From positions 1 to 44,671 of the forward strand of contig JAZOCR010000150.1 in the NCBI GenBank assembly GCA_045596605.1: a stretch of DNA of 44,671 nucleotides. Reading direction: 5' to 3'. Both the position numbers and the translations under genes were made by a program. Positions within the stretch are counted from its first letter, which is position 1; every line of letters begins with the position of its first letter. Shown piece by piece: positions 1 through 44,671 of this stretch. Under the pieces are notes generated by a model. The model was given only the letters and a program-made list of their open reading frames with translations. It was not told where the DNA came from and ran no database searches. Origin of the DNA: Eubacteriales bacterium. GTDB lineage: Bacteria; Bacillota; Clostridia; Oscillospirales; CAG-382.

Positions 1-198
1 GGTTATTTCTACATTAACGGTGTAAAGCAGTTGGCATATCAGCTTGTAGAATATGAAGGTGATTATTACTTCATCAGCGACTACAACAAATATGTTACAA
101 ACAAGACCATGTATGTTGAAAAGAGATTCCTTGAAGGAACCAACTTCAAACCCGGTTATTACGAGTTTGATGCAGAAGGCAAAATGATCATTGAATAA
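1..198 (+). CDS. 3' end of a surface protein with aromatic-rich cell-wall-binding-type repeats (partial)
   Basis: Frame 1 is open from base 1: GYFYINGVKQLAYQLVEYEGDYYFISDYNKYV...PGYYEFDAEGKMIIE*. YYF and YYEFDAEGKM resemble choline/glucan-binding repeat units. Confidence 0.6.
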   Translation, partial: GYFYINGVKQLAYQLVEYEGDYYFISDYNKYVTNKTMYVEKRFLEGTNFKPGYYEFDAEGKMIIE

Positions 199-324
199 TT
201 TACAATATCATGCCCCACCCCTTTTGGGATGGGGTAACCGCACAAAATCAATGCCTCCACGGGGCGTGCGGTGGGCAACGACAGTGGTGTCGGCGAAATT
301 GATATTGATAATGAGGTATGAATT

Positions 325-1014
325 ATGCTTGCAGATAAAACGATTCGTAGAGATGGCTCCCCCCTTCTACCAAGAAGAATCATTCTTGCAGTAAGAAAAA
401 GACTGTCGAGAAAACACAGAGTGATTTTAAATCAGAATATAAGAGAAAAATTGAAGGACGTAAAACCATTTACAATTTTCAGTAATAACTGTTTAGGCGG
501 GGTGTTTTACAATGATGCCGGATTACAGTTTACTTCACCACTGATCAATACTGCTATGGATGGCGATGACTTTTTGAAGTTCCTTTCCAATCCAAGGCAC
601 TATTTGGAACATGAAATGGAGTTTTTCACGTGGGAAGGACGCAACTTTCCGATTGCACGTATTGATGATATTGAAGTAAATTTTGTGCATTATAAAACAC
701 CGGAAGAATGTATGGAAAAATGGAAAAAAAGAACAGAAAGGATTGTGTGGGATAATATTTTTATTGTTGCGACCAATCATGACGGCATGTGCCACGATGA
801 TTGCATGGAACGCTTCGATCGTTTACCGTATAAAAACAAGATTATGTTTGTTTCAAAGGATTATCCTCAGTACGATTGGGCAATTCCGATACGCCAATTC
901 AAAAATCGTTTTCAATGCCGTGTAACGGTTTCTTTTGCTGATATGAAGGGTCATCGTTACTATGAAACCGCATTTGATATTGCAAAGTGGATTCGCGACA
1001 ATAGCAGTGAATAA
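325..1014 (+). CDS. DUF1919-family exopolysaccharide biosynthesis protein
   Basis: FTIFSNNCLGG...FTSPLIN...VNFVHY...KWKKRTERI signature; EPS context. Confidence 0.8.
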   Translation: MLADKTIRRDGSPLLPRRIILAVRKRLSRKHRVILNQNIREKLKDVKPFTIFSNNCLGGVFYNDAGLQFTSPLINTAMDGDDFLKFLSNPRHYLEHEMEFFTWEGRNFPIARIDDIEVNFVHYKTPEECMEKWKKRTERIVWDNIFIVATNHDGMCHDDCMERFDRLPYKNKIMFVSKDYPQYDWAIPIRQFKNRFQCRVTVSFADMKGHRYYETAFDIAKWIRDNSSE

Positions 1015-1035
1015 TCTCCCTTTAGGTAATGATAA

Positions 1036-2226
1036 ATGAAAGTAGTTCAGATAAATACAGTGTGTGGTAGTGGCAGTACCGGAAAGATTTGTGTTGGAAT
1101 CAGCAGTGTTTTAGATGACTACGGCATAGAAAATTATATTTTATATACATCCGGACAATCAAAGGATTCTCACGGAATAAAATGTTCAGAACCTTTGCAT
1201 AAACTTCAGGCATTTCGCTCCCGTATTTTAGGAAACTATGGATTCAATTCTCGGAAAACGACCGAAATACTTATTTCAGAGCTGGAACGAATCAAACCTG
1301 ATGTGGTTCATCTCCATAATCTTCACGGACATAATTGTGATCTTTCGCTATTAATGAATTATTTCAAGAGTCATCATACAAAATTGTTTTGGACTTTTCA
1401 TGACTGCTGGGCATTTACTGCGTATTGTCCGCATTTTGTGATGGCGAAATGCGATAAATGGAAAACCGGTTGCCACCATTGCGTACAGAGCAAGACGTTT
1501 AGTTGGTTTTCAGATAGAAGCGCATGGCTATATGAAAAAAAGAGAAAAACCTTTGAAGGGTTGAATTTGACAATTATAACGCCATCTCATTGGCTTGCCG
1601 GTTTTGTGAAAGAATCTTTTTTGAAAGATTATCCGGTAAAAGTAATCCACAACGGCATTGACTTAAATGTTTTTTGTTGCAGAGATTCTGATTTCAGAGA
1701 AAGATATGGCATTGCGAAGGATCAATTTATGATTCTCGGTGTTGCTGATAAATGGGTGCCCAGAAAAGGACCGGATGTATTTATTGAGCTTTCAAAACAC
1801 TTGAATGAAAAATTTAAGATTGTGCTCGTGGGTACCGATGATTCGATCGATAAACAATTGCCTTCCAACATTATTTCTGTTCATCGTACTGCTAATCAGA
1901 TTGAACTTGCAAAGATTTATACTGCTGCTGACTTGCTTGTGAATCCAACAAGAGAAGAAGTTTTTGGTTTAGTAAATGTGGAAGCAAATGCATGCGGAAC
2001 TCCTGTTCTCATGTATCGAACGGGTGGAAGCCCTGAATGCATTGATGATAAATCTGGTGCTATAGTTGAATGCGATGATATTAATGCGTTATATCGAGAG
2101 ATTAATCGAATTTATCAAACAAGGCCTTTTATCAAAGCTGATTGTATTCAAAATGCAGAGCGTTTTCAAGAAAGAATCAAATATGAGGAGTATACGAGCC
2201 TATATTTTGAAAAGTATAAGGCGTGA
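1036..2226 (+). CDS. Glycosyltransferase family 4 (WcaC-like)
   Basis: QINTVCGSGSTGKI, HLHNLHG, WTFHDCW, IHNGID and EVFGLVNVEANACGTPV (EX7E) motifs. Confidence 0.9.
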   Translation: MKVVQINTVCGSGSTGKICVGISSVLDDYGIENYILYTSGQSKDSHGIKCSEPLHKLQAFRSRILGNYGFNSRKTTEILISELERIKPDVVHLHNLHGHNCDLSLLMNYFKSHHTKLFWTFHDCWAFTAYCPHFVMAKCDKWKTGCHHCVQSKTFSWFSDRSAWLYEKKRKTFEGLNLTIITPSHWLAGFVKESFLKDYPVKVIHNGIDLNVFCCRDSDFRERYGIAKDQFMILGVADKWVPRKGPDVFIELSKHLNEKFKIVLVGTDDSIDKQLPSNIISVHRTANQIELAKIYTAADLLVNPTREEVFGLVNVEANACGTPVLMYRTGGSPECIDDKSGAIVECDDINALYREINRIYQTRPFIKADCIQNAERFQERIKYEEYTSLYFEKYKA

Positions 2227-2255
2227 TGCAAAGTTTATTTTAGGGATCGGATAAT

Positions 2256-3407
2256 ATGAAAATTGCCATTATTACGCATTACTATAATAGTAAAAATTAT
2301 GGGGGGAATCTCCAAGCATATGCATTGTGCAAGGTCTTAGACCAAATGGGGATGAACGCAGAACAAATATCGTTTGATCGCTATGCAAATAGAAAAAGGT
2401 CAAGAATTACAGTAAAGAAGATTGCGAAAAATATTTTTTACGGGTTATCGAAATTAAGAAGCGTAAGTATTCGTGAAGGTTTGAAACATAGAAATCATCG
2501 GTTGGATGCTTTCAACAGAAATGTTATTCCTCATACAACGACAATATATAACGAAAAGAATATCTCTCAGTGCGTGGATAATTACGATGTGTTTATAACG
2601 GGAAGCGATCAAGTATGGCATCCTGTTGCATATTGTTCCGCTTATGGATTGGAATTTGTCCCTTCCAATAAAATTAAACTTTCTTATGCGGCAAGCTTGG
2701 CAAGCAGTGAAATAACGGATGAATATCGTAGTATTTTGAAAAGAAGTTTGGCGGATTTTAACGGAATATCTGTCAGAGAAAGTAGTTCGGTTGAGTTATT
2801 AAAGGATATTGTGACAACAAAGATACATGTGTCGTTAGATCCTGTTTTTTTGCTTTCGCAAGACCATTGGGATGAGGTGTGCAGTAATTTTACAGTTGAA
2901 TCACCATATATCTTCTGTTATTTTTTGGGTGATAACAAATTTGTACGAATGTTAACAGAGAAATATGCGAAAGAACATAATTTAAAGGTGGTTACACTTC
3001 CACATCTTCTGGGTAGTTATAGAAAATGCGATGCGAATTTTGGAGATGAAAGATTGTATGATGTTTCGCCTGAGGATTTTATAGCATTAATAAAAAACGC
3101 TCAGATGATATTTACAGATAGTTTTCATGCAGCTGTTTTTTCAATTATTTATGAAAAAGAGTTTGTTGTTTTCAATCGCGCTGCTGGAGGTACTGCCGGC
3201 GCGATGAAAACAAGATTGAATTGCTTATTGGATACGTTTAATTTGTCAGATCGTTTTTACAATTTTTCTGAAAATGATGGAATTGATTATATAGATTCTC
3301 TTTCAAAAATTGATTTCAGACCTGTGAAAACGATTCTTGAAGCTTTAAAATCAGATTCAATAAAATATTTGAAAAATTTTATATTAGAAAGTGGTTATGA
3401 AGATTAA
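2256..3407 (+). CDS. Polysaccharide pyruvyl transferase family protein
   Basis: NYGGNLQAYAL, GSDQVW, SYAAS, SVRE, DPVFLL and TDSFHA motifs. Confidence 0.9.
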   Translation: MKIAIITHYYNSKNYGGNLQAYALCKVLDQMGMNAEQISFDRYANRKRSRITVKKIAKNIFYGLSKLRSVSIREGLKHRNHRLDAFNRNVIPHTTTIYNEKNISQCVDNYDVFITGSDQVWHPVAYCSAYGLEFVPSNKIKLSYAASLASSEITDEYRSILKRSLADFNGISVRESSSVELLKDIVTTKIHVSLDPVFLLSQDHWDEVCSNFTVESPYIFCYFLGDNKFVRMLTEKYAKEHNLKVVTLPHLLGSYRKCDANFGDERLYDVSPEDFIALIKNAQMIFTDSFHAAVFSIIYEKEFVVFNRAAGGTAGAMKTRLNCLLDTFNLSDRFYNFSENDGIDYIDSLSKIDFRPVKTILEALKSDSIKYLKNFILESGYED

Positions 3408-4938
3408 TCAAATTAAATTGGGTTCTGTTATATCATACATACAGATTTTAGCAGGAATAATTATAGGACTTGTTTATACTCCTTGGATGATTTGGTTGCT
3501 TGGTGATAGTGAATATGGATTATACAATACGGCAGTATCGACGATATCAATGCTTTCTGTATTAAGTCTTGGTTTTAACAGTGGGTATATCCGATTTTTC
3601 TCAAAATATCGAAAAGAAAATAATTTGAAAAAAATATTCAGTTTAAACGGAATGTATTTGCTGGTTTTTATCATTATTGCGTTGCTTTCTTTGGTTTGCG
3701 GTTTGTTTTTAGCATCTCATTTAGATGTTGTTTTTGACAAAGGTTTAACCAATCAAGAATTTGAATTGGCACGCAGCTTAATGATTTTATTGACATTCAA
3801 TTTAGCATTGTCTTTTCCAATGAGTGTATTTGTCAATATTATATCAGCTCATGAAAAGTTTGTACTGTTAAAATTGTTGGGACTAATGAAAACTGTTATT
3901 AGTCCGTTGGTAACTTTGCCGCTACTTTTGATGGGTTTTAATTCTGTGGCTATGGTTGCAGTTACAATTATAATTGCCACTGTTACAGATATTGTATATG
4001 TATATTACGTTATATTTATATTGAAACAGAAGTTTGTTTTCAAAAATTTTGAAATCACTTTATTTAAGGAGTTGTTTTTGTATATCAGTTTTATAGCGAT
4101 CAATCTAATCGTTGATCAAATAAACTGGAATGTGGATAAGTTACTTTTGGCAAGATATAAGGGCACTTATGCGGTTGCGATTTATTCCGTTGGATATACT
4201 TTGTTTAGTTATTATATGATATTTTCAACAGCGATTTCGGGATTATTTACACCAAGAGTCCACAAAATTGTGTGTGATAATTCAGAAGATCTTAATAAAT
4301 ATCAATTATTATCAGCCTTGTTTATCAAGGTAGGACGAATTCAGTTTATGATTTTAGGTTTGATAGCTAGTGGACTTTTTATTTTTGGATATCAATTTAT
4401 AATTCAAATTTGGGCAGGAGAAGGATATTCAGAATCATATTATGTTATGATTTTTTTGGTATTGGCTTCTTTCCCGGCTTTGATTCAGAATGTTGGGATT
4501 GAAATTCAGCGTGCACTCAACAAACATAGATTTCGTTCAATTGTATATGCTATTATGGCATTGTTAAATCTTATTATGTCTATTTATCTTTGCCAAAAGT
4601 TTGGAGCAATAGGCAGTGCTTTTGGGACGGCATTTTCGTTAATTGTCTGCAATGGCATAATTATGAATGTTTATTACGCCAAAGAATGTAGACTGGATGT
4701 TGTTTCGTTTTGGAAAAATATTATTTGTATGCTTAAGGGATTTGTTTTTCCTATTGCTGTTTCCATATGTCTATATTTCTTTTGGTTGGACGATTCGATA
4801 ATTACCATGTTGTTTAAAATTGCAATATATACCCTGTCGTATTGTGTTTCGATGTGGTGTTTTGCTATGAATGACTATGAAAAGAATTTATTTAAAAAAC
4901 CAATATTTTTATTGATTAATAAACCAAGAAAGAGATAA
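3397..4938 (+). CDS. wzx: Oligosaccharide flippase (Wzx/MATE-like polysaccharide exporter)
   Basis: Many hydrophobic segments; LG.SEYGLY and DKLLL...AVAIYSVG motifs; overlaps the upstream stop. Alternative GTG start at 3391. Confidence 0.85.
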   Translation: MKINQIKLGSVISYIQILAGIIIGLVYTPWMIWLLGDSEYGLYNTAVSTISMLSVLSLGFNSGYIRFFSKYRKENNLKKIFSLNGMYLLVFIIIALLSLVCGLFLASHLDVVFDKGLTNQEFELARSLMILLTFNLALSFPMSVFVNIISAHEKFVLLKLLGLMKTVISPLVTLPLLLMGFNSVAMVAVTIIIATVTDIVYVYYVIFILKQKFVFKNFEITLFKELFLYISFIAINLIVDQINWNVDKLLLARYKGTYAVAIYSVGYTLFSYYMIFSTAISGLFTPRVHKIVCDNSEDLNKYQLLSALFIKVGRIQFMILGLIASGLFIFGYQFIIQIWAGEGYSESYYVMIFLVLASFPALIQNVGIEIQRALNKHRFRSIVYAIMALLNLIMSIYLCQKFGAIGSAFGTAFSLIVCNGIIMNVYYAKECRLDVVSFWKNIICMLKGFVFPIAVSICLYFFWLDDSIITMLFKIAIYTLSYCVSMWCFAMNDYEKNLFKKPIFLLINKPRKR

Positions 4939-4940
4939 TT

Positions 4941-6092
4941 ATGATAGACATAATAAAAGACAAATATAATTGTACCGGTTGTGCGGCATGTTTGAATATT
5001 TGTCCTAAACAGTGTATTACATTGAAAAAGGATTCTGAAGGTTTTTTTTATCCACATATAGATCAAGATTGTTGTGTACAGTGCAATTTGTGTACAATAG
5101 TATGTCATAGTGACAAAGAAAAATTTTCAACCCCAAATACGCTTGAAGCTTATGCGGCATATATAAAGTATGAAAAAGAACTTCAAAATAGTTCTTCAGG
5201 CGGAATATTTAGAGAAATTGCTGTTTTTGTAATTAAAAATGGAGGAATTATTTATGGCGCTGCATTTACGGATGCATATACCGTGAAGCATATAGCAGTT
5301 GACTCATTGGAAGATATTTGTTTGTTACAAGGATCCAAATATTTACAAAGTTATATGGGGAATAATTATTCTCTTATTAAGCAGAACCTTGAAACAGGTC
5401 GCTGGGTTTTGTTCACAGGAACTCCATGTCAAGTAGCCGGATTGAAAAAATATTTGAAAAAGGATTACGACAATCTGTTTACATTGGATATTGTTTGCCA
5501 CGGAGTCCCTTCGCCTATGGTGTGGAAGAAATATGTTCAGCATATAGAATCTTTTACATCAGCTAAAGTTAAACATATAAACTTCAGGGACAAAACATAT
5601 GGATGGCATAAATTTAGTATCTGTCTAGATTTCGATAATGGATTGAAGCAAAGAACGGTATTTACTGAAGATCTTTTTATGAAAGGCTTTTTGGCTGATA
5701 TTTATTTGCGTCCATCGTGTTATCATTGTGATTACAAAACAATTAGTAGAATTAGTGATTTTACATTAGCCGATTTTTGGGGAATACAATATATATGTCC
5801 TGAAATGGAAAACAAAAATGGTACCTCATTGTGTTGGTTGAATACAGAAAAATCAAAGTTGGTTTGGGAAAATATAAAAGACGGAATTGTTTTTAAAAGA
5901 GTTAATTTGGAAAATGCTTTAAAATATAATTCTGCAGCGCTTTATTCATCTTCGATGCCAAAATCAAGGGAAAAATTTTTCGAATTACTTGCTGTTTCTA
6001 ATTTTGATATAGCTATTAAAACGGTTTTGCCCAAACAAAATTTTTATCAAAAAGTAGTCAGAAGATTAAAAAAATTATTGAAAAACATTTAA
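4941..6092 (+). CDS. Coenzyme F420 hydrogenase beta-subunit (FrhB)-like protein with N-terminal 2x[4Fe-4S] ferredoxin domain
   Basis: CTGCAACLNICP and CVQCNLCTIVC ferredoxin motifs; SSSGG, GSKYLQS, GTPCQV, CHGVPS and RPSCYHC. Confidence 0.9.
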   Translation: MIDIIKDKYNCTGCAACLNICPKQCITLKKDSEGFFYPHIDQDCCVQCNLCTIVCHSDKEKFSTPNTLEAYAAYIKYEKELQNSSSGGIFREIAVFVIKNGGIIYGAAFTDAYTVKHIAVDSLEDICLLQGSKYLQSYMGNNYSLIKQNLETGRWVLFTGTPCQVAGLKKYLKKDYDNLFTLDIVCHGVPSPMVWKKYVQHIESFTSAKVKHINFRDKTYGWHKFSICLDFDNGLKQRTVFTEDLFMKGFLADIYLRPSCYHCDYKTISRISDFTLADFWGIQYICPEMENKNGTSLCWLNTEKSKLVWENIKDGIVFKRVNLENALKYNSAALYSSSMPKSREKFFELLAVSNFDIAIKTVLPKQNFYQKVVRRLKKLLKNI

Positions 6093-6128
6093 ATAATTTA
6101 ATGTATTAATCTTGGAAAGGGATTTTGT

Positions 6129-7208
6129 ATGAGATATGGTATTCCGATATTAATCACCGGCTCCGCCGGCTTCATCGGTGCGAATTTGGTTTTACGCCTT
6201 ATGGAAACCGACGAGCCCATTACTGTAGTCGGTCTTGACAACATGAACGACTACTATGACGTTTCCCTTAAGGAGTATCGTTTATGCAAAATTGAAGAAT
6301 TGGCTCGAAAGAACCCTCATGTGACATGGCGTTTTGTTCAGGGAAGTATTGCGGACAAGGCACTTGTTAATTCGCTTTTTGAAAAATATCACTTTGATAT
6401 CGTTGTAAATCTTGCTGCTCAGGCAGGTGTCAGATATTCTATCGATCACCCCGATGCTTACATAGAATCTAATATTATTGGATTTTACAATATTCTGGAG
6501 GCTTGTCGGCACTATCCCGTGGAGCATTTAGTATATGCTTCAAGTTCAAGCGTTTACGGTAGTAACAAGAAGATCCCATATTCCACAGATGACAAAGTGG
6601 ACAACCCTGTGAGTTTATACGCTGCTACAAAGAAGTCCAATGAGCTGATGGCGCACGCATATTCCAAGCTTTATAATATTCCATCAACAGGACTTCGTTT
6701 CTTCACAGTTTATGGTCCCGCAGGACGTCCCGATATGGCGTACTTTGGCTTTACAAACAAGCTTTTGCGAGGAGAAACCATCGAGATCTTCAATTACGGT
6801 AACTGCAAGCGTGATTTTACTTACGTAGACGACATCGTAGAAGGTGTTATTCGAGTTATGAACTGTGCTCCGAAAAAGGAAATAGGCGAGGACGGATTGC
6901 CGATTCCTCCTTATGCTGTCTATAACATCGGCAACAATGCGCCTGAAAATCTGCTTGATTTCGTAAATATTCTCGGCGAAGAGCTTATTGCGGCGGGTGT
7001 TCTGCCGAGCGACTTCGATATTTCAAAGCACAGCAAGCTCGTGCCGATGCAGCCGGGTGATGTTCCTGTCACATACGCTGATGTTACCCCTCTTGAAAAA
7101 GATTTCGGATTTAGACCCTCTACAAGCCTGCGTGAAGGACTTAGAGAATTCGCCATGTGGTATAAAGAATATTACATAGATAAAAAAACAAAGAATAAGC
7201 GAGGATAA
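6129..7208 (+). CDS. NAD-dependent epimerase, UDP-glucuronate 4-epimerase type
   Basis: [23 protein letters not shown] (YxxxK), [15 protein letters not shown] and MQPGDV. Confidence 0.9.
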
Positions 7209-7210
7209 AG

Positions 7211-8443
7211 ATGAAGATAGCAGTAGCAGGGACAGGGTATGTCGGATTATCTCTTGCGGTACTTCTTGCTCAAAAACACGAAGTAATTGCGGTAGATGTT
7301 ATGCCTGAAAAAGTTGAGCTTATAAATAAGCATATAAGCCCAATTAAAGATGAATATATCGAGAAGTATCTCAAAGAAAAAAAATTAAATCTCTGCGCAA
7401 CGTTAGATGCCGAAGAAGCGTATAAGGAAGCAGAATACGTTATAGTCGCTACTCCGACCAACTATGACAGTAAACAAAATTATTTCGATACATCCGCTGT
7501 AGAATCTGTTATAGAAACTATCGAGAAATGTAATTCCGGTGCAGTGATCGTTATAAAATCCACAATTCCTGTGGGATTTACCGAGAAGATCCGGGCAAAA
7601 ACAGGTAATAAAAGAATTATATTTAGCCCCGAATTTTTACGTGAATCCAAAGCCTTGTATGATAATCTGTATCCCAGCAGAATTATCGTAGGAACTGACA
7701 AATCGGATGAAAAACTTACCGAAGCAGCTAAAAAATTTGCGGATATCCTGCAAGAATGTGCAATAAAAGAAGGTGTTGATATACTTCTTATGGGATTTAC
7801 CGAGGCTGAAGCGGTAAAGCTGTTTGCTAATACATACCTTGCGCTGAGAGTTAGCTTTTTCAACGAGCTTGACACGTATGCAGAAATGAAGGGACTTGAC
7901 ACCAAGTCAATTATTGATGGCGTTTGCCTTGATCCAAGAATAGGAGGGCATTACAACAATCCTTCCTTTGGATACGGTGGTTACTGTCTCCCCAAAGATA
8001 CCAAGCAGCTTTTGGCGAATTACAAAGATGTACCTCAAAATTTAATTGAAGCCATTGTAGAGTCTAATCGAACAAGAAAGGACTTTATTGCAAGTCGTGT
8101 GCTTGAAAAGGCTGATTATTACTCTGAAAACGGTCAATGGGATTCTAAAATTGAAAAAGAAGTAGTTATTGGCATATATCGCTTGACCATGAAATCCAAT
8201 TCCGACAACTTCCGCCAAAGCTCTATCCAAGGCATAATGAAGCGAATCAAAGCCAAAGGCGCAAGAGTTATCATTTATGAACCAATATTATCTGATGGCG
8301 ATACTTTTTTTGGAAGCGAAGTTGTAAACGATTTGGAGAAATTTAAAGAGTTAAGCGAGGTTATTCTTGCAAACAGATATGACAGTAATTTGGATGATGT
8401 AAACGAAAAGGTGTATACAAGAGATCTTTTTAAAAGAGATTAA
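7211..8443 (+). CDS. ugd: UDP-glucose 6-dehydrogenase
   Basis: [33 protein letters not shown] and SDNFR. Confidence 0.95.
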
Positions 8444-8470
8444 TACATAAATATGATAAATGAGGGGGTA

Positions 8471-9940
8471 ATGATGACAACGAATAAAAGTACCGAATTA
8501 CGACGACAATTATCACCCGTGCATGTATGGGCGTTAGCATTTGGATGTATTATAGGTTGGGGATCTTTTGTAAATCCCGGTAAAAAATTCTTGCCAAACT
8601 CCGGTGTTGCAGGCACTGCTATCGCTATGGCACTTGGTGCTATCGTAATGATTATCATTGCCTTTAGCTACGCTTACATGATTCCTAAGTATCCAAAAGC
8701 CGGTGGAGAATTCACTTTCACCAAAGAATGCTTTGGTAAAAAAGCCGCATTTGTTTGTGGTTGGTTTTTAATTGCGGCGTATCTTACAAATGTTCCTATG
8801 AATTCTACCGCAATAGGACTTATAGTAGACGGTCTTGACGGAGCAGCGGATATTTTGAAGCTTGGCTTCCACTATTCGGTTGCGGGATTTGATATATACT
8901 TTGGAGAAATGATATTTGCCACGGCGATTTTGATAATATTTGCAGTCGTCAATCTGTTAGGTGTAAAAAAAGCAGGCATTGTTCAAACTGTATTGTCCGG
9001 TTTGCTTGTTATTTCTGTGTTTACTTTGGCTATTTCGGCTTTGATAAGTAGTAAGGCACAGGGAATCAACATGGTGCCTATTTGGGGATTTGATAAAAGT
9101 GCGGCAATGGCTGCAGGTGCCACTACCGAGAATATATCCGACTTTGCAAAAAGCGGTACCGGCGGAATTATTTCTTCAATCTTAGCTACATTTGCCATTG
9201 CACCTTGGGCATATGTGGGATTTGATACCATTCCACAGGCTGCAGAAGAATTTAAATTTTCTTACAAAAAGGTAATTGGCATCATGGTTATCGCCATATT
9301 GTTCGGTTGCTTCGTCTATACAACAAACAATACAGTAGCTGCTGCAGTGCTTGAAAATTGGCCTGATAGAGTAATGGCGGGAGAATGGGTACTCTTGGTT
9401 GCCGCAGAAGAAATGCTGGGAATGCTCGGCAAAATTCTGATTGGTGTTGCTGTATCCTGCGCCGTTCTTTCGGGAATTATGGGCTTCTATTTGGCATCCT
9501 CACGTCTTATGTATTCAATGGCTGCGGACGGGTATCTGCCCCCAGTGTTCGGCAAGCTCAATGAGAAATACGGAACACCTACAAACGCAATTATTTTTTG
9601 TTTTATCATTTCTCTTTCCGGACCGATACTTGGTAGAGAAGCCTTAGGCTGGTTTGTAGATATGTCTGCAATTGGTGCGTCAATGGGCTTCTTATTTACG
9701 AGTGCTTCTGTATTGAAGAACATGAAATTAGACAAAAATGTAAACTTACGCATGAAGTCAATGGCAATATTAGGTGTGATGTTTTCTTTAATTTTTATGA
9801 TTCTGCAACTTATACCAATTCCGGGGCTGTACGGCGTGAATTTTGGTAAAGAATCTTATCTAATGCTATTGGCGTGGGTAGTAATAGGCATAATATTCTA
9901 TCTTGTTAAAAAGAAAAAAATAACGAAAGAAGTGGAGTAG
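8471..9940 (+). CDS. APC-family amino acid permease
   Basis: GCIIGWGSF (TM1), P.AGGEF, AYVGFD and SRLMYSMA.DG motifs; about 12 TM segments. ATG 8471 follows GAGGGG (ORF track start 8453). Confidence 0.88.
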   Translation: MMTTNKSTELRRQLSPVHVWALAFGCIIGWGSFVNPGKKFLPNSGVAGTAIAMALGAIVMIIIAFSYAYMIPKYPKAGGEFTFTKECFGKKAAFVCGWFLIAAYLTNVPMNSTAIGLIVDGLDGAADILKLGFHYSVAGFDIYFGEMIFATAILIIFAVVNLLGVKKAGIVQTVLSGLLVISVFTLAISALISSKAQGINMVPIWGFDKSAAMAAGATTENISDFAKSGTGGIISSILATFAIAPWAYVGFDTIPQAAEEFKFSYKKVIGIMVIAILFGCFVYTTNNTVAAAVLENWPDRVMAGEWVLLVAAEEMLGMLGKILIGVAVSCAVLSGIMGFYLASSRLMYSMAADGYLPPVFGKLNEKYGTPTNAIIFCFIISLSGPILGREALGWFVDMSAIGASMGFLFTSASVLKNMKLDKNVNLRMKSMAILGVMFSLIFMILQLIPIPGLYGVNFGKESYLMLLAWVVIGIIFYLVKKKKITKEVE

Positions 9941-9945
9941 AAAGT

Positions 9946-10995
9946 ATGTCGTTGTTCAATAACAAAACCCTCCTCATAACCGGCGGCACAGGTTCCTTCG
10001 GCAACGCCGTGTTGAACCGATTTCTTGCCACGGATATAGGAGAAATCAGAATTTTTTCTCGTGACGAGAAAAAGCAGGACGATATGCGCCACGAATTTCA
10101 GGTTAAGATGCCTGAGGTGGCGGATAAAATAAAATTTTATATTGGCGATGTGCGTGACATCCAATCCGTGCGCAACGCTATGCACGACGTAGACTACATA
10201 TTCCATGCTGCCGCTCTAAAGCAGGTACCGTCATGCGAGTTCTTTCCTATTGAGGCAGTAAAGACCAATGTGCTTGGCACGGAAAACGTATTGACTGCAG
10301 CAATTGAAGCGGGCGTAAAGAACGTTGTTTGTCTTTCGACAGATAAGGCGGCATATCCCGTAAACGCTATGGGGACAAGCAAGGCGATGATGGAGAAGGT
10401 TATCGTTGCAAAGTCGAGAACGGTTGACCCGAAAAAGACAAAAATCTGCTGCACACGTTACGGCAACGTTATGTGCAGTCGTGGCTCTGTCATTCCACTT
10501 TGGATTGACCAGATTCGTTCAGGCAACCCCATCACTATTACAGATGGCAACATGACACGCTTCATTATGTCGCTTGACGAGGCTGTTGATCTCGTGTTGT
10601 TTGCCTTCGAGCACGGTGAGAGTGGTGATATTCTCGTTCAAAAAGCGCCTGCTTGCACAATTAAGACACAGGCTGAGGCAGTTTGCGAGCTGTTCGGCGG
10701 TGATAAAAACAACATCAAGGTCATCGGCATCCGTCACGGCGAGAAAATATACGAAACGCTTCTCACCAACGAGGAATGCGCAAATGCAGAGGACATGGGC
10801 AACTTCTACCGTGTACCTTGTGACAAGCGTGGACTTAATTATGATAAATATTTCAACAAAGGTGATACTGAACGCAACACGCTTACCGAGTTTAATTCTA
10901 ATAACACCAAGCTTCTGAATGTAGCGGAAACCAAGGCAAAGATTGCAAGCCTTAAATATATTCAGGACGAGCTTGCAAAGGGAGCAAGTGTATGA
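9946..10995 (+). CDS. fnlA: UDP-GlcNAc 4,6-dehydratase/5-epimerase (FnlA/CapE), UDP-L-FucNAc pathway
   Basis: TGGTGSFG, FSRDEKKQ, AAALKQVPSCEF, STDKA and TRYGNVMCSRGSV; followed by fnlB- and fnlC-like genes. Confidence 0.9.
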   Translation: MSLFNNKTLLITGGTGSFGNAVLNRFLATDIGEIRIFSRDEKKQDDMRHEFQVKMPEVADKIKFYIGDVRDIQSVRNAMHDVDYIFHAAALKQVPSCEFFPIEAVKTNVLGTENVLTAAIEAGVKNVVCLSTDKAAYPVNAMGTSKAMMEKVIVAKSRTVDPKKTKICCTRYGNVMCSRGSVIPLWIDQIRSGNPITITDGNMTRFIMSLDEAVDLVLFAFEHGESGDILVQKAPACTIKTQAEAVCELFGGDKNNIKVIGIRHGEKIYETLLTNEECANAEDMGNFYRVPCDKRGLNYDKYFNKGDTERNTLTEFNSNNTKLLNVAETKAKIASLKYIQDELAKGASV

Positions 10996-12188
10996 AGGTA
11001 CTTGTAACAGGAGCCAAAGGCTTTGTCGGGAAGAACCTTTGCGAAAACTTAAAAAACATCCGTGATGGCAAGGACAGAACCCGTCCGAATATCGTAATCG
11101 ATGAAATTTGCGAATACGATATCGACACCGATTCTGCGCTTTTCGACGAATACTGCGCAAAAGCGGATTTTGTTTTCAATCTTGCGGGAGTGAACCGTCC
11201 TCAGAACGCAGAAGAGTTTATGCAGGGCAATTTTGGCTTTGCAAGTATTCTGCTTGATACTCTGAAAAAACACGGAAACAAGTGCCCCGTTATGATCTCA
11301 TCCTCCATTCAGGCGACTTGCATCGGTCGTTACGACAGCGATTACGGTCGTAGCAAGAAAGCAGGAGAGGAGCTTGTTTTCGATTATGCAAAGGAAACTG
11401 GCGCAAAGGTTCTCGTTTACCGCTTCCCGAACCTTTTCGGTAAGTGGTGCAGACCGAATTACAACAGCGCTGTTGCAACCTTCTGCCACAATATTGCAAA
11501 CGACCTGCCTATAACCGTTAGTGATCCTTCCGTACAGTTGGAATTGCTATATATCGATGACCTCATAACTGAAATGTTAGATGCGTTGGAGGGAAAAGAA
11601 CATCATTGCGAATTTGATGGCATTAATACTGTGCTGTGCGATGACGGAAAATACTGTGCTGCGCCGATTACCCACAAGGTAACGCTTGGGGAGATAGTTG
11701 ATCTGCTCGAAAGCTTCAAAGCACAGCCGAAGACTTTGGTTATACCCGAAACACCGCAAAGCAGCTTCGCCAAGAAGCTTTACAGCACATATCTTTCTTA
11801 CTTGCCAAAGGAAAAAATAGCTTTTCCTCTGAAGATGAACGCAGATGACAGAGGCAGTTTTACAGAGCTTCTTAAGACAGATAAGTGCGGGCAGTTCAGT
11901 GTAAATATCTCTAAACCCGGCATTACCAAAGGTCAGCATTGGCATAACACGAAATGGGAGTTCTTCATTGTTGTCAGCGGCAAGGGGCTCATTCAGCAGA
12001 GAAAAATCGGATCGGATGAGGTACTAAATTTCGAGGTTTCGGGAGATAAAATCCAAGCAGTTCATATGCTCCCCGGTTACACTCACAACATAATAAATCT
12101 TTCAGACACAGAAAATCTCGTTACGGTAATGTGGGCAAACGAGCTGTTTGATGCTGCACATCCCGACACATTCTTTGAGGAGGTATAA
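10992..12188 (+). CDS. fnlB: FnlB/CapF reductase-epimerase (SDR plus cupin)
   Basis: TGAKGFVG, LAGVNRP, FGKWCRPNYNS and cupin DDRGSF...GQHWH..K.EFF. Confidence 0.9.
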   Translation: MKVLVTGAKGFVGKNLCENLKNIRDGKDRTRPNIVIDEICEYDIDTDSALFDEYCAKADFVFNLAGVNRPQNAEEFMQGNFGFASILLDTLKKHGNKCPVMISSSIQATCIGRYDSDYGRSKKAGEELVFDYAKETGAKVLVYRFPNLFGKWCRPNYNSAVATFCHNIANDLPITVSDPSVQLELLYIDDLITEMLDALEGKEHHCEFDGINTVLCDDGKYCAAPITHKVTLGEIVDLLESFKAQPKTLVIPETPQSSFAKKLYSTYLSYLPKEKIAFPLKMNADDRGSFTELLKTDKCGQFSVNISKPGITKGQHWHNTKWEFFIVVSGKGLIQQRKIGSDEVLNFEVSGDKIQAVHMLPGYTHNIINLSDTENLVTVMWANELFDAAHPDTFFEEV

Positions 12189-12190
12189 AA

Positions 12191-13360
12191 ATGGAATTTA
12201 ACAACCTAAGCTTCCAAAACAACGGCAAGCTTAAGCTTTTGATTATAGTCGGCACACGACCCGAGATCATCAGACTTTCTGCCGTTATCACGAAATGTCG
12301 TAAATATTTCGACACGATTCTTGTCCATACGGGACAGAATTACGATTACAACCTCAACGGTGTGTTCTTCAAGGACTTAAAGCTTGACGATCCCGATGTA
12401 TATCTGAACGCAGTTGGGTCTGACCTTGGCAAGACTATGGGTAATATTATTGCAAGCTCCTATCAGCTTATGGCAGAGATAAAACCCGATGCTGTACTGG
12501 TTCTTGGCGATACCAACTCTTGCCTTTCTGTTATCGGAGCAAAGCGATTGCATATCCCGATTTTTCATATGGAAGCAGGAAACCGTTGCAAAGACGAGTG
12601 TCTGCCCGAGGAAACTAACAGAAGAATCGTTGATATTATTTCCGACGTCAATATGGCATACTCCGAGCACGCACGCCGCTATCTTGCAGATTGCGGACTG
12701 CCCAAGGAGCGCACATATGTGACAGGTTCTCCTATGGCAGAAGTACTGCGCAATAACCTTGACGAGATAGAGGCAAGCGACATTCACGCACGCCTCGGAC
12801 TTGATAAGGGAAAGTACATTCTCCTTTCGGCACACAGAGAAGAGAATATAGACACAGAAAAAAATTTCACAAGCCTTTTCACAGCGATCAATAAAATGGC
12901 TGAAAAGTACGATATGCCGATACTTTATTCCTGCCATCCGAGAAGCCGTAAACGTCTTGAATCAAGTGGATTTGTACTTGATAAGAGAGTTATTCAGCAC
13001 GAGCCTCTTGGCTTCCACGACTACAACTGTCTGCAGATGAACGCCTTTGCGGTAGTCTCTGATAGCGGAACGCTTCCCGAAGAAAGCTCGTTCTTCACAA
13101 GTATTGGAAAACCCTTCCCTGCTATTTGTATCCGGACATCAACCGAACGTCCGGAAGCTCTTGACAAAGCTTGCTTTATCCTTTCAGGAATTGACGAAAA
13201 GGGACTTTTGCAGGCGGTTGATACAGCAGTAACGATGAACGAAATGGGTGACTACGGCATTCCCGTTCCCGATTACATTGAAGAAAACGTATCTACAAAG
13301 GTAATCAAGATCATTCAGTCTTACACCGGTGTTGTAGATAAAATGGTCTGGAGAAAGTAA
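12191..13360 (+). CDS. fnlC: UDP-HexNAc 2-epimerase (FnlC/CapG)
   Basis: GTRPEIIRL, HTGQ, GDTNS, HMEAGNR, PEE.NR, HREEN, DSG and TERPE. Confidence 0.9.
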   Translation: MEFNNLSFQNNGKLKLLIIVGTRPEIIRLSAVITKCRKYFDTILVHTGQNYDYNLNGVFFKDLKLDDPDVYLNAVGSDLGKTMGNIIASSYQLMAEIKPDAVLVLGDTNSCLSVIGAKRLHIPIFHMEAGNRCKDECLPEETNRRIVDIISDVNMAYSEHARRYLADCGLPKERTYVTGSPMAEVLRNNLDEIEASDIHARLGLDKGKYILLSAHREENIDTEKNFTSLFTAINKMAEKYDMPILYSCHPRSRKRLESSGFVLDKRVIQHEPLGFHDYNCLQMNAFAVVSDSGTLPEESSFFTSIGKPFPAICIRTSTERPEALDKACFILSGIDEKGLLQAVDTAVTMNEMGDYGIPVPDYIEENVSTKVIKIIQSYTGVVDKMVWRK

Positions 13361-13380
13361 TTCGAAAGGTATCAGCACAT

Positions 13381-14535
13381 ATGGATCAAAGCGAAATACA
13401 AGAAATATTGATGGAAATTCTCTATTGCACCATAAATGAGAATTCGGACGATTCTTCTCTTAATGAAAAATTGACATCTGATGTGGTTGCAGCCGTATAT
13501 GGTCTTGCAAAAAAGCATTCGCTTGCTCATTTAGTTGCCCGATATATTTTCAAAAATCAAATTAGTGTCAATTCTGAAATTGAAGCTAAACTGCGCAAGA
13601 CAGATTTGATGGCGGTCTACCAGTATGAGCGAATGAAATACTCCTTTACTCAGATATGTGACGCTTTTGATCAAGCGGAAATTGCATATGTTCCATTGAA
13701 AGGTTCTGTTCTACGGGCATATTATCCCACAGAAGATATGAGAACCAGTTGCGATATTGATATTCTGATTCACGAAGCTGATTTGGAATTAGCAATTGGC
13801 GCACTTGAAGAAAAGAATTATCGCTGTGGCGAAAGACATTACCACGATGTGTCATTGTATTCCCCTAATAATATTCATTTAGAATTGCATTTCAATATCC
13901 AGGAGAATATGGATAATTTAGATGCTGTATTGAAAAATGCTTGGGAATATGCCGAGCCTGTAAAGGGAAGCCAATATGCGTTTTCAAAGGATTTTTTTGC
14001 TTTTCATATTTTTGCGCATATGGCATATCACTTTGTTTCCGGCGGTTGTGGAATTCGAGCCTTATTGGATATCAGAGTAATGGAGCATAAAATGGGAATT
14101 TCATATTCCTGCGCAAAAGAACTATTAGAGAAAGCCGGCATATACAAGTTTGCCTCGGAAATGAGCAAGCTCGCAGGACAGTGTTTTACAAATAGCGAAA
14201 GGGATTCTTTTTCTGATTCAATACTCAAATATATTTTTAAGGGCGGCGTGTATGGTAGTGCGGAAAATCATATTGCTGTTGATAAATCCAAGACCAAGAG
14301 TTCTGTAACTTATGCATTAAAAAGACTCTTTCCACCATACAAATCTATGATAATATTGTATCCGTTTTTGAAGAAGGGCTTTTTTCTACTTCCGTTTTGC
14401 TATGTCGCAAGGTGGATAAGCGCAATATTTGGTGGAAAATCCAAGCGAATTGCTTCTGAAATGGCGTATGTCAATAATATATCTGACGAAAAAATCAAAG
14501 AGGTAAAAGAAATTTGTTCACACTTAGGTTTGTGA
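13381..14535 (+). CDS. Nucleotidyltransferase family protein (NTP_transf_5-like)
   Basis: PLKGSVLRAYYP...RTSCDIDILI, ELH and HMAYHF..GGCGIR..LD motifs. Confidence 0.82.
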   Translation: MDQSEIQEILMEILYCTINENSDDSSLNEKLTSDVVAAVYGLAKKHSLAHLVARYIFKNQISVNSEIEAKLRKTDLMAVYQYERMKYSFTQICDAFDQAEIAYVPLKGSVLRAYYPTEDMRTSCDIDILIHEADLELAIGALEEKNYRCGERHYHDVSLYSPNNIHLELHFNIQENMDNLDAVLKNAWEYAEPVKGSQYAFSKDFFAFHIFAHMAYHFVSGGCGIRALLDIRVMEHKMGISYSCAKELLEKAGIYKFASEMSKLAGQCFTNSERDSFSDSILKYIFKGGVYGSAENHIAVDKSKTKSSVTYALKRLFPPYKSMIILYPFLKKGFFLLPFCYVARWISAIFGGKSKRIASEMAYVNNISDEKIKEVKEICSHLGL

Positions 14536-14563
14536 GCACGTGATAATAAGTAGTCTATAAAAT

Positions 14564-14600
14564 AAGACGGCACACCCCAAGAGGTATGCCGCCTTGTTTT
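14564..14600. terminator. Probable bidirectional intrinsic terminator between convergent genes
   Basis: AAGACGGCACACC-loop-GGTATGCCGCCTT with an A-rich left flank and T-rich right flank. Confidence 0.6.
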
Positions 14601-15062
14601 TTAGTACATATTATTTGCAGACATATAGTCGTAAATAACCTTGCCGTGAAGCTGTTCCTGCTTCTGAATGGAACCCAGGCAGTCACGGGCGCCCTTGTCG
14701 GAAAACTCAAAAATGCAGGTATCATAGAGGTGTGAGGCGTGCTTTTCCATTGTAAGAAGGTCTGTACAGAGGAAGCAGTCGTCCTTTTTGTCAGAGGAAT
14801 CCGCAGCTGAATAATTTGCACTGAAGGTCATATTTTCAAGAGGAGATGCTCCCTGGGAATTGTTCTGCGCCGGCACTGTACCGCCTGAAATCTGATTGAG
14901 GGTATCAAGATGGTTTTGTTCAATGCCTGCAAGCTGAGTAAATAAGTTTTTAAGCTGACCGTCCTTTGCGCACCCTGCGCTCTGTGTATACTTCTCTATA
15001 CAAAGCTTTTCCTGGTCTGTAAGGTCCTTTAAAAGAGCCGTTTCCTTTTGTGTAAGTGTCAT
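14601..15062 (-). CDS. Ferritin-like spore coat protein (CotF/rubrerythrin-like)
   Basis: MTLTQKETALLKDL..QEKLCIEKY...D.QLKNLF...EQNHLD and DLL..EK...IQKQEQLHG: two ExxH-type helical pairs. Confidence 0.75.
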   Translation of the reverse strand: MTLTQKETALLKDLTDQEKLCIEKYTQSAGCAKDGQLKNLFTQLAGIEQNHLDTLNQISGGTVPAQNNSQGASPLENMTFSANYSAADSSDKKDDCFLCTDLLTMEKHASHLYDTCIFEFSDKGARDCLGSIQKQEQLHGKVIYDYMSANNMY

Positions 15063-15167
15063 AATATAAAATCCCTTTCCGTGAAGCAAGGCGTAGTGCC
15101 CCGTGACCGATTACGGTCCTTTCACTTTTTATATTTTTCGCAAAGGAGAGTAAATTATTCAAAAGCC

Positions 15168-15563
15168 GGTGGAAAACTAACAAAAAGAAATTTTTCAAAA
15201 CATCTTGAAAGTATATATATAGTGTGATATAATTTATTTTGAATAAAGTTTTCCACACCTTTTTCAAATATTTTTATGCAAAAAGTGGGAAATAAGGGGT
15301 TTTCAACTTTTTTGCTCTGTGATGTGCGGAAAAATCCCCATTTTTCGACCCTTTTTAAAGCACGATACACGCAAGACCTTGATTTTTTAGTGGAAAAATC
15401 GGTGGAAACTGTGGAAAAAATCACGTTGTAAAATTCAATTTTATGAGAACGTACCGTTAAATATGCATGTTTTTCCAAGGTTTTCCCAAAAAGAGCAAAA
15501 CTTTTTCCACAACTATATGTAGTATAAGTGTTTTTCCACAAAGTTTTACACATGTGTGGAAAA
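15168..15563. promoter_or_regulatory. Cluster of DnaA-box-like 9-mers
   Basis: Exact TTTTCCACA at 15249, 15503, 15532 (+) and 15410, 15555 (-). Near matches at 15168, 15325, 15389, 15401 (-) and 15300, 15544 (+). Confidence 0.75.
15205..15233 (+). promoter_or_regulatory. Sigma-A promoter, probably for ymdB
   Basis: TTGAAA-17 bp-TATAAT with TG extension. Confidence 0.6.
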
Positions 15564-15596
15564 CGGTATCATAATTTGATTGAAAGGAACTGCAGA

Positions 15597-16385
15597 ATGA
15601 CAAACGGAGAAGCAAGAATACTTGTAATCGGCGACGTAGTAGGCGTCGGCGGAACGGAATTTATAGAAAAAAAGCTTTGGGGCATCAGAAAATTCTACGG
15701 CGCAGATATGACGGTGGTAAACGGCGAAAATGCGGCGCCGGGGAACGGGCTTGACAAGGACACATCTGACAGGCTTTTCAGAGCCGGCGCAGACGTAATA
15801 ACCAGCGGAAATCACATTTGGAAGCGTTCTTCTGTGGGCGAGCTTCTTGACGCAAACGAGTTTGTTCTTCGCCCGGCAAACTATCCCCCTGCGTGCCCCG
15901 GAAGCGGTGCGTGTATTTTTGATATGTGCTCCTACAAGGTGCTTGTTATGAATTTACTTGGCACTGTTTTTATGGAAAGCCTTGAATCTCCCTTCTCTGT
16001 AGCAGACAAAATTCTTGAGCGTGAAAAGGGCAACTACGACTTCGCTGTTCTTGATATTCACGCAGAGGCGACAAGTGAAAAGCTTGCCCTTGCAAAGTAT
16101 CTTGACGGCAGAGTTACGGCTGTTTTCGGAACTCACACCCACGTTCAGACCGCAGACGAGCAGATTTTGCCCGGCGGTACCGGCTATATAACCGACGCCG
16201 GAATGTGCGGTCCTGAGGATTCGGTGCTGGGAATTAAAAATGAAGTAATAATAAAGAAATTTCTTACAAAGATACCTGTACGTCATATTGAATCGGAAAA
16301 CCCGTCTGCGCTTTGCGGCTGTCTTTTCACCATTTCTCTTGACAGTAAAAAATGCACCGGTGTGCAGAGGATTTGTATAAGGTAG
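15597..16385 (+). CDS. ymdB: YmdB-like metallophosphoesterase (TIGR00282 family)
   Basis: GDVVG, NGEN, TSGNH, RPANYP, DIHAEATSEK, GTHTHV and TDAGMCG; ATG 15597 follows GAAAGGA. Confidence 0.92.
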   Translation: MTNGEARILVIGDVVGVGGTEFIEKKLWGIRKFYGADMTVVNGENAAPGNGLDKDTSDRLFRAGADVITSGNHIWKRSSVGELLDANEFVLRPANYPPACPGSGACIFDMCSYKVLVMNLLGTVFMESLESPFSVADKILEREKGNYDFAVLDIHAEATSEKLALAKYLDGRVTAVFGTHTHVQTADEQILPGGTGYITDAGMCGPEDSVLGIKNEVIIKKFLTKIPVRHIESENPSALCGCLFTISLDSKKCTGVQRICIR

Positions 16386-16395
16386 TATTTATGAA

Positions 16396-16975
16396 AGTCC
16401 GACACAGACAACTGCGTTGTCAGGTCGGGACTATGTACTTTTTCTTTCCTAAAATCAAAACAAAGCTTTCCTGGAGAAATTTTCATCAAACTTGAAACTT
16501 TATTTGGGATGTTACTTTTTCTTTCCAAAAAGAAAAAGTAACCAAAAAGAAGTTGCTAAGAGGCAAACCTCTTAGAACTCCTCTTGTCCCGCTTCGAGTT
16601 TATACAAATCTAAAACTTTAGAACACGAAAAAGCATTCGTTACTTTGAAATTTAACCACACTATCCAATACTTTCTACAAAGTTAATACTACACAAAGAT
16701 TACATAATTGCACATACTTTCAATGTATGTATGAGCAACATTGTAATCAATGTAAAACCTTAAAGCTAAACTCTGTTCTTGATAGTATGGTTCAACTCCA
16801 AGATTACGAGAACTCCTTGCGACAATTAAAGATGTACGCCCACTAAAGCTTTTACGTGACAAAAGGGAGTTTTCAGAGGACTTGTCCTCTGAACAACTTC
16901 TTTTGGTTACTTTTCTTTTTGTAAAGAAAAGTAACATATTTCCCGACCTGCCGACGAAGTCGGTTGTGTCGGGCT
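16396..16975. repeat. Long imperfect palindromic modular element, copy I (MITE/REPIN-like)
   Basis: Ends CCGACACA...TGTGTCGG. Inverted hairpin-bearing blocks (GTTACTTTTTCTTT..AAAGAAAAAGTAACCAAAAAGAAGTTG). Both arms are homologous to 29944-30590. Confidence 0.85.
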
Positions 16976-17074
16976 CTCGTCAATGCAAATATACACCAAA
17001 AAAGAAAACGGCATAAAAATCGCTCCCTTGGAAATTCATCTTCCAAAGGAGCATTAATTTTTTACAAGCGAAAA

Positions 17075-18169
17075 TTAAACGTTAAATCTGAACAGAACTA
17101 CGTCGCCGTCCTGCATAACGTATTCCTTGCCCTCACTGCGCATAAGTCCTTTTTCACGTGCCGTCGCAGTTGAGCCGCATTCAACAAGGTCGTCAAAGGC
17201 AATTACTTCGGCTCTTATAAAGCCACGTTCAAAGTCGGTATGGATTTTACCTGCCGCCTGCGGAGCCTTTGTGCCCTTTGTGATAGTCCAGGCGCGGACT
17301 TCCTCGGGACCTGCCGTAAGATAGCTTATAAGTCCGAGAAGCGAATAGCACGCTTTTACAAGCTTATCAAGTCCGGAGCACTCAAGACCGAGGTCGGAAA
17401 GGAACATAGCCTTGTCCTCGCCCTCAAGCTCTGCAATCTCCGCCTCTATTCCTGCGCAAATTTCAATAATTCCGGAGCCTTCCTCGTCTGCGATTTTCTT
17501 AAGAGCTACGTAATGAGGATTTTCCATCGGGTCATTTGCTATCTGGTCTTCATCAATGTTTGCCGCATATATTACGGGCTTAAGGCTCAGAAGCGGAATT
17601 TCACGGAGCATTTCAAGCTCGTCCTCGGAATAGTCGAGTGTTCTTGCGCTCTTACCCTCGTTTAGAGCTTCTCTGATTTTATTTATAAGGTCGATTTCCT
17701 TTTGCGCACTCTTGTCGCCCTTAAGAATTTTCTGTGCTCTGTCAAGGCGGCGTTCAAGGATTTCTATATCCGAATAAATAAGCTCAAGATTTATGGTTTC
17801 AACGTCAGATGCCGGGTCAACCTTTCCGTTTACGTGAACTATATCGCTGTTTTCAAAGCATCTTACAACGTGAACGATAGCGTCTACCTCACGGATATGT
17901 GAAAGGAACTTATTTCCCAGTCCCTCTCCCTTTGATGCGCCCTTTACAAGACCTGCGATATCAACGAACTCTATTACTGCGGGAGTATATTTTTTCGGGT
18001 CGTACATTTTTGCAAGAACATCAAGACGGCTGTCCGGAACGGGAGCTATACCCACATTTGGGTCGATGGTGCAGAAAGGGTAGTTTGCCGCATCTGCGCC
18101 TGCGTTTGTTATTGCGTTAAAAAGCGTACTTTTTCCGACGTTCGGGAGTCCTACTATACCTAATTTCAT
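17075..18169 (-). CDS. ychF: Redox-regulated ATPase YchF (Obg family)
   Basis: GIVGLPNVGKST, NYPFCTIDPN, DIAGLV.GAS.GEGLGNKFL, TGS domain and C-terminal FRFNV. Confidence 0.97.
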   Translation of the reverse strand: MKLGIVGLPNVGKSTLFNAITNAGADAANYPFCTIDPNVGIAPVPDSRLDVLAKMYDPKKYTPAVIEFVDIAGLVKGASKGEGLGNKFLSHIREVDAIVHVVRCFENSDIVHVNGKVDPASDVETINLELIYSDIEILERRLDRAQKILKGDKSAQKEIDLINKIREALNEGKSARTLDYSEDELEMLREIPLLSLKPVIYAANIDEDQIANDPMENPHYVALKKIADEEGSGIIEICAGIEAEIAELEGEDKAMFLSDLGLECSGLDKLVKACYSLLGLISYLTAGPEEVRAWTITKGTKAPQAAGKIHTDFERGFIRAEVIAFDDLVECGSTATAREKGLMRSEGKEYVMQDGDVVLFRFNV

Positions 18170-18334
18170 TTTTGTTTCTCCTTGTGTTTACAGCCTTAGT
18201 ATTTCGCAAAGTGAAGCGTCATAATTTGAGTGAAAACGCCCACTCAAATTCACCCCATTGTATCACAAAGGGGTAGTTTATTCAACGAAAATTTGTAAAT
18301 TTGTCATCGTTGATTTTTACTGCTCCCCTCATTA

Positions 18335-19459
18335 TCAGATAGCCTTTATGTAACAGCGACGGCGGCGGTGCTGACGCTTATCAAAATGTCGCCACATACT
18401 GTGAACGTCGCCGTTGGTTTCAAGCATAGGTCCTGTTTCACAGTATTTAACGCCGTTTTCAATAATCTTCTTTGAAAGTGTCTGTATAAGTATTGCCGGA
18501 AGTCCGAGTGCCTGATAATCAGGATGAACGGCAACAAAAAACATCTCCAAGGTATCGTTTTTGCCGTTGAGTGCTTTAAGCACACGCAGTGCACCAAAGG
18601 GCAGCATCTTACCGTCAGACTTTTTGAGTGCCTTTGCGATAGAGGGAACAAGCACGCCGAAGCCGATAATTTCGCCATTCTTATTTTTAACGGAGCAAAC
18701 GTAATCAAGATTAACCACCGGTATGTAACCGTCAATAGCGTGTTTTATAACCTCGGGAGTAAGCGGTACGGTGCCATAAAGCTTCGAAAAGGCTACGTCA
18801 ATAATCTTGAACGCTTCAAGAGCGTCATTATAAAGCACCTTGCGGCTATTGTAGGTCACAACCTCGTAGCCGTTCTTCTCAATAATATGATTACTGAGTC
18901 TTTCAAAGCGGGGGTCTACCGCTTCCGGAACATTTATACGGTATTCAATCCAGTCAATATCCTTCTTCAGTCCCAGTCGTTCCATGTGGTCAATGTAATA
19001 GGGATGATTATAGAAGGTTATGGAAAGATTAAGCTCGGAAAAGCCTTCCACAAGCATTCCCTCGTGGTCCATATCCGTAAAGCCAATGGGACCCATAATT
19101 TCAGAATACCCCTTTTCCTTGCCCCAGGACACAACCTTATCAAAAAGTGCCTTTGATACTTCATAGTCGTCAATAAAGTCAAAGCGGGTAAAGCGAATAG
19201 CGTTTTTACCCCATTTTTTATTGTAAGCGTGATTTATAAGACCGGCTATTCTGCCGACGATTTTATCGTCCTTATACGCAAGAAACATTTTTGTTTCGCA
19301 AAAAGCATAGGCAGGATTTTTGTCAGGCGTAAAGGTTTCAGTTTCGTCAAGCGCAAGAAAGGGAACGAAAAACTCGTTGTCCCGATAAAGCGAATTCGGA
19401 AACTCAACCCACCTCTTTAAATCCCTTTTTGATGTAACTTCCCTTATAATAACACTCAT
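18335..19459 (-). CDS. GNAT-fold N-acyltransferase (YghO / bacterial ceramide-synthase-like family)
   Basis: VGRIAGLINHAYN, RFDFIDD, GPIGFTDMDHEGMLVEGF, YNHPYY, VAVHPDYQ.LG and MLETN. Confidence 0.7.
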   Translation of the reverse strand: MSVIIREVTSKRDLKRWVEFPNSLYRDNEFFVPFLALDETETFTPDKNPAYAFCETKMFLAYKDDKIVGRIAGLINHAYNKKWGKNAIRFTRFDFIDDYEVSKALFDKVVSWGKEKGYSEIMGPIGFTDMDHEGMLVEGFSELNLSITFYNHPYYIDHMERLGLKKDIDWIEYRINVPEAVDPRFERLSNHIIEKNGYEVVTYNSRKVLYNDALEAFKIIDVAFSKLYGTVPLTPEVIKHAIDGYIPVVNLDYVCSVKNKNGEIIGFGVLVPSIAKALKKSDGKMLPFGALRVLKALNGKNDTLEMFFVAVHPDYQALGLPAILIQTLSKKIIENGVKYCETGPMLETNGDVHSMWRHFDKRQHRRRRCYIKAI

Positions 19460-19472
19460 AAACCCGTCCTCT

Positions 19473-20144
19473 TTAAATATTTTCTTTTTTCTTATAAAAG
19501 ACTTTAAATACTAATATTTCAGCAAGCAGACAAACCGGTAATGCTGCGAAGAAATCTACTGCCGAGTGTTGCTTTATAAACATCGTGGATAAACAAATAA
19601 GCACAGCCGCAAGTGTAACAAAGGCTTTCCACAGCCCTGATACGTTCTTTGCCTTGAGCCACACGGAAGCAATTCCGATAGAATAGGCACAGTGCAGTGA
19701 CGGACAAACTCCGGTGTTGGTATCAAATGAATATATAAGACCGATGCAAGTAGTCAGAAAATTTTCTCTTGGAAATTCCGACGGTCTGAGATTCTGACAG
19801 TTGGGGTAAAGTATATATACAATCATAGCGCAAATCTGCGTGATTATAATAAAGGTTTGCAGCTTTTTAAAGCTGTCTACGTCATAAAGAGCAAACCATA
19901 CAAGCGAAAATACGATTAGTGCATACCAGAACACATAAGGCAGCAAAAACCATTCGCAAAAGGGAATAATATCGTCAAGGCCGCAGTGAATAACGTGACA
20001 TTTTTCCACAGGAATGAGGTTTTCCGTAAGAAAATAAAGCGCAAAATAAATAATCCAGCCAAGAAGCAGCCAAAGGTGAGAAAACTCGGGAGTATTCAGC
20101 TTTGAAAAGCGGAATTTGCGGTAATCTACAACGGGAGCTCTGAT
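19473..20144 (-). CDS. PAP2-superfamily membrane phosphatase/phosphotransferase (PAP2_3/AUR1-like); probable ATC start
   Basis: LDD.IPF, YP....RP, CPSLHC and KQHS.VD motifs; several TM segments. AAGGAGG lies 7 nt upstream of an in-frame ATC at 20144. Confidence 0.75.
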   Translation of the reverse strand: MRAPVVDYRKFRFSKLNTPEFSHLWLLLGWIIYFALYFLTENLIPVEKCHVIHCGLDDIIPFCEWFLLPYVFWYALIVFSLVWFALYDVDSFKKLQTFIIITQICAMIVYILYPNCQNLRPSEFPRENFLTTCIGLIYSFDTNTGVCPSLHCAYSIGIASVWLKAKNVSGLWKAFVTLAAVLICLSTMFIKQHSAVDFFAALPVCLLAEILVFKVFYKKKENI

Positions 20145-20902
20145 TTTTCCGCCTCCTTCTGCACATTCTTGGGATAAAGTCGCTTTGGAATATTGCGGTA
20201 AGGAATAACGGTATGAGGCGGCAAACCGGATGCAATATCGGTAATTTCTTTCATAAGACAGTCGCATATACGGCGGCGCTCTTCATTTATAGGGGCGTCA
20301 GATAAAAATTTAATTCCCTTGCCTAAATACATCTTTTTAAGATTTGGTGCTATGTAAAGCGGCACAAAGGAAAGCTCTTTTCCTGTGCGCTTATAATAAA
20401 GCCTTGCTACGTCGACGAAGCCTTCCTGAAAGTCGTAAATAATGTTATTGTACTTTTTATCCTGTTCGGGGAAAATAACAATGCTGTTTCCCTTTTGCAT
20501 TTTAGAAATAGATTCTCTGAAGGTACTCAGAATATGGTCGTCTTTATAAACGGCAATTGTTCGTGCGTTGTTGAAAATCACCACGGACAGAGGCGCAATA
20601 ACGTAAGAAGCCGCCTTGAAAAAGGGGCGTAGGACCTTTGTCTTTTGCGACCAGAAGTCGCTGTATGCGTATGCGGGTACTTCTTTAAGCTTCATCATCT
20701 GTGATGCGCACCAGGTATAGCAGTTATCCGGAAAATACAGCTCGCAGGCAATAGGACCGTGAAGCTGTGCGTGGTTGCCGACGATAACGCAGGGCTCGTC
20801 CGGAAGATTTTCCAGACCCACAATTTCCGTTTTCGGATATATAAGTCGTATAAATTCTTTAATGGCTATAAAAAGCCGGGATTTCTTTTTGGCTTCGTTC
20901 AC
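20126..20902 (-). CDS. PlsC-like (lysophospholipid) acyltransferase family protein
   Basis: VGLENLP...VIVGNHAQLHGP, IVIFPEQ, FQEGF and FVPLYI; GTG start after GAAGGTG. Confidence 0.78.
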   Translation of the reverse strand: MNEAKKKSRLFIAIKEFIRLIYPKTEIVGLENLPDEPCVIVGNHAQLHGPIACELYFPDNCYTWCASQMMKLKEVPAYAYSDFWSQKTKVLRPFFKAASYVIAPLSVVIFNNARTIAVYKDDHILSTFRESISKMQKGNSIVIFPEQDKKYNNIIYDFQEGFVDVARLYYKRTGKELSFVPLYIAPNLKKMYLGKGIKFLSDAPINEERRRICDCLMKEITDIASGLPPHTVIPYRNIPKRLYPKNVQKEAEKSELPL

Positions 20903-21006
20903 CGTGTTTCACCTTCTGATTTTAGCCTTGATTTATTATCTCATAATACTTATTCGTGATGGCGATTTAAAATTCGCAGAGTTAATTTTTATGCGTTCAT
21001 TTTTCT

Positions 21007-21317
21007 CGTCCCGAAGGGACATATCGCACCAATAGGTATATCGCATCCGCAAGGATATATCGCAAATTCCTAAAGGAATTTATATCGCTGAGTTCAAATG
21101 TCGCTTATTTAGTGATATACTCGCTAACGCTCGTGCGATATATTTTCACTATATTCAAATGCGATATAACTCCGCACAGCTTCGTTGCGATATGATATAA
21201 ATTCCTTTTTCCCGTCCCGAAGGGACATGTCGCACCAATAGGTATATCGCATCCGTAAGGATATATCGCAAATTCCTAAAGGAATTTATATCGCTGATTT
21301 CATCAAAGATGAAATCA
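21007..21317. repeat. ATATCGC-punctuated hairpin array with an 85-bp direct repeat
   Basis: 21007-21091 and 21213-21297 differ at 2 positions; each has 4 AT(A/G)TCGC heptamers separated by short palindromes. The middle block carries inverted G(C/T)GATAT copies. Confidence 0.9.
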
Positions 21318-21345
21318 TTATACCACAAAGATTACAAAAAATCAA
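21317..21345 (-). promoter_or_regulatory. Sigma-A promoter firing into the ATATCGC array and the lipid operon
   Basis: Minus strand TTGATT-17 bp-TATAAT with TG extension. Confidence 0.65.
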
Positions 21346-21422
21346 TAAAAATGTTGAATTTTGTAATTATATGAAAAGAAAACCGTCCGGCGAAGCCACA
21401 AACGGTTTTCAAAGCTATATTG

Positions 21423-22814
21423 TTATATGAGCTTTCTGCCCATAAGTACGCCCATAACAGACGCCATCATAAGACCTCTCGTCCATCCGCTTGAGTCGCC
21501 AAGGCAGTGAAGTCCCTTGACGCTGGTGTTGAGGTTTTCGTCCATAGTAACTCTGTTACTGTAGAATTTTAATTCCGGTGAGTAAAGAAGCGTTTCGGTA
21601 GAGGCAAAGCCCGGTACTACCTCGTCAAGTGCCCAGATAAAGTTTACTATATTGGTCATGGCACGGTAAGGTATTGCCGCCGTTATGTCACCCGCAACTG
21701 CGTCGGGAAGTGTGGGCCTCAGATTTGACTGTGCAAGCTCCTTTTCCCAGGTGCGCTTGCCGTCAATAATATCGCCGAAGCGCTGAACGAGAATGTGTCC
21801 GTTTGCAAGCATATTTGAAAGTTCGCCCACCTTCTGCGCATAGGCTATGGGCTGATTGAAGGGCACGCTGAAGTTGTGGGAAACAAGAATTGCGAGGTTA
21901 GTGTTATTGGACTTGGTTTCCTTATAGGAATGACCGTTTACTACCGCAAGGTCGTTGTCGTAGTTTTCCTGGCTTACAAAACCGCCGGGGTTCTGGCAGA
22001 AGGTTCTTACCTTATTCTTAAAGGGCTTGGGGTAGCCTATGAGCTTTGACTCATAGAGCACCTTATTTACCTGCTCCATAATCTCATTACGAACCTCGAC
22101 TCTTACGCCGATATCAACCGTACCCGGCTCGTGTGCAATTCCAAACTCGGTACACACGTGTTCAAGCCACTCTGCGCCTCTGCGTCCGGTTGCTACGATG
22201 GTTTCGTCTGCGAAGATATCCTCGCTGTTTCCCTTTGTATCACAGGTATTTGCGCCAAGGCACACTCCGTCCTTTATAATAAGGTTGGTACATTCAACAC
22301 CGAAGCGCATTTCCACGCCATTTTCTTCAAGATATTTTTCAATAGAGTAATAAATATCCTGTGCCTTTTCTGTACCGAGATGACGTATCGGACAGTCAAC
22401 AAGCTTAAGTCCCGCCTTGATTGCACGCTTTCTTATCTCTTTTACCTCCTCCGGATTGCTGATGCCCTCGATATGCTCGTCAGCACCAAATTCGAGATAA
22501 ATTTTATCTGTATATTCTATTGTTTCCTGAACGAGATTTTCTCCCACGAGTCTTGGCAAATCTCCGCCAACGTCAGAGCTTAAGGAGAGCTTTCCGTCAG
22601 AAAATGCACCCGCACCGGAAAATCCGGTAGTTATATGGCAGAAGGGCTCGCAGCTTACGCACTGCTTTGTCTTTGCCTTTGGGCAGCTTCTCTTTTCGAT
22701 AGGTGCGCCCTTTTCAACTATAATGATATTCTTTTTTGAGCCGAGTCTTATCATTTCAAGGGCGGTAAAAATACCTGCAGGACCTGCGCCAATTATAAGA
22801 ACATCTTTTTTCAT
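21423..22814 (-). CDS. NAD(P)/FAD-dependent oxidoreductase (uncharacterised FAD dehydrogenase family)
   Basis: IIGAGPAG, GFSGAGAFSDGKL, ATGRRG, VRTFCQNPGG, VNGHS and GDSSGWTRGL. Confidence 0.85.
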   Translation of the reverse strand: MKKDVLIIGAGPAGIFTALEMIRLGSKKNIIIVEKGAPIEKRSCPKAKTKQCVSCEPFCHITTGFSGAGAFSDGKLSLSSDVGGDLPRLVGENLVQETIEYTDKIYLEFGADEHIEGISNPEEVKEIRKRAIKAGLKLVDCPIRHLGTEKAQDIYYSIEKYLEENGVEMRFGVECTNLIIKDGVCLGANTCDTKGNSEDIFADETIVATGRRGAEWLEHVCTEFGIAHEPGTVDIGVRVEVRNEIMEQVNKVLYESKLIGYPKPFKNKVRTFCQNPGGFVSQENYDNDLAVVNGHSYKETKSNNTNLAILVSHNFSVPFNQPIAYAQKVGELSNMLANGHILVQRFGDIIDGKRTWEKELAQSNLRPTLPDAVAGDITAAIPYRAMTNIVNFIWALDEVVPGFASTETLLYSPELKFYSNRVTMDENLNTSVKGLHCLGDSSGWTRGLMMASVMGVLMGRKLI

Positions 22815-22920
22815 TTGTATGTGTTCCTTTCATTTGTACAATTCTATCACAGACACGATTATATCACTTCGCACAAATATAGTCCACATTTTCGATAAAA
22901 TTTAATTAAAGATTTACAGA

Positions 22921-25452
22921 TTACTTTATAATTTTATAGCCTTCTTCTGTTATGGCATCTTCAAGAAGCCTTTTATCCACTTCTTTTGAAAGTTTTACTG
23001 TTGCAGTTCCGTTTTCATGATTGGCAGTAGCTTCTTCCACTCCGTCTACTTTTTCAAGTGCCTTTTTTACGTGCGCCTCGCAGTGGTGGCACATCATACC
23101 TTCAATTTTAAGTGTTATTTCCATTTCCTTTTCCTCCGTAATTTCTGTATTTATAGTTCTGTCTGTTTCATAGGAAAAATCATACTTTTCTGCCTTGAAA
23201 CCATTCAGCCGCAGTGCGTTGCTTACAACACACACGCTTGAAAGTCCCATAGCAAGCGCTCCGAGCATCGGACTCAGGGTTACACCAAGGGGCACGAGCA
23301 CACCTGCCGCAACCGGTATTCCTATGCAGTTATAGATAAATGCCCAGAAGAGATTTTGCCGTATATTCCTCAGAACCGCCCTTGAAAGCCGCACTGCGTT
23401 TGCCGCATCTACAAGACTTCCCTTTGTAAGAATTACTCCCGCTGTGTCACGGGCGATGTCCGTGCCGGTGCCGATTGCAATACCCACGTCAGCACTTGCA
23501 AGTGCCGGAGCGTCGTTTATTCCGTCGCCTACCATTGCCACCTTGCCCTGCATCTTTAGCTTTTCAATTTCCTTCGACTTGCTGCTGGGTGTTGCACCGG
23601 AAATTGCCCTTTCAATTCCTGCTTTTTCAGCTATAGCCGCCGTCACCTCGGCATTATCTCCGGAGAGAAGTACCACCGAAAGTCCCATTTTTTTCATAAG
23701 CTCGACACCCGCACGGCTGTCATCTTTGACAGTGTCCTGTGCCGCTATAAGACCGAGGACTTTGTCCTCACTTGCGAAAAACAGAGGAGTGTTGCCTTTT
23801 TCTGAAAGCTCTGATGCTTTGTCCGTTATCTCTTTCGGAATTTCCACCTTGCAGTTGTCCTTTATATATCCGGGCTTTCCGCCAAAGTATTTCTTACCGT
23901 TTATCTCTGCTGAAACTCCGCTTCCGACGCTTGCCACAAAATCCTCGGTATCAGAGAGCGGTACTCCCTTCCCCTCGCAATAGGCGCATACTGCCACGGC
24001 AAGCGGGTGCTCGCTCTTTTTTTCAAGGGAAAAGGCGATGGAAAGAAGCTCTGCTTCGGAAATTCCGACTGCGGGATATACACCGGTAACGCTGATGTTT
24101 CCACTTGTTACCGTGCCGGTCTTGTCAAGCACCACCGTTTTTACTCTGCCGAGATTTTCCAGCATTTCTGCGTTTTTAAAGAGAATATTGTGCTTTGCGC
24201 CAACGCCGCTGCCCACCATTATTGCAACGGGAGTTGCAAGTCCAAGAGAGCAGGGACAGCTAATAACAAGCACGGAAATAGCCCTTGCAAGCGCAAAGCC
24301 GAAGCTTTCGCCGAGAATCAGCCACACTATCGCCGTAACAAGTGCGATAGCCATAACAGCCGGCACGAATATCGCCGCCACCTTGTCTGCCGCCTTGGCA
24401 ATGGGTGCCTTTGAGGATGCGGCATCGTTTACCGTCTGAATAATTTTTGAAAGCACGGTGTCTGTGCCAACCCTTGTGGCACGGCACTTTATAAAGCCCG
24501 ATGTATTTACCGTTGCGCCAACCACAGTATCACCCTCAGACTTTTCCACCGGCACGCTCTCGCCGGTGATTGCCGATTCGTTTATCGCAGTGTGTCCCTC
24601 TATAATAAAGCCGTCAACCGGAATCTGCTCTCCCGGTCGAACAATAAAGATGTCACCAACCACAAGCTCTGAAATATTAACTGTTATTTCCTTGCCATCA
24701 CGGAGCACTACCGCACTTTCCGGCACAAGACCCTCAAGGGCACGCAGTGCGTCACTTGTTTTACTCTTTGACCGGGCTTCAAGGGCTTTTCCTACGGTAA
24801 TAAGCGCAAGTATCATAGCAGAGGACTCAAAATACAGCTCGTGAAGAAGGTGGGCGGCACCTGTCACATCTCCGTCTGCAAGGCGTCTACACATAATAAA
24901 AAGCACTGCCGTACTGTAAAGAAACGCCGCCCCCGAGCCGATAGCAACAAGTGCGTCCATATTTGGAGAGAGGCGCAGAATAGATTTTGCACCGCTTACA
25001 AAAAACTTGCCGTTTATTATCATAACTATAACAGCGCAAAGCATCTGCACAAGGGCTATTCCTGCAGGGTTTCCGTGGAAAAATGCCGGAATCGGAAGTC
25101 CGAGCATACTGTGTCCCATGGAAAAATACATAAGAATTACAAGAAAAACAAGCGAAAGTGAAAGTCTTTTTAAAAGCCTTGATGCTTCGCTCTTTTCAGA
25201 CTTTGATGCGTCATTTAAAGAGGTGCTTTTTTGTGCAGTATTTGCTAAAGACTCTGAAGCCACCGATGCGCCGTAGCCTGCCTTTTCCACTGCAGAAATT
25301 ACCGTTTCTTCCGTTACCTTACCGGTCACCGTCATACTTCCGGTGAGAAGATTTACCGCACATTCCTCGACGCCCTCAAGGGCACACACTGCCTTTTCAA
25401 CTCTTGCACTGCAGGCAGCACAGCTCATGCCCGTGACGTTATATTTTTTCAA
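22921..25452 (-). CDS. copA: Cu(I)-translocating P1B-type ATPase with N- and C-terminal HMA domains
   Basis: [34 protein letters not shown] and MGLSS motifs; C-terminal GMMCHHC; TTG start. Confidence 0.93.
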
Positions 25453-25662
25453 GCTATCACCTTTTTCTTAAAAAACTCAGGTTAGCGAAAACTAACCCTG
25501 TTTTATGAAATAAAGAGATTTACATCTCCGTATAAATATTATTGTAACTCTTTTTTGTTAATAATTCAACAGTGAAAAGCATTTTTACTATAAATTTACT
25601 CTTTCAAGCAAGGCAAAAGATAGATAAATTAAGTCTAAATCATAAAAAATTGAAAATAACGG

Positions 25663-25691
25663 TTGACAAGCGTGGTATTGTGTGTTATAAT
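25663..25691 (+). promoter_or_regulatory. Consensus sigma-A promoter of the lysine leader
   Basis: TTGACA-17 bp-TATAAT with TG extension. Confidence 0.85.
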
Positions 25692-25699
25692 AGCGAAAA

Positions 25700-25868
25700 A
25701 TATGGTAGAGGTGCACCTTGTAAAGAGTAGCCTTGGCACAACGGATACCGTAAATCCTTAGCCGAGGTGGAAGGGACGGGTGCCGAGGCGAAAGAGGACG
25801 GACCTTTCGACCGGTTTTCCGGATAATATCCGGCGGACTGTCGCATTGATGCGGAGAGCTATCGGCAA
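25700..25868 (+). ncRNA. Lysine riboswitch (L-box) aptamer
   Basis: GGTAGAGGTGC...AGTA...GAAGGG...GCCGA...CTGTC...GGAGAGCTATC landmarks; directly after the promoter and upstream of dapA-dapB-lysA. Confidence 0.9.
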
Positions 25869-25900
25869 TATTGGCGAATTTTCTTTTGTCGTCTTTTTGG

Positions 25901-25930
25901 CTCTTACCATTTTTGGGGTAAGGGTTTTTT
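25901..25930 (+). terminator. Terminator of the riboswitch expression platform
   Basis: CTCTTACC-loop-GGTAAGGG followed by a T run. Confidence 0.65.
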
Positions 25931-25966
25931 GTTTTTGAGGGGAAGTTTTGTACTTAAAAATGAAGG

Positions 25967-26718
25967 ATTTCTAAAGGGAAGTTTCATCAAATTTGGGGCT
26001 TTAATTTTACATTACTTTTTGTCACGAGCAACAAAAAGTAATCAAAAAATGCCCAAAGAAGTGAGGGGATACCCCTCCCTTCTTTACTACCCACCCACAC
26101 GCTCGGTTGTTTAATTAAAATTTGTTTTAACTGCCACGCATACACAGAGGGAAATTTTTTCGCAAAGCGAAAAAATCTTCCATAGGGCTGGGCTACTTCT
26201 ACTTGAATGGCTACATCAAACGACTTACAAAGATTGTATGTGTAATTATGTAATATTTGTGTGGTATTAATTTTGTAGTTAGTACTTGATAGTGTGGTTT
26301 AGTTTTAAATTTACGAAAGTATCTTGCGACAACCAAAGATGCACACTCTCTAAAGTTATTACGTGACAAAAGGGAGTTTTCAGAGGACTTGTCCTCTGAA
26401 CGTACCTTTTTGGTACTTTTTCTTTACGAGAAGAAAAAGTACATACCCCCGAACTGACAACGAAGTTGTCTGTGAGGGCTTTGAAAAAATCCGATACGCT
26501 TCGCAAGGGGCGACGAAAATTTCTTGTGAAATTTTCTTACGCTGAAGAATTTGCAAAGCAAATTCTTCCTATACCCAAAATCTTATCTATTCATTCAAGT
26601 TAACAAACCGATAAACTCCGCAGAAATTGCGAAGCAATTCGAGGAGTTTATCAAAATATAAAATTCTTTGCCAAGCTTTCTTATAAGAAAGCTTGCGGGG
26701 CGTGGGGCGGAGCCCCAC
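25967..26718. repeat. Composite cluster of palindromic repeat modules, including one arm of the long element (copy II, ~26236-26478)
   Basis: 26288-26478 aligns with 16781-16975 and ~30400-30580. Further hairpins at ~26012-26041, 26510-26572, 26610-26652, 26672-26695 and 26702-26718. Confidence 0.85.
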
Positions 26719-26747
26719 ATATAACATAATTCAAGGAGAAAAGAAAG

Positions 26748-27632
26748 ATGAAAAAGACAGTATTTGAAGGAGCGGCGACGGCGCTTGTGACGCCTCTTAC
26801 AGAGAGTGGAATAGACTACGAGCGTTTTGGAAAGCTTATTGACTGGCAGATAGAGTCAGGAATTAATGCTCTTGTTGTATGCGGAACGACGGGTGAGGCA
26901 TCAACACTCTCTGACGACGAGCACAGAGATGCCATTGCCTTTGCCGCAAAGCGTGCAAAGGGCAGAGTACCGATAATTGCGGGCACAGGCTCAAATGACA
27001 CCGCTTACGCTCTTGACCTTACACGCTGTGCCTGCGAGGCAGGTGCTGACGCAATGCTTGTTGTAACACCTTATTACAACAAGGCAACCCAGACCGGACT
27101 TATAAAGATGTTCACGGAAATTGCCGACAAGAGCACAAAGCCGGTAATTCTTTACAACGTACCCTCAAGAACAGGTGTTAATATCGCTCCCAAGACCTAC
27201 GCCGTGCTTGCAGACCACCCCAATATCGTAGGTATCAAGGAAGCCAACGGTGACATTTCAAAAATCGTTGAAACTATGGCACTTGTAGGGGACAAGCTCG
27301 ACCTTTATTCAGGAAACGACGACCAGATAGTTCCCCTTATGGCACTGGGCGGAAAGGGCGTAATTTCCGTTCTTTCAAATCTTCTTCCTGCTGAAACCGC
27401 AGATATGTGCAAGAAGTTCCTCGCAGGTGACGTAAAGGGTGCGGCGGCAATGCAGATGAAGTATCACGCTCTTATTGACGCACTGTTCTGTGAAGTAAAC
27501 CCCATACCCGTAAAGGCGGCTATGGCAAAGATGGGATACTGCGAAAATTATCTCAGACTTCCCCTTACTCCTATGGAAGAGGGCAACGCAGAAAAGCTTT
27601 ATGCGCTTATGCGTGAGCAGAACCTTATATAA
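26748..27632 (+). CDS. dapA: 4-hydroxy-tetrahydrodipicolinate synthase
   Basis: GTTGE, GTGSNDT, PYYNK, LYNVPSRTG, GIKEA and NPIPVK. Confidence 0.96.
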   Translation: MKKTVFEGAATALVTPLTESGIDYERFGKLIDWQIESGINALVVCGTTGEASTLSDDEHRDAIAFAAKRAKGRVPIIAGTGSNDTAYALDLTRCACEAGADAMLVVTPYYNKATQTGLIKMFTEIADKSTKPVILYNVPSRTGVNIAPKTYAVLADHPNIVGIKEANGDISKIVETMALVGDKLDLYSGNDDQIVPLMALGGKGVISVLSNLLPAETADMCKKFLAGDVKGAAAMQMKYHALIDALFCEVNPIPVKAAMAKMGYCENYLRLPLTPMEEGNAEKLYALMREQNLI

Positions 27633-27642
27633 TTAAATTAGT

Positions 27643-27677
27643 GAATAAAGAATAATGAATAAAGAATAATGAATAAT
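27643..27677 (+). repeat. Heptamer tandem repeat (GAATAAW)x5
   Basis: gaataaa gaataat gaataaa gaataat gaataat, followed by the hairpin ATTTTGCC-GTG-GGCAAAAT. Confidence 0.85.
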
Positions 27678-27729
27678 TGAGGTTATTTTGCCGTGGGCAA
27701 AATTTCATTAATTAAAAAAGGAATGTAAA

Positions 27730-28473
27730 ATGCTTAAAGTAATTGTTTACGGTGCCTGCGGAAGAATGGGCAAGGAGCTTGTAAGGCTCATTTCGGAAAG
27801 TGACGAATTTACCCTTGCGGCAGGCGTTGACAAGTTCGGCGGAGAATATGAAAAGCTTTCGGATTTTTCCGGCGATGCTGACGTTATAATCGACTTTTCC
27901 AATCACGTACTTACAGGCGAGCTTTGTGAGTACGCTGTAAAAAGAAAAATCCCGGTGGTTATTGCAACGACCGGACACACACCCGAGGAAAAGGCAGTTA
28001 TGACCGATGCGGCAAAGTCCGTGCCGGTGTTCCACAGCGCAAATATGTCGGTGGGAATTGCACTTCTTGCAAGCCTTGCAAAGCAGGCTGTAGCGGCACT
28101 GCCGAATGCCGACGTTGAAATCGTGGAAAAGCACCACAACAGAAAGCTTGATGCTCCAAGCGGTACGGCTCTGCTTCTTGCCGGTGAAATAAAATCCGTG
28201 AGAGCAGATGCAGAATATAAGCTCGGACGGGCAGGCAACGCAAAGCGTGAGAAAAACGAAATAGGTATCCATGCTGTGCGTGCGGGCAATATCGTAGGCG
28301 ACCACGAAATCATAATATGCACCGACACTCAGACGCTTACACTGCGCCATGAGGCACACGACAGAGCCCTGTTTGCGGAAGGTGCGCTTGCGGCTGCAAA
28401 GTATCTTGCAGAGCAAAGTGTTCCCGGGATGTATGATATGAAAACTATGCTAAAAGCGACGAAAAAGTCTTAA
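27730..28473 (+). CDS. dapB: 4-hydroxy-tetrahydrodipicolinate reductase
   Basis: GACGRMG, IDFS, ATTG, SANMS.G and EKHHNRKLDAPSGTA. Confidence 0.96.
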   Translation: MLKVIVYGACGRMGKELVRLISESDEFTLAAGVDKFGGEYEKLSDFSGDADVIIDFSNHVLTGELCEYAVKRKIPVVIATTGHTPEEKAVMTDAAKSVPVFHSANMSVGIALLASLAKQAVAALPNADVEIVEKHHNRKLDAPSGTALLLAGEIKSVRADAEYKLGRAGNAKREKNEIGIHAVRAGNIVGDHEIIICTDTQTLTLRHEAHDRALFAEGALAAAKYLAEQSVPGMYDMKTMLKATKKS

Positions 28474-28519
28474 GACTTTTTCTTACGCCCGAAGAATTTG
28501 CTACGCAAATTCTTCCTAT
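28456..28519 (+). repeat. Two-hairpin repeat module overlapping the dapB stop codon
   Basis: GCGACGAAAAAGTCTTAAGACTTTTTCTTACG..GAAGAATTTGC-TAC-GCAAATTCTTCCTAT; homologous to 26510-26572 and 42411-42472. Confidence 0.85.
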
Positions 28520-28562
28520 TTCCAAAACAGACTGCAATTTTATAAAAGTAAGGATATTAAAA

Positions 28563-29858
28563 ATGCTACACACAAATCTTGGTATCGGCGAAAACGGACA
28601 TCTGTATTTTGCCGGAATGGACACGGTGGAGCTTGCGAAAAAGCATGCCACTCCTCTGATGCTTCTTGACGAGAACAGAATACGTGAAAGATGCAGACTT
28701 TACATCAATGCTATGAAAAAGCATATGGGCGAAAGCGCAAGACCGCTTCTTGCAAGCAAGGCACTCTGCTTTAAGGGGATTTATAAAATTGCCGCAGAGG
28801 AAGGTATGTGCACGGATATAGTGTCGCCCGGTGAGCTTTACATTGCAAAATCGGCAGGCTTCCCTCTTGAAAACGCATATTTTCACGGCAATAACAAAAC
28901 CGATGCGGATATTGAGTTTGCCATAGACTGCGGTATCGGTTACTTTATAGTTGACAACAAAGAGGAATTTTCTAAAATATCCGAATATAGCGCAAAGAAA
29001 GGCATAGTACAGAAGATACTTCTCCGTCTTTCTCCCGGTATCGACCCCCATACCCACGCAAAGATAAGCACCGGAAGCGTTGATTCGAAGTTCGGTACTG
29101 CCATTGAAACGGGACAGGCAGAGCAGTTTGTATCTGAGGTTTTAAAGGATAAAAACGTAGAGCTTTGCGGCTTCCACTGCCACGTGGGCTCACAGATATT
29201 TGAATCCGAGCCCTTCTGCGATGCGGCGGATATTATGATGAAATTCATCGCCGATATGAAGGAAAAGCACGACTATACTGCAAAGGTACTGAACCTTGGC
29301 GGCGGCTTTGGTGTGCGTTATACCGAGGACGACCCGGAAATTGACTATGAAGAAAAAATAGCAGAGGTAGCCAGCCATCTGAAAAGCTCCTGCAAGGCTC
29401 TCGGACTTGAAATGCCGCAGATACTTATGGAGCCGGGCAGAAGTATGGTTGCAGACGCAGGAATTACTCTTTACAGCGTGGGAAGCGCAAAGACAATTAC
29501 CGGCTACAAGAGCTATATTTCCATTGACGGCGGTATGACGGACAACCCGAGATACGCCCTTTACGGTTCAAGGTACACGGTGTGTATTGCAAACAAGGCG
29601 GCACAGCCGAAAGACCACATTGCAACAATTGCAGGCAGATGCTGTGAAAGCGGCGACCTTATCGGTGAGGAGATGCCGGTGCAGGAAGCTGTGCGTGGCG
29701 ACATTCTTGCGGTACTTGTAACGGGAGCGTACAACTATTCAATGGCATCCAATTACAACAAAATTCCAAGACCGCCGATAGTTATGATAAAGGACGGCAA
29801 GGACAGCCTTGCGGTACGCAGGGAAACCTACGCTGACCTTGTGGCGCTTGATGTGTAA
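28563..29858 (+). CDS. lysA: Diaminopimelate decarboxylase
   Basis: ASKA (PLP lysine), FHGNNK, SKFG, HCHVGSQ, NLGGGFG, EPGRS, CCESGD and GAYNYSMASNYN. Confidence 0.96.
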   Translation: MLHTNLGIGENGHLYFAGMDTVELAKKHATPLMLLDENRIRERCRLYINAMKKHMGESARPLLASKALCFKGIYKIAAEEGMCTDIVSPGELYIAKSAGFPLENAYFHGNNKTDADIEFAIDCGIGYFIVDNKEEFSKISEYSAKKGIVQKILLRLSPGIDPHTHAKISTGSVDSKFGTAIETGQAEQFVSEVLKDKNVELCGFHCHVGSQIFESEPFCDAADIMMKFIADMKEKHDYTAKVLNLGGGFGVRYTEDDPEIDYEEKIAEVASHLKSSCKALGLEMPQILMEPGRSMVADAGITLYSVGSAKTITGYKSYISIDGGMTDNPRYALYGSRYTVCIANKAAQPKDHIATIAGRCCESGDLIGEEMPVQEAVRGDILAVLVTGAYNYSMASNYNKIPRPPIVMIKDGKDSLAVRRETYADLVALDV

Positions 29859-29902
29859 ATAAAGGAAAGACTTTCTTTCAGAAACAGAATATTTCAGATG
29901 CT

Positions 29903-29935
29903 TTGGGGTGACAGAAATGTCGCCCCGATTTTTTT
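29903..29935 (+). terminator. Intrinsic terminator after lysA
   Basis: TTGGGGTGACA-GAAA-TGTCGCCCCGA followed by T7. Confidence 0.8.
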
Positions 29936-29943
29936 AACGAAAG

Positions 29944-30630
29944 CCGACACAGCCGGCAAGCCGGCAGGTCGGGGGGATGTTACTTTTCTTTACAAAAAGA
30001 AAAGTAACCAAAAGAAGTTGCTAAGAGGTAAACCTCTTAGAACTCCCTTTTGCCCCGCTACAAGTTTAGTATAAATTTCGACTTTAGCACACGAAAAAAC
30101 ATTCGTAACCTTGGTGTTTAACCATACTATCAAGTATTAACTACAAAGTTAATACTACACAAAGATTACATAGTTGCTCATATTGTAGGGTGCGACGTCC
30201 TCGGCGCACCGGATAAGTTTTATCTTTGTTGCAACAGACAGAAAGAATTTTCGATAGAAAATTCTTTGAACATAAGAAAAATTCTTTTGCGTAAGAAAAA
30301 TGCTCCGCATTCTTCGTCGCCTTTTTCGTTGTCCCTCGGCGCACCGAAAAAAGCAATATTGTAATCAGTGTAAAGATTTAAAGTTGAACATAGTACTTTA
30401 TAGTATGGTTTAGTTTAAATTTACGAGAGTTTCTTGCGACAACAAAAGTTGCACACCAACTAAAGTTGTTACGTGCCAAAAGGGAGTTTTTAGAGGACTT
30501 GTCCTCTAAACAACTTCTTTTTGGTTACTTTTTCTTTTTGTAAAGAAAAAGTAACATACATCCCCCAACCTGCCGACGAAGTGGTTGATATAGGAAGAAT
30601 TTGCTTTGCAAATTCTTCAAACATAAGAAA
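29944..30630. repeat. Long imperfect palindromic modular element, copy III, with a central insertion
   Basis: The left arm matches 16508-16705 and the right arm matches 16741-16965. About 170 bp of extra sequence sits at the apex (30185-30355). Confidence 0.88.
30185..30211 (+). repeat. GTAG-type REP-like palindrome
   Basis: GTAG foot followed by GGTGCG-ACGTCCTCGG-CGCACC; partial direct copy at 30331-30346. Confidence 0.7.
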
Positions 30631-30730
30631 GATATTCTCCGGGGATATGGCGAAATTTCACAAATGCCGCAAGAAAAATTGACATATTTTTTGTATTATA
30701 ATAAAAATTGAAAAAATTTGCCAAAAATTC

Positions 30731-30759
30731 TTGACAAAAGGGCAAAGTTATGCTAAACT
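30731..30759 (+). promoter_or_regulatory. Sigma-A promoter of feoAB
   Basis: TTGACA-17 bp-TAAACT with TG extension. Confidence 0.7.
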
Positions 30760-30769
30760 AACTTCACCA

Positions 30770-30787
30770 AGTTAGTCAAGACTAACT
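30770..30787. promoter_or_regulatory. Putative metal-dependent repressor operator GTTAG-N6-CTAAC
   Basis: AGTTAGTCAAGACTAACT just downstream of the -10; second copy at 31062-31079 before feoB. Confidence 0.6.
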
Positions 30788-30828
30788 CACGTCAACATCA
30801 TTTGTTTTTGCAAAGAAAGGAACCCCCT

Positions 30829-31047
30829 ATGACGCTTAAAGACGCAAAGGTAGGACAGACGGTTAAGGTAGTAAAGCTGAACGGCGAAGGCGCAGTAAAA
30901 CGTCGCATTATGGATATGGGTATAACCAAGGGAACAAGCATTTACGTTCGCAAGGTTGCACCTCTCGGCGACCCCTTTGAGCTGACAGTTCGTGGCTACG
31001 AGCTTTCAATAAGAAAGGCTGATGCCGAAATTATCGTAGTGGAATAA
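30829..31047 (+). CDS. feoA: Ferrous iron transport protein A
   Basis: RRIMDMGITKG...APLGDP..L.VRGYELSIRK; ATG 30829 after AAGGAA. Confidence 0.95.
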   Translation: MTLKDAKVGQTVKVVKLNGEGAVKRRIMDMGITKGTSIYVRKVAPLGDPFELTVRGYELSIRKADAEIIVVE

Positions 31048-31061
31048 TTTTTATCCCCTAT

Positions 31062-31079
31062 GGTTAGACCAGACTAACC
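31062..31079. promoter_or_regulatory. Second GTTAG-N6-CTAAC palindrome (feoA-feoB spacer)
   Basis: GGTTAGACCAGACTAACC. Confidence 0.55.
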
Positions 31080-31134
31080 GCAAAAATCGAGGTGCAACCA
31101 AACTTGCGCCATTCAAAGAAAGGAAGCTTTACAT

Positions 31135-33375
31135 ATGTCATTAAGAATTGCGCTGGCAGGAAACCCCAACTCCGGCAAGACAACGCTGTTTAACGCCCTG
31201 ACCGGCTCAAATCAGTACGTAGGCAACTGGCCCGGTGTTACCGTTGAAAAGAAAGAGGGTAAAATGAAAGGCGAAAAGGACGTAACCTTTACCGACCTTC
31301 CGGGTATTTACTCCCTCTCACCCTACACTCTCGAAGAAGTGGTTGCAAGAAATTATCTTATAGACGAATGCCCCGACGCAATACTCAACATCGTTGACGG
31401 CACAAATCTTGAAAGAAACCTCTATCTTACCACACAGCTTATGGAAATAGGCGTGCCGGTGGTTATTGCCATCAATATGATGGACGTGGTGAGAAAAAAC
31501 GGCGACAGGATTGATATTCCGAAGCTCTCAGCGGCACTTGGCTGTCAAATAGTTGAAATCTCCGCCCTGAAGGGCGACGGTATAACCGAGGCGGCACAGG
31601 CGGCAATTTCCGCAGCAAAGACCGGAAAGCCCGCATCACCGGTTATTTTCTCCGGCACGGTTGAGCACGCTATCGCTCACATCGAGGAAGCGGCAGTGCA
31701 CGACATGGCAGAGTATCAGCAGAGATGGTACGCCATAAAGATTTTCGAGCGTGACGAAAAGGCACTTAAAAAGCTCGGTCTGCCTCAGGAAAAGCTCGAC
31801 CACATCGAAAAGGATATTAAACACGTAGAGGAAAAGCTCGACGACGACGCAGAAAGCATCATTATCAGCGAAAGATACGATTACGTAACGAAAATATGCA
31901 CTGACTGCTACAAGAAAAAGAACGCAGGCAAGCTTTCCGTATCCGATAAAATCGACAGAATTGCAACAAACAGAATTCTTGCACTTCCGATATTCGTAGT
32001 AATTATGTGGCTGGTATACACAATTTCTATCGGTACCATCGGTGACTGGACGGTTGCTTTTATGAACGACGGTCTTTTCGGAAGCTTCAGAGAGCTCGCC
32101 GAAGCAGGCGACCTTCCCTCCTTTATGCAGAGCTGGGTAAGCGTTCCCGAGCTTCTTGACAAGGTTCTTCTTTCTGCTGACGGCACTCCTGTTATATCTA
32201 CTTGGCTTTACAGTCTTATTATGGACGGAATAGTTGGCGGCGTCGGTGCGGTGCTTGGCTTTGTTCCGCAGATGATTATTCTGTTTTTGCTTCTTTCTAT
32301 TCTTGAGGACTGCGGTTATATGTCAAGAATTGCCTTTATCATGGACAAGCTTTTCAGAAAGTTCGGTCTTTCCGGCAAGTCCTTTATTCCGCTTCTCGTT
32401 GCCTCCGGTTGCGGCGTTCCCGGAGTTATGGCAAGCCGTACCATTGAACAGGACAGAGACAGAAAAATGACGGTTATGACCACCTGCTTTATCCCCTGCG
32501 GAGCTAAAATGCCGATAGTAGGTCTTATTGCCGGTGCACTTTTCGGTGGCAGTGCGTATATAGCTACGGCGGCGTATTTTATCGGCGTCGGTGCGGTAAT
32601 CGTATCCGGTATTATTCTTAAGAAAACCAAGGCCTTTGCAGGAAACCCTGCTCCCTTCGTTATGGAGCTTCCCGCATATCATATGCCGGTTGCATCAAAC
32701 GTACTTCGTACCACCTGGGACAGAGGCTGGGGCTTTATCAAGCGTGCGGGCACAGTTATTTTTGCGGCAAGCATTATCATCTGGGTGCTCAACAGTCTTT
32801 CCTTTGAAGGCGGCTTCCATTATATAACAGAGGAAAATGGCGGTGCATCAATACTTGAAATAATCGGAAACGCAATAAGATACTTATTCATTCCCCTTGG
32901 CTTCGGCTCAGGCTGGGAGCCTGCGGTTGCTACAATTCTGGGACTTGTGGCAAAGGAAGAGGTTGTCGGCGTATTCGGTACTCTTTGCGAAATGATACCC
33001 GAGGGCGCAGACGTATTTGCAGAGCTTGAAAGCGGAGTTTCGGAAAGTGCCGTTCTTATCGGCAAGGCGTTCTTTGGCTCCTCAAAGCTTTCTGCCTTCT
33101 CCTTCCTTATCTTCAATCTTCTGTGCGCTCCCTGCTTTGCGGCTATGGGTGCAATAAAGCGTGAGATGAACAACGCAAAGTGGACTGCTGCGGCAATCGG
33201 TTATATGTGCGTGTTTGCATATGCAATCTCCCTTATAGTTTACAACATCGGTATGCTCTTTAGCGGCGTATTCAGCATCTGGACGGTATTTGCCTTTGCA
33301 GTGCTCGCACTTCTTGTTTATCTTCTTGTCCGTCCCAATAAATATAACGGCAATACTCTTACAATACGTAAATAA
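31135..33375 (+). CDS. feoB: Ferrous iron transport protein B
   Basis: GNPNSGKT, GNWPGVTVE, DLPGIYSL and NMMD G-domain motifs; EDCGYMSR, FVMELP and CAPC membrane-domain motifs. Confidence 0.97.
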   Translation: MSLRIALAGNPNSGKTTLFNALTGSNQYVGNWPGVTVEKKEGKMKGEKDVTFTDLPGIYSLSPYTLEEVVARNYLIDECPDAILNIVDGTNLERNLYLTTQLMEIGVPVVIAINMMDVVRKNGDRIDIPKLSAALGCQIVEISALKGDGITEAAQAAISAAKTGKPASPVIFSGTVEHAIAHIEEAAVHDMAEYQQRWYAIKIFERDEKALKKLGLPQEKLDHIEKDIKHVEEKLDDDAESIIISERYDYVTKICTDCYKKKNAGKLSVSDKIDRIATNRILALPIFVVIMWLVYTISIGTIGDWTVAFMNDGLFGSFRELAEAGDLPSFMQSWVSVPELLDKVLLSADGTPVISTWLYSLIMDGIVGGVGAVLGFVPQMIILFLLLSILEDCGYMSRIAFIMDKLFRKFGLSGKSFIPLLVASGCGVPGVMASRTIEQDRDRKMTVMTTCFIPCGAKMPIVGLIAGALFGGSAYIATAAYFIGVGAVIVSGIILKKTKAFAGNPAPFVMELPAYHMPVASNVLRTTWDRGWGFIKRAGTVIFAASIIIWVLNSLSFEGGFHYITEENGGASILEIIGNAIRYLFIPLGFGSGWEPAVATILGLVAKEEVVGVFGTLCEMIPEGADVFAELESGVSESAVLIGKAFFGSSKLSAFSFLIFNLLCAPCFAAMGAIKREMNNAKWTAAAIGYMCVFAYAISLIVYNIGMLFSGVFSIWTVFAFAVLALLVYLLVRPNKYNGNTLTIRK

Positions 33376-33467
33376 AACAAATTTTTTCTTCCAAAAGAGA
33401 AGCGGCGGCAAGGCGGTATGCCTTCCGTCTGCTTCCCTCCCTAATTATTTTCCCGGAGGAACGTAAA

Positions 33468-33629
33468 ATGAATACACCTACAATAATAGTTCTGGTGATA
33501 GTTGCGGCGATTTTCGTTGCAATAATAGTAAACGAGGTAATAAAACGCAAAAAAGGCAAGGGTGGCTGCAGCTGCGGCTGCGGCGGCTGTGCAATGAAGG
33601 ATACTTGCCATAAGCCCGAGGAAAAATAA
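33468..33629 (+). CDS. FeoB-associated Cys-rich small membrane protein (53 aa, not in the ORF track)
   Basis: MNTPTIIVLVIVAAIFVAIIVNEVIKRKKGKGGCSCGCGGCAMKDTCHKPEEK; GGAGG RBS; directly after feoB. Confidence 0.88.
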   Translation: MNTPTIIVLVIVAAIFVAIIVNEVIKRKKGKGGCSCGCGGCAMKDTCHKPEEK

Positions 33630-33840
33630 AGGTGCAGCAATATACTTATAAAAAGCTTACAAATACGCTTCCGAAGAATTTTTCGGAAGCCTTTGCGTTT
33701 ATAGGCAAGGTTTGTCAGCTTTTTGTCACTTAACTCCCGAAGGAATTTTACAAACACGGATTTTGCATTGTGCAAAACCTACAATTTCAGAGCGTGATTT
33801 TTGTGCAAACGACAAAAATTAAAAATCACGCAAAAAGCGA

Positions 33841-33869
33841 TTGATTTTATAATAAAATAGTGGTATAAT
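33841..33869 (+). promoter_or_regulatory. Sigma-A promoter of the oppA-like gene
   Basis: TTGATT-17 bp-TATAAT with TG extension. Confidence 0.65.
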
Positions 33870-33937
33870 TTATAATAGTTTACTGTGGGTGAAGGTCGCC
33901 CATAGTGCTTTTTGGAACATTTCAGGAGGAACACGCA

Positions 33938-35644
33938 ATGAAAATCAAAAGACTATTATCGTTAGTTCTCGCTGCGCTTATGCTGACTACAATGCTTGCA
34001 GCCTGCAGCGGTGACGAAGAAGACAACGGAGCAATTATTGAAATGTATTACGGAAGTACGAGACCCGTGGATCTCGACCCTACTACAATTGCAGTAAATT
34101 CCGATAAATACCAGGTAACCTCCCTTATCTTTGAGGGACTTACGGCTATTGACGCAAACGGAAAGGTAACCGGTGCGGGAGCTACCGAATGGGAATACGG
34201 AATTGATGAACGTGACCAGGCACTCAAGCTCACTCTTAAGCTTAAGAACACCAACTGGTCAGACAGCATCCCCGTATTCGCTGACGACTACGTATTTGCA
34301 TGGAAAAGACTTCTTTCTCCGTCAAATACCAATCCTGCAGCAGCGCTTCTTTATCCTATAAAGAACGCAAGAAAGGTTAAGTCCGGTGACGGAGCTACCG
34401 TTGCGGACATCGGCGCATACGCAATAAATGAAACGACACTTGAAATCACCTTCGAGGAAGGCTTTACAGACGTTGAATACTTCCTTGAATGTCTTGCAAG
34501 CCCGGCACTCGTGCCGCTTCGTGAGGACAAGGTTAAGTCCGATGAATGGGCAACCTCAACAGAGCTTCTTATAACAAACGGTCCCTTTACCGTAAGATCC
34601 ATTACAAGCAATCAGATTATCCTTGACCGCTCAACACAGTATAACGCACTTACCGTAAAGCAGGCAAAGGACAAATTCGTAAAGCCCGCAAGACTCGTTC
34701 TTCACTTTGCAAACGAAAAGGAAGCCATTGAGCTGTTCGGCAGTGAAAACCTTGCTGAAAAGTACTTCTATCTCACAGACCTTTCAAAGGATGCTTATAC
34801 ACAGTTTGCTTCTGAGGTAAAGACAAACAGCGACCTTACGACTTACACATATTTCTTCAATACAAATAACGAGCTTCTTTCCGACGCCGCTACAAGAAAG
34901 GCACTTTCAGGTGCTCTTGACAGAGCGGAAATCGCTTCTATCAGAGGCTGTGCAGCAGAAGCTGCTACGGGTATTGTTCCTGCAGGCGTACGTGAAGCAG
35001 GCACAAAGAACGACTTCAGAGCTATCGGCGGCGACCTCCTTGCTTCTGCATATGAGGGTGCAAAGGCAGCTAAGACCGGCACTATAAAGCTTACCTACAA
35101 CAAGGACAGAGAATACGAAAAGGAAATCGCAGAATACGCAAAGACACAGTGGAAGAAGCTCGGCTTCACAGTTGAGCTTAACGGCGTTTCCACAGGTGAA
35201 ATAGACGACGTTATAAAGAGCGGAGAGTTTGACGTAATTGCCGCTGACCTGGTTTCACTTACAGGCGACGCTTACAGCATTCTCGTTCCTTTTGCAAAGG
35301 AATTTTCCGGCTCCGCAGTTGACGTAACAACCGACGTATTCTTCAACGCTCATTTCACAGGCTTTGAAAACCAGCAGTACGACGAAATCATTGAAAAGCT
35401 TTTCACAGCTGACAAGGCTTCAAGAGCAACTCTTATGCACGATGCTGAAAAGCTTCTTGTAGAAGAAGCTCCCATAGCTCCGCTGTTCTTTGAAAAGTCT
35501 GTTTACGTAAACGACAGTGCTCTTTCAAAGTTCACAGTTGACTTCAAAGGTGTAAAGAACTTCCGTACAGCAAAGCTTGCAAACCACAAAGAGGTAAATC
35601 AGGCTAAGACAGAAGCTGAGGAAGCAGCAAACGAAAAGAAATAA
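33938..35644 (+). CDS. oppA: Peptide ABC transporter substrate-binding lipoprotein (family 5, OppA-like)
   Basis: Signal peptide with LAAC lipobox; LDP, IFEGL, WSD..PV.ADDYVFAWKR, NGPF, RKALS.ALDR and EEAPIAPL. Confidence 0.88.
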   Translation: MKIKRLLSLVLAALMLTTMLAACSGDEEDNGAIIEMYYGSTRPVDLDPTTIAVNSDKYQVTSLIFEGLTAIDANGKVTGAGATEWEYGIDERDQALKLTLKLKNTNWSDSIPVFADDYVFAWKRLLSPSNTNPAAALLYPIKNARKVKSGDGATVADIGAYAINETTLEITFEEGFTDVEYFLECLASPALVPLREDKVKSDEWATSTELLITNGPFTVRSITSNQIILDRSTQYNALTVKQAKDKFVKPARLVLHFANEKEAIELFGSENLAEKYFYLTDLSKDAYTQFASEVKTNSDLTTYTYFFNTNNELLSDAATRKALSGALDRAEIASIRGCAAEAATGIVPAGVREAGTKNDFRAIGGDLLASAYEGAKAAKTGTIKLTYNKDREYEKEIAEYAKTQWKKLGFTVELNGVSTGEIDDVIKSGEFDVIAADLVSLTGDAYSILVPFAKEFSGSAVDVTTDVFFNAHFTGFENQQYDEIIEKLFTADKASRATLMHDAEKLLVEEAPIAPLFFEKSVYVNDSALSKFTVDFKGVKNFRTAKLANHKEVNQAKTEAEEAANEKK

Positions 35645-35671
35645 TCAGCTCATACCAAATATGACGAAAGT

Positions 35672-35708
35672 AGCTCCCGAAGCATCTGCCTCGGGAGCTT
35701 TTGTTTTG
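35672..35708 (+). terminator. Intrinsic terminator after oppA
   Basis: AGCTCCCGA-loop-TCGGGAGCT followed by a T-rich tail. Confidence 0.8.
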
Positions 35709-35721
35709 ACAAAAAGCTTCA

Positions 35722-37242
35722 TTACCCATTGAATATCCGCCTTGCATATCTTACCGCATCACGAAGCCTTGTGTTGTCGAAAAAGAGAATTGTGAAAACA
35801 GATATAAAAGCCGCACCGCACAGGGCTATGCATAAAAGGATTTCCGTTATATCGTCTGCGCTTACAAGATTACACAGCACTCCCGAAAGAAACACCGAAA
35901 AAATCAGTGCCGTAAGATACCGCAAAAGCTCCCGCAAAAAGGCAGAAAAGTCAGAACTGAACCCGTATTTATAAAGAATGTAGGTTTCATACCAGAAGGA
36001 GAATACCACTGCACCGAATATCTGACCTGCAAGCACCCCCGTAATTCCGAGTCTTGGCGCAAGAATAAGCGTTACCACGACGCCTATTGCCGCCTCGATT
36101 ATCGCCTTGTATTTTTCCTTTTCAAAAAGGCCGCACCCGTCAAGAAATACACCTGCAGTCCGTCTTAGCGATGCTATAAACATACTTACACAAAAAAGGG
36201 CGGTTTCGGTATATCCAAGCACCATGCTTTTTCCCATCCACAGCCTCATAATGGCAGGGTATGTAAAGAAAAGCGCAGTGGCAAGAAAGCCTGCACAAAA
36301 AAGAAGCGCAAAAAACGAAGTGGAAAATATTCTCTCCATTCTTTTTTTGTCTGCAACCACGCCGAGATTTCCAACGCTTGCACCTATAGACGACGTTGTT
36401 ATTGCGATAAAGGCAAGACAGGTGCCTGAAAGCATGGTGTAATTGGAGTATACTGCCCCCTGTGAGAGCCCAAGAAAGGTGAATACCGCCATATTGTCCA
36501 CAGAGCCCTGAACTATTGCGCCTACCTTGCTGAAAAATAGGGCACGGACCTGACCGTGTATTACCTGCTTTTCGCTTTTTGGAATGGGATAAGGAGTGCT
36601 ATCTACGTAGGGGTACATTTTGCGCACCTTTCTTGAGAGTGTAATTTCTTCAATAATCCCAACTGCGATACCTGAAAGCAGATAGGACATAAAGCTACCG
36701 AAGCGCACAAGAGCAAAAAGCCGTGCCGCCTGGCTTATTATAAAAAACACGTAACCGTACGTGGTAATAACGTAGGCCTTCTGGTCTGCAAAGGGCAGAA
36801 TTTTCCTGTGGTTAAACAAATATGCCACCGACATCTCTGTCACTGACAAAAGCCATATTGCCGAAACGCTTTTTACGTCCGTGCCCGAATCCGAAAGTCG
36901 CAGTGCAAGCGGCATAAGCAGAAGCCCTGCCATAAACGTAACTATGGCAACAATACGGTATATTTTTTTCAGATAGCCACAAATCTGAGCAGTAAGTATT
37001 TTGTCACCAAAGGCAAGAGGGCGATACAGTGCAAAAATACACGCCGCATCAAAGCCCGGCTCGAGTAGCGACAGGATATTAAGAAGATGTCCGCAAAGAC
37101 CGGACAGCCCCATATACTCACTGCCAAGCATACGGATAAAAATACGCCTGCAAATGAGGTTTACCGTCACTATAAGAATCTGTCCAACAAACGCCGTCCG
37201 GAGATTTTTCCCCGAAGCCGCAACTCTTTCACCGCCCGGCAA
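35722..37242 (-). CDS. Stand-alone Wzx/MATE-like polysaccharide or teichoic-acid flippase
   Basis: RRIFI..LGSEY.GL, ALYRPL, ADQK.Y, DN......G.....VYSNY and SVGNL; many TM segments. Start codon uncertain. Confidence 0.75.
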   Translation of the reverse strand: MPGGERVAASGKNLRTAFVGQILIVTVNLICRRIFIRMLGSEYMGLSGLCGHLLNILSLLEPGFDAACIFALYRPLAFGDKILTAQICGYLKKIYRIVAIVTFMAGLLLMPLALRLSDSGTDVKSVSAIWLLSVTEMSVAYLFNHRKILPFADQKAYVITTYGYVFFIISQAARLFALVRFGSFMSYLLSGIAVGIIEEITLSRKVRKMYPYVDSTPYPIPKSEKQVIHGQVRALFFSKVGAIVQGSVDNMAVFTFLGLSQGAVYSNYTMLSGTCLAFIAITTSSIGASVGNLGVVADKKRMERIFSTSFFALLFCAGFLATALFFTYPAIMRLWMGKSMVLGYTETALFCVSMFIASLRRTAGVFLDGCGLFEKEKYKAIIEAAIGVVVTLILAPRLGITGVLAGQIFGAVVFSFWYETYILYKYGFSSDFSAFLRELLRYLTALIFSVFLSGVLCNLVSADDITEILLCIALCGAAFISVFTILFFDNTRLRDAVRYARRIFNG

Positions 37243-37385
37243 TGCGCATACCCCTCTTTCGGAAATTTCTACCTTATATTACTATGCGCATAGATATGTG
37301 TTAATTCGTATTGTTTTTTTGCTGTTTTTTATGTTTGTTACAAAACACCCACCCAATGCGCATATATATATGTATAAAAAAATAA

Positions 37386-37422
37386 TTGACAAGAGGCGAA
37401 AAGTGTGTTAAAATTATAACAA
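37386..37422 (+). promoter_or_regulatory. adhE sigma-A promoter with an overlapping Rex-like operator
   Basis: TTGACA-17 bp-TAAAAT. GTGTTAAAATTATAACAA (37405-37422) has 2 mismatches to the clostridial Rex box TTGTTAANNNNTTAACAA. Confidence 0.7.
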
Positions 37423-37551
37423 GCATTATGGTAGTATACAATAAGGGAGTTCTACCTACCGTATAAAGCTAAAAAACAGCAAACACAAAAAGGAGCTATG
37501 CAAATAGGTCTGCATAGTACATACGTAAAGTCTTACAGGAGGACCATCACA

Positions 37552-40224
37552 ATGAACAAGAACTATGAGATTGTGGACAGCGTAGAAAAGCTGGAGCAGT
37601 GCTTTGACCGTGTCAGAGCGGCTCAGAAGGAATTTGCAACCTACACACAGGAGCAGGTTGACAAGATTTTCCTTGCGGCAGCATCGGCTGCAAACAAGGC
37701 AAGAATTTCTCTTGCAAAAATGGCAGTTGCCGAAACCGGCATGGGCGTAGTAGAAGATAAGGTTATCAAGAACCACTACGCAGCAGAATACATTTATAAC
37801 GCATACAAGGATACAAAAACCTGCGGCGTTGTAGAAGAAGACAAGGCATATGGCATAAAGAAAATTGCAGAGCCTATCGGTGTTATCGCAGCGGTAATTC
37901 CTACGACTAACCCTACCTCTACCGCAATTTTCAAAACTCTTATTTCACTTAAGACACGTAACGGTATCATCATCAGCCCCCACCCCAGAGCAAAGAACTC
38001 TACAATTGCTGCTGCAAAGCTCGTGCTTGAAGCGGCGGTTGCTGCAGGCGCTCCCGAGGGAATTATCGGCTGGATAGATATTCCCAGCCTCGAGCTTACA
38101 AACCTCGTTATGAAGGAAGCTGACATTATCCTTGCAACCGGAGGCCCCGGAATGGTTAAGGCGGCTTACTCCAGCGGAAAGCCCGCACTCGGCGTTGGTG
38201 CAGGTAACACTCCTGCAATTATCGACGATACCGCAGACCTTCTTCTTGCAGTAAACTCTATAATTCATTCAAAGACCTTTGACAACGGTATGATTTGTGC
38301 ATCTGAACAGTCAGTTATCGTTCTTGACAGCATTTACGACAAGGTAAAGGCAGAATTCGCTTCGAGAGGCTGCTACTTCCTTACAGAAGACGAAACAGAA
38401 AAGGTTCGTAAGACAATTATCATCAACGGCGCATTGAACGCTAAAATCGTTGGTCAGAGCGCAGCGAAGATTGCAGAGCTTTCCGGTGTAGAAGTTCCCG
38501 CAGGAACAAAGATACTTATCGGTGAGGTTGAAAGCGTTGACATTTCCGAAGAATTTGCTCACGAAAAGCTTTCTCCCGTTCTTGCAATGTACAAGGCAAA
38601 GACCTTTGACGAGGCTCTCAGTAAGGCTGACAGACTTGTTGCAGACGGCGGCTTCGGTCATACATCTTCCGTATATCTTAACGAAGTTACAGAAAAAGAA
38701 AAGCTTGACAAGTTTGCTGCTCGTATGAAGACCTGCCGTATTCTTGTAAACACACCCTCCTCTCACGGTGGTATAGGTGACCTTTATAACTTCAAGCTCG
38801 CTCCCTCACTCACACTCGGCTGTGGCTCATGGGGCGGAAACTCCGTTTCTGAAAACGTTGGAGTTAAACACCTTCTTAACATTAAGACAGTAGCAGAGAG
38901 GAGAGAGAATATGCTTTGGTTCAGAGCACCTCAGAAGATATATATCAAGAAGGGTTGTCTGCCTGTTGCCCTTGACGAACTTAAGAACGTAATGGGCAAG
39001 AAGAGAGCATTCGTTGTAACAGACAGCTTCCTTTACAAGAATGGCTATTCAAAGCCTATAACAGACAAGCTTGACAGCATGGGTATTGTTCACACCACAT
39101 TCTTTGAGGTTGAGCCCGACCCGACACTTGCCTGCGCTATTGCCGGCGCAAAGCAGATGGCTGCATTTGAGCCTGACGTAATTATCGCTCTCGGCGGCGG
39201 CAGCGCTATGGACGCAGCTAAGATTATGTGGGTTATGTACGAGCATCCCGAAGCTGACTTTATGGATATGGCAATGAGATTTATCGATATCCGTAAGAGA
39301 GTTTACACATTCCCCAAGATGGGCGAAAAGGCATACTTCGTTGCTATCCCCACATCTGCAGGTACAGGCTCTGAGGTTACTCCCTTCGCAGTTATTACTG
39401 ACGAAAAGACAGGTGTTAAGTATCCTCTTGCTGACTACGAGCTTCTTCCCAACATGGCAATTATCGATACAGACTTCCATATGAGCGCACCCAGAGGACT
39501 TACAGCTGCATCAGGTATCGACGCAGTTACTCATGCCCTTGAAGCTTATGCTTCCATGCTTGCAACAGATTACACAGACGGTCTTGCACTTGGCTCACTT
39601 AAGACTGTATTTGAATATCTCCCCAGAGCATACGAAAACGGACAGACAGACGTTGAAGCAAGAGAAAAGATGGCAAACGCTGCAACAATGGCAGGTATGG
39701 CATTCGCAAATGCATTCCTCGGAATTTGCCACTCCCTTGCTCACAAGCTCGGTGCTTTCCATCACCTTCCTCACGGCGTTGCAAACGCTCTTATGATTGA
39801 CGAAGTAATAAGATTCAACGCATCTGAGGTTCCGGTTAAGATGGGTACATTCTCACAGTATGACCACCCGCACACAAAGGCTCGCTACGCAGAAGTAGCT
39901 ACACACCTCGGACTCGGCGGCAAGACAGATGACGAAAAGGTGGAAAACCTTATAAAGGCTCTGGATGAGCTCAAGGCAAAGGTAGGCATCAAGAGCACAA
40001 TTAAGGAATACGTTCCGGACGAAGCAGACTTCCTTGCACGTCTTGACGAAATGACCGAGCAGGCATTCGACGACCAGTGCACAGGCGCTAACCCCAGATA
40101 TCCGCTTATGAGCGAACTCAAGCAGATATATCTCAACGCTTACTACGGTAAGACATTTGTAGAACCGGAAATGCCCAAGGCAGAAGCTGCAAAGAGTACA
40201 GCTTCCCGCAAGGCTAAGAAATAA
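37552..40224 (+). CDS. adhE: Bifunctional acetaldehyde-CoA/alcohol dehydrogenase
   Basis: PTTNPTST, ATGGPGMV, FDNGMICASEQ, GCGSWGGNS, linker RRENMLWF, GGGSAMD and HSLAH; ATG 37552 after AGGAGG. Confidence 0.97.
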   Translation: MNKNYEIVDSVEKLEQCFDRVRAAQKEFATYTQEQVDKIFLAAASAANKARISLAKMAVAETGMGVVEDKVIKNHYAAEYIYNAYKDTKTCGVVEEDKAYGIKKIAEPIGVIAAVIPTTNPTSTAIFKTLISLKTRNGIIISPHPRAKNSTIAAAKLVLEAAVAAGAPEGIIGWIDIPSLELTNLVMKEADIILATGGPGMVKAAYSSGKPALGVGAGNTPAIIDDTADLLLAVNSIIHSKTFDNGMICASEQSVIVLDSIYDKVKAEFASRGCYFLTEDETEKVRKTIIINGALNAKIVGQSAAKIAELSGVEVPAGTKILIGEVESVDISEEFAHEKLSPVLAMYKAKTFDEALSKADRLVADGGFGHTSSVYLNEVTEKEKLDKFAARMKTCRILVNTPSSHGGIGDLYNFKLAPSLTLGCGSWGGNSVSENVGVKHLLNIKTVAERRENMLWFRAPQKIYIKKGCLPVALDELKNVMGKKRAFVVTDSFLYKNGYSKPITDKLDSMGIVHTTFFEVEPDPTLACAIAGAKQMAAFEPDVIIALGGGSAMDAAKIMWVMYEHPEADFMDMAMRFIDIRKRVYTFPKMGEKAYFVAIPTSAGTGSEVTPFAVITDEKTGVKYPLADYELLPNMAIIDTDFHMSAPRGLTAASGIDAVTHALEAYASMLATDYTDGLALGSLKTVFEYLPRAYENGQTDVEAREKMANAATMAGMAFANAFLGICHSLAHKLGAFHHLPHGVANALMIDEVIRFNASEVPVKMGTFSQYDHPHTKARYAEVATHLGLGGKTDDEKVENLIKALDELKAKVGIKSTIKEYVPDEADFLARLDEMTEQAFDDQCTGANPRYPLMSELKQIYLNAYYGKTFVEPEMPKAEAAKSTASRKAKK

Positions 40225-40241
40225 TAAGGGAGGATACCAGT

Positions 40242-40991
40242 ATGAAATTTGAATATGTTATAGCAGAACGCTCCAACAAAACCATTTACCGCAGCGGAGA
40301 CCATTCAGTAAAGGTTTTCAAAGATAACGAAACAAAGGTAAATATCCTCAACGAAGCACTTAACCACGCAAAAATCGAAGAAACCGGTATTAACGTTGCC
40401 AAGATTCACGAGGTTGGCAAGCTTGAATGCGGCTGGACAATTGTACTTGATTATATCGAAGGCGAAACACTTGATTCTCTTATGGAAAAGCATCCCGAGG
40501 ATATCCAGAAGTATATGGATATGTTCGTTGACGTTCAGCTTTCCATTCACGAGAAGCGTGCTCCCGGACTTCTTAAAATCAAGGAAAAGATGCACGCAAA
40601 AATAAGCGCTGCTCCCATTGATGCAACCACAAGATACGAGCTTCACACAAGACTCGTGGGTATGCCCAAGCACAACAAGGTTTGTCACGGTGACCTTCAG
40701 CCCGAAGACGTTATTATAACAAAGGACGGCAAGGCTTACGTTCTTGACTGGGCACACGCAACACAGGGTAACGGTGCTGCTGATGCCGCAAGAAGCTACC
40801 TTCTCTTTAACCTTCGTGGCAAAAAGGAGCTCGGCGACCTCTATCTCAAGACATTCTGCAAAAAGAGCGACACTGCAATGCAGTACGTTCAGAAATGGCT
40901 TCCCATCGTTGCAGCTTCACAGCTTGTGAAGGGCAAGCCGGAGGAAAAGGAATTTCTTATGTCCTGGGTTGACGTTGTAGATTACGAATAA
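40242..40991 (+). CDS. APH/choline-kinase-like phosphotransferase
   Basis: VKVF...NEA, DYIEGETL, CHGDLQPED and LDW..ATQG...AD.A; 17 bp after adhE with a GGGAGG RBS. Confidence 0.8.
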   Translation: MKFEYVIAERSNKTIYRSGDHSVKVFKDNETKVNILNEALNHAKIEETGINVAKIHEVGKLECGWTIVLDYIEGETLDSLMEKHPEDIQKYMDMFVDVQLSIHEKRAPGLLKIKEKMHAKISAAPIDATTRYELHTRLVGMPKHNKVCHGDLQPEDVIITKDGKAYVLDWAHATQGNGAADAARSYLLFNLRGKKELGDLYLKTFCKKSDTAMQYVQKWLPIVAASQLVKGKPEEKEFLMSWVDVVDYE

Positions 40992-41000
40992 TAAAAAGCT

Positions 41001-41031
41001 AAGGTCACGGAAAAATTTCCGTGACCTTTTT
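41001..41031 (+). terminator. Intrinsic terminator after the adhE-kinase operon
   Basis: AAGGTCACGGAAA-loop-TTTCCGTGACCTT followed by a T run. Confidence 0.8.
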
Positions 41032-41134
41032 GTCATATAATGAAATTTCCGCTTCAAGTTTTGGTATGAAGCGGTTATTTGCTTTCTGTTTCTCAAATCA
41101 CCTTTGTGTTCCCGACATAACGCTTCCCTCATCC

Positions 41135-41278
41135 AAGCCTTCCTCCGGGAGGAAGGTGGCTTTGCCGAAGGCAAAGACGGAAGGAGTCTGCGTGCATATC
41201 AAATTATATCTAAATTTCAGCGCAGCGCACTCTCCCTCAGTCAGCTTACGCTGACAGCTCCCTCTCGGAGGGAGCCTT
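41135..41278. repeat. Inverted doublet of GC-rich two-hairpin REP-like units
   Basis: Left: AAGCCTTCCTCCGGGAGGAAGGTGGCTTTGCCGAAGGCAAAGACGGAAGGAGT. Right, reverse-complemented: AAGGCTCCCTCCGAGAGGGAGCTGTCAGCGTAAGCTGACTGAGGGAGAGT. Confidence 0.75.
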
Positions 41279-41329
41279 ATGGTGGGAAATATTTATTCCG
41301 GAATACATTACCCAGTTGAAACTTCTGTT

Positions 41330-42280
41330 TTAAATTTCAAGCCCTGCGTAGCTTTCCTCAAGGGTGTCGCAGGAAGCGTAAAGCTTTTCTTTTTCCTCGT
41401 CTGTAAGAGAGAAAGTCACAACCTTTTGTATTCCGTTTCTGTTGACGATGCAAGGCACACCAACAAACACACCGTTTCTGCCGTATTCACCCTTAAGCAT
41501 AGCAGATACTGTGAGAATACTGTTTTCGTTTCCGAGAATAGCCTTAGTTATTCTAACAAGAGCCATGCCTATTCCGTAATAGGTTGCACGCTTTGCTTCT
41601 ATTATCTTCTGTGCGGCGAGGCGCACGTTTTCACTTATTTTGTCAAGCTCCTCACAGCTGAATTTTCCACCGGATTCCTCTATTACTTCGGTAACCGGCT
41701 TTGTTGCCATAAGAGCCTGTGACCAGGGAACAAACTCACTGTCACCGTGCTCGCCTATTACGTATGCGTGAATATTTCTCGGGTCAACCGAAAGGTATTC
41801 ACCGACAAGATAACGAAGTCTTGCGGTATCAAGTGTAGTGCCGGTGCCCAGCACACGCCTTGGATTAAATCCTGAAAGGGTACAGGTCACTCTCGTCATA
41901 ATATCAACAGGGTTTGTGGCAACAAGGAAAATTCCGTTAAATCCCGATTCTGTAACCGGGTCTATAATAGACTTGAAAACAGCAGTATTTCTTAGAAGTA
42001 AGTCAAGCCTTGATTCGCCCGGCTTCTGTGCAACACCCGCACAGATTACTACGATATCCGCATCCTCGCAGTCAGAGTATGTGCCTTCGTAAATTTTCAT
42101 ATTGGAGCCGGAAAAGGCAAGACCGTGATTTAAGTCCATAGCTTCTCCCTGTGCCTTTCTTCTATCTACGTCAATCAGTACAAGCTCGTCGCAGGCGTTC
42201 TGATTGAGAAGTGCGTAAGCATAGCTCATTCCCACCATTCCTGTGCCGACAAGAACTACTTTTCTGTTATCTGATGTCAT
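41330..42280 (-). CDS. ldh: L-lactate dehydrogenase
   Basis: GTGMVG, AGVAQKPGESRLDL, ATNPVD, GTTLDTAR, GEHGDS and ATYYGIG. Confidence 0.95.
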   Translation of the reverse strand: MTSDNRKVVLVGTGMVGMSYAYALLNQNACDELVLIDVDRRKAQGEAMDLNHGLAFSGSNMKIYEGTYSDCEDADIVVICAGVAQKPGESRLDLLLRNTAVFKSIIDPVTESGFNGIFLVATNPVDIMTRVTCTLSGFNPRRVLGTGTTLDTARLRYLVGEYLSVDPRNIHAYVIGEHGDSEFVPWSQALMATKPVTEVIEESGGKFSCEELDKISENVRLAAQKIIEAKRATYYGIGMALVRITKAILGNENSILTVSAMLKGEYGRNGVFVGVPCIVNRNGIQKVVTFSLTDEEKEKLYASCDTLEESYAGLEI

Positions 42281-42369
42281 GTTTTTCTCCTCTTGTATGT
42301 TTTTTATTATTTTACCATAGATTGGTTTTTTTATGCAAGGTGTGATATGTTAATTTGCTTTGTGTTATT

Positions 42370-42710
42370 GTAGGGTTGGGCAGGAAAAATCATTTTTTAG
42401 GCAGCCCGACGACAACGAAAAAGTCTTAAGACTTTTTTTATGTTTGAAGAATTTGCAAGCAAATTCTTCCTGTACCAACCACTTCATCGTCAGGTCGGGG
42501 GAATGTATGTTACTTTTTCTTTGCAAAAAGAAAAAGTATTATTCCTATAAGGTTCTTGGTATATGAAGAATTTTCAAATAAAAATTCTTCGGACATAAGA
42601 AAACCGTAGGTTTTCGTTGTATTTTTCTTTCTGTAAAGAAAAAGTATTATTCTGATAATATTTTTGGCAAGGAGGAAATTTGCTCTGCACATCCTTCAAA
42701 ACATAAAAAA
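42370..42710. repeat. Composite cluster of palindromic repeat modules (copy IV, terminal modules only)
   Basis: About 42435-42539 is the near reverse complement of ~30526-30630. Further GAAGAATTT hairpins at ~42565 and ~42672; degenerate GTAG-footed stem at 42370-42410. Confidence 0.8.
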
Positions 42711-42761
42711 TACGGCGAGCGGAAAATACTCCGTTCGCCATTTTGTTATTATTTATAAGTT

Positions 42762-43721
42762 TTATTTTCCAAGCACGTAAACACGGTATGCAAGAAGTAT
42801 GCTCTGCTCAAGCGTGCAGGAGTTTTTCGGAGAAAGTGTTGTATCTGAAGTACCCTTCATAATGCCGTTTGCCGCAAGCACGCCAACGCCCTCACGTGCC
42901 CAAGTAGAAAGCTGCGCCTTGTCGGTGAAGCCGTCGAGATTTGCGCTCTTTGGAGCAAGGTCTGTGCCTGTGGTTTTTTTGACGTAGTTTATGGCACGGT
43001 AAATCATAGTTGCAATCTGCTCACGATTTGTTGCGGCGGTCGGGTCGAACTTGTCATTTCCCACACCGTTTACTATTCCTGCACTTGCCGCAAGCATAAC
43101 TGCACTATTTGTGCAGTCTGTGAAAGAAAGAGTGGTGTCAAGTTCGGGAGCTTTTCCGCAGGCAACCGTAACAAACTGAACTATAAGCTCTGCAAACTGC
43201 TCACGGGTAATGGTGTCCTGATAGCCGGGGTTGCCGGTAAAAGTGGGGATAATCCCTGCCGCACGTGCGGCGTCTACCTCTGCCTTTGCCCAATCAGATG
43301 GCGGGTTTGATTCTGCACCGACCTTTACAAAATATTCCTTACACTCTTTGCCGTCAAAGTCAACAAGAACAAGGCGATAAATAATATTTGTCTTGGGAAG
43401 GGCAAAGGGCACGCCACTATCAAAAAGTGAGCTTTCATCAGCCGCTGTGCCTTTAACAGCATCAATTTCAAAAATTTTGGGAATATAGCTCCAGTCGTCA
43501 AAGCCCACCTCTGCGCCCTCCGGGAAGTGGTATACGGTTACTTCATTGCCCTGATAAGTAATCGTGCTTGTACCTGTAAAGGGCATATCCCAGAAAAATG
43601 CGGGAGCCATTCGGGTGCCTTCTTCGTCACCGAGAAGATATACGTCTTCATCTGCAAGCACCGGCGCTGCAAGACCTATGCAAAGGATAAGAGCTAAAAT
43701 AAGTGATAGTAATTTTTTCAT
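42762..43721 (-). CDS. Secreted S-layer homology (SLH) domain protein
   Basis: Signal peptide MKKLLSLILAL...VLA; SLH motifs PSDWA, ITREQFA, GIVNGVG..FDP....REQIA and GIMKG; GGAGG RBS; promoter TTGACT-17-TATAAT at 43787-43759. Confidence 0.88.
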   Translation of the reverse strand: MKKLLSLILALILCIGLAAPVLADEDVYLLGDEEGTRMAPAFFWDMPFTGTSTITYQGNEVTVYHFPEGAEVGFDDWSYIPKIFEIDAVKGTAADESSLFDSGVPFALPKTNIIYRLVLVDFDGKECKEYFVKVGAESNPPSDWAKAEVDAARAAGIIPTFTGNPGYQDTITREQFAELIVQFVTVACGKAPELDTTLSFTDCTNSAVMLAASAGIVNGVGNDKFDPTAATNREQIATMIYRAINYVKKTTGTDLAPKSANLDGFTDKAQLSTWAREGVGVLAANGIMKGTSDTTLSPKNSCTLEQSILLAYRVYVLGK

Positions 43722-43912
43722 TTTGGAAATCCTCCGTTTTGTGTTTTCTTTAGTCATTATTATACTCTTTTTGCCATAAAAAGTCAAGGCGAGGAAAAAA
43801 TGATTTATCTATATAACTATTTTTATAATACAAAACCTGCAGAATAATATTGAAAAATATCAGAAACTATGATAAAATGTATGTGATTTAACACGAACGA
43901 GGAGTCAGATAA

Positions 43913-44518
43913 ATGAATTTTTATATAATGCTTTCTGCACTTACAGATGATGACAGACTTTTTGCAGAGAAGATATATATTGAATACGGCGATTATATGT
44001 ATGCAGTAGCTTATGATGTGCTAAAGCACAAGGAGGACGCAGAAGACGCCGTAAACGACGCAATGTGCAAAATTATAAAATATTTATCAAAATTCGAGGG
44101 AAGCGCTAACGAAGAAGTTTGTAATATGGTTATTATATGTATCAGAAGTATTGTGAAAAACAAAGCAATTGATAACTATAACAAAAACAAGAAGCGTGCA
44201 AAGCATCAGGCAGACCTTTACATAAAGGACGAAGAAACCGACGATTACGTTATGTGTGACTTCAAGGACGAAAGTGCAGATTTGGAGGATGCGGTAATAA
44301 AAAAAGAAGAATGCGAGATAGTCAGAAAGGCTTTGCTTGAGTTATCCGAGGATATGCAGGACGCAGTAAATCTCGTTTATATGTGCGGATATTCAAGCGT
44401 TGAGGCAGCCGATTTTCTTGGAATAAGTGATAATGCGGTCAGGGCAAGACTTTTTAAGGCGAGAAACAAGCTTAGAAAAATTTTGAATAAGGAGTTGAAC
44501 ACAGATGGCAAGAAATGA
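43913..44518 (+). CDS. ECF (sigma-70 group 4) RNA polymerase sigma factor
   Basis: DAEDAVND, KNKAID, and region 4 L....GYS..EAA.FLGISDNAVRARLFKARNKL. Confidence 0.9.
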   Translation: MNFYIMLSALTDDDRLFAEKIYIEYGDYMYAVAYDVLKHKEDAEDAVNDAMCKIIKYLSKFEGSANEEVCNMVIICIRSIVKNKAIDNYNKNKKRAKHQADLYIKDEETDDYVMCDFKDESADLEDAVIKKEECEIVRKALLELSEDMQDAVNLVYMCGYSSVEAADFLGISDNAVRARLFKARNKLRKILNKELNTDGKK

Positions 44519-44671
44519 TAAATTAGATGCATTGATAATGCTATGTGGCGACGAACTTATAAAAAAGAATAATGAGATTTTTATAGGCACCGATACTTCA
44601 AATGTAATTCGTCCGAAATCCCTTGACAGACGGGTCAGAAGAAATATAAACAGAGAAAACAGGAAAAAGGA
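44505..44671 (+). CDS. Probable anti-sigma factor, N-terminal part (partial)
   Basis: The ATG overlaps the end of the sigma gene; MARNDKLDALIMLCGDELIKK...PKSLDRRVRRNINRENRKK is open to the window end. The call rests on position. Confidence 0.5.
   Translation, partial: MARNDKLDALIMLCGDELIKKNNEIFIGTDTSNVIRPKSLDRRVRRNINRENRKK

Follow-up and report, generated by a model that had tools for sequence, protein, structure and literature searches.

A lineage-specific family of large, gene-less foldback repeats in a small Eubacteriales genome, probably selfish interspersed DNA

The 44,671-nucleotide stretch of DNA analyzed here (the window, contig C150 of a 1.93-Mb assembly of 186 contigs that is 93.7% complete) contains four members of a multicopy family of hairpin-rich elements. 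We read the family as a lineage-specific, gene-less, AT-rich foldback repeat, a form of selfish interspersed DNA of the same kind as MITEs, REPINs, and BIMEs, and we give this reading a probability of roughly two in three. That the elements are selfish repeat DNA and not RNA genes is probable to a similar degree. If the reading holds, about 0.6% of a small genome, and more in the unassembled gaps, consists of a single family of unusually large, hierarchical foldback repeats with no visible mobilizer.

RESULTS AND DISCUSSION

Copy number, range, and composition of the family

The preliminary description had proposed counting copies genome-wide and in relatives, and by this count the elements are numerous here and were not found in the 163 other genomes of the taxonomic family. 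A BLAST search with copy I against its own assembly returned 118 segments that merge into 49 loci on 24 contigs, with a total of 11.9 kb or 0.62% of the assembly. A covariance model built from the arms detected 45 arms here, 60 relatives yielding none, and a 356-nt core was recovered from 1 of 164 genomes of the taxonomic family, namely, its own, with six congeners among those searched. BLAST searches of phage and plasmid collections gave no family match, and pattern scans for the C' module gave no matches in genome_contigs and none in viral contigs. The viral contigs did hold two lone B-like hairpins, both in unrelated GC-rich contexts. The pattern of hairpin A was matched elsewhere by at least 117 stretches; these were set aside as chance matches because the inner stem was not complementary at any of the 80 loci kept and all 11 that were inspected look like ordinary coding DNA. 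Pieces of copy I are present in contigs from 20 public runs belonging to 11 studies (24 runs listed, none recorded as RNA), and those of the runs that carry a label are gut, fecal, or unspecified metagenomes.

The cores of the family have a GC content of 34.5%, compared with 41.7% for the genome. They measure 418 to 441 nt from B to B', and the six elements with both A ends span 498 to 601 nt. Copies in the standard orientation are 78 to 93% identical (median, 84%), the closest pair being 93% alike. The family is intergenic: of the 25 loci that reach 200 nt, 20 are clear of any open reading frame of at least 100 amino acids, and the other 5 overlap only mechanical ones. A contig end is no more than 60 nt away from 12 of the 49 loci, so the repeats are probably one cause of fragmented assemblies in their own species. 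We found no description of Oscillospiraceae repeats of such a build in the literature searched, which comprised sources other than subscription journals and supplements.

Anatomy of the element and its modules

From the end inward, each arm is made up of a block of ~9 nt, hairpin A, hairpin B with its mirror tract, a variable short linker, hairpin C, an inner arm of ~80 nt, and an 11-nt block that is nearly invariant among copies, beyond which lies a center of ~120 nt. The four related loci that had been reported in the window were all found to be real by BLAST and repeat comparison, and their features are collected in Table 1.

Table 1. Coordinates in the window of the four family loci and of the features of copy I
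Feature	Position	Strand	Evidence or context
Copy I, complete, with both terminal A hairpins	16390..16980	.	Folding z of -11 and -14; query of the genome BLAST (49 loci)
Conserved terminal block of ~9 nt before left hairpin A	16390-16398		Flank consensus
Left hairpin A; outer stem bulged and conserved, inner stem covarying freely	16399..16428	+	Covariation, flank consensus
Extra insert between A and B; half-B and small hairpin module	16430..16505	.	Alignments; direct repeats D2, D3
Hairpin B (16511-16542), then purine tract (16543-16552) mirroring the 3' arm (pyrimidine-purine-purine)	16511..16552	+	Run lengths, fold
Hairpin C, terminator-like outward on the - strand (A-tract, stem, T-tract)	16556..16575	-	Fold of -21.3 kcal/mol
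Central segment (16665-16781) between inverted 11-nt blocks (16654-16664, 16782-16792)	16654..16792	.	Opposite orientation in 2/13 copies
Hairpin C', terminator-like outward on the + strand	16872..16893	+	Fold of -23.6 kcal/mol including A and U tracts
Pyrimidine mirror tract (16897-16906) and hairpin B' (16906-16935)	16897..16935	+	Run lengths, fold
Right hairpin A, in inverted orientation to the left one	16943..16972	-	Genome A-hairpin census
Copy II, chimera; left half from a second hairpin-string family; right arm, C', B', and A from own family	~25960..26490	.	Between lysine riboswitch and dapA
Copy III, both arms, with 170-nt apex insert of other small palindromes (30183-30351) and degenerate right A	29937..30590	+	BLAST
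Copy IV, end modules only; degenerate A and single B (solo B, 42507-42538), outer-type flanks on both sides	42476..42538	.	BLAST

The extra insert of copy I is found in this copy alone among 13 full cores aligned, and its half-B and small hairpin module also occur beside other copies. An apex variant related to that of copy III but without the insert is present in copies on contigs C67 and C148. In copy II, the left half is part of a second family of hairpin strings, which is non-palindromic, has module B in common with the first, and is also found on contigs C122, C123, and C146.

The window holds several other repeats. A second B-like hairpin lies near copy IV at 42615-42646. Two small palindromic repeat families, D6 and D7, occur at 26513-26580, 28459-28527, 30594-30630, and 42415-42481, adjoining the large elements and in the dapB-lysA spacer, and a further module at ~26609-26655 recurs on contigs C146 and C156. 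A 101-nt direct repeat, D5 (20996-21096 and 21202-21302; 95% alike and 206 nt apart), lies in the gap between two minus-strand genes.

Hairpin A occurs in 26 copies in the genome and faces outward in all six elements that have two A ends. In these six copies the conserved terminal block of ~9 nt and an inverted A stand at both ends, so that terminal inverted repeats are present. The two A hairpins of one element usually differ in the inner stem, and some full cores have no A at one end; for these reasons A may be a separate module and not the true end of the element.

Hairpin B is a stem of 13 to 14 bp of A/T pairs with one pyrimidine arm and one purine arm, next to which, on the inner side, lies a tract that mirrors the adjacent arm. 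Among 42 perfect B hairpins in the genome, the mirror tract is present in 40, always on one side only, and the B of copy IV is one of the 2 that lack it. The T-run of the stem equals the A-run of the tract in all 40 (five bases in 26 and four in 14), although each of these two types may descend from a single ancestor, which would leave few independent events. The tracts are A/T-rich with a single G/C. Three genomes from other genera contain the same three-tract motif, in 19, 6, and 1 copies; the core is lacking there, and the motif often stands directly after a stop codon. The reversed control pattern was found 0 times. In one of the genomes examined, G009, the B motif occurs in 145-nt tandem arrays (loci L007, L011, and L012). 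According to the accessible part of the published account (PMC4666352), an intrastrand triplex needs pyrimidine, purine, and purine tracts in mirror arrangement on one strand. Module B with its tract has this arrangement and may form a triplex; a protein site present three times would also explain the agreement of the tracts. The agreement in run length over 40 copies, together with the presence of the motif in other genera, makes module B a candidate for testing intrastrand triplexes in bacteria.

Hairpins C and C' are each flanked by an A-tract and a T-tract and have the look of an intrinsic terminator when read outward on either strand.

Fold-back and the level at which structure is conserved

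Copy I folds back on itself far more strongly than expected, as had been noted from its letters. The predicted energy of the + strand was -190.4 kcal/mol (shuffled sequences, -113.6 ± 7.0; z = -11.0) and that of the - strand was -215.2 kcal/mol (z = -13.8), and none of 100 shuffled sequences folded as well. In reverse complement, the two arms of copy I are 67% identical over 439 nt by BLAST. The picture of a rod formed by the whole element stands as far as strong fold-back is concerned but not as a continuous structure, since ~50 nt within each arm barely match the opposite arm and the linkers between B and C are complementary across the arms in only 1 of 13 copies.

Compensatory changes in the stems, also part of the preliminary description, were confirmed for the local hairpins A, B, and C. 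The inner helix of hairpin A was paired in 96% of cells across 21 copies, with 4 of its 6 pairs changed on both sides; its covariation score was 0.223, compared with 0.116 ± 0.015 for shuffled alignments (0 of 500 as high) and 0.015 to 0.088 for slid controls. Hairpin B has double changes at several pairs, and two pairs are fully switched between C and C' (13 arms versus 13). Apart from hairpin C, the arm alignment contained no supported conserved structure. The long-range pairs between the arms were almost invariant and did not covary, and the few long-range double changes came from C154, which is highly diverged, and from C62_5510, in which the inner arms are swapped. Sites at which the arms agree were more conserved among copies than the others (0.927 versus 0.851; P = 3e-4), a difference that did not hold for the arm interiors (P = 0.17); the comparison is confounded by differences in rate between sites. 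Maintenance at the level of structure, as proposed earlier, thus applies to the local hairpins, which covary. The near invariance of the long-range pairs, the linkers complementary in 1 of 13 copies, and the ~50 unmatched nucleotides per arm argue that these short hairpins, rather than the 600-nt rod, are what is kept. Intrastrand templated correction of quasi-palindromes could yield the same pattern of pairing without selection.

Coding potential and the search for a mobilizer

The elements have no credible coding capacity, in agreement with what was first seen. Variable sites fall at codon positions 1, 2, and 3 in 39, 31, and 35 of 83 sites each, and single-base indels separate the copies. 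Several copies share a - strand frame free of stop codons, which shows no codon-position bias.

No partner for the family was found among the seven transposase families searched, and a search of Rfam over the elements likewise found no match at gathering scores, the best score at E values of up to 10 being 25 bits against a cutoff of 91. For PF01797 (Y1/RAYT), nine candidates were scored and none matched in this genome, with control genomes positive. PF13358, PF00665, PF01548, and PF00872 (the DDE_3, rve, IS110, and Mutator transposases) had no match in this genome either, and PF07282 (TnpB type) gave one subthreshold match inside a 730-amino-acid frame. The single match to PF01609 (DDE_Tnp_1) was rejected as a partner; it is a 39-residue fragment whose downstream DNA and end are unrelated to the element. 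Y1 transposases are present in 4 of 6 congeners; the one such gene inspected belongs to an IS200 element with unrelated hairpins and no ends in common with the family and was also rejected. Tyrosine recombinases gave seven matches. Neither an autonomous copy nor a candidate enzyme was found in the assembly, at its level of completeness, or among the relatives.

Two small DUF559 (Vsr-like) genes lie at C156:6270-6587 and C123:2028-2345 (genome G000, loci L026 and L027). They were considered as partners and discarded, as both are flanked by another, GC-rich hairpin repeat that is unrelated to the family. Elsewhere in the window, the Rfam search matched the HDV-like ribozyme of F. prausnitzii (RF02682; 53.6 bits against a cutoff of 44) at 237-306 on the + strand, immediately upstream of a DUF1919 gene, the first in a long run of polysaccharide synthesis genes.

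Evidence for insertion

The absence of an obvious target-site duplication was borne out: among the six copies with both ends, none was shared by three or more at offsets of 0 to 15 and lengths of 2 to 9. Given that the copies appear old (78 to 93% alike), a former duplication may have decayed. The hairpins themselves were rejected as long target duplications, since the A units are inverted and usually different and the B units of an element are mostly of different types.

The clearest sign of insertion comes from copy II. A lysine riboswitch (25698-25869; 77 bits in the Rfam search) is separated from dapA by ~800 nt that are filled by copy II and smaller palindromes, compared with 8 to 138 nt in four congeners; a fifth congener (G002, L021, 787-1479) has ~690 nt of other sequence in this gap. 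The order dapA-dapB-lysA is conserved in the congeners, and gene order after lysA breaks in those searched. The spacer between dapA and dapB is ~900 nt in G002 and G006, 25 to 265 nt in two other congeners, and 97 nt here.

For copy I, the junctions with flanking DNA were recovered in contigs of public runs (both junctions in X6, the left one in X2, the right one in X1, and a short right-end piece in X7), and in these four runs no contig skips the element. An empty-site allele of the same species was not recovered, the best YmdB match in the metagenomes being only 54% identical, and ymdB and ychF are not neighbors in the five congeners searched. Insertion is thus documented only across species and at a single site, between the riboswitch and dapA.

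Two parts of the original interpretation fare differently in the light of these results. The label of a nonautonomous element fits a family that is multicopy, noncoding, intergenic, and gene-less and that matches none of the insertion sequence ends compared. Mobilization in trans, for which neither a transposase partner, an empty-site allele, nor a target duplication was found, is retained below as a conditional step.

Arm polarity, mosaicism, and how the elements may have spread

The asymmetry between the arms had been described as inherited, and it is, since like arms of copies I and III match better than unlike ones: by BLAST, the left and right arms of copy III are 85% and 82% identical to the left and right arms of copy I, respectively, and 73% identical crosswise. 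Inherited mismatches of this sort need no selection on structure, as any family derived from one imperfect palindrome would show them.

Against a reference of the majority type, polarity is kept throughout in 9 of 13 full copies. In 2 others (C4_12916 and C4_2194) the center is inverted, matching the reference at 0.75 and 0.85 in inverted orientation versus 0.58 and 0.62 in forward orientation, with outer arms of the standard type; C62_5510 has its inner arms swapped, and C154 is too diverged for polarity to be called. The linkers fall into four left and five right classes, which occur in nine combinations among the 13 copies, and the end modules assort freely, the two B units of one copy being mostly of different types. 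Two sites, one of them copy IV, have a solo B with outer-type flanks on both sides, the product expected of a deletion between B and B'. Other copies are truncated, chimeric, or invaded by other repeats.

On the reading of the family as selfish interspersed DNA, it would have spread once its own species had diverged from the congeners sampled, and the enzyme moving it in trans would recognize hairpins in DNA instead of a linear sequence at the ends. The likely handle for such an enzyme would be the outward A hairpin, in which a bulged base is conserved and the inner stem is free to vary, much as REP sequences serve RAYT and subterminal hairpins serve IS200/IS605. Insertion would have left no target duplication, and the family would now be old or inactive and reshaped by recombination between arms and between copies. 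The age is suggested by the divergence of the copies, and even the closest two show no sign of recent movement. A hairpin-guided, duplication-free mode of insertion is suggested by the retention of structure rather than sequence in A, the lack of a target duplication, and the lack of a DDE transposase; we put it forward tentatively, as a mode that is possible but less likely than not.

The main rival to this reading is that there was no dedicated transposase and that cores were spread and lost by homologous recombination or replication template switching between scattered A and B modules acting as portable homology arms, with the hairpins kept perfect by intrastrand templated correction and not by selection. 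We consider it unlikely. Much of the mosaicism would be expected under it: modules are common to different families, as in the chimeric copy II; end modules assort independently; the center is inverted in two copies and the inner arms are swapped in one; solo-B sites have outer flanks on both sides; module B is found in other genera without the core; and neither a target duplication nor a transposase family was found. However, the first arrival of A and B at dozens of sites is left unexplained, the ~800-nt insertion between the riboswitch and dapA would need modules already in place where the congeners show none, and recombination after classical transposition would yield the same mosaics. A broader version of the idea, which we rate as less likely still, is that Oscillospiraceae spread noncoding DNA in a way not yet described, without a classical transposase, in which hairpin A and the triplex-capable hairpin B serve as portable cassettes for recognition or homology. 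Cores would then be copied, inverted, swapped, and deleted via single-stranded hairpin intermediates, at the replication fork or by a hairpin-specific nuclease, and the foldback elements would be one product of this process.

Transcription and gene context

Copy I is flanked by convergent genes and begins 11 nt past the stop codon of ymdB, and the interval holds no other terminator. Transcription that runs into the element from either side is predicted to encounter a hairpin in terminator orientation, with its A and U tracts, on the far arm. As part of the reading of the family as selfish DNA, such termination would be a likely side effect of insertion. It may instead be that the host keeps the elements as two-way transcription stops or insulators, a role that would be layered on a selfish origin and is compatible with it. 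The position of copy I and the predicted far-arm terminators fit this role, as does the tendency of hairpin A to stand just beyond a T-run (7 of 26) rather than beyond an A-run (3 of 26), which is a trend only. On the other hand, ychF has its own terminator before copy I, and copy II is placed between a riboswitch and the essential genes dapA-dapB-lysA, where a stop would be harmful. On these model-based predictions we regard the role as distinctly unlikely.

The terminator-like C' hairpin of copy II (26379-26400) falls between the lysine riboswitch and dapA (25698-26747), and the control of dapA-dapB-lysA by the riboswitch may, as judged from this arrangement, be weakened or lost here. Copy II thus offers a naturally occurring case in which to test the effect of such an insert on control by a riboswitch.

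Transcription units inside the element would likewise be compatible with terminator-like hairpins that point outward on both arms. We nevertheless give very little credence to the notion that the element is a structured RNA gene, either one long rod-like RNA or two divergent RNAs of ~115 nt running from near the inner blocks to C and C': the outward A-tract, stem, and U-tract of C and C', their two fully compensated pair differences, the strong folding scores, and the nearly invariant inner blocks speak for it, but the search of Rfam was empty, the region has one promoter-like site where shuffled sequences would give 1.7, supported structure in the arm alignment is confined to hairpin C, long-range pairs do not covary, linkers rarely match across the arms, and copies with the center in either orientation, truncated, chimeric, or invaded by other repeats are all found.

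Comparison with known repeat families

BIMEs are composite repeats of separable modules that vary between copies, and the family resembles them in its modular, mosaic habit. In REPINs the spacer is only tens of bases, whereas that between the A units here is ~440 to 540 nt and holds further modules. Within the accessible text on REPINs (PMC3116915, PMC3337134), the likenesses are an inverted palindromic doublet at the ends (here, A), a single long hairpin, the occurrence of single units as well, compensatory stems, and the lack of a target duplication. The family differs from REPINs also in that the assembly has no Y1/RAYT gene and in that the A units of one element usually differ.

At the level of a module, B with its tract is like the BoxC, PIT, and TM_ECO triplex motifs, as far as the available portion of PMC4666352 describes them, in being intergenic and repeated and in its three-tract mirror arrangement. 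The likeness is limited to the B module of ~45 nt and does not extend to the rest of the element, the tracts here are A/T-rich, and TM_ECO is likened by description and not by sequence.

The BOX, RUP, and SPRITE repeats of Streptococcus pneumoniae, as presented in the accessible sections of PMC3049150, also consist of separable modules that vary in number and type and insert into or beside one another. SPRITE, like one module here, resembles a rho-independent terminator, and all three kinds have proliferated in one species while being rare or missing in its relatives. BOX itself is a linear boxA-boxB(n)-boxC array, mostly under 200 bp (67 to 637 bp), with reported target duplications according to the same text. 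The elements described here are instead two mirror-image strings around an invertible center, and they are likened to BOX by description and not by sequence.

With MITEs such as Correia, ERIC, and QMITE, going by the part of PMC10969869 that is accessible, the family has in common that it is gene-less, AT-rich, intergenic, and multicopy, with inverted ends, a very stable predicted stem-loop, and no transposase of its own. MITEs are typically under 500 bp with terminal inverted repeats of 4 to 30 bp in that account, and the cores here are below that length while elements with both A ends span it (498 to 601 nt), with inverted symmetry that runs through the whole element as nested hairpins; flanking direct repeats and a related insertion sequence with matching ends were not found. 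The suggestion that these loci represent an undescribed system goes too far: the family is new and unusual in size and build, but its kind, that of interspersed hairpin repeats, is a known one.
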